Made by a program: the position numbers and the translations under genes. DNA of 64,000 nt, taken from contig CAVPLU010000014.1 of the NCBI GenBank assembly GCA_963706285.1, positions 32,211-96,210 on the forward strand, in the 5' to 3' direction. Origin of the DNA: Candidatus Bathyarchaeota archaeon. Lineage in GTDB: Archaea; Thermoproteota; Bathyarchaeia; 40CM-2-53-6. The notes under the pieces are model-generated. The model was not told the DNA's origin, did not search any database, and saw only the letters and a program-made list of their open reading frames with translations. Of this stretch, positions 1 to 64,000 are shown piece after piece; position 1 is the first letter of the stretch; every line of letters starts with the position of its first letter.

Positions 1-210
1 GGCGAGTTGATTGTTGTTCTCGTTTGACAGGACGTTCAGTTTGGCGAACTTCAGTTTGGCAGAATACTCTTCAGCCAGCTGGCTAAAGACGGGATCCAAG
101 TGTCTACACCAGACGCAGGCCTCGTGCCAGAAATCAACAAGGACTGGCGTACCTGATTTGTGTACTTCTGCATGCCAGTTATCTGCATTAACGTCCAAAG
201 GAGCGGTCAT
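1..210 (-). CDS. trxA: Thioredoxin (3' end runs off window)
   Basis: Manual translation from ATG 210: MTAPLDVNADNWHAEVHKSGTPVLVDFWHEACVWCRHLDPVFSQLAEEYSAKLKFAKLNV; thioredoxin VLVDFW..CxxC and AKLNV pattern; absent from ORF track because it is open-ended. Confidence 0.85.
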   Translation of the reverse strand, partial: MTAPLDVNADNWHAEVHKSGTPVLVDFWHEACVWCRHLDPVFSQLAEEYSAKLKFAKLNVLSNENNNQLA

Positions 211-642
211 AGAATCACCAGCAGATCAAATGGATTGAGCGCACTTGGATATTATCTTAGAGTCTGCTAATATTTGCATCTTTGGCGTCGCTCGAAGATA
301 GAAGCGAACGCTACAATATCTAGTGATTTCACTCATCTTACAGGATTGAACTGCACTCTTTTTGCGGCTGCAGAGTTGGGCATCAGCCTTCAACTTGCCT
401 AGTGAGATGTCCTTCAGCATGAATTGACTTGGCTTTCCAGCTCAAATATGTTGACTTTGGAATGGCATGTGAATTCGAGACATGAGCGAGCACCACTTAT
501 TTGATCCTTAGCGAATGATAACGACTGCGTGTGTTAGCAGATCTTTCTTGGGTCTCGTGGCGTAAGAAAAATATACTGCACCGCATTTTGGGGCGCACGG
601 TGAAACAACATACAGCTCCCAAGCGGCAGACTGCGCCTACTA

Positions 643-1626
643 TTGCAGCTGTTGCTCATGGTCGTCATTCTGGGAGCACTAGTGTGGTACGTGGGATTGG
701 ACACGCTAGTGATGGTTCTAACGAAAACAGATCCACTATACTTCCTACTTGCTTTTGCCGCATATTTCCTGATCAACGTGCTCTTCACCATACGAATCAT
801 TAGAGTTCTCCAACGACAGGGAATCAAGGCAACCTTCGGTAGAACGTTCCTAGCTCATTATAGTGGCATGCTGACAAGTGATTTCACGCCTGGAAGAACC
901 GGATACCTGCTAACGCCAGTGTATCTGATGAACCAAGGCATAGACACTTCAGCAAGCCTTTCCTGCGTTCTCGGTATACAGTCAATCGAGTTTCTCGTCA
1001 AGGTTCTTGGTGGAGCCTTGGCGTTAGTCTTCCTTCTGAATCAAATGAGCATGACTCGGGAACTATTCTGGATCGGCTTGATAGGCATCGGGCTCATGCT
1101 TCTTGGCGGTTTCGTGTTAGCTGCGATAATCTGGTCTCCAAGAGCAGCCGCATTGATTCGGAAAATCGCCGGTTCAAAGCCGCTCGTGCGCTTCACCCAT
1201 GGCATCATGACGAAGCTGGAAGAGTTCGGCAAGAACGCGATGAAGACTCGAAGCGGGATACCTGAGATCGCGCTGATATCAACCCTATCTTGGGTTCTGA
1301 AGGGGTTAGAATGGTATTTTCTAGGCCTGGCGCTTGGAATAACCAATATTGGATGGCTGGGGTTCTTTCTTCTCCATCCTCTAATTACTGCGTTCGGATT
1401 TGTGCCGCTAACACCCTCTGGAATAGGATTCCAAGAAGGTGCCATCGTAGGCATCTTCCTACTGCTAGGAGTTGACATTCGACTAGCTTTGGCATTCGCA
1501 GTTCTCTCGCGAGCACTACTAATACTCCAAGACCTAATCGGCGTGCCTCAGATTGCGGGATCCGCTCAACACGGGCTCTTCGCAACAACGAAGCTGGTAT
1601 CCCGTAAGCCAACAACCGTAAGCTAA
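643..1626 (+). CDS. Lysylphosphatidylglycerol synthase TM-region / flippase-like membrane protein (UPF0104)
   Basis: Polytopic hydrophobic ORF with TPGRTG and PLTPSGIGFQEG motifs typical of the family. Confidence 0.8.
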   Translation: MQLLLMVVILGALVWYVGLDTLVMVLTKTDPLYFLLAFAAYFLINVLFTIRIIRVLQRQGIKATFGRTFLAHYSGMLTSDFTPGRTGYLLTPVYLMNQGIDTSASLSCVLGIQSIEFLVKVLGGALALVFLLNQMSMTRELFWIGLIGIGLMLLGGFVLAAIIWSPRAAALIRKIAGSKPLVRFTHGIMTKLEEFGKNAMKTRSGIPEIALISTLSWVLKGLEWYFLGLALGITNIGWLGFFLLHPLITAFGFVPLTPSGIGFQEGAIVGIFLLLGVDIRLALAFAVLSRALLILQDLIGVPQIAGSAQHGLFATTKLVSRKPTTVS

Positions 1627-1667
1627 GAAAGTAGAATGACTGTAGACGGGATCTGACAGCTTAGGCC

Positions 1668-2687
1668 TTAGACGTTTCTTCTTCGTCGTTTCCAAATCCA
1701 GAGTATTATCGACGGCAGCACCGAGACGAGTACGACGACCACGATAACGAGCTGCAAGTACTCAGCTATGTTGGGTATCATGCTCCCGAGAAAATAGCCT
1801 GTCAGAGTCATGCTCAGAACCCACAGTACGCCTCCAGTTATGTTGTACAATACGAAGGCGAAGTAATTCATTCTCGCCGCTCCTGCGACTGCAGGCGCAA
1901 AAGTTCGAATCACAGGAACGAAACGTGCCAGCACAATCGCTTTTCCTCCATGCTTCGCGTAGAATGCGCTTGCACGCTCAAGGTTAGTGCGTACGAATTG
2001 AAAGCGGTCAGCGAGAACCTCACCCGATTGGTGGCCAATGAAGTAACTCAGCTGATCCCCGAGTATGGCTGCCAAGATTGTCAACGGGATCAGAAGGACT
2101 AAATTCAGCTGACCCGCCGATCCCAAGATTCCAGCAGCAACCAGCAAGGAATCACCGGGGAGAAAGAATCCGAAGAAGAGGCCTGTTTCAACAAAGACAA
2201 CTGCGGGCACCCCCCACGTGCCTCCCCAGCGAATCAGAAACGCTGGGTTAAGGTAACTCTGCGAAGCAAAGTAGAAGCCATTCACAGTGGTATATATCGC
2301 CAAGAGAGCGCCTGTCAGCCCGAAAGGATAGTAGAACAATAGCTCCCTAACCACTAATAGCGCAGGCAAAACGCTGATCGCAAGAAGTATGGTGCCTCCC
2401 ACATTGGTCAGCTCTCGCAATGGTCTATTCATCTTCAGCGAAACGCTGTAGGCAGTCCAAGAGAACACGCACAGCACGACAGATGTGAGAGGAATCATGA
2501 TCCAAAGAAGCGGAAAGAGAAATGAGGATACGAGACGAACCTCAGGTTCTTGCTCGAAAAGAAGCGGAAGAAGAAATCCTCCAATTTCCCCTGAAATGAA
2601 ATGCGGCACCACGAAAACAAGAGAAAGCAGGAAGAGGCAGGAATACCCTGAAAGGAATCCTAGCAGGATCCCAGATATTCGCCTCAT
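1668..2687 (-). CDS. DedA/VTT-family membrane protein with extra N-terminal TM segments
   Basis: ETGLFFGFFLPGDSLL, GDQLSY and ARFVPVIRTFAP DedA motifs; start ATG 2687 chosen (ORF extends to 2798). Confidence 0.85.
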   Translation of the reverse strand: MRRISGILLGFLSGYSCLFLLSLVFVVPHFISGEIGGFLLPLLFEQEPEVRLVSSFLFPLLWIMIPLTSVVLCVFSWTAYSVSLKMNRPLRELTNVGGTILLAISVLPALLVVRELLFYYPFGLTGALLAIYTTVNGFYFASQSYLNPAFLIRWGGTWGVPAVVFVETGLFFGFFLPGDSLLVAAGILGSAGQLNLVLLIPLTILAAILGDQLSYFIGHQSGEVLADRFQFVRTNLERASAFYAKHGGKAIVLARFVPVIRTFAPAVAGAARMNYFAFVLYNITGGVLWVLSMTLTGYFLGSMIPNIAEYLQLVIVVVVLVSVLPSIILWIWKRRRRNV

Positions 2688-3034
2688 CCTAAGACACACA
2701 GGCAAGTCCAAGTCTCTGGAACCATACAAAAATGATTGCCTACATCCCTTGAATTGGTAAGCGAGAATGAATCGAGTGCATGCAGTGTTCACCATCATGC
2801 ATGGTGCCTGTCGGGGCTGCCCTGGGTCCTATCCTCCAACAAGGGAATCGTCTTCCCGGTGAGCAAGGTCTCATGGAATTCGGGTACTGAGGATCGTGCC
2901 ATACGAAGTTGGGGTGGCTGCCACTCTTGACAGCGTCAGAACCCTCCGGTCTAGAATAGAAGAACTATTCTTTCTCGACGTTCTGAATAGGGCGCTCCAA
3001 TAGGCCAGGCTTGCGGTATCGAAGGATATCCCCC

Positions 3035-4282
3035 ATGAAATCGATCATCATAGTCGGTGACGGAATGTCTGACCGACCTATCGCACGTCTTGGCCTCAAG
3101 ACGCCCCTTATGGTTGCTCGGAAACCTAGTATCGATCGTATCGCACGTGAGGGACGAGTAGGTCTTTTCAGGTCTATTCCAACGGGGCTACCGGCGGAGT
3201 CTGATGTGGCGAACGTATCGATCTTCGGATACGATCCCTGGAAATCCGTGCGTGGGCGGGCGGTACTAGAGGCGGCGAGCCTAGGTATCGATCTTGATCC
3301 CTCCGATGTTGCGTTTCGATGCAATTTTATCGCGATCGAATCCGGCAGAATCAAGAACCATTCTGCTGGTCACATCTCAACCGAGGAGTCCTCTAAGCTA
3401 ATTCACGCATTGGATACGGAGCTTGGCAGCGGACGCGGTGAAATGCCCGTGAAGTTTCATTCTGGCGTCAGCTACCGGAATCTTCTCGTCCTCAGAGGAG
3501 GATGGGCCTCACCAGATGTACAGTGCACTCCTCCCCACGATCATGTCGGCGAAAAAATATCGGATCTGCTTCCACGTGCGCTTGACCAATCGGCCGAGAA
3601 AACTCGTTTGCGCCTCTTGGAGCTCTATGAGCAATCGCTGAAGATTCTGGCAGATCAACCTGTCAACCTTGCCCGGCGTGCTGCTGGGAAGGACGTGGCT
3701 GCAGCCATTTGGCCCTGGTCTCCGGGAAGACGACCGGCAATGAAGACATTCCAAGAACTCTATGGGGTCCGAGGAGCGGTGATCTCTGCGGTCGACCTCA
3801 TTAAGGGTCTCGGGCGCTATGCAGGATTGGAGATTATCCAAGTTCCAGGGGCGACCGGACTCTGGGACACCAACTACGAAGGAAAAGCCTCAGCATGTCT
3901 TGAAGCCCTCAAAGACCATGACTTCGTTTACGTTCATGTCGAAGCAACCGACGAGGCGTCGCACTCTCGGGATCTTGATTTGAAAATCAAATGTATCGAA
4001 CAACTGGATGGGAGACTCGTTAGCCCGATCCTTGCAGGTCTTGAGAAGCTGGAGATTGAAGCCACGGTGGCTATAATATCAGACCATCCAACGTTGGTGG
4101 AGACGGGCAATCATGCCGGTGACCCGGTTCCTGCCGCGATCTGGAGAAAAGGTGGCAACTCCGATGCCGTTCAGCGATTTGACGAGCAGGAAGCTGTTCA
4201 CGGTAGCCTAGGCATGATGCGAGGGGACGATTTCATCAGACAAGTTCTCGATATCCACAAGGACGAAACCACTCCCTCGTGA
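3035..4282 (+). CDS. apgM: Cofactor-independent phosphoglycerate mutase (archaeal ApgM type)
   Basis: GDGMSD, KTPL, SDVAN, HVEATDEASH and SDHPT metal-binding motifs. Confidence 0.9.
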   Translation: MKSIIIVGDGMSDRPIARLGLKTPLMVARKPSIDRIAREGRVGLFRSIPTGLPAESDVANVSIFGYDPWKSVRGRAVLEAASLGIDLDPSDVAFRCNFIAIESGRIKNHSAGHISTEESSKLIHALDTELGSGRGEMPVKFHSGVSYRNLLVLRGGWASPDVQCTPPHDHVGEKISDLLPRALDQSAEKTRLRLLELYEQSLKILADQPVNLARRAAGKDVAAAIWPWSPGRRPAMKTFQELYGVRGAVISAVDLIKGLGRYAGLEIIQVPGATGLWDTNYEGKASACLEALKDHDFVYVHVEATDEASHSRDLDLKIKCIEQLDGRLVSPILAGLEKLEIEATVAIISDHPTLVETGNHAGDPVPAAIWRKGGNSDAVQRFDEQEAVHGSLGMMRGDDFIRQVLDIHKDETTPS

Positions 4283-4453
4283 CGGTTCAATTCGAAAGCT
4301 CGCACTATAATATTCGCATGTACAGGAAGTGGCTTTTCTGGCTCCGCAGTTTGGGCAGAAGATGCTCCCTTGGCGTGAGCGCTCCACGATGTTGACGGGG
4401 CAAAGATGAGTTAACACGAGGCGCAACTTCAGAATTCTGTGTTGGTTGAGCCT

Positions 4454-4867
4454 TCAAGCTTTGATGGTAGCGGCGGATATGACCTGGTCTCGTGTCTCAT
4501 CGGATTCATATTGGATTGTGACATGCGTTGGTCTGAGTATTTTTCTGAAGGTCGCAAGGGCTGCCAAAGGATTACTGGCGTATCCGCATGTGGCGCAGTC
4601 AAATTCCACCGTTCGATACAATTTGGATGTATGAGCTGTTAGATGGCTAGTTGTTATGAGAGCGTTGACGCTTACTCCGCCCCCCATAATGTCGTCTTCG
4701 ACCTTGTAGACTAGGGGGTTCGTTGTTTTGGTTTTCGCAAGACGCATGTTCGCGTTGCGGATCGCTGTCAATGTCGTATCAAGGAGAAGTTTGTCGTCGA
4801 GAAGATCTGACTGACATCCGTGCAGTGTTGCCACGATCTGCTTGTAAGCGTATGGTCTAGCAATCAA
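4454..4867 (-). CDS. Divergent pyruvoyl-dependent S-adenosylmethionine decarboxylase-like proenzyme
   Basis: LHGC..LLDD, GVS.....TSHLTAHT and D..TCG...P motifs match SpeD/SpeH spacing, but canonical ESH and TWPE are altered. Confidence 0.7.
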   Translation of the reverse strand: MIARPYAYKQIVATLHGCQSDLLDDKLLLDTTLTAIRNANMRLAKTKTTNPLVYKVEDDIMGGGVSVNALITTSHLTAHTSKLYRTVEFDCATCGYASNPLAALATFRKILRPTHVTIQYESDETRDQVISAATIKA

Positions 4868-5194
4868 TTTCTGAGCTGGAGTTCCTCCGCAAGTAGTTCG
4901 ATTTTTTTCTTATCGCAAGACAGAATGAATATAAGTGTTGTCTTGGTGAGTCGCGCGAAATTTCTTCGCCAAAATTCTACGTTCAGTCACAAATTTCGGT
5001 ACAGAACGCCACAGATGTTCCAATTGCTCCAAACAAAGCCAGAAAAATTTCCTCATGCATGAATGACTGCGGGCAAATGGATCCAGATGGACCGTGAGTT
5101 TCTTGCTAGGTGGTATGAGCCGTCCCGAACGTGAAATAAGTGTCCAAACATCAAACTGCCTTCGTTCTTCTTCAGTGGACGAGGAGATCGTGGT

Positions 5195-6298
5195 CTAGAA
5201 GATTATTCTGTTAAGCTGCTCATTTTCTGAGCCTAGATTGATTTCGCGTGCTATGCGTCGCCCTGTTGACATTGGTTCTTTGTAAGAATAGGCAGAATAG
5301 GGCGAGCCTGAAGGGTACAGATTCGTGCCGGCGACGATACGCGCTGAGATCTCAAATACGGTAAAGCCTCTGCTCGGGCTGAAGATCGTCTCTAGAGAGA
5401 AGGGGCCGATCATGCCCGGTGGGAAGAGCTCCATTGACTTCTCAACGGTTCTTGCTCCCATCCTTAGAACCTCGGGCAAGAGGCTTTCCCTCACTATCAC
5501 TGGTTCATTGCCGGTTACCGTGTAGTCGAAGAACTGCTCCGGCACATCAGGGAGGCCTCGGTAACTCTCGTCAATAGGCTCGATCCTCCTATCCATGCTG
5601 AGAAGCTCAAGTGCTGACCCTCGGACGGGCAGGCCCTGCTTGGATATCGGCGAGGTGAAAAAATGCGGATAGTAACGGACGCCCACCACGAATTCCTGTA
5701 TCGCAATATTGCGGGCGTCTTCAGATCTGATTTCTCCTCTATCTATCTTCTCTGAAATCTTCCTGTGAAATTCTTGTTCGTTGTTTGCGGTGAAGAATCC
5801 GTGTCCTCCCTTGGCGCCAGGAAGCTTAGCGAAGACTCTTTGGTCGATCTCTGATGGATCTTTGTACTCTTTGGGCATCCTAAGGCCCGCCGATTCCAGC
5901 CATTTCCGTTGCCTGTTCCTATCTGTCTCCCAGTTGAGACTCTCCCTGTTTCCGAACACTGGCACCGCGAATTTCTCAAGGATCGCTTTAGCGGTCACAT
6001 ACTCGACGAAACTTCCGTGCGGAACCACGATGCTGTTCTCTTCGATGAGTTGTGTCTGTATTTCGTCTCTGAGGATGTCCTTGAAGTCATCAACGATGAG
6101 ACACTTGTCCGCCTTCGCCAGCGGAAACGACTCGTACGTTGCTCGCCGTTCTTGCGTACAGACGTTGAGGGTGCGTAGTCCTTCCTGTTTCGCGCCGTGG
6201 AAGATCTGCAGTGCCGAGTGTGAACCAATGGTTGCCACGGTCAATCTGCGGCGATCGTATCCTGCCAGAATCTCCGCTATCTCTTCTCTAGAGATCAT
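5195..6298 (-). CDS. purP: FAICAR synthetase PurP (ATP-grasp)
   Basis: TIGSHSALQI, PHGSFVEY, GAKGGHG, FEISARIVAGTN, MSTGRRIAREI. Confidence 0.92.
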   Translation of the reverse strand: MISREEIAEILAGYDRRRLTVATIGSHSALQIFHGAKQEGLRTLNVCTQERRATYESFPLAKADKCLIVDDFKDILRDEIQTQLIEENSIVVPHGSFVEYVTAKAILEKFAVPVFGNRESLNWETDRNRQRKWLESAGLRMPKEYKDPSEIDQRVFAKLPGAKGGHGFFTANNEQEFHRKISEKIDRGEIRSEDARNIAIQEFVVGVRYYPHFFTSPISKQGLPVRGSALELLSMDRRIEPIDESYRGLPDVPEQFFDYTVTGNEPVIVRESLLPEVLRMGARTVEKSMELFPPGMIGPFSLETIFSPSRGFTVFEISARIVAGTNLYPSGSPYSAYSYKEPMSTGRRIAREINLGSENEQLNRIIF

Positions 6299-7482
6299 GT
6301 GACAATCTCCGAAAGTCTCCCGGTCTCGGCTGCAACCTTGATCTCCAACATTGGCAGATCCATAGGCGCCTCGACTCTGTCAAGGCCAAATCTTCTCAGA
6401 TATTCTCCATACTTCAGCGTGAGCCGTCGCATCTCTGGTGAGGTCGGTCCGACACAGGGACAACCGGGTATCCTTGGGCTTACGTCGAAAACGTAGAAGG
6501 AGAGACGTTTGCTCTCGGGGTCGTCCGCGTCATAGGCGATTGCGCCTTGGAGAGCAAACAACCCGTTCACGCCAGGAGGGAACTCTTCTCGGCAAGTTCG
6601 CCGGAAAGCCTCCGCGGCTTGATAGACCAGCGGTTTTTGTGACTCCCTCATTGTAAGGCCATAGTGGCCTATCTCCTCATTTCTGATGGCGATGTCTACG
6701 GAAAGCTGATCTCGCGCGGGCAGCCCCAGAAGGCCATGCAAGTTAGTCTGCTTGCGATCATCGAAGCCGACGAAGTCAAAGTCGTCGAAGAGATCCGCCA
6801 GCGCCCAGCCTTGGAAATTTGCGTTGAACTTCTGCCCAAGGACGTACTCTTCGATTCTCGCCTTCCGAAGGTTCTGCTCGTCGATGACTCCTTTCCTGAG
6901 TAGTTCCTCAGCCTTTTGCTCGAATTGCGTCTTTGAGTTCGCGTAGAAGAAGGCGCGTTCAAGCGGCCTTCGCTTCTGCTGAACCTTCACGATGGCGAGT
7001 CTATCGATCTTGTCCGGGGATTCGAATTTCTTCGGAGTCTTTATCCCAGCTCTCTCCAGCAACCAGTATTGGTTTCTGCGTTCGGTCCTTTCTTCAGCTC
7101 GTAATAGCAGTCTATTGCCGTAGAGGGGTATGGGGAAATGTTGCTCAATTACGTCATAGCCAACGTACACCGAGAAACTCCTGTTCGGAATGAAGACTGT
7201 GTTAAGTTCCTTCAGTTGGCTGACTATGTCTGGACTGGCAATATCAGCGAATCTGTCGACAAGAATGATGTGCTCAAATAGAGTTCGGTTGTGCTTCGAG
7301 TACAAGTCGTCTCTGCCTTTCTCACAGACCACGACGCAGGGCAGCCCGATTGCTTTCGAGGCGACGCCCACCTCTTCAGCTGAGTGTGACCCTAGCACAC
7401 CCACAGTCACACTGTCTGAGTCGTACTTTTGGACTGCCTTCCGAATATCCGATCCAAGGCTCAATGAACTGACTTCCACCAC
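6295..7482 (-). CDS. PurP-like paralogue (DUF1297 ATP-grasp)
   Basis: VLGSHSA, IPNRSFSVYVG, ERAFF, FDVSPRIPG; 4-nt overlap with purP. Confidence 0.85.
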   Translation of the reverse strand: MVEVSSLSLGSDIRKAVQKYDSDSVTVGVLGSHSAEEVGVASKAIGLPCVVVCEKGRDDLYSKHNRTLFEHIILVDRFADIASPDIVSQLKELNTVFIPNRSFSVYVGYDVIEQHFPIPLYGNRLLLRAEERTERRNQYWLLERAGIKTPKKFESPDKIDRLAIVKVQQKRRPLERAFFYANSKTQFEQKAEELLRKGVIDEQNLRKARIEEYVLGQKFNANFQGWALADLFDDFDFVGFDDRKQTNLHGLLGLPARDQLSVDIAIRNEEIGHYGLTMRESQKPLVYQAAEAFRRTCREEFPPGVNGLFALQGAIAYDADDPESKRLSFYVFDVSPRIPGCPCVGPTSPEMRRLTLKYGEYLRRFGLDRVEAPMDLPMLEIKVAAETGRLSEIVT

Positions 7483-7585
7483 CTAACCGCTATTTCACCC
7501 GTAAAACTATGTGTTTTGAGGCATAGTCCAAGTGAGACAAGGCCCCTTTCAGCCACGGCAGGGCACTGGTTGGAGGAACTCTGCG

Positions 7586-8116
7586 CTATTCATGCCACGC
7601 ATATGATGAAGCTTCGATGACGTATTGCGACGCATCACTCACCGTACCTCGATCTATGAAAACGCCAGTAACAGCGACACGGCAGGGCACTGCGAAAGAG
7701 CAGGGAGAAGGAGCAACCTCATAGTTGGTTCCATTGAAGACAAGCGAGATATATCGATCAATTGTTGACGATGATCCCGCTACTGCTATGCACGGGTTGA
7801 CTGCAAAGTACATGTTCCTAGGATCTCCTTCGCAGAGACTGTAGTCGTCTCCGAAATGTGGTGCAGTGTGTTTGACAAGATATCCGACAGCATTCACTTT
7901 CTGGCCAACGTGAAAAGCTGGACGTTCGTAAAGTTCTCTTACTGATACGTCACGAGGGTACAACCAGCCAGGCCCCAAGGAGAAGAAAACCCAAGTGCTC
8001 GCAAGAACGAGTATCAGCAGTGTCGCTAGAAGACAAACCCGGATTACAGTCCTATTCTTGGCTTTATCCGTGCCATGGTATATTCTGTCAACGGTCTTTC
8101 GCAACTCCGATCCCAA
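7586..8116 (-). CDS. Membrane-anchored exported protein, probable OB-fold
   Basis: One N-terminal TM helix, then VSVRELYERP..HVGQKV.AVG and a beta-rich domain with Cys pairs. Confidence 0.55.
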   Translation of the reverse strand: MGSELRKTVDRIYHGTDKAKNRTVIRVCLLATLLILVLASTWVFFSLGPGWLYPRDVSVRELYERPAFHVGQKVNAVGYLVKHTAPHFGDDYSLCEGDPRNMYFAVNPCIAVAGSSSTIDRYISLVFNGTNYEVAPSPCSFAVPCRVAVTGVFIDRGTVSDASQYVIEASSYAWHE

Positions 8117-8198
8117 CCAGCCAAGCTGATGTCCTACATGGGGGTCGAGTCAAATCTCGTTGGTCTGCAATGCAAACATCAGGGTCGTTTCATGGCAG

Positions 8199-9254
8199 CT
8201 AGTATGCGTCCAGTCTGGCCGCGCATCTTACGCAGTAGATCCTAATCCACTCCGGATTCACGTGCCCGCAAGTCCTGCACACTTTCTGACCTCCGATTGG
8301 TCTCTCGCTCCTCGTGTCCCATTCTCTTGTGGTAGTCGCCACGTTAACAGGAGGTTCCGGCTTCCTGACCGGCGCTACAGTCGCATGGGGTTCTTGCTTC
8401 CTGACTGGCGCGGCTCTGACTGGTGCTGCTCTGGAAATGTGTTCCGGCTTCGTGACATGCATGCCTGTGCTTGGAGCAGCAAGCGAGCTTCCGCAACTCG
8501 AACAGAATGTTGCATCGCTTCTATTCTTGTATCCACACGCAGGGCATGACCTTGCTAAGGCTCCCTTGGCAGTCGCTGATTTCTTCCGATATCTTACAAG
8601 TCCGACTACAGCTAAGGCGACTACAACGCCCAGCCCGATCAGAGTTACGTAGGTTGTCGTTCCGCTAGGAATCTCGAATGGCAAGATTCCTCCCTGAGTG
8701 TTAGTTGCCACCTTACCGACCGGTATGTTCGTGTCATACAGGATCACTGTCCGCGTGGTCGAATTGCCGCTCAAGAAGCTCGTTTCCATAAGAATGCCGG
8801 TGATTTTGTCATACCAGGAACGTTGGTCTTGATTCACGGAGTCGAGCACGAAGCACTGTACCTGCGTATAGTTCACACTATCCGGAGGAAAACCGATGGT
8901 AGTATTCGTGTTGAAGCTACCCGGGCCTGTCCAAAGAGAATACCCAAGCCCTTGTGTTGTGCCCACTAGTGCGAGGGTTCCGCTTTCGAAATCGAGATAG
9001 CCATACGAGGGCGGATGTTGGCTCAACTCAGAGTCAGTGAAATTCAGTATCCCAGTCCTGATAGCCATCTCGGCGGTATGCTCATGGATTTCCACGAATT
9101 CCACGTACGTGTAGTCCGTCTTGTTTGCTTGCCAATCCACGGACCTGTACCACACGTATGCGCCATCCTTGATCCCCGAAGGTGCAGATGATGCGGCATT
9201 GGCCCAGCCGAAGTTGGCGAGATTCATAACTGCCAACAGCACAAAAGCAAGCAT
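8199..9254 (-). CDS. Type I membrane protein with cytoplasmic zinc ribbons
   Basis: Signal peptide, N-glycosylation sequons (NKT, NFT, NTT, NYT, NST), TM helix ending RYRKK, then CPAC/CSSC and CRTC/CVRC ribbons separated by APVR repeats. Confidence 0.7.
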   Translation of the reverse strand: MLAFVLLAVMNLANFGWANAASSAPSGIKDGAYVWYRSVDWQANKTDYTYVEFVEIHEHTAEMAIRTGILNFTDSELSQHPPSYGYLDFESGTLALVGTTQGLGYSLWTGPGSFNTNTTIGFPPDSVNYTQVQCFVLDSVNQDQRSWYDKITGILMETSFLSGNSTTRTVILYDTNIPVGKVATNTQGGILPFEIPSGTTTYVTLIGLGVVVALAVVGLVRYRKKSATAKGALARSCPACGYKNRSDATFCSSCGSSLAAPSTGMHVTKPEHISRAAPVRAAPVRKQEPHATVAPVRKPEPPVNVATTTREWDTRSERPIGGQKVCRTCGHVNPEWIRIYCVRCAARLDAY

Positions 9255-9572
9255 GAAGCCCTTCTTGGCACACGCTTTCAAACACAAGACCCAGTAGCGT
9301 CTCAGATCCGACAGCCTTTAACAATTTCGACTTGTGCGCTTGGTGAGTTTGGTCATGAAGGTGGCCGTTATGCGTGTTCGCACCATGCCGACACGCTCAA
9401 AATCAATGGACTCCTGAACTCGGTCATATCCATGATCGTTTTGGGAATCCCTAGATAACCGGATGTAACGCGGTCAAAGTCCGAAGTGTCGGCCAGCTTC
9501 GGAGAGCCTCTCGGCACCTTGAAAGGTGACGAGGAAGGGAAAGCGTCTTAAGGATTGAACGCGCTATGACGA

Positions 9573-9839
9573 GTGGCGTTCGACATGGCGCGTTCTAGGA
9601 CTAGCCGAGTTGAAGCTCTGAATCTAAAGTCCGGTCCGACCCAAAGCGGAGGGGTTTCGCATCCTCCTCCTTCGGCACCTGTGGGAGGAGAAATGCTTCC
9701 GGTCGACAAGCTGTCAGTATTCCTGTCAAACTATTGGGTCCTCGTTATCTTGCTGCTTTTGCTCCCAGCTGCCTTGGTCCTCTACAAGAAACGGGAAATC
9801 GCCCTGAAGTTGCTCACGCCCGTTCTCTCACGCTTCTGA
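9573..9839 (+). CDS. Small membrane protein with PVGGE-x-LPVDKL motif before a TM helix
   Basis: 88 aa; Pro/Ser linker, motif, hydrophobic helix, basic tail YKKRE; TTAA-like box about 25 nt upstream. Confidence 0.55.
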   Translation: MAFDMARSRTSRVEALNLKSGPTQSGGVSHPPPSAPVGGEMLPVDKLSVFLSNYWVLVILLLLLPAALVLYKKREIALKLLTPVLSRF

Positions 9840-11189
9840 CTTCAGCGTGGCTACATTTCGGGTGAGGCCCGTAAGAGTCGCCGTTCTCCAGATACGCATG
9901 AAGTCTACAGTAGAAGTCCCTACATTTCACCAGGCTTTTGCAGTCCTTACACTTCTTCAGGTCGCTCGTCCTGACCTCTCCTCTGAAGAATGACCATCTA
10001 TCCGAGAACCAAATCTCCGAGATACTCTGGCTCCCTATGTTGCCCATGTTCCATCTAGGATCTGATATGACAAGGTTGCATGGGTAGATCGAACCGTGGC
10101 TATCGATTGACAGCCTGCTTCTTCCTGCTTGGCAGCAGACGTACCCTCTTCTTGCTTCTTTGACAGCCTCTTCAAGTGGCCGACAAGTAAGAAAGGTATC
10201 CAATGCAACGTCTATCTTCCTCGCGTATCTGATTCTATCAATCATCAGCTCAGGCAACACCTCTTGGTATTCCCGATACGACGGCATCCACTCGAGATTT
10301 CTCTTCATTTTGAGCGAGGGCTTCAAGTCAAGGAACGCTATCCTACGAGCTCCATAGCTGACTGCGAGGTCAATGATCTTCCTGTGATTGCTAAGATTGC
10401 GTTTGTGTAGGCAGCAGTTTATCCCGTATTCAACTCCGTGTTTCTGGAGCAGTTTCAAAGCTTCGATGGTTCTCTGGAAGGATCCTTCGACTCCTCGGAA
10501 GAGATCATGTCCTTCCGCGCTTGAATCGTCGACCGAGATCGTCGGCGTAGTTTCGGATTCTTTGAGGAGACGTGCCTTCTCCTCATCCAATTGGGTTCCA
10601 TTCGTAAGTATTACCTTTCGGAGTCTTCTCTGTTTGAGCGTCATCAGTATCTCATTTATCCGTGGGTGCAGTAGTGGTTCGCCTCCGTTGATCCTAAGTT
10701 CTAGAACTCCAAGCGTCTCAAGCTGATCCAGAATAGACTCGATTTCCTCAACAGACAACTCATGCACACCATGATCCTCGCTGTTTGAGAAGCAGTGGGC
10801 GCAGTTCAGATTGCATCGACTTGTTATGAATAAATCAACCGAGGTAGGCGCCGAGAGGAAAGGCAGGACGAATCGTTCATAAAGTGTCGGGTCCGCCTTG
10901 ACTCGCTCGGGCAGTCGAACCCTGAAGCTGTCCGCATTCACATGGACATATCCTAATCTTGACATGCGATTGAGAAACTTCTCGCACTCTTCTTCGTTAG
11001 TATCTGATTCTTTGGAGATTTCACGTTCGCATTGGAGGACTTGGCACTGATATGGTCAAGGATTTTGTATTCGTCCTCCGTGAGCAATTCGGTTCTGACC
11101 TTGTTGTAATCGAATGCTGCATAGGTCTTGTAGTACTGTGGTTCTGACCTGAGTATCACTTTGGCGTCCAGTGAGTATCTCTTGGGCAA
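9814..11189 (-). CDS. Radical SAM/SPASM protein with N-terminal RRE/PqqD-like winged helix (apparent frameshift near 11030)
   Basis: CNLNCAHC, GGEPLL, SPASM C..G...SIDSHGSIYPC...CKDC.....C....C; ORF 10953-11189 joins by frameshift to give ...KILDHISAK...EISKESDTNEEECEKFLNRMSRLGYV. Confidence 0.85.
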
Positions 11190-11230
11190 TCTCTAGTTCT
11201 CCAAACCCTGACCGCATGTCACGACAGTCA

Positions 11231-11980
11231 CTAGACTTCTCTCCATCTCGATTTGCTTCTCGCTACAATAAACAGGGCTACAGTCAATGTGATCAGAATG
11301 ATCCAGTCAAGAGCCATCGTGGTAGATGACAAGGTAAGATATCCAGCAGCACCCTGAGCCAGCTCTGCCGCATACGTGGTCGGAGAGAGATAAGCCAAGT
11401 ATCTGTACGGAAGCGGAATGTAAGTGATCGGATAATAGACAGGTGGTATCGTCGAGAAAAGCGTTGAAATGAGTCTCGAAAAGGCGAAGCTTTGGACTAT
11501 GTCGGTTGAGAAAGTTGAAAGAGTGAAACCGATCGCGACTGAAGTAAGGAACATTAGGAGAAGCACTCCCGCGAACGATAGGGCTCCAAAGGCGCTCAGA
11601 TTCATGAAGTAGTATGCAAGCACGCCGAGGACGAGAAGGGCTGGGAAAGAATAGACTAGTTCCGAGATTGCCATTCCAAACATGTAAGTCTGCCAAGTGG
11701 TTGGTGAACTAACTACCATGTCTTGGAGTTTGAAATCATTCTTCAGGTGCGAGAGATCTCCTTGGAGCGCGACGCCGGCCGAGAACATGCTCATGATGAA
11801 TCCGCCTCCTATCGCCTCTCCCAATAGGGTGCCGTGGCTCACGAAAACAATCACAAGCAGAAATGAAAGAGGAGAGAGAACGGTGTTGATTAGAACGATC
11901 GGATAGTTTCTCATTTCGAATATTGAATTGACGAGTATAGCGGCGAGAATCTGGCTGAACCTGCTTCTCTTCTGAGCCAA
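11231..11980 (-). CDS. ABC-2 type exporter permease
   Basis: About 6 TM helices, PPVYYPITYIP...SPTTY motif; TTG 11980 chosen as start, just downstream of the ATPase stop. Confidence 0.85.
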   Translation of the reverse strand: MAQKRSRFSQILAAILVNSIFEMRNYPIVLINTVLSPLSFLLVIVFVSHGTLLGEAIGGGFIMSMFSAGVALQGDLSHLKNDFKLQDMVVSSPTTWQTYMFGMAISELVYSFPALLVLGVLAYYFMNLSAFGALSFAGVLLLMFLTSVAIGFTLSTFSTDIVQSFAFSRLISTLFSTIPPVYYPITYIPLPYRYLAYLSPTTYAAELAQGAAGYLTLSSTTMALDWIILITLTVALFIVARSKSRWREV

Positions 11981-11999
11981 CCCATCTTTGCTGAGCAGG

Positions 12000-12920
12000 T
12001 CATTTGCCTCCTTTTCGGCTCGCAAGGTAGAAGAATATGTCGTCAAGTGAGATGGGATTGATCGTAAACTTGAACCCGCCTCTCGCGAGTTCTCTTGAGA
12101 CTCTGAAGGCCTCCTCTTCGACTGTGAGGATTCTGACATTGCCATCTGTTCCTGTAACCACCTCGCCCTTCTCCAGCGGAGGAAGTGGAGGTGCCGGTTT
12201 TGATAGAAGTCTCATGCTGTAGTTGTAATTCACGCTCTTTCGCAGTTCTTCCAGCGTTCCGATGCGGACAAGACTGCCGCGATCCAATATGCCAATATGG
12301 TCCGCCAGCTCCTCTGCTTCTTCCAAGTAGTGCGTCGTCAGAAATGCAAAACGTTCCTTTCCGATCTCTCTGAGAGTCTCCCAAAATTCTCTTCTTGAAA
12401 TCGGGTCAAGTCCTGTAGTTGGTTCGTCAAGAAAGATCGTTTCAGCTTCCGAAGAGAGAACCGTGGCGACCATGACTTTCCTTCTCATTCCACCGGAAAG
12501 CGAGCGGTTCAGGGCATTGGATGACTCACTGAGCCCGAGCCTCTCGAACGTCTGGGACGCCCTCCGCTTGGCCTCACCGTAGCTGAACCCGCGCCAAAGA
12601 AGGTACGACAGTACTGTCTGCATAGGCGTCATCCAAGGTATCGGTCGGGCTTCTTGAGGTACGATGGCAATTCTCTCTCTGAGCTGACGTGCCTCCTTTA
12701 CGACATCTATCCCATTTATCGTGGCGCTTCCTGATGTCGGCTCGAGTTCTGTTGCTAGGATTCGTACGAGTGTGGTTTTCCCTGAACCATTCCTGCCTAT
12801 CAGCACGAATATGCCGCTCGAAGGCAATGAGAAGCTGACGGAGTCGAGAGCCTTGGTCTTACTGTTACCGTAGATCTTGGTGAGGCGATCACATACGACC
12901 CTCCGAGTGCTCTCCATCAT
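12000..12920 (-). CDS. ABC exporter ATP-binding protein (DrrA-like)
   Basis: GRNGSGKT, LSGGMRRK, FLDEPTTGLD, TTHYLEEAE. Confidence 0.93.
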   Translation of the reverse strand: MMESTRRVVCDRLTKIYGNSKTKALDSVSFSLPSSGIFVLIGRNGSGKTTLVRILATELEPTSGSATINGIDVVKEARQLRERIAIVPQEARPIPWMTPMQTVLSYLLWRGFSYGEAKRRASQTFERLGLSESSNALNRSLSGGMRRKVMVATVLSSEAETIFLDEPTTGLDPISRREFWETLREIGKERFAFLTTHYLEEAEELADHIGILDRGSLVRIGTLEELRKSVNYNYSMRLLSKPAPPLPPLEKGEVVTGTDGNVRILTVEEEAFRVSRELARGGFKFTINPISLDDIFFYLASRKGGK

Positions 12921-13023
12921 TTTCCCACGCAATGCTACTGTCAAATTCTCTGCTATTATGTAATCTGACTCGAAACAGCGGTTGCTCTACAAACAACAGG
13001 GCGACTTAGATTACCCGAGGCCG

Positions 13024-13899
13024 TCAATGTCGCGAGTTGCGTTCTTGCATGATTCTTTCGACAAAAGTCTCGAATCTCGTGAGAGGGCGCCTAATCAACT
13101 GAGATAGTACATTCGGGTTGCCCCAGAAGCCGTTGTGATCGTAATAGCGGAACATCCTGATCAGGGTCTCAATCTGATATTGCCCCATGCCTGACGCCTG
13201 AGCTTGGCGGGTCCAGTGCTCAATCCCTACTTGCTCAGCGCGTACCGGGCGCTCAAGCTTCTTGCTCAAAACATCAGCAATTTGCCTCTGTGTCAGCACC
13301 TCGGGACCTGCCAGCTCGTATGTCGCGCCCAAATGATCTGGTTCTGTCAATACGACAGCAGCGGCTTGGGCAACGTCCTCAAGGTCAACCATGCTCAGGC
13401 GAGTCTCCACTGAATACGGCACAGCGTACACCCCATTCTCAACAATCGCCTGCCACCCTCCCAACACGTTTTGCATGTAGGATGCTGGCTGAAGGATAGT
13501 GTATGATAAACCAGATTCGAACAGCATTTCCTCCACACGTAGCTTGTTCCAGTGGTGCGTCATCGCTTCCGTCTGCGGATGCAACACCGAGTGAAAGACG
13601 AATCGATCAACATCAGCATCATCGGCCGCAGCGATCACCGTTTTGCCGATCTGGATCTCGTCAGGGTTGACGTTTGGGCAAATGTGATACACCGCAGAGG
13701 CGCCCTGTGTAGCCTTTTTGAGTGTCGCTGTGTCGCGCATGTCCCCGGCAATCACTTCCTTGGCTCCTAGTAATTTGACGATCTGAATCTGTTCGTCACG
13801 ACGAACAAGAGCACGCACAGGTTGTCGTCTGGCAACCAGTGCTTTGATGATTGCTTGCCCAGTTTTGCCTGCTGCTCCCGTAATCAGTATCGTACGCAT
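13024..13899 (-). CDS. NmrA-family NAD(P)-binding protein
   Basis: ILITGAAGKTG Rossmann motif; VDLEDVA and YELAGPE. Confidence 0.88.
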   Translation of the reverse strand: MRTILITGAAGKTGQAIIKALVARRQPVRALVRRDEQIQIVKLLGAKEVIAGDMRDTATLKKATQGASAVYHICPNVNPDEIQIGKTVIAAADDADVDRFVFHSVLHPQTEAMTHHWNKLRVEEMLFESGLSYTILQPASYMQNVLGGWQAIVENGVYAVPYSVETRLSMVDLEDVAQAAAVVLTEPDHLGATYELAGPEVLTQRQIADVLSKKLERPVRAEQVGIEHWTRQAQASGMGQYQIETLIRMFRYYDHNGFWGNPNVLSQLIRRPLTRFETFVERIMQERNSRH

Positions 13900-13931
13900 T
13901 CACCCTGTCAATGATCCTCTTCCACAGGTTC

Positions 13932-14729
13932 TCATAAGTGCTCAGCTAGCTCGCCGCACAGGATTGTGATCGCTTGCCCGCTTAGATAGACGCGCTCGCC
14001 ACTTACGCGCACACGGATCGTGCCGCCTCGCCTTGAGGCTTGGTAAGCAATGAGTTCATCCTTTCCAAGTCTTTGGCTCCAGAACGGGCCGAGACAGCAG
14101 TGGGCGGAGCCCGTAACTGGATCTTCGTCAATGCCAGATCCTGGAGCAAAGAATCTGGAAACAAAATCGTATCCGGACGACGCCGCTCGGCTAGTGACCA
14201 TGACCCCTCGAACATTCATAGTCTTCAGTAGTGCGAAGTCAGGTTTCAGATTGCGTACAGTTTCCTCGGTTTCAACCTCAAAAAGGTAATCGAACTTGCT
14301 CTTGCCCGTATACTTCGGGGTCAAACCTAATGCTTTCTCAAGGTTGGGAGGAGCAGTTGCTGGTTGTTCGGGCGTGGCTGGGAAATTCAGTTCAATCCAG
14401 TCGCCCTTTCGCTTCGCTGTCAGCAATCCGCTGAGAGTGTGAAACCTTGCCGGTTCTTCTGGTGAGACGAGCCCAATCTCCCAGAGGATATGTGCACTTG
14501 CGAGGGTTGCGTGACCACACAATGCAACTTCGACAGAAGGGGTGAACCATCGTAGGTTGAATCCATCCTCTTGCCTGCTCAGGAAAGCGGTCTCGGACAG
14601 ATTCATCTCGCGAGCCAGATCCTGCATCCACGCGTCGTCACGTGGCTCTGTCAGGATGCAAACGGCTGCTGGGTTGCCCGCAAAGGCTTTGTCCGTAAAC
14701 GCGTCAACTTGGAAAATTCTCAATCCCAC
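13932..14729 (-). CDS. PhzF-family isomerase/epimerase
   Basis: QVDAFT..GNPAAV, NLSETAF, RWFTP.VEV.LCGHATLA, EDPVTGSA. Confidence 0.93.
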   Translation of the reverse strand: MGLRIFQVDAFTDKAFAGNPAAVCILTEPRDDAWMQDLAREMNLSETAFLSRQEDGFNLRWFTPSVEVALCGHATLASAHILWEIGLVSPEEPARFHTLSGLLTAKRKGDWIELNFPATPEQPATAPPNLEKALGLTPKYTGKSKFDYLFEVETEETVRNLKPDFALLKTMNVRGVMVTSRAASSGYDFVSRFFAPGSGIDEDPVTGSAHCCLGPFWSQRLGKDELIAYQASRRGGTIRVRVSGERVYLSGQAITILCGELAEHL

Positions 14730-14758
14730 TGTTCATCAATCCGGCTATTTCATTTCAG

Positions 14759-15235
14759 TTATTCACTGATTTCGGCAACTTTGGCACTAGTGAGTCTAAC
14801 AATGTCCTGCGGGTCAATCTCTACCAGAGCCTCCATCGTCCCTGAACCGCCATAGACTTTGCTGAAATTCATTACCTTTCGATCGACCACAGTCATGAGT
14901 CTTTTCTTATGACCGAGTGGAGGCATAACGCCAACTTCGAACCCAGCCAGCATCTTCGTGATCTCTGGCGTTGCGATCTTGATCTTTGGGACACCGACAA
15001 CTGAAGACAGTCTCTTCGTATCCACTCTCCTATCGCCAGTCAGTATCGCGAGCACGGGCTCTTGCTTTTCATCGATGAAGAGTATGCTCTTTATGATCGT
15101 CTCAAGTGGGACTCGGAGTCTGGTCGCTGCATCTTGAGCTGTCATTGTCGGGCCATCTACAACGTGGAGCTGATAGTTCACGTTGTGCCCGTCAAGGTAG
15201 CGCTTGAGTGCTTCAGCCATTGTTATCATCCTCAA
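14759..15235 (-). CDS. YbaK/EbsC-family aminoacyl-tRNA deacylase
   Basis: TAQDAA, IIKSILF, GFEVGVMPPLG, GGSG. Confidence 0.88.
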   Translation of the reverse strand: MRMITMAEALKRYLDGHNVNYQLHVVDGPTMTAQDAATRLRVPLETIIKSILFIDEKQEPVLAILTGDRRVDTKRLSSVVGVPKIKIATPEITKMLAGFEVGVMPPLGHKKRLMTVVDRKVMNFSKVYGGSGTMEALVEIDPQDIVRLTSAKVAEISE

Positions 15236-15482
15236 AATGATCTGTCGTCTTTCACATTTCAGTTTGAGCCATCAGCATCCGAATGTGTCCAACAGCTTAC
15301 ATAGTATGGCTCTCCGGCCTCATCGGAGCCGCAGTCGGAGACGTTCGCCGACGTTTTGTGCCTTTGGGATGGGGTCAAAATTGTCTAAGCGAGCGGTTCC
15401 GGAGGTGCGTAGTTGACGGTATTCAGGTATTGAACTCTCAAATCAGCAAATCCTACTCTGTGCTCTTTGAGGAAAGCCTAGA

Positions 15483-15710
15483 TTGAGCAAGAGAAATGCG
15501 TTAACCGAGCAGAGCATCGTCATAGATGATGTACTCTCAATGTTGACAGGACATCCAAGAGGCTCGATGGTGAGCTTCACGGAAATCACAAAGAGCCTCC
15601 ATGACTACATCAAGATGAACGGTTTGCGGCAGAGGTTCTGTCCACACTGCAATGCTCCATTGACTAGTGCCCCATCAGAGTCACTGCCAGTTGCGGTGCC
15701 TCCAACCTAG
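15483..15710 (+). CDS. Small SWIB/MDM2-like protein with CxxC knuckle
   Basis: VSFTEITKSLHDYIKMNGLR resembles the SWIB core (RTEVTKKLWxYIKxNxLQ); followed by FCPHCNAPL. Confidence 0.55.
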   Translation: MSKRNALTEQSIVIDDVLSMLTGHPRGSMVSFTEITKSLHDYIKMNGLRQRFCPHCNAPLTSAPSESLPVAVPPT

Positions 15711-15854
15711 ATTGATGTCACGCACTTCCCTGTAAGGGCCAGTAGCTCGTACGAGCACGAGCCCCAATATTTTCTCTATCTCGTAGTCCTGAGTCTGCAT
15801 AGTTTTTTCTTTGTTCGGTATTCTACACGCTCAGATCCAGCGCGGCGAGGAGCG

Positions 15855-16655
15855 ATGCTCAAGGCAACAGAGATCGGAGATGTCACTGAGATCAAGATGG
15901 GAAGGTCTCTCGACGGCGTGTCCGCGCTCTACTGGGTCGCCGCCTACTTGATAGATGGAATCCTGATCGATACGGGCTGCGACTATTCGAAGAAAGAGCT
16001 TGGTGACTTTCTGAAAGATAAGCAGATCTCGGTGATAGTGAATACTCATTACCACGAAGATCATGTCGGCGGAAACGCTCTCCTTTCCAAACGTTTCAGG
16101 CTAGGGGCGCTGGCGCACGCGGACACGGTTCGTCTCATGAATAGAACGTACGAGTTGTACCCGTTCGAACAAGAAATCTGGGGATATCCTGACCCATCCA
16201 CTGCCACTCCGATCGGGACTATCGTCAAGAACGGTACCGTGAGCCTGCGTGTAGTCGAGACTCCGGGCCATTGCAAAGGTCACATTTCTCTCTTCGAGGA
16301 AGAACGAGGGATCCTCTTCTCTGGCGACACATGGGTTGGGGAACACCCAAAGACGGCTAGAGCGGAAGAAGATGTGCATGAGTTGATTTCTGATCTTAGG
16401 AAGTTTGAGGAGCTCAGGCCGAAGATCATGTTCGCCTCGTTGGGAAAGGTTGTTCCCGAACCGCAACAAGTCATCAAAAAGACTCGAGAATACCTGGAAG
16501 AGACGCGAGACAAGATTCGCGATCTTCACGCCGAGGGCAAATCCACTGAACAGATTCTGGAAACACTGTTTGGTAGAGAGAGCGTTCTCGCTTCGGTTAC
16601 GCAGGATCAGCTTTCAACGAAGATTTTCATTGAATCTTTCTTGCGAGATGTCTAA
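15855..16655 (+). CDS. MBL-fold metallo-hydrolase
   Basis: IDTG, THYHEDH (HxHxDH), TPGH, FSGD. Confidence 0.9.
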   Translation: MLKATEIGDVTEIKMGRSLDGVSALYWVAAYLIDGILIDTGCDYSKKELGDFLKDKQISVIVNTHYHEDHVGGNALLSKRFRLGALAHADTVRLMNRTYELYPFEQEIWGYPDPSTATPIGTIVKNGTVSLRVVETPGHCKGHISLFEEERGILFSGDTWVGEHPKTARAEEDVHELISDLRKFEELRPKIMFASLGKVVPEPQQVIKKTREYLEETRDKIRDLHAEGKSTEQILETLFGRESVLASVTQDQLSTKIFIESFLRDV

Positions 16656-16701
16656 GCTCTTCTCGATTTGTTGTTCGAGCGCGATTCCGAATGCGTAATT
16701 G

Positions 16702-16708
16702 TTTATAA
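16702..16708 (+). promoter_or_regulatory. Archaeal TATA box for the rpoD operon
   Basis: TTTATAA in the intergenic gap about 70 nt upstream of the rpoD ATG. Confidence 0.55.
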
Positions 16709-16778
16709 GCGCCTAGAAAGCCTAGACTGCAAACCCGCCAGAAATAACCACGAATACTCAGAGAAGGTCATGTGCGTC

Positions 16779-17606
16779 ATGGAGGTTGAGATCCTTGAAG
16801 AGAAGGCAGACTCGCTCAGGTTCATCCTGCGCGACAGTTCTCCAGCATTCGCCAATGCCCTCCGACGGGGAATACTTGCAGATGTCCCCGTGATGGCGAT
16901 CGAGGACGTGATCTTCCTTGAGAACACCTCCGTTATGTACGATGAGATTCTTGCACATCGGCTCGGCCTCGTCCCGTTGAAGACCGACCTAGATGCTTAT
17001 GTTCCCCGTGAGGAGTGTGACTGTAAAAGCGATCTGGGATGCCCGAAGTGCACAGCATCTTTTGTGCTTGAGGCAGAAGCAACCGACCAAACCATAACCG
17101 TGTACTCGGCTGATCTGAAGGCTGCAACCGATGTCGTTCCCACAACTGATAGAATACCAATCGTGAAACTCGCGCCAGGACAGAAAGTGAAGTTGGAGGC
17201 ATACGCTCGCTTGGGAAGAGGATCCGAACATGCAAAGTGGCAAGCAGCCTCAATCGCAGCTTACAGGTACATGCCCAAGGTCACATTGCGCCCTGAGAAC
17301 CTCTCAAACCCAGAAGACGTGATCAAGTGTTGCCCCACGAGAGTGTACGCTTCAGACTCGACACGAAAGATCTTCATCAAGAACGAGCTCGACTGTATCC
17401 TGTGCAATGCATGCGTGGAGAAAGCCGTTCCTTCGGACCAAAAGAAAGGTCCGCCAATAGAAATCAAGGGCGACGATACAGCTTTTCTATTCCAAATAGA
17501 ATCAACAGGAGCTCTCCCTCCAAGGAGAATCCTCAGAGAGGCCGGGAGCATCCTCACCAAGAAAGCTGAGGCAATGACTGTTCTAGTTGAAGCGGAGCAG
17601 AAATAG
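16779..17606 (+). CDS. rpoD: RNA polymerase subunit D (Rpo3) with Fe-S domain
   Basis: FANALRR, ENTSVMYDEILAHRLGLVPL, HAKWQ, CCP...CILCNAC. Confidence 0.95.
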   Translation: MEVEILEEKADSLRFILRDSSPAFANALRRGILADVPVMAIEDVIFLENTSVMYDEILAHRLGLVPLKTDLDAYVPREECDCKSDLGCPKCTASFVLEAEATDQTITVYSADLKAATDVVPTTDRIPIVKLAPGQKVKLEAYARLGRGSEHAKWQAASIAAYRYMPKVTLRPENLSNPEDVIKCCPTRVYASDSTRKIFIKNELDCILCNACVEKAVPSDQKKGPPIEIKGDDTAFLFQIESTGALPPRRILREAGSILTKKAEAMTVLVEAEQK

Positions 17607-17620
17607 TAGGTGTGATAATT

Positions 17621-17980
17621 ATGCGTCGTGTGATAACGAATCCAGAATTGAACGAAGCAATTGCCAAACTCAAGAGGAAAGGAAGACAAAACAAGGCACC
17701 GATCTGGTTGCGTGTAGCAGAATTTCTCGGAAAACCCAAGCGGACAAGGATCGCAGTGAACGTAAGCAGGATCGCAAGGAACACAAAGAAAGGAGACATA
17801 ATCGCGGTTCCAGGCAAAGTCCTCTCTGCGGGTTCAATCAACCACGCGATCAATGTGGGAGCTTTCAGATTCTCCCAGACAGCAAGAGCCAAGATCCAGA
17901 AAGCTGGGGGCTCATGCGTGAGTCTTGACAAGCTTGCAGACGCTCACCCTAAGGGGAGCAAGGTCAGGATACTAAGGTGA
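17621..17980 (+). CDS. rpl18e: 50S ribosomal protein L18e
   Basis: TNPEL, IW.RVAE.L.KPKR.R..VN, VPGKVL; conserved gene order. Confidence 0.95.
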   Translation: MRRVITNPELNEAIAKLKRKGRQNKAPIWLRVAEFLGKPKRTRIAVNVSRIARNTKKGDIIAVPGKVLSAGSINHAINVGAFRFSQTARAKIQKAGGSCVSLDKLADAHPKGSKVRILR

Positions 17981-17987
17981 ATATGCA

Positions 17988-18437
17988 ATGTCGAAGCAAC
18001 AGCAACCAATCATCATAGATGCCTCCAACCTGGTACTTGGGCGAGTTGCAAGCTTCGTAGCAAAACATGCACTACAAGGTGAAGAGGTCATCGTTTTCAA
18101 TGCCGAGAACGCAGTCATCTCCGGAACCAAAGCGAACATAGTAGAGGAGGCAATGCGAAGATTGAAGACGAGGACCCTGGCAGCTCAGTACAAAGCGCCA
18201 ACACATCCTCGAAGACCTGACACTTACATGCGTCGTGTCATTCGCGGTATGATGCCACGGAAGAAGCCGAAGGGGCGCAACGCCCTAAGACGGGTACAAG
18301 TCTTTACAGGCGTCCCTGAAGAATACCGAGACAAGCCCACAGTGAAGGTTCCTGACGCTGAGGCTTCAAAGCTGCGCTGCCAATACATTACAGTAGGTGA
18401 GCTCTCAGAAGAGATAGGAGGACCTTGGAAAGAATGA
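17988..18437 (+). CDS. rpl13: 50S ribosomal protein L13
   Basis: [35 protein letters not shown]. Confidence 0.95.
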
Positions 18438-18844
18438 GCGAGAGAAAGAAGATACTTCTAGTCACAGGAAAGCGGAAAACCGCGATCGCCCGAGCCGTAT
18501 TCAAATCTGGCCGCGGCAACGTAACGATAAACGAATTCCCCGTGAGCAATATGTCGTCTGAACTGGCTCGCGCAAGAGTCTCCGAGCCGCTCACGCTAGC
18601 AGGCGAACGCCTGAACACGGTTGACGTGCGCGTGAAAGTCAAGGGAGGAGGCGTCATGGGCCAAGCTGAGGCAGCTAGGATGGCGATCGCTCGCGGACTT
18701 GTGGAATACTCCAGAAGCGCCGAACTGCGGAGACTATTCACGAGTTTTGACAGGACAATGCTCGCTGGAGACCCCCGAAGGAAGGAAACGAAGAAGTTCG
18801 GAGGCCCAGGCGCAAGAGTGAGGAAACAAAAATCCTATCGTTAG
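18434..18844 (+). CDS. rps9: 30S ribosomal protein S9
   Basis: [29 protein letters not shown]...QKSYR. Confidence 0.97.
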
Positions 18845-18865
18845 ACCACACGAGTTGACTGCCCA

Positions 18866-19090
18866 ATGATCATACCTGTACGTTGCTTCACTTGCGGAAA
18901 AGTGATCGGTGATCACTGGGAAGAGTACGCACGCCGCACGAAGCAAGGAGAGAATCCTGCTAAGGTTCTAGACGACCTGGGAATGACGCGCTATTGTTGC
19001 AGACGGATGTTCATATCCCACGTCGAAGTGATCGACGAACTCCTAAAGTACGGTGAAGTCGCAGCACGTAAACGCGGCCAAATCCAGTAG
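18866..19090 (+). CDS. rpoN: RNA polymerase subunit N (Rpo10)
   Basis: [12 protein letters not shown] and RYCCRRM. Confidence 0.97.
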
Positions 19091-19100
19091 ATGCGGTATC

Positions 19101-20363
19101 TTGGCAGCTCCTGTCAAGATCACGAGCCTAAAGGCTCGAAGAATCCTAGACAGCCGCGGCGAATCCACAGTCGAAGTAGACCTCTCCAGCAAAACTATCA
19201 TGGTTCGGGTAGCTGCGCCATCAGGCAAGAGCCGAGGCAAATGGGAAGTTCAACCGTTCCCTGACGGCGGAGTCGATGAAGCCGTCGAGCACGTGAAGAA
19301 GCTGCTGGCTCCTGAACTCTCAGGAATGAACGCCGACCGCCAACAGCAGATCGACGAGAAACTGCATGAGGTTGACGGAACCGCGCAATTCAGCAGAATC
19401 GGCGGAAACACTGCATACGCAGTCTCCATAGCCGCTGCACTCTTGTCGGCAACTGTCCACAAGAAACCGCTCTACCAGAAACTCGCAGGTTCCTCAAAGG
19501 TCAGAATCTCTCTTCCGCTCGGAAACGTTGTCGGCGGAGGCGCACACGCCAAAGGCAAACGAACAGACATACAGGAATTCCTGGTCGTCCCAACGAGAGC
19601 AACCTCGGCAATTCAAGCAGCAGAAGCCAACATCAAAGTCCACGCGGAAGTCGCGCGGCTAGCAGTGAAGCAAGGATCACCAATGATCGGGAAAGGAGAC
19701 GAGGGAGGCTATGTGCTAGACATGACAACCGAGCAGGCGCTCGACCTGATCAGCAAAGCATGCGAGATCGTCTCACTCGAAACTGGAGCGGACGTTAGGA
19801 TAGGTCTCGATGTCGCGTCCTCAAGCATGTGGGATGAGAAGCAACAGGCATACATCTACAAGAGAGACGAGAAGAAACGCAACGAAGGCGAGCAGATAGA
19901 ATTCATCCTTGACCTAATAGACCGCTACAAGCTCCTCTACATCGAGGATCCGTTGGACGAGGATGCCTTCGAAGCATTCGCCGAACTCCACAAGAAGGCT
20001 GGAGCAGCCTTGATCTGCGGTGACGACCTCCTAGTCACCAATACGACTAGGATTGACCAAGCGATCAAACGTGGATCAGCCAACGCGATCATCATCAAAA
20101 CAAACCAGGTTGGGACACTCTCTGACGCTAGAAAGGCCGTCGAGAATTCAAAAGCCGCAGACTACGTTACGGTCATGTCGCATCGTTCGGGAGAAGTGTG
20201 CTCCGGGGAGCTCGCGCAAATTGCGGTTGGCCTATCATGTCCCATGATCAAGTGCGGAGTCATCGGCGGGGAACGCATCTCGAAACTCAACGAGCTGATC
20301 CGAATAGAGGAAGACGCGAAGAAGCGAAAGATGCTCGCTGGAATGGCACAGGTACCAAGCTAG
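19101..20363 (+). CDS. eno: Enolase
   Basis: ILDSRG..TVEV, GDEGG, IEDP, GDDLLVTN, SHRSGE, ER.SKLNELIRIEE. Confidence 0.95.
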   Translation: MAAPVKITSLKARRILDSRGESTVEVDLSSKTIMVRVAAPSGKSRGKWEVQPFPDGGVDEAVEHVKKLLAPELSGMNADRQQQIDEKLHEVDGTAQFSRIGGNTAYAVSIAAALLSATVHKKPLYQKLAGSSKVRISLPLGNVVGGGAHAKGKRTDIQEFLVVPTRATSAIQAAEANIKVHAEVARLAVKQGSPMIGKGDEGGYVLDMTTEQALDLISKACEIVSLETGADVRIGLDVASSSMWDEKQQAYIYKRDEKKRNEGEQIEFILDLIDRYKLLYIEDPLDEDAFEAFAELHKKAGAALICGDDLLVTNTTRIDQAIKRGSANAIIIKTNQVGTLSDARKAVENSKAADYVTVMSHRSGEVCSGELAQIAVGLSCPMIKCGVIGGERISKLNELIRIEEDAKKRKMLAGMAQVPS

Positions 20364-20616
20364 ATGCTGCCATAGCCTGCCTTTGTGTTACTCACAAATC
20401 CTCACCGATCCAGTCTTCACCGTGCGATATCAGAAAAGCCCAGGGTGCTATCTCGTGGTAGGTGCTCGAAATCCGGGAGTCTGTCTGGAGTCACCGGATT
20501 GAAATCGAACTCAGGTTTCTGAATCGCTCAGGACTCACTGAGCAAATGCTGCAAACACTCGCTTCGCACATGCTGTGCTACTGACCCGGTTTCCTCAGTT
20601 TCCTGATTCGTGAGTG

Positions 20617-21253
20617 TTATTGCTTGATGGCTTTCGCTATTTGTTCAACAACGATCGCCGGGTCGGCGTTTGAGTCTTCATTTCTGATATCCTTGAGTAG
20701 ATTTTTCGATCGATAGAAGCTGATCACCGGTTCAGATGCTTCTTGATAGATCCTTAGGCGCTCACGGATTACCTCGGGCTGGTCGTCTACTCGTCTGAAC
20801 AATTCGCCTTTGTCCTTATCGCATTTTCCAGGCACTTTCGGTTTCATCGTCTTCTCATTGTAGATCGCTCCACATGTCCTGCATTGTAGTCTCGCAGATA
20901 GTCTGTCCACAATTACGCTGTCGGGAACGTCTAGATTCACCACAGCGTCAAGTTTCGTGATCTTGTCGAGCTCGTGGGCCTGTCCGACGGTTCTAGGATA
21001 CCCTTCGAGAATGAATCCTTGTCGACACCCCAGAGGCCAGGCGTTTCTTCAGCATCTCAGTGATAATCTCGTCTGGCACCAGCGTACCTGAGCTACTGTA
21101 CTTCTCAATCTTCTTACCCAAAGGTGTCTGATTTCGTATCTCTTCGCGGACAAGGTCGCCGGTCGAGATGTGAGGTATTCCGAGCTTGTTCATGAGTCTG
21201 GAAGCGTAGGTTCCCTTTCCGGAACCAGGTGGTCCAAATATGACAATCTTCAT
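20617..21253 (-). CDS. adk: Adenylate kinase (bacterial-type, Zn-lid), split by a 1-nt frameshift in a G4 run near 21030
   Basis: GPPGSGKGT, HISTGD; removing one G restores GFILEGYPRT and joins the C-terminal ORF with lid CRTC..CDKD and RVDD. Confidence 0.9.
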
Positions 21254-21273
21254 TCAATCAATCCTCTGCATCT

Positions 21274-22428
21274 TCACGTTGCGAGTATCTCCTTGAGACT
21301 TCGGCTTGCCCGCAATAAGTCCTCCTCTGTATTGTATACGTGAAAAGAGAAGCGCACTCCATTGAAGCGCTGTGAAACCACAACCTGCCGTTTCCCAAAC
21401 TCAGCAGCAATGGCAGACTGGTCTCGTCCCTCGAACCTGAATGAAGCGATACTCCCGTGAGCGTTTTCTTTCTCAGGCGTTAGCGTAGTCACATTAGCTC
21501 GGGCGTGGTCGTTTCTTATGATATCTATGAATTTCTCGGTGAGTGAGAGTGCGTGGTCGGTGACGTTCCTGTGACCCATCTTGGCGAGATATCGCATGGA
21601 TTCGGCTAGTCCAAAGGGTGAGGCATAGTCCATGGTGCTGTACTCGAACTTTCTCGCGTCGCTTGCATAGGTCAGCTCTGTTGCATTCAAGTTGTAAGGA
21701 TTCGGCGTACTACGCCAGCCCACCAAGGGTGGTTCAAGTCTCTCGACTAGCTCTCGATTGAGATAGAGTATTGCTGCGCCGAACGGCCCTAGCAGTCCCT
21801 TGTACCCACCCGCAACGAGCACATCGATTCCGTCTCTGTCCACATCGATGGGTATTAGACCGGCCGACTGCGTCGCATCGACCAATAGAAGAGCTCCATG
21901 AGAGTGTGCCAATTCAGATAACCAACGGAGATCAAACCTTTGTCCCGTGCCATATTCCACGTGACTGATGGAGACCACCGCCGTATGATTGTCGACAAGG
22001 TTCTCCAATTCGTCTTCATTCACTACGCCATCATGATTCTTTGCAAGGCGTACTTCGATGCCCTTCTCCTCACGAAGGCGCATCCAGGGATATACTACGC
22101 TTGGAAAGTCGGCGTCTGTACTCACAACATTTGATCCTCTCTTCAGGTCTACGGACCACGCGAACGAGCAGATGCCTATCGTGGCGCTGGACAGGATGGC
22201 GATTTGTTCCTTGCGCGTGCCAAGGAGTGAGGCAGCCTCGTTTCGTACGCCCTCGAGCGCCTGAGTCTCAGCCTCTTCATCGAAGCCGATAGTCCCTCCG
22301 GCCGCGATCTGCTGTTGGAACTTCACCATGCTGTCTACGGCTGGTGTTGGCATCAGAGAGATAGACGCCGAGTTCAAATACGTTACAGCGCGTGCAGTTG
22401 GAAAATCCTTGAGATCCACATGTAACAT
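21274..22428 (-). CDS. Class V PLP-dependent aminotransferase-fold enzyme
   Basis: YLNSAS, DFPS, SHVEYGTG, VDATQSAG, GYKGLLGP (PLP lysine), RFSFHVYNT; no obvious desulfurase catalytic Cys loop. Confidence 0.85.
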   Translation of the reverse strand: MLHVDLKDFPTARAVTYLNSASISLMPTPAVDSMVKFQQQIAAGGTIGFDEEAETQALEGVRNEAASLLGTRKEQIAILSSATIGICSFAWSVDLKRGSNVVSTDADFPSVVYPWMRLREEKGIEVRLAKNHDGVVNEDELENLVDNHTAVVSISHVEYGTGQRFDLRWLSELAHSHGALLLVDATQSAGLIPIDVDRDGIDVLVAGGYKGLLGPFGAAILYLNRELVERLEPPLVGWRSTPNPYNLNATELTYASDARKFEYSTMDYASPFGLAESMRYLAKMGHRNVTDHALSLTEKFIDIIRNDHARANVTTLTPEKENAHGSIASFRFEGRDQSAIAAEFGKRQVVVSQRFNGVRFSFHVYNTEEDLLRASRSLKEILAT

Positions 22429-22600
22429 GCAGGTTCCCGACCGAGATGTCGCCTGTCTACACTTTAGATTACCGCAATCATTCGAGCATGATTCCACGGG
22501 AATTCAAATCATCTTTAATCGCTGACCTCATCTCAATCTATTTACTCTCGCACGCCTGTGCGGAGACATCGACTGGGAAGAAGACTAGGAGACTCGACTG

Positions 22601-23350
22601 TTGGTTGACTTCGCGAAGTTCGTTGACCAAATCCCTCCAACGACATGCGTCTATTTGCAGGACTCGTACCTGCAATCACTGGACGTGAATGTTCTGAAAG
22701 TCGTTCAGGAAAAGAGCAGTGCATATCTGGCTTTGGATCGAACCATCTTCCATCCAAGATCGGGTGGGCAACCATCTGATTTCGGAACAATAGAAGGGTC
22801 ATCGTATCGCGTCAACGTGAAGAGAGCTATGAACCAGAGCGGGGTCATCATTCACTTTGGTAAGGTTGAGGGAAAGCCGGATTTAGGTCCAGCCACGTGC
22901 ATGATTGACTGGGCGAATCGATTCTTGATGATGCGGAGACACACTGCAGCCCACCTTCTAGACCATTGTCTCACAACAGTCACTAGCTCACATGTGGAGA
23001 CAACAGATTCCTGGCTCGGGGACGATCCCTACGTTGGATATGGAGGACCCCTTCCATCTGGTCTAGCTCTGAATGGACTTCAGGACCTCGCGAACGATCT
23101 AATCCGACAAGGGCTCAATGTCGGAATCGAGACAATGGATAGGGTTGACGCTGAGCGCTTGATTGCTGATGCACCTAACATTGCTAGGCTTCCGAAGAGC
23201 GAGAAGCTCCGAATTGTGACCATCAAGGGCCAGCTTTCGATCCCGTGCGGAGGAACGCATGTCTTGAACCTCAAAGAGATCGGATCGCTGGAAGTTCAGA
23301 GGATTGCGCCTGCTGAGACGGGGTTTAGGCTGCATTTTGAAGTCAGGTGA
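22601..23350 (+). CDS. alaX: Alanyl-tRNA editing protein AlaX
   Basis: TIFHP.SGGQPSD, HTAAH (HxxxH), CGGTH. Confidence 0.9.
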   Translation: MVDFAKFVDQIPPTTCVYLQDSYLQSLDVNVLKVVQEKSSAYLALDRTIFHPRSGGQPSDFGTIEGSSYRVNVKRAMNQSGVIIHFGKVEGKPDLGPATCMIDWANRFLMMRRHTAAHLLDHCLTTVTSSHVETTDSWLGDDPYVGYGGPLPSGLALNGLQDLANDLIRQGLNVGIETMDRVDAERLIADAPNIARLPKSEKLRIVTIKGQLSIPCGGTHVLNLKEIGSLEVQRIAPAETGFRLHFEVR

Positions 23351-23471
23351 GGGGCTCGTCCGAACGTTTCTCTGAACCGTTTGGTGGGCTGGCGAGTGCT
23401 ATCCTTAAATTATCTGTCTACTTGTACGGTGAATCTGAATCTGGAATCATTGCATCGTAGAGGAATCGTGC

Positions 23472-24137
23472 GTGTCTGACATCGAAGAGAATGAGGTAAT
23501 GCCGAAGGTCGAGAACCTTCTGTTGCCTCTGGAGGAGATGCTTGCCGCTGGCCTACACATTGGAACCCGCATCAAGACTGGAGACATGGAACAGTATATC
23601 TATCGTGTCCGGCCTGACGGGCTCTTCATATTGAACATCGGCAAGACCGATGAGAAGATCCGGGTGGCAGCAAAGTTCGTGGCAAAGTTTGAGGCTGATC
23701 GTGTCCTTGTGGTCTCATCTAGGATTTATGGGAAGACGCCGATCGAGAAGTTCTGCGAGCAAACAAGGGCGTTGTCAATGATCGGCAGATTCATGCCTGG
23801 CCTGATTTCGAATCCGCTCCAGCGAAGACACGCAGAACCTCAGCTTGTCTTGGTGACTGACCCACGGGCTGACTTTCAAGCGATCAAAGAGTCAACGAGT
23901 GCCGGTGTTCCTGTCATAGCACTTTGCGACACCGATAATGCCTTCACAGGCGTTGACCTCGCAATCCCCGTGAACAACAAAGGACGACGGGCCCTAGCAA
24001 TGGTTTACTGGCTCTTGACAAGGCAGGTGCTCCGCGAACGAGGAGAGCTTCCAGCCGACGGGACGATCACAGCAACCGTGGACGATTTCGAGACGAAACT
24101 CGCTGCGATCGCGCCAAGAGTTGGCGGCGAGCTTTGA
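23472..24137 (+). CDS. rps2: 30S ribosomal protein S2
   Basis: AAGLHIGT, GRFMPG, DPRAD.QAIKE, P.NNKGRRALA. Confidence 0.96.
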   Translation: MSDIEENEVMPKVENLLLPLEEMLAAGLHIGTRIKTGDMEQYIYRVRPDGLFILNIGKTDEKIRVAAKFVAKFEADRVLVVSSRIYGKTPIEKFCEQTRALSMIGRFMPGLISNPLQRRHAEPQLVLVTDPRADFQAIKESTSAGVPVIALCDTDNAFTGVDLAIPVNNKGRRALAMVYWLLTRQVLRERGELPADGTITATVDDFETKLAAIAPRVGGEL

Positions 24138-24982
24138 AACTGAGAAGGGCTCAAGTCGCCGGCTCATTCTACAAAGGAACGAAGGCAGCTCTAACCAGCG
24201 AGATCGAGGGATGCTTCACTCACCGTCTAGGTCCAGGACGGCTCCCAGCTCTGGCGCAGACTGGTGAGAGGAAACTTGTTGGACTCGTATGTCCCCATGC
24301 CGGCTTCATTTACTCGGGTCCGATAGCTGCAAGATCCTACTTCGAACTCGCTAACGATGGAAAACCGAACAAGATTGTCATCATCGGGCCAAATCATACA
24401 GGCCAAGGAAGCGGCGTGTCAATGATGTCAGAGGGCGTCTGGGAAACGCCTCTTGGGCAAGTCGAAGTTGACAAGGAAGCGGTCGACGCCATCTCGAAAG
24501 CTTCTGACATTATTGATCTTGATGACCAAGCCCACCTCCACGAGCATTCAGTAGAGGTTCAGCTTCCGTTCCTGCAATACGTTCTCAAGTCGAGCTTCAA
24601 ATTTGTACCAATTTGCATGATGATGCAAGATTTGGAGACGAGCTTAGAGGTTGGGAAAGCAATCGGACAAGCACTCAAGGGAGACGATCCCCTGATCATC
24701 GCTTCATCTGACATGACTCACTATGAATCGGCCGAGGCGGCGAAACAAAAAGATCAACTTGCAATAAACGCCATCCTTGCACTCGATGACACCAAGCTAC
24801 AGGAAACGGTTCAAGCTCACGGAATCAGCATGTGCGGCCACGGTCCAGTCGCAAGCATGATCGCAGCATCAAGGATCCTGAATGCAAAGACCGCCAAGCT
24901 TCTAGGTTACAGCACGAGCGGCGACATCACCGGGGACAACAGCGAAGTCGTCGGTTATCTCGCAGCCTCAATCCACAAATAA
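24134..24982 (+). CDS. MEMO1 family protein (AmmeMemoRadiSam protein B)
   Basis: VAGSFY, PHAG..YSG, GPNHTG, EHSVEVQLPFLQ, SSDMTHY, SMCG. Confidence 0.93.
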   Translation: MKLRRAQVAGSFYKGTKAALTSEIEGCFTHRLGPGRLPALAQTGERKLVGLVCPHAGFIYSGPIAARSYFELANDGKPNKIVIIGPNHTGQGSGVSMMSEGVWETPLGQVEVDKEAVDAISKASDIIDLDDQAHLHEHSVEVQLPFLQYVLKSSFKFVPICMMMQDLETSLEVGKAIGQALKGDDPLIIASSDMTHYESAEAAKQKDQLAINAILALDDTKLQETVQAHGISMCGHGPVASMIAASRILNAKTAKLLGYSTSGDITGDNSEVVGYLAASIHK

Positions 24983-25106
24983 GAGTCAACGCTCGACTTT
25001 TTGCTCTGCTCTAATGAACCGAATCGCACCCGTCTATGAGATAATTTGATTTCGGCGGTTGACTTTTCTATTCGCTCAATGGTACTAGGAAAGAGGTGCT
25101 GCGTTC

Positions 25107-26039
25107 TTGGGGACAGGTATAGGATTTGGCAAAGTCATACTGTTCAACGAGCATTTTGTCGTTTACGGTCTTCCCGCGATAGCATCAGCGATCGGAGCAA
25201 AAACGACAGCGCTTGTTGAACGGCGCTCAGGTTCAGGAGTTGAGATCAACGACGAGAGGCCTGAAACAAGAGGATACAAAGCGGAGAAGGCCAGTCAACA
25301 GAAAGAATCCTTGGATCTCATGCTGAATTTCATGAAGGTTGACACAAAGAATAACGCGTTCCGCGTGGCGCTAGCCGGTGATCTGCTTGCAGCAAGCGGA
25401 GTGGGTGCAAGCGCTGCATCATGTGCAGCGATCGCACGCGCATTCTCAGACGAGCTTGGCCTCAACTTCACGGACGACAGAGTGAACGAGGTCGCATACG
25501 AGGGGGAGAAAGGATACCACGGCACCCCATCAGGAATCGATAACACTGCTGCCACGTATGGTGGTCTGATCTGGTACAAGCGCGAAGGTTCCTTGCATCA
25601 AATGGAACGCATGAAGTTGAAGCGACCGGTAGAGATCGTGATGGGAAACACTGGCCTAGTTGCGGACACTAAGGCTGTTGTTGGAGCTGTGAAGGTCAGA
25701 AAGGAGAAGGATCCGGAAAAGTATGCCGGAATCTTCCAGGACGCTGACAAGCTGGTGAATAACGCAAGGAAGCAGCTTGAAGCATTCCATCTAGAGGAAG
25801 TGGGGTACTATATGGACGAGAACCATACGCTTCTTCAGCAAATTGGAGTTTCATGTCCCGAACTGGATCTGCTCGTGGACTTGGCCCGCAACAATGGAGC
25901 ATTAGGCGCCAAGCTGACTGGCACAGGCAAAGGCGGCTATATGGTCGCGCTCACTCCTGGCAAGGACCTTCAGGAAAACATTGCGAAAGCAATTGAGAAG
26001 AAGGGTTTTCAAGCACTCCGCACGACCATTGGAGTTTGA
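25107..26039 (+). CDS. mvk: Mevalonate kinase
   Basis: GKVILFNEHFVVYG, G.GASAA GHMP loop, HGTPSGIDN, GAKLTGTGKGG. Confidence 0.93.
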   Translation: MGTGIGFGKVILFNEHFVVYGLPAIASAIGAKTTALVERRSGSGVEINDERPETRGYKAEKASQQKESLDLMLNFMKVDTKNNAFRVALAGDLLAASGVGASAASCAAIARAFSDELGLNFTDDRVNEVAYEGEKGYHGTPSGIDNTAATYGGLIWYKREGSLHQMERMKLKRPVEIVMGNTGLVADTKAVVGAVKVRKEKDPEKYAGIFQDADKLVNNARKQLEAFHLEEVGYYMDENHTLLQQIGVSCPELDLLVDLARNNGALGAKLTGTGKGGYMVALTPGKDLQENIAKAIEKKGFQALRTTIGV

Positions 26040-26081
26040 GGACAACCCAACAGCAGGATTCATCGCTCTAGGTGAATAGGA

Positions 26082-27359
26082 ATGGAGTTAGCGAAGTTAG
26101 TCGAGGTGCTCGACTCAAAAGGTGCATTGACTAGAATCAGCAAACCCGTCGACCGGAAATATGAAGTATCTACCTTGATGAAGATGCTCGACGGGCGAGT
26201 CCTACTATTCGATCACGTGAAAGGCTCCAACATGCCAGTGATCGCGAACATCTGCTCAACACGAGACCTAGTTGCCACTGGGATAGGAATCCGCAGAGAG
26301 GAACTAATCGCAAAACTGACGGCCGCAATAGATCGCCCCAAGAAAGCACGTATCATAGACGCTCAAGGATACGAAGAAATGGAACTTGACCTTGGAAAAC
26401 TGCCAATCCTGACACACTATCCAAAGGACCCCGGACCTTACATCTCATCCGGCATAGTCGCCAGCAACGACAAGGAGCATGGAGTCAACCTTTCCTATCA
26501 TCGAGCTCAAGTTCTCGAAAAAGACAAGCTCGTTCTCCGAATCCTTCAGAGACACTTTGACACTTACATACAACGTGGATTGAAGGAATTTGCGATCTGC
26601 ATCTCTCCACCAGTCCAGGTCTTAGTAAGTGCAGCCATCTCCGTCGAAACAGGAATTAGCGAGATCGACATAGCTAACGCGTTAGAGGAAACACCGCTCC
26701 TAAGACTCGACGGTCACTTGGTGCCTTCATCTGATATTGTAATCACGGCAGAGTTTACCGGCGAACTGCATGATGAAGGCCCGTTTCTCGACCTGACTGA
26801 AACGTTTGACATAGTCAGGGAACAGAGGGTGGCTAAGGTGAAGAAGATATTCATGAGAAAGGACGCGATCTACCACGCGCTTCTCCCGGGTGGCCTTGAG
26901 CATAAGGTTCTGATGGGCATGCCACGAGAACCCACGATATATCGAGAGGTCGCTAAGGTCTGTGATGTCAAAGACGTGTTGGTTACACCTGGCGGATGCT
27001 CTTGGCTTCACGGAGCAGTCAGCATACGCAAGAAGAATCCAGATGACGGCCGAAAGGCTATCGATGCGGCTTTCAAGGGTCACAAATCCATGAAACATGT
27101 CTTCATCGTTGACGAGGACATAGACATCCATGACCCGAACGATATCGAATGGGCCATGGCAACCCGCTTCCAAGCGGACAAGAACATGATCCATTTTAGA
27201 GAGAAAGGATCATCCCTAGATCCCTCCTCGGACATGGACACTCAAATGACATGCAAGGCCGGATTTGATCTCACAATCCCTGAGCGCGGAAAGAAGGAGT
27301 TTAGACGACCCACCTTGCCCATGAAGCTGAATCTGAACGACTATGTACCTCACAAGTAG
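26082..27359 (+). CDS. UbiD-family decarboxylase, probable anhydromevalonate phosphate decarboxylase
   Basis: UbiD motifs (N.SYHR, EGPF.D, VDEDIDI.D...IEWAMATRFQAD, LDPS); sits between mvk and the AcnX genes. Confidence 0.85.
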   Translation: MELAKLVEVLDSKGALTRISKPVDRKYEVSTLMKMLDGRVLLFDHVKGSNMPVIANICSTRDLVATGIGIRREELIAKLTAAIDRPKKARIIDAQGYEEMELDLGKLPILTHYPKDPGPYISSGIVASNDKEHGVNLSYHRAQVLEKDKLVLRILQRHFDTYIQRGLKEFAICISPPVQVLVSAAISVETGISEIDIANALEETPLLRLDGHLVPSSDIVITAEFTGELHDEGPFLDLTETFDIVREQRVAKVKKIFMRKDAIYHALLPGGLEHKVLMGMPREPTIYREVAKVCDVKDVLVTPGGCSWLHGAVSIRKKNPDDGRKAIDAAFKGHKSMKHVFIVDEDIDIHDPNDIEWAMATRFQADKNMIHFREKGSSLDPSSDMDTQMTCKAGFDLTIPERGKKEFRRPTLPMKLNLNDYVPHK

Positions 27360-27378
27360 ACTGGAGCTGAAGTGACCA

Positions 27379-28566
27379 ATGTACCTGACGAATGCTGAGG
27401 AACGAACGCTCTCGGGCGAGGACGGGGAGGTCTTGGAGCGTATGTTCCGTTTGCTCGTCCGGCTGGGAGAGATCTACGGTGCGGACAGAATGATTCCAGT
27501 AAGCTCCGCTCAAGTGGCAGGCGTCTCCTACAAATCGATTGGTGATCCTGGAGTCGAGTTTCTCGAAGACTATGCAAACAAAGGTGCGACAGTAAAGATC
27601 GTCACCTTCCTGAATCCGGCAGGAATGGACATCGAAGACTGGCAGAAACTCAACATACCGCTGAGCTTCGCGGAGAAACAGCTACGTATCATGGACGCAT
27701 TCAGGAAGATGGGCATAGTTGTGAGCGCGACCTGCACGCCATACCTTGCAGGAAATCTGCCGAGATTCAAAGAACATATCGCATGGTCAGAATCGTCGGC
27801 GATCGCTTTCTCAAACTCAGTCATCGGAGCAAGAACGAATAGAGAGGGAGGACCTTCGGCCCTTGCAGCGGCGCTTTGTGGTGTCACGCCAAACTATGGA
27901 CTCCACTTGGATGAGAACAGGAAGCCGCAGTTCCTAGTCGAAGTAGATGCGGCGCTTGAAGATAGTGCAGATTTCGGAGCGCTTGGATACGTTGTTGGAA
28001 AACAAGTCAAGAACAGAATACCATTCTTCAAAGGCATCAAAGATGCTGACACAGACCAACTGAAAGCACTTGGCGCCGCGATGGCAGCGTCAGGTGCAGT
28101 CGCACTCTACCACATCGAGAATCTGACCCCTGAAGCTCACCTAATGGAAACGAAAGGTCTGGAGAAACTCTCGGTAAGCAACAAAGATGTGAACGAGACT
28201 TATTCGAAACTCTCAACAGGAAAGGAGCCCGACATAGTGATTCTAGGATGCCCTCACTCATCGCTCAAAGAGATAATGACGGTCTCACGTAAGCTAGAGG
28301 GCAAGAGACTGACGAAACCTCTGTGGATTTGCACATCGAGAATGGTCAAAGAGGCTGCTAACCGGATGGGGTTCACTCGAATAATCGAAACAGCCGGCGG
28401 CAAGGTTGTGGCTGACACATGCATGGTCGTTTCACCGATAGAGGACATGGGATACAAGACAACAGCAGTAAACTCTGGAAAAGCTGCAAACTATCTGCCT
28501 GGCTTCTGCAAGCAAAATGTAATCTTCGGAAGACTCGACAGCATACTCGAAAAGGTGACCGTCTAG
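27379..28566 (+). CDS. Aconitase X catalytic subunit, probable phosphomevalonate dehydratase large subunit
   Basis: GVSYK, TCTPY, WSESSA, NSV.GARTNREGG, GCPH, DTC.VVSP, NSGKAA.Y. Confidence 0.9.
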   Translation: MYLTNAEERTLSGEDGEVLERMFRLLVRLGEIYGADRMIPVSSAQVAGVSYKSIGDPGVEFLEDYANKGATVKIVTFLNPAGMDIEDWQKLNIPLSFAEKQLRIMDAFRKMGIVVSATCTPYLAGNLPRFKEHIAWSESSAIAFSNSVIGARTNREGGPSALAAALCGVTPNYGLHLDENRKPQFLVEVDAALEDSADFGALGYVVGKQVKNRIPFFKGIKDADTDQLKALGAAMAASGAVALYHIENLTPEAHLMETKGLEKLSVSNKDVNETYSKLSTGKEPDIVILGCPHSSLKEIMTVSRKLEGKRLTKPLWICTSRMVKEAANRMGFTRIIETAGGKVVADTCMVVSPIEDMGYKTTAVNSGKAANYLPGFCKQNVIFGRLDSILEKVTV

Positions 28567-28588
28567 AGCAACCAAAGGTGGCCGAGCG

Positions 28589-29002
28589 ATGGAAATATTG
28601 AAAGGAAGAACAATCAGCCCTGGAAAAGTGGAAGGAGAAAGCTTAGTCTCAAAGGAACCGATCGGATTCTACGGAGGCGTCGACGCAAAGACAGGCATCT
28701 TCACGGAGAAAGGGCATGAGCTCGAGGGCAAGTCGGTCAAAGGAAAGATCTTGGTATTTCCGTGCGGAAAAGGCTCGACAGTGGGATCATATATCATCTA
28801 CGGACTTGCAAAGAACAATCAGGCGCCTCTGGCAATAGTGAACAAGGAGACGGAAACGATCGTTGCAACAGGCGCCATACTAGCCGGCATCCCTTGCATT
28901 GATCAAATCCCCGTAGAGAAGATCTCGACCGGTGACCACCTTGTGGTTGACGCATCAGCTGCAACGGTTTCTATCATCAAGAAAACTCAGTCGCGTCAAT
29001 AA
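28589..29002 (+). CDS. DUF126 swivel domain, probable phosphomevalonate dehydratase small subunit
   Basis: FYGGVD..TG, GKILVFP.GKGSTVGSY. Confidence 0.9.
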   Translation: MEILKGRTISPGKVEGESLVSKEPIGFYGGVDAKTGIFTEKGHELEGKSVKGKILVFPCGKGSTVGSYIIYGLAKNNQAPLAIVNKETETIVATGAILAGIPCIDQIPVEKISTGDHLVVDASAATVSIIKKTQSRQ

Positions 29003-29053
29003 TGACTAGCAAAGAAGATAGAATGGATCTAGGCACATCAGGATTGGTGAATC

Positions 29054-30127
29054 TTGGCAAGCGAAACTACTGAGCGGAAAAGAAGCCACATTACGACATC
29101 GTTGCGCCGTGATGTCCAAGCGCACGTAGGCACGGGCTTCGATGATATATCGCTAGTTCACAATGCCTTGCCCGAGCTTGATTACGAAGAGATTGATGTC
29201 ACTTGTGAGTTGTTCGGTCGCAAGCTTGCTGCTCCTATCATCATTGAATCAATGACAGGCGGCACACCGATCGCCGCCAAAATCAATGCAACTCTCGGCA
29301 AGATAGCGGAAGAGTTGCAGATACCAATGGGCGTTGGCAGCCAGAGAGCAGCAATCGATGATCCGGCCCTCGCTTACACGTTTCAAGTGGCGAGAGAGAA
29401 CGCGCCGTCCGCGCTGATCTTGGCAAACTTGGGGTGCCCACAGATCATCAAGGATGACGGAATCGAACGCGCGAAAGCCGCGGTTGAGATGATCAAGGCA
29501 GACGCGCTGCTTATCCATTTGAATGCGCTTCAGGAATCGGTTCAACTGGAAGGTCAAACACGTTTCAAAGGTGCGCTCGGAAGAATTCGAGAACTTGCTT
29601 CCACATTGAGCGTTCCTGTCTTGGTGAAGGAGACTGGAGCAGGGATCTCGCGAGAGACTGGTCTGTCAGTCGAGCGAGCCGGCGTGAAGGGAGTCGATAT
29701 TGCCGGCCTAGGAGGAACAAGTTGGGCGGCCGTCGAGTACTACCGCGCAAGAGAGAAACGCAGAACACGACAAGCCCACCTGGGTTTCACTTTCTGGGAT
29801 TGGGGAATCACAACCGCTGCAAGCATCGTAGAAGTCGCGGTTTCAACGAAAGTGAAGATCATTGCCTCAGGCGGCGTGAGGAACGGCCTTCACATCGCAA
29901 AGGCAATCGCACTAGGCGCGAACTACGGAGGATTAGCGATGCCGCTTCTGAAATCAGTCTCAAAGAGCTCCAAAGACGCCAAAGAGGGGCTCCTGTCGGT
30001 CATAGACGAACTCAGAACCGCGATGTTCCTAACGGGTTCCAAAAACCTGGACCAATTGCACAAGTGCCCCATCGTGATAACTGGCAGAACACGTGAATGG
30101 CTAGTAGCGAGGAGACTACTATCTTAG
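29054..30127 (+). CDS. fni: Type 2 isopentenyl-diphosphate isomerase
   Basis: RK..HI, MTGG, GVGSQR, HLNALQE, VKETGAG, GGTSW, SGGVR. Confidence 0.95.
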   Translation: MASETTERKRSHITTSLRRDVQAHVGTGFDDISLVHNALPELDYEEIDVTCELFGRKLAAPIIIESMTGGTPIAAKINATLGKIAEELQIPMGVGSQRAAIDDPALAYTFQVARENAPSALILANLGCPQIIKDDGIERAKAAVEMIKADALLIHLNALQESVQLEGQTRFKGALGRIRELASTLSVPVLVKETGAGISRETGLSVERAGVKGVDIAGLGGTSWAAVEYYRAREKRRTRQAHLGFTFWDWGITTAASIVEVAVSTKVKIIASGGVRNGLHIAKAIALGANYGGLAMPLLKSVSKSSKDAKEGLLSVIDELRTAMFLTGSKNLDQLHKCPIVITGRTREWLVARRLLS

Positions 30128-30184
30128 GGCGCATCGACGCCCACCGGCGATCGGAAGAGTTCGTTTAGAGGCAAGCTGTCTGTC

Positions 30185-30352
30185 TTAGGCTTCTTTTGGC
30201 AGTTCAACAGGTCTCTGATTCAGCGTTCGATACTCGCATTTCTCGCAATGCAGCTCATCAATTCTAGCGTTGAAGAGGGCACACCACTCCCATGCATCCT
30301 TTCCGATGCGCAGCGTTGTCCGCTGGATGCATGGATAGGTCTTCGCGGCCAT
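30185..30352 (-). CDS. Small Cys/His protein (55 aa), below ORF-track cutoff
   Basis: Manual translation MAAKTYPCIQRTTLRIGKDAWEWCALFNARIDELHCEKCEYRTLNQRPVELPKEA; fills the fni-hmgR gap, GGAAG upstream and TATA-like TATATCAA near 30400. Confidence 0.55.
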   Translation of the reverse strand: MAAKTYPCIQRTTLRIGKDAWEWCALFNARIDELHCEKCEYRTLNQRPVELPKEA

Positions 30353-30455
30353 GGTCTTCCGGGTACGTCGATTCTTCGGGATAAACCTAAGCCTCTGGGT
30401 TGATATAGGCTCAGCAACCTTAGCTCGTTTTCACGTCCCTGGAGGGAGGGTCTTC

Positions 30456-31724
30456 TTGACTTCTTCTGAATCTGCCGGATTCTACAAATTGACGCCTCAG
30501 GAGAGGCTTCGCTTTGTCGGTGAATTCGCTCATCTAGAAAAAGCGGAGCTGGACATACTTGCCACCTCTAGTGCTTTGAATATCGAAACTGCCAACCGCA
30601 TGATCGAGAATGCGATCGGCGTGATGCCGGTACCCTTGGGAGTAGCGATGAATTTCCTGATAAATGGAAAAGATCGCTTGATTCCGATGGCAGTGGAGGA
30701 GCCGTCAGTGGTTGCCGGTGCAAGCAACGCGGCCAAGATGGCTCGATCCAAAGGAGGATTCTGGACAACGAGCACGCGCCCGGTCATGATTGGACAGATC
30801 CAAATAATGGGTTGCGCCGACCCTCACAAAGCGGGAAAATCCGTTCTTGCATCTGCGGAAGAGATACTCAGAAAAGCGAACGAACAGGACCCAATCCTCG
30901 TTTCAAAAGGCGGCGGAGCCATCGGCTTAGAAACGAAAGTGCTTCAGACTATTGTTGGTCCCATGCTCGTCGTAGAGCTACTAGTAGATTGCGGGGATGC
31001 GATGGGTGCCAACGCAGTCAATACAATGGCAGAAACGATTGCGCCACTTGTCGAAAGAATCGCAGGCGGCCGAGTGTACCTAAGAATCCTATCTAACCTA
31101 GCCGACAGAAGGCTTGCACAGGCTCGCGTCACGGTCACGAAAGACGTTGTCGGCGGTCCGGAAGTTGTAGATGGAATAGTCAACGCATACGCTTTCGCAG
31201 CCGCCGATCCATATCGTTCTGCAACACATAACAAAGGAGTAATGAACGGAATCAGCGCGGTTGTGCTAGCTACTGGAAACGATACTCGCGCTATTGAGGC
31301 TGGAGCCCACGCCTATGCATCCAGATCAGGACAATACAGTCCATTGACTCGCTGGAGCAAGGACAGCAACGGAGACCTATTCGGAGAAATCGAGCTGCCG
31401 ATGGCAGTAGGATTGATCGGAGGCGCTACTGCAGTTCATCCAGTGGCTAAGACTGCCGTCAAAATACTTGGAGTCAAATCAGCACGCGAACTGGCCGAGA
31501 TAATCGCCGCAGTCGGCCTTTGCCAGAACCTTGCAGCCCTACGGGCGTTGGCGGCTGAGGGAATCCAACTCGGTCACATGCGGCTTCACGCAAGAAACTT
31601 GGCTGCAACCGCGGGGGCGACCGGGGATCTTGTGGACACGATAGCTCAGAAGATGATCGAAGAAAAGAAAATCAGGATCGACAGGGCGAAGGAGTTACTG
31701 GCCGGATATTCGAAGAGTGCTTAG
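30456..31724 (+). CDS. mvaA: HMG-CoA reductase, class II
   Basis: MIENAIG, EEPSVVA, DAMGAN, ILSNL, ATHNKG.MNG, GNDTRA, EGIQ.GHM.LHA. Confidence 0.93.
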   Translation: MTSSESAGFYKLTPQERLRFVGEFAHLEKAELDILATSSALNIETANRMIENAIGVMPVPLGVAMNFLINGKDRLIPMAVEEPSVVAGASNAAKMARSKGGFWTTSTRPVMIGQIQIMGCADPHKAGKSVLASAEEILRKANEQDPILVSKGGGAIGLETKVLQTIVGPMLVVELLVDCGDAMGANAVNTMAETIAPLVERIAGGRVYLRILSNLADRRLAQARVTVTKDVVGGPEVVDGIVNAYAFAAADPYRSATHNKGVMNGISAVVLATGNDTRAIEAGAHAYASRSGQYSPLTRWSKDSNGDLFGEIELPMAVGLIGGATAVHPVAKTAVKILGVKSARELAEIIAAVGLCQNLAALRALAAEGIQLGHMRLHARNLAATAGATGDLVDTIAQKMIEEKKIRIDRAKELLAGYSKSA

Positions 31725-32059
31725 ATTCTTTCTATGAGTGCGACTGATTCCATGTGTTTGATCTTCGGAACAGCATCCTTCTCCATCCAGTCCGATACGC
31801 TGTCATAGATCTTCTGGTAGTATTTCTTGGTGGAATGCTTCACCAACCCTAGGCGTTCCATTCTTCGAACGTATCTCCACTTCATGCTTCTCGAGATCTC
31901 ATCCCCGAGAACTCTGTCAAGATCCACCTTCTTGAAGACTCTCGGCAACTGCACAAAGGCTCGAATAATCTCCTTAGGAAAGGCAGCTAAGTTCTCCTTC
32001 GACAGCTTACGCTTTCCTCTCGATGTGATGAACCGTACACCATCCCTCGCTCTCCTCAC
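31721..32059 (-). CDS. Small basic protein, possible winged helix
   Basis: GGTGA ribosome-binding site before GTG; WRYVRRMERLGLVKH....YYQK resembles wHTH recognition helix plus wing. Confidence 0.55.
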   Translation of the reverse strand: MRRARDGVRFITSRGKRKLSKENLAAFPKEIIRAFVQLPRVFKKVDLDRVLGDEISRSMKWRYVRRMERLGLVKHSTKKYYQKIYDSVSDWMEKDAVPKIKHMESVALIERI

Positions 32060-32328
32060 AGCTCTTCACCACATACTCTCCTATCTGGGGCGACCATGCG
32101 TAAAAATGTTCTTTGTCTGACGCGCTCTAAAAAAGGTCCATCTTTCTCGATTCCTCCCCGTAACAGATATCCGATAAACAAGTATCGGGCTTCCGAAGAC
32201 GCACACGTAGGGATTGTAGTTGAGATGGATCACCCGGACGATTTCGGCAATGAGATCCCGGGACTCATCATACTCCTGATAGCAGTAATCAACAGATTTG
32301 TCTAAGGACACGGGAAACGAATCCGAGC

Positions 32329-33231
32329 TCAAGCGTAGTGGCGTTCAATTCTCGTGAATAGCGCGGGGATGATTGCCGCTACGAACAATCCACGAATGGT
32401 GGAATTCACGAAGCTTGGAACTAAGTAGCTGCTGGGTAGGATTACTTCCGTACCTAAAGCCAACAGGCCCGTCAGTACGCCGCCTGTTCCAAGTCGCATG
32501 ATCTTCTGAGAAGCAGAGGCTTTGTTTGTGAAGTGCACGAATCTCTCCTCGACCAGGGCGCCAACCGAGAAGCCAAAAATGTAGCCGCCTACCTTTGCCG
32601 GATACGTATCGCCTACGATATTCAATGCAACTGCAATCATCATTGGTATCAATGCGGAGAAAGCGAACAACATCTGAGGCATCGCTCTCATCTGTCCAAT
32701 TTGCGGAAAGCGCCGCAAAATGAGCATCCCCGAACATGCCACCGCAAGACCGACTATCCATCCACCGATGACCTGAACGGGATAGTGTAGCCCAAGATAG
32801 ATGCGAGAGATCCCAACTGCAACAACAATCAATACCCCCATTATGCTCACGATTCTCTTCCTGAATTCCACCGCAGTCCATGACCAGAATGTCATAGAGT
32901 CTTGAGCGTGCCCGCTGGGGAATCCATATGATGTCTCGCTCTTCTCTGCGATGCGAAGTTCGATCGGCGGCCGAGGCCACGCGACGAAAATCTTCAGGAA
33001 AAAGTTCAGATAAGCTCCTAAGAGAAGAACATACGTAATTACCCTACCACGAGGCTTGTCGAAACACCAATACGTGGCCGCGCTCAGCCCAACCAGAACT
33101 GTGCCGTCGCCCAGCAACGTTGTTGCCAAGAAGAGGAGGTCGAACTGAGGCGCAAGTAGACCTTGAAGTATCTCAACCAATTGCGTTCCAAATAGCATTT
33201 CCAAAAGCGACAACGTATTTTCAGCGCCCAA
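32329..33231 (-). CDS. PAP2-family membrane phosphatase
   Basis: K......RP, FPSGH, SRIYLGLHY motifs. Confidence 0.92.
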   Translation of the reverse strand: MGAENTLSLLEMLFGTQLVEILQGLLAPQFDLLFLATTLLGDGTVLVGLSAATYWCFDKPRGRVITYVLLLGAYLNFFLKIFVAWPRPPIELRIAEKSETSYGFPSGHAQDSMTFWSWTAVEFRKRIVSIMGVLIVVAVGISRIYLGLHYPVQVIGGWIVGLAVACSGMLILRRFPQIGQMRAMPQMLFAFSALIPMMIAVALNIVGDTYPAKVGGYIFGFSVGALVEERFVHFTNKASASQKIMRLGTGGVLTGLLALGTEVILPSSYLVPSFVNSTIRGLFVAAIIPALFTRIERHYA

Positions 33232-33292
33232 AGACTCTTTTTGTGAAAATCAATATGCACCAAATATGAATAGTTCGTTCCAAATCCTAGGA

Positions 33293-34186
33293 TTATCCAA
33301 CGTGGAAACCGCCGGCGATAAAAGCGACTAGCCCCAGCAACATCCAGACCAAGGCTTGATTCTTGGATCTCAACGCATTTTCGGGCGAAGGATTCTTGAC
33401 GATTGAATATGCTGAATACATGAAGCCCGTATCGCAGAATAGGACCAGCGGAACATAAAACCAGGAAACCAACCCTAGCGAGACAGGGATTGCACTCAGA
33501 AGAACCGCAATCACAAAGAATAGCGCACCTGTCTTCGCCGCGACACCGAGCCCCTTTGAGACTGCAAGCGTCCTTACACCTCGATTGGAGTCTCCCGCGA
33601 TGTCAGCCATGCCCTTGATTACTTCGCGGCCCATTCCTGCAAGAAACGCGATCAACGCGAACATATACAGAATTCTGCTCACACCGCCTACCGCTCCACC
33701 GAAAATGAATGGTATTGCCAGGTTGGCGCTGACGACAGCGTTTCCCGGTAGTCCAGTTCGCTTTCCGAACCTGTTGTAGTAAAGCATGAGGATCACAGCC
33801 AAGACTGCTATGATCAGGTTGAGAGAACTCAATACGGATGCTAGTAACAGTCCCACGGCGAGCGCGACTACTGCAAGAGCCGCAGCTTCCGTCTGAGATA
33901 CACGCTTTGAGGGGATAGGCCTACCTGGATTGTTTATTCGATCTATGTCTGCGTCGATAATGTCGTTTATTGCCATGGAGCCAGCAACGAGGCTGAACCC
34001 GACGAGGAACCCAACTGCTGCGGAGAAGGCTGGCATTGACGGTCCCAGCGACATGAACTCGCCTACTATGACGGCGAAACCCATCATGATGCAGTTGGGA
34101 ATCCTTGCAATCTCAAGGAAGCCGGAGGTCTTGCTAGCTATTGAGGGCATACGAGTCTCCATGTTGTTCGCCGGGAATCCCAACAT
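33293..34186 (-). CDS. UbiA-family digeranylgeranylglyceryl phosphate synthase
   Basis: NDIIDADIDRINNP.RPIPS and REVIKGMADI.GD..GVRT; divergent from GGGP synthase; true start may be 34150. Confidence 0.88.
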   Translation of the reverse strand: MLGFPANNMETRMPSIASKTSGFLEIARIPNCIMMGFAVIVGEFMSLGPSMPAFSAAVGFLVGFSLVAGSMAINDIIDADIDRINNPGRPIPSKRVSQTEAAALAVVALAVGLLLASVLSSLNLIIAVLAVILMLYYNRFGKRTGLPGNAVVSANLAIPFIFGGAVGGVSRILYMFALIAFLAGMGREVIKGMADIAGDSNRGVRTLAVSKGLGVAAKTGALFFVIAVLLSAIPVSLGLVSWFYVPLVLFCDTGFMYSAYSIVKNPSPENALRSKNQALVWMLLGLVAFIAGGFHVG

Positions 34187-34286
34187 CTTCTGCTAGAGCA
34201 CATCGATATACAGACGTGTTGGCGGGGGCACTTTTAATAACGATTCTCTGATCTTGAGTCTACGGCAGTTTAGCGAGGATTGTCAT

Positions 34287-35036
34287 ATGTGCGGCAGGGT
34301 CGAGCAATACCTAATTGATTGCATTAGGGAGCAGGGCGCAATCCACCTGACGCTGCTCGATCCAGAAAAGGTAACTAGATCAACGTCTAGTGCCTTGGCA
34401 AAGGCGATAAACAAGAGCGGCTCCTCCGGAATTATGGTTGGAGGGTCAACTGCTGTATCAGTGTATCACATTGATGAGATTATCAGTGCCATAAAGAAAC
34501 AGACCAAGCTTCCCGTCATAATCTTCCCGAATGACGTTGCTGGGATAAGCAAAGAGGCCGACGCCATATTCTTCATGAGCTTGATGAACTCAATGAACCC
34601 GTACTACATTACCCATGTACAGGCCCTCGGCGCACCCCTCGTGAAACGGTACGGCCTCGAACCGATTCCCATGGGATACGTTATTGTTGGTGATAGAGGC
34701 GCCGCGGCAGCATTCGTAGGCCAAGTCAATCCAATCCCATATGACAAACCACCCTTGGCCATGATGTATGGAATGGCAGCCCAATTCATGGGCAAACGAT
34801 TCTTCTACCTGGAAGCAGGTTCCGGTGTTGAAAGACCAATCTCCCCAGCGATGGTGGAAGCAGTAAGCAAGAACGTCGAGATCCCACTAATTGTGGGCGG
34901 CGGAATAAGATCCCCCAAAACAGCAAGACAACTTGTGAAGGCTGGCGCACGAATTATTGTCACAGGGACGATAGTCGAAAAAGCCTCGCCTGAAGTCTTG
35001 CGACGAATTGTACGCAGCATAAAGAAGGCTGCTTAG
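34287..35036 (+). CDS. Geranylgeranylglyceryl phosphate synthase
   Basis: TLLDPEK, IMVGGST, IIFP, YLEAGSG, VGGGIRS, VTGT. Confidence 0.93.
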   Translation: MCGRVEQYLIDCIREQGAIHLTLLDPEKVTRSTSSALAKAINKSGSSGIMVGGSTAVSVYHIDEIISAIKKQTKLPVIIFPNDVAGISKEADAIFFMSLMNSMNPYYITHVQALGAPLVKRYGLEPIPMGYVIVGDRGAAAAFVGQVNPIPYDKPPLAMMYGMAAQFMGKRFFYLEAGSGVERPISPAMVEAVSKNVEIPLIVGGGIRSPKTARQLVKAGARIIVTGTIVEKASPEVLRRIVRSIKKAA

Positions 35037-35054
35037 AGGACATGGGGCTCAGGA

Positions 35055-36869
35055 GTGTCCAACGACAACTATCTGCGCATCAAGAAGGCTACGCCGTACT
35101 ATAATGCCGTCCGCCGCGTCGCTTTCCCTTCAACTAGAGGGATACTCATCTCGCTGCTCGTTATCGATCTCCTTGGCACCATGCTCGCATTCGCGATTGT
35201 TGATTGGACATCGCCCGGGTTGGTCCAGGGGCTTCTGACAGGTTCCGCGGTATTCTTCGTACCTACCCTACTCTCTGCCATTTTCTCGTTTCAAGTAGTG
35301 GTCAAAGGGGATCCGCTGTTCTTTCTAAGACGCGTCTTAGCGTTATCGCTCTTCGGAAACGTGGTCTGGATCGTTGTAATGATAATCGGGGCGACAGTGA
35401 GTCGAATTTCTGGAGTCTTCCTCTTTCCTGCCAGCGCTTTCTATCTTGGTCTGTTTATCATGTTGCCTCTACGTTCCATAGCGGTTTTTTCAATGTCGAC
35501 CGTCAGCTTGGCGAGACGTGTGATTTTTGCAGTATCTGATCCACTAGCATGTTCCATCGCCCTTGCGATCTTTCTGAATGCTCTTCCTTCCGGTCTCATT
35601 GCAAGTCTCGTCCTGGCGGTTTCGGTCTCTTTCGCGTTCTCGTTTGCCTTCTTGATCCACGTGGAAAGACGGGGCATCCAAACTATCGGTGTCTCTCCAT
35701 CGCTCGTCTTCAGAGCCTTCCTAAAAGACTGGTTGGACGGCGACTTTGCAAGATTCGAGAACTATCTCGAGGTTTTCGGCGTCAATAGCTCGGTCAATCT
35801 GTGCGTCTTGAGTCTTACATCAAAGGCCTCTAAGAAAGTCAAGGGCACTCTGATTGTGCCCAACTTCCACCCAGGCCCATTTCTGAACATCGGAAGTAGC
35901 GCCCTTCCGTACATGATCAAGCGCGTCGTGGAGTCAACGATTGGAGGTGTTGCCGCCGTCGCGCATGGAGTCTCAGGACACGAGCGGAATTTGGTCAGTC
36001 AGCAAGAGAACGAGAAAGTAATCGAAGAGGTCTTGTCAATGCTGGCTCACCCGTCGTCAGCTTCGAACATCAGCCCAATTCTTCGTTCGACCTCCGGAAG
36101 CGCCACAGCGACATGTCAAGTCTTCGGCAAGTCAGCCTTAGTGACAATGACCACTGCGCCGCAGGATACTGAAGACATAGACTTCGAGGTCGGCGAGTCA
36201 CTGCGCAGTAGCGCAAGACGCCTTTTCAGAAGTATTGCCATTGTTGACGCCCACAATAGCTTGGGGAATGCAGTCGTGATGAGTCAGGACAAACTAAACG
36301 ATCTCGCCGAGGCCGCCAAGCTTGCGATCAAATCAGCGAAAACCGTGAAGCTGCGTTCCGCTTCAGCGGGTGTCGCTCATACTATGCTGAGAGACGTATC
36401 ATTGAAAGAAGGCATGGGTCTCGGAGGGGTCGTCGCCTTCTGGATCAAAGTGGGTGACAAATCTTTCGCGTACGTTGTCTTTGACAGCAACAACATGACC
36501 TCAGGCCTGAGGGAGAAGATTCTCACCGCCCTTAGAGAGATGGGCGCTGCAGACGCAGAAGTGATGACCTCAGATACCCACATGGTGAATGGCATTATAT
36601 CGGCAAGATTCGGTTACAATCCGATTGGAGCAGCTTCTGATCCAGAAGCCATCGTTCAATCCGTGCGAAAAGTTGTAGATGAGGCCAAAAGGAACATGGA
36701 GCCGGTGAAAACCTCACTGACTTGCTCCGAGATTCAAGTTGGAACGCTGGGACTCTCGTCCTTCAGCCAATTGACGAGTTTCCTTCTCAGGACCGCAAGG
36801 CTCACATTTGCGACGCTCTTCCCTGTAGTACTTGTAATCGCGATCATATCATTGGTCTTTCTGACCTAG
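35055..36869 (+). CDS. DUF2070 family membrane protein
   Basis: N-terminal TM bundle, then HPGPF..IGSS, HG..GHE, DAHN, DSNN, TSDTH motifs and a C-terminal TM. Confidence 0.85.
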   Translation: MSNDNYLRIKKATPYYNAVRRVAFPSTRGILISLLVIDLLGTMLAFAIVDWTSPGLVQGLLTGSAVFFVPTLLSAIFSFQVVVKGDPLFFLRRVLALSLFGNVVWIVVMIIGATVSRISGVFLFPASAFYLGLFIMLPLRSIAVFSMSTVSLARRVIFAVSDPLACSIALAIFLNALPSGLIASLVLAVSVSFAFSFAFLIHVERRGIQTIGVSPSLVFRAFLKDWLDGDFARFENYLEVFGVNSSVNLCVLSLTSKASKKVKGTLIVPNFHPGPFLNIGSSALPYMIKRVVESTIGGVAAVAHGVSGHERNLVSQQENEKVIEEVLSMLAHPSSASNISPILRSTSGSATATCQVFGKSALVTMTTAPQDTEDIDFEVGESLRSSARRLFRSIAIVDAHNSLGNAVVMSQDKLNDLAEAAKLAIKSAKTVKLRSASAGVAHTMLRDVSLKEGMGLGGVVAFWIKVGDKSFAYVVFDSNNMTSGLREKILTALREMGAADAEVMTSDTHMVNGIISARFGYNPIGAASDPEAIVQSVRKVVDEAKRNMEPVKTSLTCSEIQVGTLGLSSFSQLTSFLLRTARLTFATLFPVVLVIAIISLVFLT

Positions 36870-36879
36870 GTCGAGCCCA

Positions 36880-37938
36880 ATGCATCAAGAATTCCACTAT
36901 ATGCAACTGCCCCGAGAAGTAATCGTCGGCAAGGGCGTGCTCAGCCGAGTTGGAGAGACTTGTCGTCGGCTCGGTTTCTCTGGATCCATTCTCATTGTTA
37001 CTGACTCCAATGTTCAATCACTAGGAGCGGCACCCGTAGGTGAATCGCTGAGGAATTCTGGATTCAAGGTTCAGAAGATGCTCGTGAAATCCTCAACGAT
37101 TCCGCAGGTTCGTGAGGTTGAACGAGAAATCGAGAAACTCAAACCCAGTGTTGTAGTTGCGGTTGGCGGAGGAAGCGACATAGATATCGCAAAACTCAGC
37201 TCAGCCAACAAGGGCATACCGTTTCTGAGCATTCCAACAGCTGCTTCTCACGACGGAATCGCCAGTCCGGTCGTCTCGATGAAAGGACACAGTAAGCCAT
37301 ACTCTTTCATGGCGCAATCCCCCATCGCAATCATGGCTGACGTGGGTGTCATAGCTGGCGCACCGTTCCGGTTGCTAGCAAGCGGTTGCGGCGATATTGT
37401 GGGCAAGTATACATCTGTCAGAGACTGGAAGCTTGCGCATCGAATAAAGAACGAATACTACGGTGACTATGCGGCCGACTTAGCGCTGATGAGCGCGAAG
37501 CTTGTGATGAGAAATGCACGCATCGTGAAGAGCATGAGCGAGACAGGCATCAGGACAATCGTCGAGGCCCTGGTCAGCTGCGGCGTCGCAATGAGCATCG
37601 CAGGCAGCAGCAGACCCTGCAGCGGCGCCGAGCACTTGTTCAGCCACGCACTCGATGTAACTGCACCGCATCCAGCCCTTCATGGAGAACAGGTTGGCGT
37701 CGGAACGATCATGTGTGCGCACCTCCATGGAGCAAACTGGGCGCTGATACGAGACGTTCTACAGAGAATCGGAGCTCCGACAAGCGCACGCGAACTCGGA
37801 ATCGAGAGCAAATACCTGATCAAGGCGCTGACGATCGCTCACAAGATAAGACCAGATCGGTACACGATCCTAGGGGAGAAAGGACTCACACGGAAAGCAG
37901 CGGAACACGTTGCAAAAGTCACCGGCGTAATCGAGTAG
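36880..37938 (+). CDS. egsA: Glycerol-1-phosphate dehydrogenase
   Basis: GGG..ID.AK, PTAASHDGIAS, SSRPCSGAEHLFSHALD, LHGEQVG. Confidence 0.95.
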   Translation: MHQEFHYMQLPREVIVGKGVLSRVGETCRRLGFSGSILIVTDSNVQSLGAAPVGESLRNSGFKVQKMLVKSSTIPQVREVEREIEKLKPSVVVAVGGGSDIDIAKLSSANKGIPFLSIPTAASHDGIASPVVSMKGHSKPYSFMAQSPIAIMADVGVIAGAPFRLLASGCGDIVGKYTSVRDWKLAHRIKNEYYGDYAADLALMSAKLVMRNARIVKSMSETGIRTIVEALVSCGVAMSIAGSSRPCSGAEHLFSHALDVTAPHPALHGEQVGVGTIMCAHLHGANWALIRDVLQRIGAPTSARELGIESKYLIKALTIAHKIRPDRYTILGEKGLTRKAAEHVAKVTGVIE

Positions 37939-37952
37939 GCTCGGCGAACGAA

Positions 37953-39701
37953 GTGGCGACCCCAGTAGCATTAGAAGTTGAAGCGAGAAAAGCGGCGTTA
38001 CTGAACGCTATCAAGCACGAAGGCAAGGCCGAGATCGGAGCGATCATTGGCAGACTTCTCGGCGCCCACCCTGAACTGAGACAGAAAGCGGCAGATGTCC
38101 GCATCCTCGCCTCCAAGATCATTGACCAAGTAAACGCGATGAGCCTTTCGGATCAAGAAAAGATCGTTGCAGAGAATTGGCCGGAAGAGGCGATGAAGGA
38201 GAAACGAAAAGAAACAGAACGGACTCTTCCACCATTGCCTAATGCCGACAAGTACGCTAAGATCGTCACACGTTTCTCGCCCAATCCAGATTCAGTTCTA
38301 CACCTGGGAAACGCGAGAGCATTCATCCTCAGCCATGACTATGCACGGAAATACGGTGGAAGGTTCATTCTGCGTTTTGAGGACACTGATCCACGACTGA
38401 AGAAGGCCGCTTTGCAGTACTACGACCTCATACGAGACGACTTGAAATGGCTTGAATGCAGCTGGGATGAGGAGTACTACCAGAGCGACCGTCTAGGGCT
38501 ATACTACCAGTATGCGGAAGAACTGATCCGCAAAGCAGGTGCCTACGTCTGTGAATGTGCATCCGAGGATTTCAAGAAACTCGTTGAATCAGGACGGGCA
38601 TGCCCCTGCCGAGCGAAGACAGTTGAGGAGAATCTGGTGCGCTGGAAAAGTATGCTCGGTGGGGAATATGGCGAAGGTGAGGCAGTTCTCCGCGTCAAGA
38701 CAGACCTCGATCACCCGAACCCAGCGGTTAGGGATTGGCCTGCTCTTCGTGTCATTGATCCCGTGAAGTATCCTCATCCGCGCGTCGGGAGCAATTACCG
38801 GGTGTGGCCGCTATACAACATGGCCTGTGGAGTCGACGACCATGCAATGGGCATCTCGCATGTGATTCGCGGCAAAGAGCATCTGACAAACATGGAACGG
38901 CAGAAGTACCTCTACAAGTACTTGGGGTGGCAGTACCCAGACGCGATCCACTACGGCAGACTACATGTCGTTGGAGTCGATCTTAGCAAGTCAAAGATGA
39001 TGCGGGCACTCGAAGAAGGCGTCTACAAAGACCTAAGCGACCCTCGTCTCGGAACCCTGATGGCTCTGAGACGGCGTGGCATCACTCCCCAAGCCATCAG
39101 AGGCGTCGTTTACGAGGTTGGGCCACGCCCGGTCGACGCAACCATTAGCTGGGAGAACCTTTACGCCGCCAACCGCAAAATCATCGACCCTATCGCACGC
39201 AGGTTCTTCTTCATCGATAACCCCATAATTGCCTCAGTCTCCGGAGTGAAGAACGATCGAACGGCCAAGCTTCCTATTCATCCGGATCACCCTGAAATGG
39301 GCACAAGAGAGATCACCGTTGATGTCAAGGATGGCATATGTCGCCTACTGCTTTCGAAAACAGATCTGGGCATCCTGAAGCCGGGGGCCATAGTGCGACT
39401 AATGGAGCTATTCAACCTCAAAGTGATCCAAGTGAGCCAGGATTTGGTGACCGCTGAGCTGCATAGCGAGACGTACGCCGAGTCCAGAAAAGTGAGCGCT
39501 CCGCTAGTGCATTGGCTTCCAGAACACCACAACTGTACGGCCACGGTTGTGATGCCGAACGCTGAGAGGATCGACGGCATAGGCGAACTTGCTTTAGCGA
39601 CTTGTCATGTGAATGAACCTATTCAGCTCGTTAGATTTGGCTTCGGGAGAGTCGATGCTGTTACTCAAGAATCTGTAGTGATCTATTTTGCGCACGAATA
39701 A
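37953..39701 (+). CDS. gltX: Glutamate--tRNA ligase
   Basis: RFSPNP..LHLGN, LRFEDTDP, IRGKEH, LSKSK, QLVRFGF; GTG 37953 follows the egsA stop. Confidence 0.95.
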   Translation: MATPVALEVEARKAALLNAIKHEGKAEIGAIIGRLLGAHPELRQKAADVRILASKIIDQVNAMSLSDQEKIVAENWPEEAMKEKRKETERTLPPLPNADKYAKIVTRFSPNPDSVLHLGNARAFILSHDYARKYGGRFILRFEDTDPRLKKAALQYYDLIRDDLKWLECSWDEEYYQSDRLGLYYQYAEELIRKAGAYVCECASEDFKKLVESGRACPCRAKTVEENLVRWKSMLGGEYGEGEAVLRVKTDLDHPNPAVRDWPALRVIDPVKYPHPRVGSNYRVWPLYNMACGVDDHAMGISHVIRGKEHLTNMERQKYLYKYLGWQYPDAIHYGRLHVVGVDLSKSKMMRALEEGVYKDLSDPRLGTLMALRRRGITPQAIRGVVYEVGPRPVDATISWENLYAANRKIIDPIARRFFFIDNPIIASVSGVKNDRTAKLPIHPDHPEMGTREITVDVKDGICRLLLSKTDLGILKPGAIVRLMELFNLKVIQVSQDLVTAELHSETYAESRKVSAPLVHWLPEHHNCTATVVMPNAERIDGIGELALATCHVNEPIQLVRFGFGRVDAVTQESVVIYFAHE

Positions 39702-39923
39702 GGCAAGAAGTCGACGAACCATAACGAATTTGCCTGCTTTCTCTCTTGATGACGTAGCAGTGAGTATTGGGTCACCTTTAATAGGAGTCTCACGCTATTA
39801 CGTGAGCAGTATACTGGAGATCTTACTGCGTGGATGACGCAAGGGCTGTGTGCCCAGTGCGCGATTATCGCGTCGAGTATTATCTTTTGTATAACTAGAG
39901 AATAGGGACGGTGGAATGCGAAT

Positions 39924-40076
39924 ATGGGTTATGAGAATCGACGATATGGTGCTCCGAGGCAAATGACGAAAGTCAAATGCTCCGAATGCGGCGCAGAGAC
40001 GGAAGTACCGTTTGTGCCGACGACCGGAAGACCAGTCTACTGTAGAGACTGCTACCAGAAGCACCGAAGATACTAG
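39924..40076 (+). CDS. CxxC-x17-CxxC small zinc-binding protein (50 aa), below ORF-track cutoff
   Basis: Manual translation MGYENRRYGAPRQMTKVKCSECGAETEVPFVPTTGRPVYCRDCYQKHRRY matches the family pattern. Confidence 0.9.
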   Translation: MGYENRRYGAPRQMTKVKCSECGAETEVPFVPTTGRPVYCRDCYQKHRRY

Positions 40077-40113
40077 GCTAACCGCCTAGGACCGATTGGT
40101 ACGAATTTCCCGA

Positions 40114-40130
40114 TTTTTTTGTTTATTTTT
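40114..40130 (+). terminator. Oligo-T archaeal terminator
   Basis: TTTTTTTGTTTATTTTT about 40 nt after the CxxC gene stop. Confidence 0.6.
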
Positions 40131-40497
40131 CAACCGTGCATCCTGCTGGTTTTCTAAACCAGGTTCGTCGCAATCAGGTCAGTTGATGCACCTGTACTAG
40201 AAGCGGTCGATCCGCATGTCGAGAGACACGAGGCTCTTTCTTGAATGAATGGGTCTTCTACAGTGTGGAGATTCCAAAGCAAATCGCCTTAGCAAGAGAG
40301 ACTAGGAACGAGCGAAGACGCAACGAGAACGCGAAGCATATCATGGACTGAATGTCGCACTGTCTGAACTGTGTTGCAATTGAGAGAGGTCAGACAAGTA
40401 AGAAGAAACGGAGAGAATCTGGTTCAGCGTACATGATTTCGTCGCGGTCGGAAGTGTTAAAATCCTGATTGTTGCATTAGATCTGCACGTGATTTCT

Positions 40498-40545
40498 ATG
40501 CCAAAAGCAAAGAAGAAGAAATCAAAAAAGAAAGCAAGGAAATAG
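40498..40545 (+). CDS. Putative 15-aa lysine-rich micropeptide
   Basis: MPKAKKKKSKKKARK*; TTAAAA at 40457-40462, GTGA at 40489, mixed AAA/AAG codons, hairpin just downstream. Confidence 0.5.
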   Translation: MPKAKKKKSKKKARK

Positions 40546-40715
40546 CGGAGTAGCAAAGGATTTCCTTTGCGGCGACGATAGGGTTCAAGTAACAAAGGTA
40601 GAGATTGCTGCGAAGCGTATTCCACTGAACCCCCGCTGCCGTTAGTAACCCACTTATCTTTCTCATGTTATGAGCGTCGGATTCATTGTCAGAGCTGCTT
40701 AGCAGGAGTCCAGTG

Positions 40716-41117
40716 ATGAACATGATCAGTAACACATGTCTCGAGAACAGATGCATCAAATGCTGTCTGAATACGGAGATGCCACTGAGCAGTTCAGATA
40801 TCGTCCGGATAGAGAAGCTCGGTTTCTCTGACGATTCCTTCATCGTGAAGGAAGATGGGAACCGGATTCTCAAGAATCTGTCAGGAAGGTGTGTCTTTCA
40901 CAATGGCCAACGATGCACGATCTATGATGATAGGCCTGAAGGCTGTCAGCTTTACCCAGTCATCCTCGATGAAGACGTGGGAGAGGCGATTCTCGATTCA
41001 TACTGCCCACATCACGAGAATTTCCAGCTGACGCCAACCATCTCACGAGACGTAATCGAACTGGTTCAAAAGGTAGATGCAGAGAAGAAGAGACGACTCA
41101 TCTCCGGGGAACACTGA
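40716..41117 (+). CDS. YkgJ/UPF0153 cysteine-cluster protein
   Basis: C...C.KCC, CVF....CTIYDDRPEGC.LYP, CP. Confidence 0.88.
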   Translation: MNMISNTCLENRCIKCCLNTEMPLSSSDIVRIEKLGFSDDSFIVKEDGNRILKNLSGRCVFHNGQRCTIYDDRPEGCQLYPVILDEDVGEAILDSYCPHHENFQLTPTISRDVIELVQKVDAEKKRRLISGEH

Positions 41118-41279
41118 ACGTCGAGGCGTCTGAGCTACTCAGGCATTCGCCGGTGTTCCGTGACCGACATTGTCTGCTAGACAATGAGCCTTGACTAGCG
41201 TCGTATGCGTTTGCCCGATGGTGAGGCAGGTTAAAAATGGACAGTTGAGTTGTCTCCTTTGTAGGATAGGCAGTTTGGA

Positions 41280-41582
41280 TTGGGAAAGAGAAGGGTCCTT
41301 TCAGAGGGAGACATTAACCAACTTGTTCTTCCAGGAATGGGTCAGTTGCTTGGGATTGTAACCCAAATGTTCGGGTACGATCGGATAATGGTGAAGTGTT
41401 CAGACGGAGCCGACCGAGTCTGTCGTATTAGAGGCAAGATGAAGAGGCGGGTCTGGATCAAGAATGGCGATGTGGTTCTTGTTGCCCCTTGGGATTTCCA
41501 AGCAAGTCGTGCGGACGTGATCTGGCGTTACACACAGAATCAAGCGCAGGTACTTCACAGCAAGGGCATTCTTACGATGTAG
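41280..41582 (+). CDS. eif1A: Translation initiation factor aIF-1A
   Basis: C.DG..R.CRIRGKMKRRVWI..GDVVLV.PWDFQ...D..WRY. Confidence 0.96.
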   Translation: MGKRRVLSEGDINQLVLPGMGQLLGIVTQMFGYDRIMVKCSDGADRVCRIRGKMKRRVWIKNGDVVLVAPWDFQASRADVIWRYTQNQAQVLHSKGILTM

Positions 41583-41772
41583 CTCAATACTGGAATTCTC
41601 CTAGCCAGCAGTACCTGTGCAAAGTTGCACTTGGAAGAGAGAGGCCATTGAGTGGCCTTCGCTTGTTTACATTCATGACAAAAATCAGTACAGTCGTTCG
41701 ACGACATAAGAAAAGAGAGAGCGGAATTCACACGAGATCGCTCCGCTGGGCGGGTGCGGCCTACTGTCGCAG

Positions 41773-42096
41773 CTAGGCTGCTTTTGTCACCGTGATCTCC
41801 ATCGTTGAGACGTTTCGCACTTGTCCTTCCTCGCCCAACTGCTCGGTTCCGATGGTGATTTTCTTGACGTGAAGCTTGCCTTCGAAGAATCGTCTTCTGC
41901 ACACTTCAACGACATCAACGGCTGCAGATATGGCTCGCCCTCTCGCTTTGATTGTTACATCACCGCTGCCGCTGGTGAATTGCATCAAGATGGCTGTAAC
42001 GTAGGCCATGATGGGTTTTTGTCCGATGAAGATGGTGCTCGAGGGGATTCCACTCTGGGTAGGAGGGGTTGGCGTAACTTTCTGTTGTTCTGTCAT
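41773..42096 (-). CDS. albA: DNA/RNA-binding protein Alba
   Basis: IFIG.KP.MAYV.A, IKARGRAIS.AVDV, IGTE, VST.EI. Confidence 0.95.
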   Translation of the reverse strand: MTEQQKVTPTPPTQSGIPSSTIFIGQKPIMAYVTAILMQFTSGSGDVTIKARGRAISAAVDVVEVCRRRFFEGKLHVKKITIGTEQLGEEGQVRNVSTMEITVTKAA

Positions 42097-42483
42097 GTTC
42101 TGTTCACCACTTTTTGCTTCTGTTACACATTGGATGGGACAGACGGTCCGAATCCACTGTATACGCCCATGGATACCCTTTCCATCCACTTAAGTATCCT
42201 TAGAACAGCCAGAAGTGCACGACGCCGACATCGAAGGCCAGCTAAGGGTCTTACCTTCAACGTCATTTGACACTTTATTGTCTCGGTAACACGTGCCTGA
42301 TTCTTGGCAGGTCTTTGGAAAGACTTGAACCATGGGTCACAACTCTTAGAAAAGAGAAACAAGATCATGAATTCGTGAAGCATTTCCAGAAACTCTGCGA
42401 ATTGACCGTAGCTCATATGAAAGAGGCTTCACACAAATAGCCATAGAGTGTAGTGCACATGGAAGGACATAGGGGTAGCATGA

Positions 42484-43596
42484 ATGACTAATCGTATAGG
42501 ATCCTTGACCGTCAATGAACTTCTAACTCAGCCTGTGGTCCTGTCGCCGACAGAACCTGTCCACAAGGCAATCGGCCTCTTCGAGAAGGCGAAGGCGTAC
42601 GAGATCTTCGTTGTCGAGAAAAACGAAGTGATTGGCATCCTGACGATTCGAGATCTTCTGAGAGCCAAGAGCGTGGCGGGTAGCAAGATCTCTTCGCTGA
42701 TAACACGCGTCCAACATCTCTCCGAAAACGACACCGTGAGCGCTGCTGCAGGAATCATGATCAACTATAGAGTAAGAGCAGTGCCGATAATGAGAGATCG
42801 TAAGCTCATCGGTCAGATAACCAGTGCATCGATTTGTGATAAGCTCTCGCAGGAACGGAAACTGAACGTGCCCGCGTCAGGAGTTATGACCTCTAATCCA
42901 ATCTCCATACGAGAAAATGACTCTGCTGCAAAAGCAAGGAACTTGATGATTCAGAAGAATATTGACCATCTCCCCGCTCTTCGGGAACGGGAGATCGCCG
43001 GAGTCATAACATCCGATGCCATAGTCTATACGATGGCTCCATCCGAGAGCATCACACCAGAGTCTATCACAAGCGAAAAGCAAGCACGACTCGACGTGGA
43101 AGTATCAGGGCTAATGTCGGAACCGGTGATATCTGCGCCTGATGCGGACGTCTGCCAAGTCATCGAGCTGATGAGAAAAAGAGGAACAACATACTCACTA
43201 GTTGCCTTATGGGGGGAACTCCAAGGCATAATAACTTACAGAGACTGCGTCAAACTCCTAACAGAACCTGAGAAAGCATCTCTCCCAATAGTCATTGTTG
43301 GACTGCCCGAAGATCCTTTCGAAGCAGCAGCAGCCAGGACGAAGTTTGAGACCGTCGTGAAACGAATAGCAAAAAGCCTTCCGGACCTGCTCGAAGCGAG
43401 ATCGGTGATCAAGACCTCCGAAAAGGCCGGCCAAAGGCATCGATACGAGGTCGGAGTCGAACTGATCACGGCAAGGAAGACGACATCATTCAGCGCGTCA
43501 GGCTGGAGCCTTCCAGAATTGTACGATGGACTCTCGGACAAGATGAAGAGAGTGACCACGAAGAAACCCACACGTCCAAAAAGAAGACTCGACTAG
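42484..43596 (+). CDS. Four-CBS-domain protein with C-terminal HPF/RaiA-like domain
   Basis: Two CBS pairs, then an about 100-aa domain (IVIVGL, helix, RYEVGVELIT, SASGWSLPELYD, helix) and a basic tail. Confidence 0.75.
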   Translation: MTNRIGSLTVNELLTQPVVLSPTEPVHKAIGLFEKAKAYEIFVVEKNEVIGILTIRDLLRAKSVAGSKISSLITRVQHLSENDTVSAAAGIMINYRVRAVPIMRDRKLIGQITSASICDKLSQERKLNVPASGVMTSNPISIRENDSAAKARNLMIQKNIDHLPALREREIAGVITSDAIVYTMAPSESITPESITSEKQARLDVEVSGLMSEPVISAPDADVCQVIELMRKRGTTYSLVALWGELQGIITYRDCVKLLTEPEKASLPIVIVGLPEDPFEAAAARTKFETVVKRIAKSLPDLLEARSVIKTSEKAGQRHRYEVGVELITARKTTSFSASGWSLPELYDGLSDKMKRVTTKKPTRPKRRLD

Positions 43597-43603
43597 ACAG
43601 TCG

Positions 43604-43629
43604 CAGCACAGACAGGCCTGTCTGTGCTG
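43604..43629. terminator. Perfect 26-bp palindrome between convergent genes
   Basis: CAGCACAGACAGG|CCTGTCTGTGCTG; probable bidirectional terminator or RNA stabiliser. Confidence 0.55.
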
Positions 43630-43644
43630 TCTCTCTTGCTCCAA

Positions 43645-43968
43645 CTAGAAAGGCAATCTCTTCTTCACTAACACATCTGAGCCTTGCAGCTGGACCTCGT
43701 AGATGGTCGCGTCGATCTTGGGAGGTGGGCCGACAACCTTGCCTGTTGCTATGTCGAAGCGTCCATGGTGGCATGGGCATATGATGGTCGAATCTTCGAT
43801 CTCTCCATCACTCAGCGAGCAGCTTCTGTGCGTGCACGTGTCACCTATCACATAGATCTTTCCGGAAAGGTTCGCGACCATTACGTCATCATCGCTCACT
43901 CTGACTCTCTTTTTTGATCCCGCCGGGAAGGTGTCGAGTGATCCGATCTTGACGAATTCTCCGTTCAT
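43645..43968 (-). CDS. Rieske-type [2Fe-2S] ferredoxin
   Basis: CTH...L and CPCHHGRFD. Confidence 0.92.
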   Translation of the reverse strand: MNGEFVKIGSLDTFPAGSKKRVRVSDDDVMVANLSGKIYVIGDTCTHRSCSLSDGEIEDSTIICPCHHGRFDIATGKVVGPPPKIDATIYEVQLQGSDVLVKKRLPF

Positions 43969-44024
43969 TTTGCTTCTCCTTGAATCCTGGGCGCTATTAG
44001 CTGCGTTGAATGGTTCTTATCCTT

Positions 44025-45518
44025 TCAGGTCGCAAGGTTAGGGCCTAGAGGTAGCTTCTCGATGCCATGTTTCTTCATAATTCGCTTTGCGACGTCATCA
44101 AGTCTTTTCTCGATTTCTGATGGTAGCGGCTCGGACTCGTGATCTCTGACTATCTTCTCAACGGCTTCTCTTGCTCTTTGATAGCTGTCCTTTGATCCTA
44201 GCTTCTTCCAAAGACTGAGTTCTCTTCTATCAACGACATCTGATGGATTGAAGATTTCTTTGCTGAGCCACTCCATCGTATGTTTCTGGGCTAGGTAGTG
44301 TCCTCCGGCGCCGACCTTTCTGATCAGATCAACACCTAGAGTCTGATCATTCACTTCAATGCCCCTCACAAGCCTCAAAGCCATTCCGCAGATGGCATCG
44401 TCTATCACGAGTTTCTCAAAGCTCTGGCAATTCTCGAAATCCAGCATCCCCGGCCCTGAGATCATGTTTATTCCGGCAAGTGCGCCCAGAGTGATACCTA
44501 TTCCAGATTCAAACCCGGCTTGAGCATCAACAGTCTTCGAGTCACTCAAACCTAGGTACATGTGGGTTGGGAGGCCGTAGTATTTTCCGATCTGCGCGTA
44601 GGCGCATCCCATCATGATGGTTTCCATAGCGCCAAGTCGCGCTGTTAGATAGCGCATGTCGAATGTTGTCGGTGACCCTCCATAGATCACCGGCGCCCCA
44701 GGCTTAGCGAGCTGTGACACAACCAGACCGCTGAGGAACTCTGCGTTCAATTGAACGAGCGAGCCAGCAAGCGTTACTGGTCCCGTTGCGCCAAGCTGCG
44801 GCATCGGAAGTATCTCAGCCGGTATCCCGTATTTCGCGCAGTCGATTAGGTTCTGGATTATGAAATCTCCCCACTTCAGTGGGGCTGATGGGCAGAGATC
44901 AAAGATTGCCATGGGTTTTCGTGCGAGTTCCCTTTCGTCTCCAACAATCGCGGCAAGCATGTCTTTCATATCGTACAAGCCGTCTATGCTGAATGTGCCG
45001 GTGACTATCGTCTTCGGCGAGTTCCTAAGAACGACGTAGAGTCGATATCGATCAACAATTGCTTCGGGAACATCTGAGACAACGAGTGCGGTGCTCTGAG
45101 CTTCTATGTGCTCTAGAGCGTCTGCTAGTCGCACGAAATTGGCTAGGTCCTCAGATACGGGTCTTCTGATCTCTCCTGTTTTCGAATCTAGCAGAAGGAG
45201 CGCTGCTGAACCCGGGTCGTAGTGAACCTTGTTGCCTTCAAGCAGCAAGTCATGCTTGCCGTCACGGCTGTACAATCTTATTGTTGAAGGTGCCTTCACC
45301 AATGATTCCTTTGCCAAATGCTGGGGAATCCGCACGGTCTTCTTTTTCGGGTCAACATCTGCTCCAGCATCGGTCAACAGCCTCAGAGCCGTCTCGTTCT
45401 GAATGATTACGCCAATTTCTTCCAGGATTTTCAGCGAAGAAAGATGTATGGTCTCAACTTGTTCTCTTGATAGCAGCTGTAACCATGGGTTGTTTGAGTA
45501 CGAGAATTTCGTCATCAC
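44025..45518 (-). CDS. MttB-superfamily methyltransferase, non-pyrrolysine
   Basis: IH..SL.ILEEIG, GATGPVTLAG, YGLP, GLSDSK..DAQAG.E, GGHYL; no in-frame TAG. Confidence 0.9.
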   Translation of the reverse strand: MMTKFSYSNNPWLQLLSREQVETIHLSSLKILEEIGVIIQNETALRLLTDAGADVDPKKKTVRIPQHLAKESLVKAPSTIRLYSRDGKHDLLLEGNKVHYDPGSAALLLLDSKTGEIRRPVSEDLANFVRLADALEHIEAQSTALVVSDVPEAIVDRYRLYVVLRNSPKTIVTGTFSIDGLYDMKDMLAAIVGDERELARKPMAIFDLCPSAPLKWGDFIIQNLIDCAKYGIPAEILPMPQLGATGPVTLAGSLVQLNAEFLSGLVVSQLAKPGAPVIYGGSPTTFDMRYLTARLGAMETIMMGCAYAQIGKYYGLPTHMYLGLSDSKTVDAQAGFESGIGITLGALAGINMISGPGMLDFENCQSFEKLVIDDAICGMALRLVRGIEVNDQTLGVDLIRKVGAGGHYLAQKHTMEWLSKEIFNPSDVVDRRELSLWKKLGSKDSYQRAREAVEKIVRDHESEPLPSEIEKRLDDVAKRIMKKHGIEKLPLGPNLAT

Positions 45519-45578
45519 AGCGATCTCCTTCCAAATATCACGGTTCAGGAAGGGTAAGAAGCTCTGCTGTTCTTGTGT

Positions 45579-47942
45579 TTAAAGCAGCACGCTGTTTGCG
45601 AACTTCTGGTTGACCCTGAGCCTCTCCAACCCTGCCCTAATTCCGTTCTCTGCTTCTGGCACCGTATTCTCAACAAAGTATCTTTCAACTTCTTCAACCC
45701 TCCCGATCCCAAGAATAGGGATGCAAGATTGGAAAAACCGAGAAAGAGTGCCAGTGCCCTCATAGGTTTCCCTCAGGCGTGACATGTTGAACTTGATCCA
45801 CGCCCACGCCGTGTCCTTCGCAGCGGGATTTCTCGTAACCGCTTCGATCAGTATTATCTGATCCTGTCTCTTTATCTCGCCCTTTTCAGCCAGTTCCAGT
45901 GATTGCGAAATCAGCTTCGGTTCCTTGAACGTAGCCATCGAAACGAGCAGTCTGACTTTCTCCTCATTGGAAGTGCTCTCACTGTACTTCTTGGCAATGG
46001 CTTCGAAATTGCCGTAAGCTCTCGCATATCCAATGGCAACCGCCTGTTTCATGTCCGGCTCGACTCCTCCATAGTTGGCAAACCTCGAACCTAGCTTAGC
46101 TGCAAAGTCTTCATCCACCACGGCAAGTCTGGCTGAGACAATGCCCCGCATCATAGAGCTAGTCTCATCGACCTTGTCCTCAAGAAGTCCAAGCTGCGCT
46201 CTGTGAAATTGTCTGGAAACATCAATGATTTTCGAACCCAGGATTGAGTGAAGCGATGCAAGCTGATCTGAGACTTCGCGTGCAGGCAGGTAATCTTGCT
46301 CTTTCAAGTACCTCTTGATGAATGCCAGGTAGTCTGCAAACGATATCTTCCCTGCGAGAAGGAAGGCGATCGCGTCGAACACCATGCCCCATCTGTCAAC
46401 TGCTGATGGTTCGTTCTCCAAAACGACGTCGCCAAGTTCCTTGTATTGTACTCTGTAGAAGCCTGTCCGGTCGGGGTTAAGCTGCAATGACTTCAAGTTC
46501 TCGAAGTTGATTGTCTCTTCTTCTTTGTTCAAAAGTAGCCTTCTAGATTGGCCGTTGATTTTCATGGTGATGGGAATAGGCCAGATCGTCTTCTTTTCGT
46601 GATTGCCTGAAAGAAGAAACCTTTCCTGTCTCAGTATTATCCGCCCCTGATCGATCGTTACGCTTACCACCGGGTGTCCGGGTTTGCCTATCCATTCGGT
46701 CATTATCCTCGCAACTTCTCTCCCAGAGGATTCGTCCAGCGAATTCCAGAGATCAATTCCGGTTGCATTCGAGAACTTGTAGCGTTCGAGATAGTTTTGC
46801 ACTCCCTTCCTGAAGTCCTCAACTCCCGTGTACGCTTCGATCATTCTGAGTATGCTTGCGCCTTTTCCGTAGGTTATTGCGTCGAATATCTGCTGAATGT
46901 CACTCGGAGACTTGACATTTGCTTCTATTGCATGTGTGTTCATGAGGGAGTCCATGTTCATGGACAATGATGTCTCATTTGTTAGAAAATCATGCCAAGA
47001 GTTCCATTTTGGAAACGTTGTGTCCAACACTTTGTATCCCATGAGCGTAGCGAAACTCTCGTTTAGCCAGAGATCGTTCCACCATTTCATAGTGACAAGG
47101 TTTCCAAACCATTGGTGCGCCAGTTCGTGAGACACGATCCTAGCAACACCCTTCTTCGTACCAAAACTGCTGTTCTGATCTACATAGAGCGCCGTTTCCC
47201 TGAACGTTACTGCGCCCCAGTTCTCCATCGCGCCGGCAGCGAATTCTGGCACACCTATGAGGTGCAGTTTGGGAAGCATGAATGGTATGCCGAAATATGT
47301 CTCGTAGAAATCCAAAGACTTCTTGGCAACATCTAGAGCGAATTCCCCATTGTGCGCTTTGCCAGGAGTTCCCGCTACCAGTACGTCTATGTTGCCAAGT
47401 TTCTGCTTGATCTCTTGAAATCGACCTATCCCCAAATAGAGGAGGTAAGTCGACATCTTCGGTGTGACCTGAAACGTAACTACTTTCTTTCCATTTTCCA
47501 TCTTCACCGATTCGATGGGAGTGTTTGATATCGCGTCTAACTCCCTATCGATCCTGACAGTAAGTTTGAATTCTGCCTTGCATGCGGGCTGGTCAACGCA
47601 CGGGAGCAATCTCCTTGCGTTGGCAGGCTCAAAATCAGTAGTCACGACGTATGTCTCATCATAAGGCGCCCTGTAGATGCCGACCAAGTCGTCTGGAATC
47701 GATCCGGAATATCGGATTTCTAGCCGGCCCTTGAAATGCCCGCTCCTCACCAGCAGGCTATCGCCTTTTTCCTCGAAATCAAATGTCTTTCCATTGCTCG
47801 ACACATTTGAGACGAGCAGTCCGACGGAATCCAGGACAACATCTTCCCCGGACTCGAAGGTTATGAACAATTTTCCTTCGAATCGAAGATCCTTGAAGAA
47901 CACATCGAGAAACAGATCGTATCGTTCTACATCTGCCACCAT
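45579..47942 (-). CDS. M1 aminopeptidase (tricorn-interacting factor F2/F3-like)
   Basis: GAMENWG, HELAHQWFGN, LWLNESFA, YGKGA; ERAP-like C-terminus. Confidence 0.93.
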   Translation of the reverse strand: MVADVERYDLFLDVFFKDLRFEGKLFITFESGEDVVLDSVGLLVSNVSSNGKTFDFEEKGDSLLVRSGHFKGRLEIRYSGSIPDDLVGIYRAPYDETYVVTTDFEPANARRLLPCVDQPACKAEFKLTVRIDRELDAISNTPIESVKMENGKKVVTFQVTPKMSTYLLYLGIGRFQEIKQKLGNIDVLVAGTPGKAHNGEFALDVAKKSLDFYETYFGIPFMLPKLHLIGVPEFAAGAMENWGAVTFRETALYVDQNSSFGTKKGVARIVSHELAHQWFGNLVTMKWWNDLWLNESFATLMGYKVLDTTFPKWNSWHDFLTNETSLSMNMDSLMNTHAIEANVKSPSDIQQIFDAITYGKGASILRMIEAYTGVEDFRKGVQNYLERYKFSNATGIDLWNSLDESSGREVARIMTEWIGKPGHPVVSVTIDQGRIILRQERFLLSGNHEKKTIWPIPITMKINGQSRRLLLNKEEETINFENLKSLQLNPDRTGFYRVQYKELGDVVLENEPSAVDRWGMVFDAIAFLLAGKISFADYLAFIKRYLKEQDYLPAREVSDQLASLHSILGSKIIDVSRQFHRAQLGLLEDKVDETSSMMRGIVSARLAVVDEDFAAKLGSRFANYGGVEPDMKQAVAIGYARAYGNFEAIAKKYSESTSNEEKVRLLVSMATFKEPKLISQSLELAEKGEIKRQDQIILIEAVTRNPAAKDTAWAWIKFNMSRLRETYEGTGTLSRFFQSCIPILGIGRVEEVERYFVENTVPEAENGIRAGLERLRVNQKFANSVLL

Positions 47943-48119
47943 GCCCTCAGCCAGCATCGACTTGTTGCCCTTTCGCGGCTCCACACTGCCTAGAAAGATT
48001 TCCGTGTGACATGTTTTGGTACGGTCTCGTCCAAAGGAGCCCAAAATGAGCCTGATATTGACGACCATTGGGGAAAAGCGCTAAGTATTTCAAGAATCTC
48101 TGCCCCAAACGGCGGAATA

Positions 48120-49991
48120 TTGATCCCTACCCCAGCCGCAACATTGGCCAGTCAACCAGCGACCAGCAATAGGAATCCGCGTGCCCGTCCGCTGGACCTG
48201 GATATGCTGTACCTCACACGTTCCATCCTGTCATTTCGTTGGTCTTCCGATGGAAACCAGATCTACTTTGATTCTAACACTACGGGTCGATTCAACATTT
48301 GGCGTGTTTCTTCCTGGGGAGGCTTACCCGCCCAGATTACCATCTCCGATGAGAGAACATTGCTGAAGGATCCGTCGCCAGACGGACGCTTCCTGCTCTA
48401 CAAGCAAGACATCGGCGGAGATGAGAAACCGAACCTTTTCCTCGTCGACCTCAGAAGTGGCGCTGTCCGCAACATCACGAACACCGAGAAAGTGGGCTAC
48501 AGGGATATGCGTTGGTCCCCCGATGGGAAAGCAATTGCCTGCGCAGCAGAACGCGAAAAACCGGGAGCCTACTCGATATTCAAAATTGAAGCAGAAACGG
48601 CAGCATTCACAAAGATCCTAGGAAACGACAATGGAGAATGTGCGTCAATCCAGTGGAGCCGGGACGGACGCAAGCTCGCATTCACAAGAACCAGAAACTA
48701 CCAACATGCTGGAGTAAGTGTCTTTGATCTTGAGACCAAGAAAGAAGAAGTTCTCACTCCGATAGATAGAGAATCCACGAATATCACAATGGGATGGACG
48801 CTCGACAACAAGAGAATCTACGTTAACTCCAACGCGAACGACCAGGGCACCGACGCCGTTGCTCTACTTGGATTAGACGGGAAAGGATACGAATGGTTGA
48901 CCCTCGGAGCTTGGGAGAGTTACCTTTGCGATTCCTCTTCAACAGAGAATTGTTACGTCTATGTTCGCAATGAAGCGGGCAATCACCGTATCTTTCTAAG
49001 AACTTTGAGTGGCGATGAAACGGAGATCCCGCTCCCGAGCGGAGTAGTCAAAATGGCTAGTTTCTCTCCAGATGGCAAAGAGGTCGGAGTACTCCACGCG
49101 TCAGCTGACCGCCCGAACGAGATTTGGATCTATGACATAGCCGCTCAAACACTGCTACAAATAACCGATTCACTTGTTGGGGGCCTTGATCAAGAGAATT
49201 TTGTGCAGCCACAGCTTGTTGTCTATCCGTCATTCGACACTACGCCCATAGCTTCATTCCTATACTTGCCGGCTAACATCAAGCGGGACGGCTCGCATCC
49301 TGCCATCGTCATCCCTCACGGTGGACCTACTTGGCAACACATGAACGACTGGTTTCCCAGCATACAGTATTTCGTGAGCCATGGTTTCGTTGTTGTTGCG
49401 CCAAACTACCGCGGATCAACTGGCTTTGGGCGTGAATTCATGGAAGCCAACAGAGGTGATTGCGGTGGTGGCGACCTACGCGACTGCGTTGCCGCAGTCG
49501 ATTTCCTGAAAGAGACGGGTTATGTGGATTCGCATCAGATCGCGTTCATGGGCGCCTCTTACGGAGGTTATCTTACGCTCATGGCAGTCACCAAGTTTCC
49601 TAGCTTATGGGCAGCTGGAGCCGCGTTCGTCCCCTTCGCCAACTGGTTCACTGCCTATGAGAATGAGGATCCCGTTCTGCAGGCCATTGATGAATGGCTT
49701 ATGGGGAATCCAACGAAGCACAGTGAATTGTGGCGTGACCGCTCTCCGGTTTTCTTTGCAGATCAAATCAGAGCACCTTTGCTTATGCTGGGCGGGGCGA
49801 ACGACATCAATTGTCCAGCAGAGGAAATCCAACAGATGGCAGATGCGGTGCGTCAGAAGGGTGGATCAGTAGAGTTCAAGATCTACGAGAATGAGGGTCA
49901 TGAGTTCACGCGCAGAGAAAACGAAATCGATGCTCACAGAAGAGCTGCAGATTTCCTACTAGAGCACCTGCGCAAGATAAAGACGGCTTGA
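48120..49991 (+). CDS. S9 family peptidase (acylaminoacyl-peptidase-like)
   Basis: SPDG beta-propeller repeats, HGGP, NYRGSTGFG, GASYGG nucleophile, ND, EGH; start uncertain. Confidence 0.92.
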   Translation: MIPTPAATLASQPATSNRNPRARPLDLDMLYLTRSILSFRWSSDGNQIYFDSNTTGRFNIWRVSSWGGLPAQITISDERTLLKDPSPDGRFLLYKQDIGGDEKPNLFLVDLRSGAVRNITNTEKVGYRDMRWSPDGKAIACAAEREKPGAYSIFKIEAETAAFTKILGNDNGECASIQWSRDGRKLAFTRTRNYQHAGVSVFDLETKKEEVLTPIDRESTNITMGWTLDNKRIYVNSNANDQGTDAVALLGLDGKGYEWLTLGAWESYLCDSSSTENCYVYVRNEAGNHRIFLRTLSGDETEIPLPSGVVKMASFSPDGKEVGVLHASADRPNEIWIYDIAAQTLLQITDSLVGGLDQENFVQPQLVVYPSFDTTPIASFLYLPANIKRDGSHPAIVIPHGGPTWQHMNDWFPSIQYFVSHGFVVVAPNYRGSTGFGREFMEANRGDCGGGDLRDCVAAVDFLKETGYVDSHQIAFMGASYGGYLTLMAVTKFPSLWAAGAAFVPFANWFTAYENEDPVLQAIDEWLMGNPTKHSELWRDRSPVFFADQIRAPLLMLGGANDINCPAEEIQQMADAVRQKGGSVEFKIYENEGHEFTRRENEIDAHRRAADFLLEHLRKIKTA

Positions 49992-50019
49992 ACCCCAGCT
50001 TCTCTGAGAAAGATCCGAC

Positions 50020-51372
50020 TTAAGACAAATAGCCCCACGCGAGCAACAGATCCGTGTCTCTGTACCAACGTTCTCCAATGTCTGTGCGGTAGAACAGATT
50101 CGGTATGATTATGTTCCTAACCCGATTGTATGCTTCCCGTCTCGCGTCTTCTACTGTCTGTCCTGAACCAGTTATCACCAGTGCATAGCCTGAGCTGCCC
50201 GCTAGCCGCCAATCTCCGTTTACAAGTTTCGCGTCGCCGTGATGAATGCCGCTTGTCATTGGCTTCTTGAAGATGATCACAGCGTCTTCCGAATAGCGCT
50301 TGTATGCTGAAGAATCTGAGAATGGATAAGGAGGAACAGCAACGACAACGCCGATCTGGAATCCTCGCTGAGTTCGCAAAGCAAATTGCTGCTTATTTGC
50401 CAAAGCGTACAGGAACTCGCCCCATTTGCTTGTGACACCCTCCATCTGAATGCTGATTGTTGGATAGCCAAATCGTGGAGTGATCTCCAGTGGATAAATG
50501 CCGCGAGAGTTGACGATGCAGTTAATGTCGAAGTACCCTATGAAACCCATTTCCGCCAAGATCGGCCTGAACTTCACCAATGTTTCCTCATGGAGACGGC
50601 TCTTTTCAGTCCAAAACATGAGAGTTCCCATCTCGCCGGTGCTGGGGCCGATCTCTCCATTGAACATCCGTTTATGCTCGAAGTTGATGCACACTGGGAG
50701 AATGAAGTTCTCTCCGTTGAAGAATGCTCCAACAGCCACTTCAACGCCAGATACGAAGCGTTGCACCTGGAAACTCTTGATTTTGGTGCTCCAAGCATTC
50801 TTGTATCTTTCAAGTACAGCCAGAACGTCGAGTCCATCTTCTTCTTGCCCAACGAACGAAAGCACCTTGTCGTCCTGGGCTTTTCCGCTCGGCTTGATGA
50901 CATATCGTCCTGGATTGCCCTTTACGAAGCTGATCGCATCATCGAAAGTGGTGAATTCCCGGGAGGGAATAGTCAGCAGGCCTGCCTTCTTCATCTGCTC
51001 CTGACCGAAATCACGATCAAGCTCCAATCGATCAGTTGCAGCAGTTCCACCTATCACTGCTTTTCCTTCTTTGCGCAGGCGCTCTGCGGTTGCCCCAAAA
51101 CCAATGTCATCGAAAATGATGACGTCTGCCCAATCCTTCAATGATTCCCAATCGTCAGTCTTGTCAACAAAACCATCAGAGACGTCTTTGTCGGCTTTGC
51201 TTCGAATGCAATACCGAACTTCATTTCCTTCATTCTTCACTGCATACGCAAGATCGCCAATCAAACCTACGTCGGAAATGAAAAGGAATTTCTTCGACGC
51301 GGAACGTTCATCCTGTTTACGCGATTCGTTTTGTTGAATAGTAGAATCGCTAGAAGCTTTCTCGTTCGGCAT
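50020..51372 (-). CDS. purD: Phosphoribosylamine--glycine ligase (divergent type)
   Basis: LELDR.FG, VIKP.G, EHKR...G.IGP.TGEMG, LEITPRFGYP, YRTDIG. Confidence 0.85.
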   Translation of the reverse strand: MPNEKASSDSTIQQNESRKQDERSASKKFLFISDVGLIGDLAYAVKNEGNEVRYCIRSKADKDVSDGFVDKTDDWESLKDWADVIIFDDIGFGATAERLRKEGKAVIGGTAATDRLELDRDFGQEQMKKAGLLTIPSREFTTFDDAISFVKGNPGRYVIKPSGKAQDDKVLSFVGQEEDGLDVLAVLERYKNAWSTKIKSFQVQRFVSGVEVAVGAFFNGENFILPVCINFEHKRMFNGEIGPSTGEMGTLMFWTEKSRLHEETLVKFRPILAEMGFIGYFDINCIVNSRGIYPLEITPRFGYPTISIQMEGVTSKWGEFLYALANKQQFALRTQRGFQIGVVVAVPPYPFSDSSAYKRYSEDAVIIFKKPMTSGIHHGDAKLVNGDWRLAGSSGYALVITGSGQTVEDARREAYNRVRNIIIPNLFYRTDIGERWYRDTDLLLAWGYLS

Positions 51373-51533
51373 GGCGCACTAGTGAGCTTGCAGCAAGCTA
51401 TAACGATGCCGAAATAGTCTGTGCAGTCGCGATCGTTGTTTCGAATTCGCGCAAAGAGCGTAACGACTGAAGAAGAGAGTGAACGATCAGCTAGCGTTGT
51501 ACGGGATTTCCAGTCATCTGCTGATTTCTGTGC

Positions 51534-52097
51534 CTACGATTGTTTGCCACCGCACTTTGGGCAGAACTTGGCCTCTGATCGAATTCTGTCACCACATTCG
51601 ATACAGAATTTGGATTCGGTTTCAGCCTGTGGCGTAATCGGTGCTGGTTGAGTTGAAGATCGCGCAGCTATTGTAGATTTGAGGGTCTGAACCAAGTCTT
51701 CGCTTACGCCGAATCCTCTTCCGAATATGTACGAGTGTGCCGGCGGTTGGAGATTCGGGTGATCCACACGTAGATGTCTTCCTCCGAACTTGTGTTCAAT
51801 CGCAACGTTGCTGATTTCTTCTAGTGGGATGGAATAGCTTCCTTCGTACTTTGAGAAATCCTCCAACTCGGACTTTGAAGCCATCTTCTCAAATTCAGCC
51901 TGAAAGAGCGGACCGGCAGCGAAGGTTGACCACTTGCCTTTGGGAATGAACACGAGTCTCCGATTGGTGAGCAGAAGAGAACCCAGTTCGTATCCCATGA
52001 CCATAACGGGAGCGGCGGATTTGTAGGACCTAACACCCGCTTCCTGTTTGAGCAGAATCTCTCCAGACATTGGAATCAAGTTAGTGAAATCGTACAT
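51534..52097 (-). CDS. PH-like domain protein with C-terminal double zinc ribbon
   Basis: G.LLLTNRRLVF and IPLEEI PH/GRAM-like motifs; FCIECG...AKFCPKCG. Confidence 0.7.
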   Translation of the reverse strand: MYDFTNLIPMSGEILLKQEAGVRSYKSAAPVMVMGYELGSLLLTNRRLVFIPKGKWSTFAAGPLFQAEFEKMASKSELEDFSKYEGSYSIPLEEISNVAIEHKFGGRHLRVDHPNLQPPAHSYIFGRGFGVSEDLVQTLKSTIAARSSTQPAPITPQAETESKFCIECGDRIRSEAKFCPKCGGKQS

Positions 52098-52172
52098 TAT
52101 TTCTTAAGGATATTCACTGGCTTTGCACGCGCTGGAGCCCCAGGCATGCTTCCCGCGTAAGGCGGTCTCACA

Positions 52173-54047
52173 TTATTTGGGCAGGGATTCTAGGTATCTG
52201 TTGATTTCTGTCTCGGCGTTGTCTGCTGTGATGAAGATTGGAACGTTCTCCATTCCTGTGGCTATGTAGCTTGAGAGCAGCCACCGGCCCGGCGAGAACT
52301 CCAGAGTCTTTTCGAGTATGCTCGGATCGATTGTGAACGTTGTGCTGACCAGGCTTCGATCATACTGGCGAGGCAGTGTGCCAACAAAGTACGTGTGAAG
52401 CTGTTGAAGTGCATTCGTGTTGAGATAGGCGATTCTCTGTGTCGCGATGCATCCGCCAAGCCCATACTTGCGGCCTTGCCTGAGAAGCGTCTCAACCGCT
52501 TCTGTGCATTCACGCTCGATTCCACGAGCCTCAGATGTCGCAGGAGCAAACTCCTGAGCTTCATCGAACACAAACAAAACCCACGGCTTGACCTTGAATT
52601 TCCGTTTGCGGTTCCAAAGCGTCTCCCTAGTCAAATCAACCGCAAGCTGCTTGATTGTCACAGGATCAGAGATCGAAAGCGAGATGAGGCGAGTAGGTCC
52701 CTCAAGGAGACGATGTATCTTCTCAGTATCTAATCCTGGTCTGCTTTTCTCAGCGGCTCCCCTACGAATTGCGTCTAGGAGTTGTTTTCGCGATGTCGCC
52801 CAGCCGTAGACGTTGCTCTTATCGCTGACTTTGTACCGTTCCACGGCGCCTTGGGCTGTCGTGTCCAAGAACGTAACGAATTCTTCATCGATCTCGTCTA
52901 GCTCGTTTCTGTTTTCTTTGGTCATGTATTCGGCGACTGCCGACGATATGGCTTCGAGCGCCTCAAGGTAGACTTGCTTACCAGAGCTTTCGCCTATCAT
53001 CGAGCCAATTGCCACTAGAATGTCCGTGTAGCGAGGAACCACAAACCTAGGTTTGACGTATCGGTCAACTCTACCTAGTTCCATTATGGTTTGGAAGGCT
53101 TTGACTGGTCGCTCGTCCTTCTCAAACTCTCGCGGCTTCACGACCGAGTCATACAGTTGAGTTGCATTTTTGATCTGATCTTCTAGGACTATTTTGGAAG
53201 GAATGGCCTTGTCAGCGAACACGTCCATGAGCAGGAACGGATACTCCATCGAGATGTCGAAGATCACTACCTTCGTGTCCTTAGTGTGATAGATGAGGCG
53301 GCGTAGAATATTCGAGAGTAGGTTGGATTTTCCGCCGCCTGTGAATGAGAAGATGCCAAAGTGGTAGCGTAGTAGGTTCTCGAAGTTCACGTAGATCGGA
53401 ACCCTGATCTTCTCAGATTCGAACATCTTGATGACGCCAAGACGTGGGTCCTCACGTGCCACATCGGTCGTTTTCAGCTTCTTCCAGTCGACACCCATCT
53501 CTTCAAGGATTCTGCGATTGTACATTTGGTGAATCATATCTTGGTTGAGGATGTGTGTCTCCTCTCCAACGATCGGGTAGGAGAATCCCTTCACGTACTC
53601 TGGTTCGCCTTTGTCGGCGATAACGAGGTCATAGTTGATCGGGATCGCTTGTACCTGGATCATCATGGTGGATCTGTCGTTGGAGTCCCAGTCCCGAACT
53701 GACTGCTGGATAATCTCAAACTGCATTGGGTAGTAGCTTTGATCGGATAAGCCGCGCAAGCCGAAATGCTCCGGCCTGATACTGGCGATTTCTGAGAGCG
53801 TGTATCTCTCGCCTCCTTCCTTCGTTGCTCGAAAGTTCCTAACCGCAAGTATCATCCCCTCTTCCACCAGACGCATAATGTCTCTCTGATACTCGGCTTT
53901 CACGGTGCACTCGTACCGAGCGGTGGTGCTGATCTGTGTGGTTTCGGGCGTCGGGCCGTAGCGCGGGCGAACCATTGCCACCCGCGCTTTGAATCTCCCG
54001 TCGAAGTCTGTGAAGTATCGCTTAAGGTCCTCTTCTCGTTGATTCAA
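52173..54047 (-). CDS. HerA-family ATPase/helicase
   Basis: HFGIF..TGGGKS Walker A, IFD..MEY, VFDEAQEF Walker B, RQGRKYG....ATQR. Confidence 0.9.
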   Translation of the reverse strand: MNQREEDLKRYFTDFDGRFKARVAMVRPRYGPTPETTQISTTARYECTVKAEYQRDIMRLVEEGMILAVRNFRATKEGGERYTLSEIASIRPEHFGLRGLSDQSYYPMQFEIIQQSVRDWDSNDRSTMMIQVQAIPINYDLVIADKGEPEYVKGFSYPIVGEETHILNQDMIHQMYNRRILEEMGVDWKKLKTTDVAREDPRLGVIKMFESEKIRVPIYVNFENLLRYHFGIFSFTGGGKSNLLSNILRRLIYHTKDTKVVIFDISMEYPFLLMDVFADKAIPSKIVLEDQIKNATQLYDSVVKPREFEKDERPVKAFQTIMELGRVDRYVKPRFVVPRYTDILVAIGSMIGESSGKQVYLEALEAISSAVAEYMTKENRNELDEIDEEFVTFLDTTAQGAVERYKVSDKSNVYGWATSRKQLLDAIRRGAAEKSRPGLDTEKIHRLLEGPTRLISLSISDPVTIKQLAVDLTRETLWNRKRKFKVKPWVLFVFDEAQEFAPATSEARGIERECTEAVETLLRQGRKYGLGGCIATQRIAYLNTNALQQLHTYFVGTLPRQYDRSLVSTTFTIDPSILEKTLEFSPGRWLLSSYIATGMENVPIFITADNAETEINRYLESLPK

Positions 54048-55917
54048 ATTCAGCTCTCCTTTCTCTAAACGTGCTCATATAGAAAACGAACTCGCGTAAG
54101 TCATGGTTCGTCATAATCCAGTCCCTCGTCGTTTCAACAATTCTCCTGAACTCACGCGCATGCCACTTCGCGACATTGTCCGCGATGAAGAGAGGCACAT
54201 TGTGGCCGAACGCTTCAGGAATACTTGTGCTCGTCATCGCACTTAGTGCAACCATAGTGAGGTTCTGGATATCATTGCGAGCTTCCTTGTTCGGGAAGAG
54301 TATTGGTTTCACCTTCTCCTCGACGCCTCCATACTCGTGAGAAAGCTCGCATACAAGATTAGGATTCAAATCCAATTCCGGACAAACTAGCCGATCCATG
54401 AGTAGGACATTGCTACGCAGCTTCGGGTCCTGCTCAGCCTGTGCAAGCTGGATATACGACTTCAAGAACAGTCGCTCAGAGTTCACTCTGTTCTGGACGG
54501 CGCCGCTCACAAATCCCTCTCTACCGGGCGTGTTGTCTTTGGGTAGTTCGGGGACCATGGTCTTGAAGGCGGTATCATACTCGACGAGCGCCCACGGAAC
54601 CGACAGCTTCTCCCAATTGTGAACAGAGGCGGACTGAAGGAGCATCCTGTCAGTTCTAGGAATGTTATCCATAGCCTCGCCTGATAGGTCAAGCTTCCAC
54701 ATGTGCTCGCTACTGCAAATCTTGACTACCTGGCGTTGGAAGTCTCGGGCGGCGGTGTCCTTCGTGAGGCCGATCAATAGAACCGGCTTCTTCCAGCACT
54801 CCTCGATCATCATGTTGAGAGAGAAGAGGGTGAGGAACGCCATGTCAACCGTCGTGAGCCAAGTTTGTTTGCCGGCTTTCGTGATCATCATCGGGTTCGG
54901 TCGCTCGGTCAACGGCTGATCAAGGAACAGGCGGTCACCGATGGTGCGCGTGAGCTTCTTCATTCGCTCCCAACAATTCCGATACTCCTCCCTCAAAGCA
55001 TAGCTGGAGCCTGTCGACTGAATGTAGTTAGCCTTCTCGAGGCCGTCTAGGATCTTCTTGGCTCTACGTTTGCAGTTGGCGTGTTCAAGATGGAGTCGCC
55101 CGCAGAGTTCGTCGAGCGTGAGCGAGCTTGCGGTTTCGAGTTCGTAGAGAAGGCGCGGTCTCAGATAGTCGCCTCTGGGTGGTGGAAGGTCGAGCGTTTT
55201 GTTGATGAATCGGTGGCGACAGTAAATCATCTCCTCCATGCGTACTGGTTGCCCGTCGAGGTCATAACCGCAGAGGCCTGACTTCTCTCTGAGCCTTTGA
55301 CCATGCGCTGTGTCGCTGATGAGGGCGGAATGCTCGCCTGAGAGGGTCCGATCCATCAGCAGGATCCGCACCTCCTCGTCGACGATGAGCCTGTAGGCGA
55401 GATAGAACTCTGAGAACGCCATTATCCAGTCGGCGATTCGTGAATTATCGAATACCGCCTTGTCATCGAGAGGTTTCTTGGCGCCGATCGCGTCGATCAT
55501 AGAATCGACATCAGAGACCTCATTCACATAGAGTGGAACACAGCTTGAGATGCCTCGACCATGTTCGAGTAGCTTGCCCGCATGCTCGACCGACGGCTTA
55601 GCGTCCTTGTGGAATGTGATCCAGCCGAAGGAGACGTAGGCGCCGCCGAAGAAGATGATCAGATCGAACATGTTGCGAGCGTACTCGGTTCCGTCGACAG
55701 CGGCGAACTTCACACGGTCGGAACCGAACAGCTTCAAAGCGGTCTCATGCGCCCGTTCCACACTGAAGTCTTGAACGATAAGGTTCGAGAGGAGCGCCTC
55801 ATAGACGCCGCTCGCTGAGGAGAATCGCTGGCTGTAGTCGGATATGCGGTCTAAGGCGCCTGCTTTCAGAAAATGGCCGGCTCGCTTCAGCTGACTGCTG
55901 AGGAATGATGTCTCCAT
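54022..55917 (-). CDS. NurA-family nuclease with inserted winged-helix domain
   Basis: FAAVDGT, ILLMDRTL, IGLTKD, GHNVPLFIAD; internal LLYELE...LTLDELCGRL...KKILDGLEKANYI wHTH; overlaps herA. Confidence 0.75.
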   Translation of the reverse strand: METSFLSSQLKRAGHFLKAGALDRISDYSQRFSSASGVYEALLSNLIVQDFSVERAHETALKLFGSDRVKFAAVDGTEYARNMFDLIIFFGGAYVSFGWITFHKDAKPSVEHAGKLLEHGRGISSCVPLYVNEVSDVDSMIDAIGAKKPLDDKAVFDNSRIADWIMAFSEFYLAYRLIVDEEVRILLMDRTLSGEHSALISDTAHGQRLREKSGLCGYDLDGQPVRMEEMIYCRHRFINKTLDLPPPRGDYLRPRLLYELETASSLTLDELCGRLHLEHANCKRRAKKILDGLEKANYIQSTGSSYALREEYRNCWERMKKLTRTIGDRLFLDQPLTERPNPMMITKAGKQTWLTTVDMAFLTLFSLNMMIEECWKKPVLLIGLTKDTAARDFQRQVVKICSSEHMWKLDLSGEAMDNIPRTDRMLLQSASVHNWEKLSVPWALVEYDTAFKTMVPELPKDNTPGREGFVSGAVQNRVNSERLFLKSYIQLAQAEQDPKLRSNVLLMDRLVCPELDLNPNLVCELSHEYGGVEEKVKPILFPNKEARNDIQNLTMVALSAMTSTSIPEAFGHNVPLFIADNVAKWHAREFRRIVETTRDWIMTNHDLREFVFYMSTFRERRAEFESTRRGP

Positions 55918-56101
55918 TTCTGAAAGCCTAGGCGTGAGCCTTGCACGCTCCCTTCGCTTAATTGGGATGGAAGATCGTACGCTTATCGGGAGAGAGTCAT
56001 GTCAGCCTGTATTTAACACGGGCTCACAAGTGAAACTACTCTCAAAGAAACCATACGCTATTTCGGACAAGAAGGACCAACTACGCTTCGCTGTTGGTCT
56101 G

Positions 56102-56380
56102 CTACTTGTATGCTCGTGATCTAAACTCTAGGGCCAAGATGCTGATTCGTTTAGATTCCCAGGCCACTTCGTATTCGATGCGGATGTCTCCTATTCGTAT
56201 GCGGTAGGTGTTCTTCAGTCCGTGCAGTTTCTTGACCTCATATTCAGGAACAGGTGCCGGATTCTGCTTCAACGCTTCAAACGCGAGGATTGCTCTATGC
56301 GCATACTGCTGGGGCAGTCTTTTCAGAGATTTTCTCGCACGGTTTGATATGACAATATCGAACAGAGGGTCACGCACCAA
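56102..56380 (-). CDS. relE: RelE/ParE-family toxin
   Basis: ARKSLKRL, VKKLHG...TYRIRIGDIRI.Y, RSRAYK. Confidence 0.9.
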   Translation of the reverse strand: MVRDPLFDIVISNRARKSLKRLPQQYAHRAILAFEALKQNPAPVPEYEVKKLHGLKNTYRIRIGDIRIEYEVAWESKRISILALEFRSRAYK

Positions 56381-56573
56381 TCTCTTTTCGGAGTTGGGCG
56401 AGCGTCACGAACGTACCCCTCTCGATTTCTCGGCGACCCAGAGCGATCTGTCTCTTCTCCGATGCGGTGGGTCGCTCCTCCGGCAAGAGGTCGGCTCGAA
56501 GCCGCAGAAGCTCAACCTTCACATCGTCAAGCTTAGTGATCACCTTGTGAAGTTCAATCTTCGTGACCGCCAT
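56370..56573 (-). CDS. Cognate antitoxin (archaeal RelB-like)
   Basis: 67 aa upstream of and overlapping relE; LLPEE.PT..E......R.EI.RG.FVTL..L pattern. Confidence 0.8.
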   Translation of the reverse strand: MAVTKIELHKVITKLDDVKVELLRLRADLLPEERPTASEKRQIALGRREIERGTFVTLAQLRKEIGA

Positions 56574-56930
56574 GATCTCTCATACCGAGAGAATGTATGT
56601 CCGCATACTAAGACTTACGGTGCAGGTCGACGCGTCTAGAATCTCGGTATATGCCCGGTGAACTGGATCTGCTGCCGAGAGCATCATCGACGGAACAAAG
56701 GCCTTCTCATGATTCACCTCATCAGCTCTGATGCCCTCTAACATTTATCGACTAGGAGAAGCGGCGATTCTCGCGTTCGCTCCTCCATGGGATCGGAGAG
56801 TGTTTCGCGTGGTGGTTGTGTGCTTAAGGGTACACATCTAAGAAGGGTGAATGCTTATTGGCGGTGTTCTGTTCGCGTGTCAGTTCTCATCATAGCGCAT
56901 CTTAAGCGGATTGCTGTTAGGGAGCATTGG

Positions 56931-57314
56931 ATGCTGTCAGATCTGGCTAGGATGCTGATCTGTCTAGGCGCGGCTGGCACGTATCTGAGGCTGGGAGATC
57001 CTGAGGTCTCGGACAGGTTCAAGACGTTGGCGAGCTTGAGTGGAGCACTCAACGCATTAGACACAACTTTGGGTCGAGTGAGTCGTCGCCATCACGCCTC
57101 GCGTGGGCTGGCTAGATCAGAATTGTTAGCTCTACGCCTACCAACGGGCCTCACAAGCCTCATCACAACATATGCGAGGACTAGTGGGAGATCACGAAAC
57201 GAAGCCTTGACGATGTTTCTGGAGCGCGGCTTAATCATCTACCTGAAAGCAGAAAAGATGCTACTAGAAACAATCCAATCAGTCGAAGCCGAGTCCGTCA
57301 AGAGAATGAAATAA
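56931..57314 (+). CDS. Hypothetical protein with C-terminal ribbon-helix-helix
   Basis: LALRLP.GL...I..YA...GRSRNEAL..FLERGL resembles CopG/RHH. Confidence 0.55.
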   Translation: MLSDLARMLICLGAAGTYLRLGDPEVSDRFKTLASLSGALNALDTTLGRVSRRHHASRGLARSELLALRLPTGLTSLITTYARTSGRSRNEALTMFLERGLIIYLKAEKMLLETIQSVEAESVKRMK

Positions 57315-57419
57315 GATGAAGCAGTCGCTAGTGTATGATTTGCAGGAGCCGTTTCGTTGGATAGCTGATGTAACGGTGATAGATGCTTTCGAATGTGTAT
57401 CTCGAACTCGACGACTACC

Positions 57420-57708
57420 AAGTCCAGAGTTGCGCCGAGAGCGCAGGATTACATCAAGACCTTCATGCGAGCAAACGCGCTTCTGAACGGCAGATGTAAG
57501 GTCACCATGTCGGACTTGTCTTCTGTATGATCTTGTGCATCCGCTCTTCCTGAACAGCGTGGGCGAACTGGGAACAGAGAACCGTTTGCTATCGCTCATC
57601 AAGAAGAATCCGGACAAGCCGGATAAGGAGATTATCAAGATGAGCGGTCTTTCAAAGGGAACCTTCTACAAGTACAAGAAGATTCTCCAACAGAAGAATC
57701 TGATCTGA
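57420..57708 (+). pseudogene. C-terminal fragment of an AAA+ (MCM/MoxR-like lid) plus wHTH protein
   Basis: Manual translation PRAQDYIKTFMRANALLNGRCKVTMSDL, frameshift, LYDLVHPLF...DKEIIKMSGLSKGTFYKYKKILQQKNLI*; no P-loop upstream. Confidence 0.55.
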
Positions 57709-57724
57709 CGTGACTTCACTGAAA

Positions 57725-58154
57725 TCAAAACGAACGGAGTATCTTTTCCTTCACACTCACCGGATTCTCGCTTTAATTCGTGTTCCCACACCTCGATGAC
57801 TCTCCAACCCATTGATTCCAGCTCTCGCTTGACGAGCCGATCCCTCGCCCTATTCCGTTCGAATTTCGTCGCCCAGAACTCGCGGTTTCTTTTCGGAAGG
57901 GCGAAAGCACACCGAGGACACCTGTGCCAGAAGCAACCATGCAAGAAGACAACCATCTTCTTCCTCGGGAAAACGAAGTCGGGTTTCCCTGGCAGGTCGT
58001 TCTTGCTGATCTTCTTTCGAAGAAGTCTGGACAGAAGCAGCTCGGGTCTTGTCCCGGACGATTTGTTGGCCTGCATTGACTTCGATACGCTTGCACTGGT
58101 TGACTTTGGAGTGCTCAAGGTGCCCCAGCGGTTTGCGCCACGGCATTTCATCAT
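57725..58154 (-). CDS. vsr: Very-short-patch repair endonuclease Vsr (apparent frameshift near 57771)
   Basis: M.ANKS.GT.PE, LPGKPDF, FLHGCFWH.C, FW..KF.RN..RD, GW.V..VWE; corrected end ENPVSVKEKILRSF* at 57725. Confidence 0.92.
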
Positions 58155-58172
58155 GGAATCTATCAAAAACCA

Positions 58173-58180
58173 TTTATAAA
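58173..58180. promoter_or_regulatory. Palindromic TATA box between divergent vsr and methyltransferase
   Basis: TTTATAAA about 20 nt from the start codons on both strands. Confidence 0.55.
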
Positions 58181-58200
58181 GACTCTTTCAATGACAAACG

Positions 58201-59290
58201 GTGTCGAAAGCCATCGATACCCTAGGCGTAGAAGTAGTGCCGGAAGCCATGGATACACCGGGCGTCATTGACGTCTTTTGCGGTATTGGAGGGCTGACTC
58301 ACGGATTTTTCAAAGAGGATTTCAAGATTCTCGGGGGAATAGACGTAGACGCCTCTTGCAAGTACGCGTTCGAAAGCAACAACAAGGCTCCGTTCGTAAA
58401 CAAGTCAATAGAAGACGTCAAGTCTGACGAAGTCTCGGCGCTCTTCGGCGAATGCAAAACCAAGATACTGATCGGATGCGCGCCTTGCCAACCGTTCTCC
58501 ATGTACAACAGGAAGAAAAGCGAGAACGCCAAGTGGAAACTGCTTAGGAATTTCTCGAGGCTCGTGTCGGACATCCGACCGGACATAGTGTCAATGGAAA
58601 ATGTGCCGCAGCTTTGCCATCACCGGGTATTCGGCGAGTTTCTTAGGGATTTGAAGAGGGCGGGCTACACGGTTTCTCAGTATGTGGTCTTTTGCCCTGA
58701 CTACGGCGTCCCTCAGAGAAGGAGAAGACTGGTCCTTTTCGCTTCCAAGTTCGGCGAAATTAAGTTATTGCCCAAGACCCACTCGCCCAAGAACTACAAG
58801 AGAGTCAGGAATGCAATATTCAAGCTAAGACCCATAGGATCTGGCGAGGTCGGACCCCAAGGACCCGTTGCACAGATCCCAGAAACTCAGCCCACTGAAC
58901 TTGATACGGATCAGAAACACACCCGAAGGTGGCGCATGGCAGAGTTGGGATGATTCTCTCAAGTTGAAATGCCACAAGAAGAAGAAAGGCCACTCGTTCC
59001 GAGCTGTATACGGCAGAATGCGATGGGACGACCTGGGCTCAACAATCACGACGCAATCCTTCAAGTTGGGTACCGGCAGATTCGGTCACCCAGAGCAAGA
59101 CAGGGCGATATCGATAAGGGAAGCAGCTCTGCTGCAAACCTTCCCGAAATACTACAAGTTCGTCAGAGACCAATCGGACATCACTTTCGTGGAGCTGTCC
59201 AGACACATCGGAAATGCAGTGCCCGTCAGGCTCGGCAGGGTCATCGCGAAGAGCATCAAGAAACACTTGGAGCAGATTGGCAATGAGTGA
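58201..59290 (+). CDS. dcm: C5 DNA cytosine methyltransferase (1-nt frameshift near 58851)
   Basis: FCGIGG, APCQPFS, ENV, PQRRRR in first ORF; REAALLQTFP and GNAVP in second; removing one G gives GEVDPKDPLHRS. Confidence 0.93.
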
Positions 59291-60978
59291 TAGGGACTCA
59301 TTCACGTTCGTAATGTCTCTAAGTATTCTGGATCATCTCGGTAGAAAACTTTACCGAAGCTTTGCAACCGTTCTTGGAGAGGCCATATCGAATTCCTGGG
59401 ACGCTAACGCCGACAACGTATGGATCTACATTGACAAAAGGAAGAACAGTTTTGTCATAAAAGATGACGGTGACGGCATGACATCGGAAGATTTCCAGAA
59501 CAAGTTCCTGAAGATCGGGTATACAAAAAGAAAACACGGGGAAACTCATTCACCGAATAAGCATAGACCGTACGTCGGCAGGAAGGGGATAGGGAAATTG
59601 GCGCTGTTGTCGTGCGCGGACAAGATCGCCGTCATTTCAAAAACCAAGAGCGGGGAGTACGTTGGTGGGATGATTGACAATGGAGAATTGGATAAAGCAA
59701 TAACCGACGACCTGAACCCCCAGCAGTATCCTCTTGAAAACGTGGTTTTAGATGATTTCAGCAAATACATGAAGGATCACAAGAAGGGCACAATCATCTA
59801 TTTCGAGAACATGAAACAAGGCATGAGGAATAGCCTCGACAACATAAGAAGAATACTTGCTCTGTTCTTCCGATTTTCACTAGTTGACAAATCATTCAAG
59901 ATCTTTGTCGATGACAAGCCAATCACATTTGACGACCTCAACGATCTCGCTAAACGCACGGAATTCTTGTGGATCATCAACGACCTCAAGGACCCATATG
60001 TCACCGAGAAACTGAAGTATGAGAAGACAAACCTCAAGAACGATGTTAATCTGCTGGAACCGGGAAAGAAGATAGATATCGACGACAACTCCGAGGGATT
60101 CATCGCTTCCGTTCGCAAGCCAGCGGATCTCAACGATATTCGGTACGGATGAAAGAGTCGGTGTTGATCTCTTCGTGAACGGCAGACTTCGAGAAAGAGA
60201 CCTTTTGAGACACATCCCTACAGCAAAGTTGCCCGAGAACTATTTGTATGGCCAAATTCACCGTAATGATTTGGACGACGACAAGGATAGATTTTCGACC
60301 AGCCGAGAAGGAATCATCGCTGAAGATGACAAATTCAAACAACTCTTGAAGAGCCTGAGTGAAATCATAGCGAACGTTATCGCGGATTGGGACTCCTTGA
60401 GGCGAAAATACCACAAGGAGGGAGATCCAGAGAACACCAGCATTACGAGGAAAGAGAGGAAGGCCGAGGAACTGTACAACGTTGTTTCCGTTGAATACAA
60501 GATTCCAGAGGACACAGGCAAACCGGGACTAAAGGAGAAAGTTGACCAATGGGTGGATGATTTGTCAAAAGACGCTGCTTACAACTTCTCTTCTTATGCG
60601 GACTGCTTCATCTCAGAGAACCTAATCAGGAAGCACATCGAAGATAAGAAGGTCCCACTATCCAAAGAAGCGATCGAACGGATAAACGATAACAAGAGCC
60701 GTGAAAAACTGAACAAGAACAAGGGAAACATAAGCATAGACTTGAGAAAAACGCCGATCGATACGAGTTACTTGTCGATGGATGATTTGGCGAACCTTGT
60801 TGACAAGACAAAGGATCCGATTAAGGAAGCTGCCCTTTCCAGAGACGCGTCTGAATACAAGCCAATCAGAGATGCGCTTATGCACACTGCACTCTTGACC
60901 GACGAGGCGAAGAAGAAATTGACTACGGTTTTTTCGAACATAACATCACGCGTGAGGACACTGCTTTCAAAGGAATAA
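59283..60978 (+). CDS. GHKL (MORC-like) ATPase fused to a C-terminal HEPN-like domain (1-nt frameshift near 60132)
   Basis: EAISNSWDA, DDGDGM, GRKGIGK, GT motifs; joined linker TIFGTDERVGVDLFVNGRLRE; C-terminal ENLIRKHI, SYLSMDDLANLV, RDALMH (Rx4H); overlaps MTase stop by 8 nt. Confidence 0.8.
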
Positions 60979-61136
60979 CATGTTGTCACACCTTTGTCCG
61001 TCATCCGGTGAATGACGTACAATTCAAGAATCTGGGAGCAGGAGAGTACACTATTCAGGTGGTCGTCGTCAAGCCATTCGAATTTGAACCGTCATGAGGA
61101 GATGGAGTGGCGTTCGTTCTTCGTCGTCGGGACACT

Positions 61137-61162
61137 TGGTGCGGGCAACGAAATTTGAACCC
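61137..61162 (-). other. Degenerate tRNA 3'-end fragment, possible att site
   Basis: Reverse complement GGGTTCAAATTTCGTTGCCCGCACCA has a T-loop (GGTTCAAAT) and an acceptor strand ending CCA, with no 5' half. Confidence 0.45.
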
Positions 61163-61368
61163 TCATAGGAGGGTGTGTTTTCGTCGTCGCGCGCCAAGAG
61201 TGCCACACATTCATGACAGGCGATGACCCATGCCCTTCCGGCGGTGATGAGGCTCTCAAAGGGGCACCTCTTTCCCGTAGGTGGGACCTCTTTGCATAAT
61301 CTCCGGAGTCGATTTCGATTTGATACTAATAACCGAGGGACAAGAGAGTAGGATGGCTGGTTTCGGCG

Positions 61369-62003
61369 ATGATAGAGATCCTTGGAATCTCAGGCAGCCC
61401 TCGCAAGGGAGGCAACACCGATCAGTGTTTACAGGAAGTGTTGCGAGCCTGTTCGGAGAAATGTAGAACCGAACTCGTAGCTTAGCACATACGAACATTG
61501 CTGAGTGTGACGGCTGCAATCGCTGAAGAAGGAAGGAACCAGGAAGCTTCCCTGCCCAGCACATGACGATGACATGACTCTGCTCTATGCTAAGCTGGCT
61601 TCAGCGGACGGATTCCTGTTCGCTAGTCCTGTATACTATGGGTCTGTAACCGGTATCCACGAAGCTGTTCATGGACAGGTTTCTTCCCTTCTATCTATGA
61701 ATCAGGCTCAGAAAGCGAACTGAAAGGCGCACTCAGATTCAAGCCCGCAGGAGCAATAGCTGTCGGTGGAGGAAGAAACGATGGGATCCAGCGGTTCTCA
61801 CGCTCCACAGATTCTTCCTCTTCAACGACATGCTGGTCGTAGGTACGGCCGGATACCCTGATTCAGCCTCCAATCTTGGAGGAACCATCTTCTCCGACAG
61901 CAAGCCTAACGCGCTGACACGAGATGCCCTTGGAAGGAGCACTCTCAGGGCATTAGGAAGTAAGGTTTCGCTGACAGCTGAAAGACTTGCCCATTTGCGG
62001 TGA
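61369..62003 (+). pseudogene. Flavodoxin / iron-sulfur flavoprotein family gene with several frameshifts (or consensus errors)
   Basis: MIEILGISGSPRKGGNT, ECDGCNR, DDM..LYAKLASADGFLFASPVYYGSV, KLFMDR, AIAVGGGRN appear in different frames. Confidence 0.75.
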
Positions 62004-63931
62004 CGAAGGCTTGGTCAAGGGGCAAGCTGTTCTTTCGGTTTTGACGTCCGAGTATCACTAGACCAACGACAGCAATACCCGCGAGGGTTGCGATGATGAG
62101 AAGTGCTATGAGCCATACCGTAAGGATCGTGAGGAGGCTCACGGATGTTTGAGTTGACGTGTAGTTTGTGCTCTTCACCTTGGCGGCTACAGTGTGTGAA
62201 CCGGTTCATTCAGTTCCAGCTTGAGAACCACTCTCGCTTCTCCGTTCGCATCAGTTTGAGCGATTGTTCTCTGAACGTTGTCGACGTAGATGGCAATGCT
62301 GACGCCAGCCAATGGCTTCCCATCTGCATTCTTAACAGATATTTCGACAGGCACGTTATCGGTGGTTGAGATGCTTGGAGTTGATATTATCATTGTAATT
62401 TTCGCAGGTTTGATGCTTACAGTGAATTCCGCGGAGTCGGAGAGCACGATGCGTCACCCTCCTCCAGCATAGAAGAAACGTGCCCTATAGTCGCCTGCGG
62501 GATAGTTCAGATCAACTTGGAATGAGATCGCGCCCTGCTGGTTTGTAACTTTCGTTCCAATGTTCTGCCACTGCCCCGTGGTCGAGTTGAATATTTCAAG
62601 CCGAACCGGCTGGTCACCCATCAGCGCTCCATTTCCGCTCGTCAGCGTTCCAGTCAAGACAACACTCTGGCTGTATGAACCACTGAAAAGAGTTCTGCGA
62701 AGGCTTCAGGTTGACGTTTGATAATGATCCGGCGAGTTCTTGTGTCGAATAGATGGCGGTTACGGTGGAGTCGTTGCTCTGGAATGCGAGAAAAACGTTG
62801 TTGGCTGGGTCACGAAATGTGTTTCCAACTGTGAAGGCGGCGACGTCGAGCCGTTCGGCGCGGACTTGGCGTGGGAAGAGACCTCCACTAATAGGGTTAA
62901 CGAGCCTGACGATTCCTTCACCGGAGTCGAGTGATTCATCGACATAGGATACTAGGATGCCGGTGGCAACGAAGTCTGCTAAAATTCCTGCTCGTTGCCT
63001 GTATTCTACAACGTGATACCTAGTCGACGAGACAGGTATCAAGATCGATGATGCTCCCGGGTATTCCAGAGGATTCAGGGTAAACGAAGAAACAACCGTG
63101 TTGGGGTTGGGATGGAGGGAGTAATCCATCCGAGTGCAACGGCACCCCAAGCGCCAATGTATGAGGGCGTCAGATCGTCCTGGAGCGCTGCAGCAGAAGG
63201 CGCCGGTGTCGATTAGGGACCAATATCCAACATAGTTGTCGCTAGTGGAGGAGTCATAGAGGTCCGGGAATCCGAAGAGGTGCCCCGTCTCATGCACAAA
63301 CGTGCCTAATCGATCGAATTCGGACAGGAATGTGACGCACTGAAATGATTTCGAACGAACCACTACCCGCTCTGCTGGGCCATAGTCTGGAAATGTCGAG
63401 CAGGAGGTCTGAGACCAGATCTCACCGGTAAGAGTCATGCCCGTGTTAGTTGCCTGGTCCTGACCCGCGTGAACAATCATCAGATACTTGAAGGAACTGG
63501 TATCGACTGAGGAAGGCAGCATAGCGGCTGCATCTTCCGCCAGCGAGAACAGGTTCATGTCTTGGCCTGGCGTTCTGCGGTCGTCTGTAGTAGCCCATCG
63601 TGTTACTCACTGTGTACCAGCCGTACACTTCGGCGGCTACTGAGGCTTTCCCGTAGGAAACCTCGCTGTAGTAATTGTTCATTCCATCAATAGCGAGGCT
63701 TTTCATTTGGTCGACGCTTATCGAGTGTTTGACATCCTGAAAATCCACGAGAAGAACAAGAACTTGCTGAGGCCCAGTGATTGAATGCTGACCAGAGAGG
63801 ACCTTGTAGTTGTAGCTGGAGGTGGAGATTGCCTGGGCCTGGGGTATTGAAGCTGGAGTAAGCCAGATCGACATCGAAAAGGCTAGTAGAACGAGTAGGA
63901 AATACCCTTGCAGTTTCTTCGTATCCAACAC
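61945..63931 (-). CDS. Secreted M6 (immune inhibitor A-like) metalloprotease with Ig-like domains and C-terminal TM, split into several ORFs by frameshifts
   Basis: Signal peptide, VLLVDFQD, YYSEVSYGK, IVHAG, HETGHLFGFPDLYD, VGYWSL, VEYR; Ig-like TDANG repeats; TM in last fragment; exact 3' end uncertain. Confidence 0.85.
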
Positions 63932-64000
63932 TTCCTCGTATCGGCGGCGGTGAACCTTGGAGGCGTCTTATAGGTTCTCAGGATGATTCGTCCACACTCG

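Follow-up and report, generated by a model that had tools for sequence, protein, structure and literature searches.

A GHKL ATPase with a candidate Swt1-like HEPN domain in a C5-methyltransferase and Vsr cassette of a Candidatus Bathyarchaeota archaeon

Analysis of a 64,000-nucleotide stretch of a Candidatus Bathyarchaeota genome (the window) revealed a cassette at 57725-60978 that encodes a C5 cytosine DNA methyltransferase (C5-MTase), a GHKL protein and a Vsr endonuclease. All three lie where a previous reading of the letters, made without database searches (the sequence-only reading), had placed them, and their identities are confirmed by matches to PF00145, PF13589 and TIGR00632, respectively. 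We put at roughly one half the probability that the cassette is restriction-modification-like (R-M-like), with a GHKL module akin to that of HgiDII and a HEPN RNase effector that would be gated by methylation. The arrangement is beyond chance, as many intact homologues of the GHKL protein exist, with lengths of 547-564 residues and 59-86% identity.

The vsr gene (very short patch repair endonuclease) occupies 57725..58166 on the minus strand, opposite to the plus-strand orientation of the other two genes, as had been claimed. Its product scores 115.5 bits against TIGR00632 (cut-off 97.85), with residues 21-130 aligned to model positions 4-119 of 119, and is additionally matched by PF03852 and the PADLOC Vsr model. 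The Vsr nickase repairs T:G mismatches arising from the deamination of 5-methylcytosine. The C5-MTase gene (58201..59290, plus strand; PF00145 and PADLOC MTase_II) is followed by the gene for the GHKL-S5-HEPN-like protein of about 565 residues (59283..60978, plus strand; homologue P0002). The start of the latter (59283-59285) and the stop of the former (59288-59290) lie within an overlap of 8 nt, which is consistent with the translational coupling read into this junction earlier. A small open reading frame (ORF) for a winged-helix HTH protein (57535..57708, plus strand; PF13412, E 3.4e-5) abuts the end of vsr as a doubtful member of the cassette and is not conserved in related loci.

As assembled, each gene of the cassette contains one extra base, at 57765, 58852 and 60134, and exactly one base is absent at these sites in contigs of relatives, which bears out the breaks predicted near 57771, 58851 and 60132. 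The contigs compared come from other public runs and are about 89-97% identical; all four runs cover sites 57765 and 58852, and X1 alone covers 60134. Because these contigs belong to relatives and are not the source reads, the extra bases may be mutations or assembly errors. The largest share of sampled words in any public run was at most 13%, and no RNA run was listed among the public runs sharing such words. The vsr ORF as it stands spans 57666-58166, with the break lying beyond the part matched by the Vsr model; as the frame of the relatives stops earlier, at 57725, the shift touches roughly the final 13 residues of Vsr and no more. The C5-MTase is split at 58852 into ORFs in two frames (58201-58953 and 58868-59290), whose products cover positions 3-188 and 231-324 of the 324 positions of PF00145 and match PADLOC MTase_II with E-values of 1e-49 and 8e-32. 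The GHKL protein, split at 60134, is read from 59283 to 60152 and then in a second frame that is open to 60978. With three frameshifts, the window copy cannot by itself function as assembled, and it is either decayed or inactivated, or mis-assembled.

For this copy, it is conceivable, though we lean against it, that the frameshifts arose in assembly or consensus calling, close to a contig end where strains vary, and that the organism itself has an intact cassette. The contig ends within 3-6 kb of the cassette, the genome is a metagenome-assembled genome (MAG) with 7.5% contamination, and several related cassette variants occur in metagenomes. Apart from the three insertions, the reading frames are also clean, with 85-86% identity to the intact 564-residue homologue P0002. 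Against such errors, ten other suspicious overlapping frames in the window proved to be intact genes in their own right, so that indel errors are not general here. Nor do the inserted bases fall in long runs, since two of them are added to a pair of identical bases and the third lies outside any run. The adjoining sequence holds gene remnants as well (an FMN-reductase fragment, a split M6 peptidase and a Cas1-like fragment), which are compatible with true decay.

The N-terminal part of the GHKL protein matches PF13589 (HATPase_c_3) with an E-value of 8.5e-22 and 78.1 bits (cut-off 25). The translation contains the stretches EAISNSWDA, DDGDGM, GRKGIGK and KGTIIYF, which we take to be the ExxxN..D, DxGxG, GxxGxG and GT motifs of the Bergerat fold, so the complete GHKL motif set claimed for this protein is legible. 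The ATPase and transducer region (59301..60423, plus strand) is recognized by PF13589, by NF050001, the model for the BbrUII/HgiDII restriction enzymes, and by PADLOC REase_II. The two GHKL pieces of the window match NF050001 with E-values of 2.3e-65 (model positions 1-270) and 2.7e-12 (284-368), and the intact P0002 reaches 276.6 bits (E 4e-82) over positions 1-368 of 659, under the cut-off of 550. Intact homologues score between 276.6 and 295.7 bits and align to positions 1-370 of 659 at most. As a positive control, a paralogue of the HgiDII family (L040) obtained 804.9 bits over the full model (1-659). The first 370 residues or so of the GHKL protein are therefore homologous to BbrUII/HgiDII, and the last 185 or so are not. 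Full membership of the BbrUII/HgiDII family is ruled out by the score below 550 bits and the unaligned C-terminal part of the model; the nuclease-like domain of the HgiDII type is missing, which supports the sequence-only reading.

R.HgiDII and R.BbrUII thus have a GHKL and transducer module homologous to that of this family (model positions 1-368), and HgiDII-type loci have the same gene order, MTase, GHKL protein, Vsr, with MTases of the same clade. The proteins differ in their C-terminal parts: those of the HgiDII type have about 650 residues and an alpha/beta C-terminal domain with a D..ExK motif, whereas those of this family have about 555-565 residues and an all-helical, HEPN-like C-terminal domain. 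In 31 sequences of the HgiDII-type domain, D142, E156 and K158 (D..ExK) are invariant, and its fold matches are to restriction-endonuclease-like alpha/beta structures. The C-terminal domains of the two paralogues, L040 and a third GHKL type (L028), match no Pfam family. Of M.BbrUII, the available text of one paper (PMC5829577) speaks as an adenine methylase and that of another (PMC5867850) as a 5mC methylase.

In a quick tree, a single clade unites the MTase of the window with those found coupled to this GHKL family in 61 loci. The MTases beside the HgiDII-type gene (L040) and beside the third GHKL type (L028) nest within this clade, although the branch of L040 is long and its precise position uncertain. 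The genome shows no depletion of GTCGAC, the HgiDII site (ratio 0.99, rank 45 of 64 palindromes); these counts give no sign of past selection, and the MTase of the window may target another site.

This kinship raises the alternative that the protein is a conventional HgiDII-type enzyme that restricts DNA, its helical C-terminal domain being a module for DNA recognition or dimerisation or a new DNase site, with the cut made there or elsewhere in the protein and the likeness to Rx4H superficial. We consider this unlikely. It would account for the homology of the N-terminal 370 residues (P0002, E 4e-82), for the shared operon layout and MTase clade, and for the fact that the nearest PADLOC models are those of REase_II (PDLC03419 and PDLC03485), which match the N-terminal part alone; the closest characterised relatives, HgiDII and BbrUII, cut DNA. 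It would have to do so without the domain that marks HgiDII, invariant D..ExK included, and Pfam and NF050001 model searches found no PD-(D/E)xK, HNH or other nuclease family in the GHKL protein. It also leaves aside the all-helical replacement, whose invariant residues follow the HEPN pattern exactly and whose profile-profile match is in register.

This replacement domain (60424..60975, plus strand; 184 residues) is all-helical in the window family and is a candidate Swt1-like HEPN domain. Two of the sequence stretches on which the HEPN proposal had been based are present in the translation: ENLIRKHI contains the E-N-x-x-R motif (ENLIR; 60616..60630, plus strand) in the first long helix, and RDALMH is the R-x4-H motif (60868..60885, plus strand). 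R232 and H237 are invariant among 56 homologues at 31-86% identity, which answers the question of their conservation, and EN..R is likewise invariant; both motifs are kept in all 79 loci with a complete C-terminal domain. Comparison by hhalign with eight PF18731 (Swt1-like) domains gave a probability of 79.9% (E 1.4e-5) over 97 columns, with three motif blocks in register, Rx4H aligning with RNxxAH and EN..R with EN..R of Swt1-like HEPN. The reversed control reached 0.1%, and the maximum of 30 column shuffles was 2.4%.

Other searches were less telling, and fold matches of the domain are of moderate quality. HMMER found no Pfam HEPN family in any of 48 C-terminal domains at E<=1, nor in that of the window at E<=10, a result that an ordinary restriction enzyme would equally explain. 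PADLOC and NCBIfam family searches yielded no relevant match, and PDB sequence searches with the single sequence or with a 48-sequence profile returned nothing relevant. A PF18731 search of the window's own genome gave nothing at E<=1e-5. Foldseek found no PDB match at E<=0.001 for either model; its six best rows, which speak for a HEPN assignment, were chains of two Csm6 entries, but at E 0.65-1.5. A protein atlas provided a weak lead, ranking a Swt1-like HEPN cluster third, with a score of 0.75.

We also predicted the structure of the C-terminal domain as a homodimer, which scored 0.89 compared to 0.00 for the best control. Of proteins with solved structures, 20 of 30 that pair two copies of one chain attained the mark for a dimer, as did 1 of 23 with a single chain; because HEPN dimers are among the solved structures, the pass may partly reflect likeness to them. 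Contact agreement between runs was at least 95%, with a partner pLDDT of at least 84. In the predicted dimer, the Rx4H motifs face each other at the two-fold axis, with the contact 153:153 (next to H154) across the axis and residue 155 touching 62, 65 and 66 of the other copy, and EN..R lies in the interface. The profile match (79.9% with PF18731), the retention of EN..R and Rx4H (79/79) and this Rx4H-facing model agree with the proposed HEPN identity, and point to a divergent Swt1-like HEPN domain that would be RNase-like by family.

The GHKL-HEPN family is large and highly conserved, with 1660 proteins (clusters at 90% identity) at E<=0.001 from bacteria and archaea. The 120 family matches listed have 500-605 residues and 59-86% identity and are both archaeal and bacterial; a search with the C-terminal domain gave 190 clusters at 50% identity. 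Family members are usually annotated just as "ATP-binding protein". The split ORFs, which the sequence-only reading had held responsible for hiding the system, are not what conceals it, as intact homologues bear the same plain label. One example is the intact cassette on plasmid pBM153 of Paracoccus tegillarcae, with the MTase CUV01_RS19480 and the "ATP-binding protein" CUV01_RS19485. With this label, catalogues of restriction and defence systems miss the family or would wrongly list it among Type II restriction enzymes.

Gene linkage was evaluated in 80 metagenomic loci, 76 of which contain the MTase family. Among the 70 that are complete at the 5' end and extend 450 bp or more upstream, the MTase, of one clade, ends 0-120 bp upstream on the same strand in 53 and overlaps the start of the GHKL-HEPN gene by a few nt in nine more, so that it is directly upstream in 62 of 70; in the remaining eight, a C5-MTase is found elsewhere in the locus. 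In 44 of 63 loci, Vsr begins no more than 400 bp downstream. The co-occurrence with Dcm and Vsr that was to be checked is thus seen in related loci. No other gene family, a separate nuclease gene included, is conserved in the 80 loci, in agreement with the earlier remark that no such gene accompanies the cassette. A single-protein search of genome contigs for related loci returned two weak, irrelevant loci. No copy turned up at E<=1e-20 in the 400 other genomes of the same phylum that were searched, which is consistent with horizontal acquisition.

The neighbourhood would also suit a MutL-like accessory factor for very-short-patch repair by Vsr beside a Dcm-type methylase, with the C-terminal domain serving dimerisation as in MutL or Hsp90 and no defence effector at all. 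A GHKL and S5 protein does adjoin dcm and vsr, its C-terminal domain is predicted to dimerise, and E. coli MutL stimulates Vsr, as cited in the available text of PMC2292703. We nevertheless regard such a role as very improbable. The 400 bp downstream yielded no Vsr in 19 of 63 loci, yet a C5-MTase is present in all 70 informative loci; the invariant, catalytic-type EN..R and Rx4H are left without explanation; and sister families have nuclease-type C-terminal domains, HgiDII and BbrUII being named restriction enzymes.

In the R-M-like reading that we favour, the cassette would be a widespread, horizontally mobile unit of two to three genes, of which the window carries one copy. The C5-MTase, from a clade that also partners HgiDII-type enzymes, would be translationally coupled to the GHKL protein, with Vsr as the usual companion. 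The GHKL protein would keep an ATPase and transducer part of about 370 residues in common with BbrUII/HgiDII, its restriction-fold C-terminal domain having presumably been exchanged for a Swt1-like HEPN domain, and would form a dimer held by these HEPN domains, which together make up one Rx4H site. DNA may be examined by the shared N-terminal module, and ATP-driven closure of the clamp may license the effector once cognate sites lack methylation. The effector would cleave RNA, not DNA, with the methyltransferase as antidote. As HEPN enzymes act through the 2'-OH and are unable to cleave DNA, which is established for the superfamily, we propose that defence would proceed via growth arrest or abortive infection.

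A broader version can be put forward tentatively, at slightly less than even odds. One GHKL reader and one methylase clade would be combined with interchangeable killing domains, namely a DNase of restriction fold (HgiDII/BbrUII), an RNase of Swt1-like HEPN type (this family) and a third domain (the L028 paralogue). The restriction arm would here destroy RNA and the methylase would be the antitoxin, giving methylation-gated abortive infection with a single polypeptide.

The concept of a GHKL-HEPN system linked to R-M is not new, since it was predicted for Ymh-HEPN/paraMORC fusions in 2013. In the accessible text of the sources, a paper of 2008 (PMC2292703) already described "paraMORC" proteins of the GHKL type from Dcm/Vsr operons, and a GHKL-HEPN (Ymh) fusion in R-M neighbourhoods was proposed as a PrrC/RloC analogue by Anantharaman et al. 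in 2013 (PMC3710099); R.NmeAIP, of the Ymh/paraMORC type, appears in Orlowski & Bujnicki 2008 (PMC2441816). The Ymh (PF09509)/paraMORC fusions, as far as these texts describe them, share with this family the GHKL N-terminus, the HEPN C-terminus and the methylase operon, and the published proposal of an R-M-coupled RNase resembling PrrC/RloC (PMC3710099) coincides with the earlier idea for the present locus. The C-terminal domain is not of the Ymh type, given that PF09509 does not match it (window domain at E<=10; 48 members at E<=1); the model itself works, finding an unrelated gene on another contig (C13) of the same genome. Comparison by hhalign with three Ymh domains gave 0.1%, with a weak three-sequence profile. 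No experimental study of a GHKL protein combined with a Swt1-like HEPN domain emerged from the literature search, and Additional file 1 of PMC3710099 may list the family. The novelty that had been asserted for the architecture thus holds for the Swt1-like HEPN variant and not for the concept, which is already found in the parts of PMC2292703 (2008) and PMC3710099 (2013) available to us, nor for the N-terminal two thirds, which are BbrUII/HgiDII-like.

Other systems share parts of this design. In PrrC and RloC, according to the available text of PMC3710099, an NTPase is fused to a C-terminal HEPN RNase inside an R-M locus and provides a second, RNA-directed line of defence. They resemble this family in the combination of NTPase and C-terminal HEPN and in the methylase or R-M setting. 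They differ in that PrrC and RloC use ABC-type ATPases and reside in Type I (or Ic) R-M loci, which retain a DNA endonuclease of their own, whereas this family has a GHKL ATPase and no conserved gene for a separate endonuclease. The eukaryotic sacsin combines Hsp90-like GHKL repeats with a C-terminal HEPN domain. Tiamat and other GHL-ATPase defence proteins, as presented in the accessible part of a preprint (bioRxiv 10.64898/2026.09.30.754977), likewise join a GHKL ATPase to a C-terminal nuclease effector; the same source reports effector swapping among relatives and neighbouring methylases for Tiamat-type proteins. Unlike this family, Tiamat has a PD-(D/E)xK DNase and mostly adenine methylases, and in that preprint it clades with sacsin and Hsp90, apart from the paraMORCs.

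If HEPN is the active effector, these cassettes would tie epigenetic self-marking to suicide at the RNA level without a DNA endonuclease. Such R-M-linked RNA-level suicide was predicted in 2013, and a demonstration was not found in the literature searched. For this particular genome the import is small, because the copy is broken as assembled. Comparison with HgiDII offers a natural experiment, in which one sensor is coupled to different effectors, and could reveal how GHKL/MORC-type ATPases read DNA methylation.

The vsr gene of the cassette occupies an as-is ORF at 57666-58166 on the minus strand (TIGR00632, 115.5 bits against a cut-off of 97.85) and is separated by 34 bases from the divergent C5 cytosine methyltransferase gene, which lies on the plus strand in two frames (58201-58953 and 58868-59290, matching PF00145 positions 3-188 and 231-324). 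The GHKL ATPase gene follows on the plus strand at 59283-60152 and in a second frame open to 60978 (PF13589, E 8.5e-22), its ATG at 59283 overlapping the methylase stop (59288-59290) by 8 nt. Its translation shows the Bergerat motifs.

The last ~184 residues of the GHKL protein have no sequence match in Pfam, PADLOC, NCBIfam or the PDB, and none of 48 members of the GHKL-HEPN family, each scanned singly against Pfam, matched a HEPN family at E ≤ 1. Across 56 homologues (31-86% identity), the only invariant positions of this domain are Y141, E148, N149, R152, R232 and H237, which contain the HEPN-type motifs EN..R and Rx4H. Both motifs are retained in all 79 of the metagenomic loci where the domain is complete, which bears out the conservation of Rx4H expected from the sequence-only reading. 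A protein atlas gave a weak lead toward a Swt1-like HEPN. Comparison by hhalign with a profile of eight aligned PF18731 domains from same-phylum genomes yielded a probability of 79.9% (E 1.4e-5, 97 columns), with EN..R, the Y.(S/D)..DL..(I/L)(V/I) block and R..(L/A)xH in register, while the reversed alignment reached 0.1% and 30 column shuffles at most 2.4%. The proposed Swt1-like assignment is thus supported at the profile level, although the Pfam HEPN scan does not recover it. Against a three-sequence profile of Ymh (PF09509) domains, hhalign gave 0.1%.

The predicted homodimer of the C-terminal domain scored 0.89, compared to 0.00 for the best of three controls; among solved proteins, 20 of 30 homodimers and 1 of 23 monomers attain that mark. 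Contact agreement in the prediction runs was at least 95%, with partner pLDDT values of at least 84. The predicted symmetric interface takes in the EN..R helix (58-67) and residues 153-159, and residue 153, beside the catalytic-type His, contacts its own copy. This predicted Rx4H-facing arrangement is that of HEPN dimers, as also given in the Tiamat preprint (bioRxiv 10.64898/2026.09.30.754977). The pass may partly reflect likeness, since HEPN dimers exist as solved structures. We put the probability that the C-terminal domain is a HEPN domain at about 0.75-0.8. An unrelated Ymh-family HEPN protein (PF09509, E 3e-16) is encoded in the same genome (contig C13, 16112-16426; locus L096).

Intact homologues align with the NCBIfam model of BbrUII/HgiDII family restriction enzymes (NF050001) over its N-terminal part alone (positions 1-~370 of 659, E 4e-82 to 7e-88), scoring about 277-296 bits, below the 550-bit cut-off, and do not reach full-length membership. 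The kinship to R-M systems proposed earlier is also seen in PADLOC, where the two nearest models are Type II REases, but the matches are confined to the first 360-390 model positions and none falls on the C-terminal domain. The N-terminal module is homologous to that of the HgiDII/BbrUII enzymes, whereas their nuclease-like C-terminal domain is replaced in the GHKL-HEPN family. According to Orlowski and Bujnicki (PMC2441816), R.HgiDII comprises a GHKL domain and an unassigned C-terminal domain, and further GHKL REase subfamilies with differing C-termini are listed.

Related architectures appear in two surveys. ParaMORC GHKL families occur in operons with cytosine methylases and Vsr and carry variable C-terminal effector domains (Iyer et al. 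2008, PMC2292703). Ymh-family HEPNs are fused to paraMORCs in R-M neighbourhoods, with a proposed PrrC/RloC-like role, and Abi2/Swt1-family HEPNs are fused to other NTPases in R-M systems (Anantharaman et al. 2013, PMC3710099). Compared to the Ymh-paraMORC fusions of that survey, the candidate HEPN here is Swt1-like and sits on an HgiDII-type GHKL module. This pairing is not mentioned in the passages considered of either survey, and none of Pfam, PADLOC 2.0 and NCBIfam has a model for it; a literature search, supplements aside, found no experimental study of it. Within that search, the earlier claim of novelty holds for experimental work, but the paraMORC/Vsr operons and Ymh-HEPN fusions were already described in those surveys, and the cassette is interesting and testable, not categorically new.

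A search with the 267-aa second GHKL piece, limited to longer proteins, returned 1660 proteins at E ≤ 0.001, the best 120 of which are 500-605 aa long with 59-86% identity. The matches listed come from Thaumarchaeota, Thermoplasmatales, ANME-1, Desulfobacteria, Actinobacteria and many metagenomes, and are annotated, if at all, as 'ATP-binding protein' or 'DNA mismatch repair protein'. An intact counterpart of the window's protein, P0002 (564 aa), is 85-86% identical. When 1.84 billion representatives were scanned in full with HMMER, 190 clusters matched the last 184 residues; the domain is C-terminal in every listed representative above 540 aa (~37), and those that are shorter seem to be fragments. 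A sample of 400 further genomes of the phylum yielded no copy of the gene, and a conjugative 20-kb plasmid of Paracoccus tegillarcae bears an intact methylase-GHKL pair, both of which fit a mobile cassette.

Tight linkage to the methylase is seen in a sample of 80 metagenomic loci, 76 of which contain the methylase family. For 70 loci the 5' end is complete and the upstream sequence spans at least 450 bp. In 53 of these, the methylase is on the same strand and ends 0-120 bp before the GHKL start, and in nine more (L017, L031, L033, L035, L037, L047, L058, L070, L075) it overlaps that start by a few bases; it is thus directly upstream in 62. It lies downstream in L015 and L051, is divergent in L040 and L080, and is separated from the GHKL-HEPN gene by another GHKL gene and Vsr in L028; L053 has a weaker methylase downstream, and L052 and L062 a distant, convergent C5-methylase ORF downstream. 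Of the 63 loci with enough sequence, 44 have a Vsr start no more than 400 bp downstream (40 on the same strand), and the divergent vsr of the window is a minority layout. Clustering of all flanking ORFs in the 80 loci gave no further conserved family, the next-ranked clusters being antisense shadows of the three cassette genes, in agreement with the earlier view that no separate nuclease gene is evident.

In a quick methylase tree (62 rows, 61 different), the long-branched L040 methylase, beside an HgiDII-type gene, falls inside the clade coupled to the GHKL-HEPN family, and the L028 methylase, beside a third GHKL type, groups with L008, L011 and L026 (SH-aLRT 99) inside the same clade. In locus L040 (1313-6798), a complete HgiDII-family gene (651 aa, 804.9 bits) shares its strand with its methylase and Vsr, and the HEPN-type member is divergent; one methylase appears to be common to two GHKL proteins with different effectors. 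The order in L028 (1729-6798) is methylase, third-type GHKL protein (626 aa), Vsr and HEPN-type GHKL gene; the third-type protein aligns with positions 1-422 only of the HgiDII model, and its C-terminal ~180 aa match no Pfam family.

The methylase would shield the host from the GHKL protein, in which case the shared N-terminal module would read the DNA methylation state. ATP-driven dimer closure could pass this reading on to the C-terminal effector, which would cut RNA. Since HEPN catalysis requires a 2'-OH, the DNA-cutting role of a classical restriction enzyme cannot fall to an active HEPN. For Vsr, the best explanation is that it accompanies the C5 methylase, not the effector.

The breaks predicted near 57771, 58851 and 60132 were located 1-6 nt away by comparison with contigs of relatives (~89-97% identical) from four public runs, not with source reads; the best public run contains at most 13% of sampled words from the cassette stretch. 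Every covering relative contig in the four runs has one base fewer at 57765 and at 58852, as does X1, the sole relative contig covering that site, at 60134. The extra bases are T in ggaTtctc, G in gtcGgac and C in caaCgat. The vsr break lies 3' of the end of the Vsr model match, and the stop in the relatives' frame is at 57725, so only the gene tail is altered. Elsewhere in the window, ten pairs of overlapping frames are separate, intact genes, so the assembly does not suffer from indels in general. The distance from the cassette to the contig end is 3-6 kb, MAG contamination is 7.5%, and other gene remnants adjoin the cassette. We lean somewhat towards real decay over local mis-assembly as the source of the three bases; this copy is non-functional as assembled. 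Frameshifted copies occur elsewhere too: two of the 80 related loci (L054, 5136-6792; L039, 129-1481) have the GHKL-HEPN gene in two overlapping pieces that lie in different frames.

Just upstream of the cassette, a 56-aa ORF at 57316-57486 (+) is a possible Cas1 remnant; it matches Cas1 weakly (PF01867, E 0.009) at positions 226-250 of the 283 in the profile. Past the GHKL gene, 1.6 kb (60980-62600) lacks a long ORF and includes a 49-aa fragment at 61574-61723 (+) matching NADPH-dependent FMN reductase (E 9.6e-7) at profile positions 63-88 of 152 only, which suggests decayed genes. Near the contig end, an M6-peptidase-like gene with Ig-like repeats at 62187-63931 (-) appears broken, with pieces at 63446-63931, 62614-63558, 62454-62657 and 62187-62447 in at least two frames and one in-frame stop. 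An overlapping gene pair adjoining the cassette at 52173-55917 (-), encoding a HerA-like ATPase (DUF87, E 1e-13) and a protein of 631 aa that matches NurA weakly (E 0.006), may be of HerA/NurA type or defence-related. Between this pair and the cassette, a ParE/RelE-type toxin (PF05016, E 4e-9) and a small overlapping upstream ORF at 56102-56573 (-) are likely a toxin-antitoxin pair. Genome-wide, GTCGAC depletion was not found (ratio 0.99), the most strongly depleted 6-bp palindromes being GCGCGC (0.38), TTGCAA (0.62) and CTCGAG (0.70). Long-ORF coverage is low at 39800-42450 (0.39 in a 4-kb bin, against a contig mean of 0.82).
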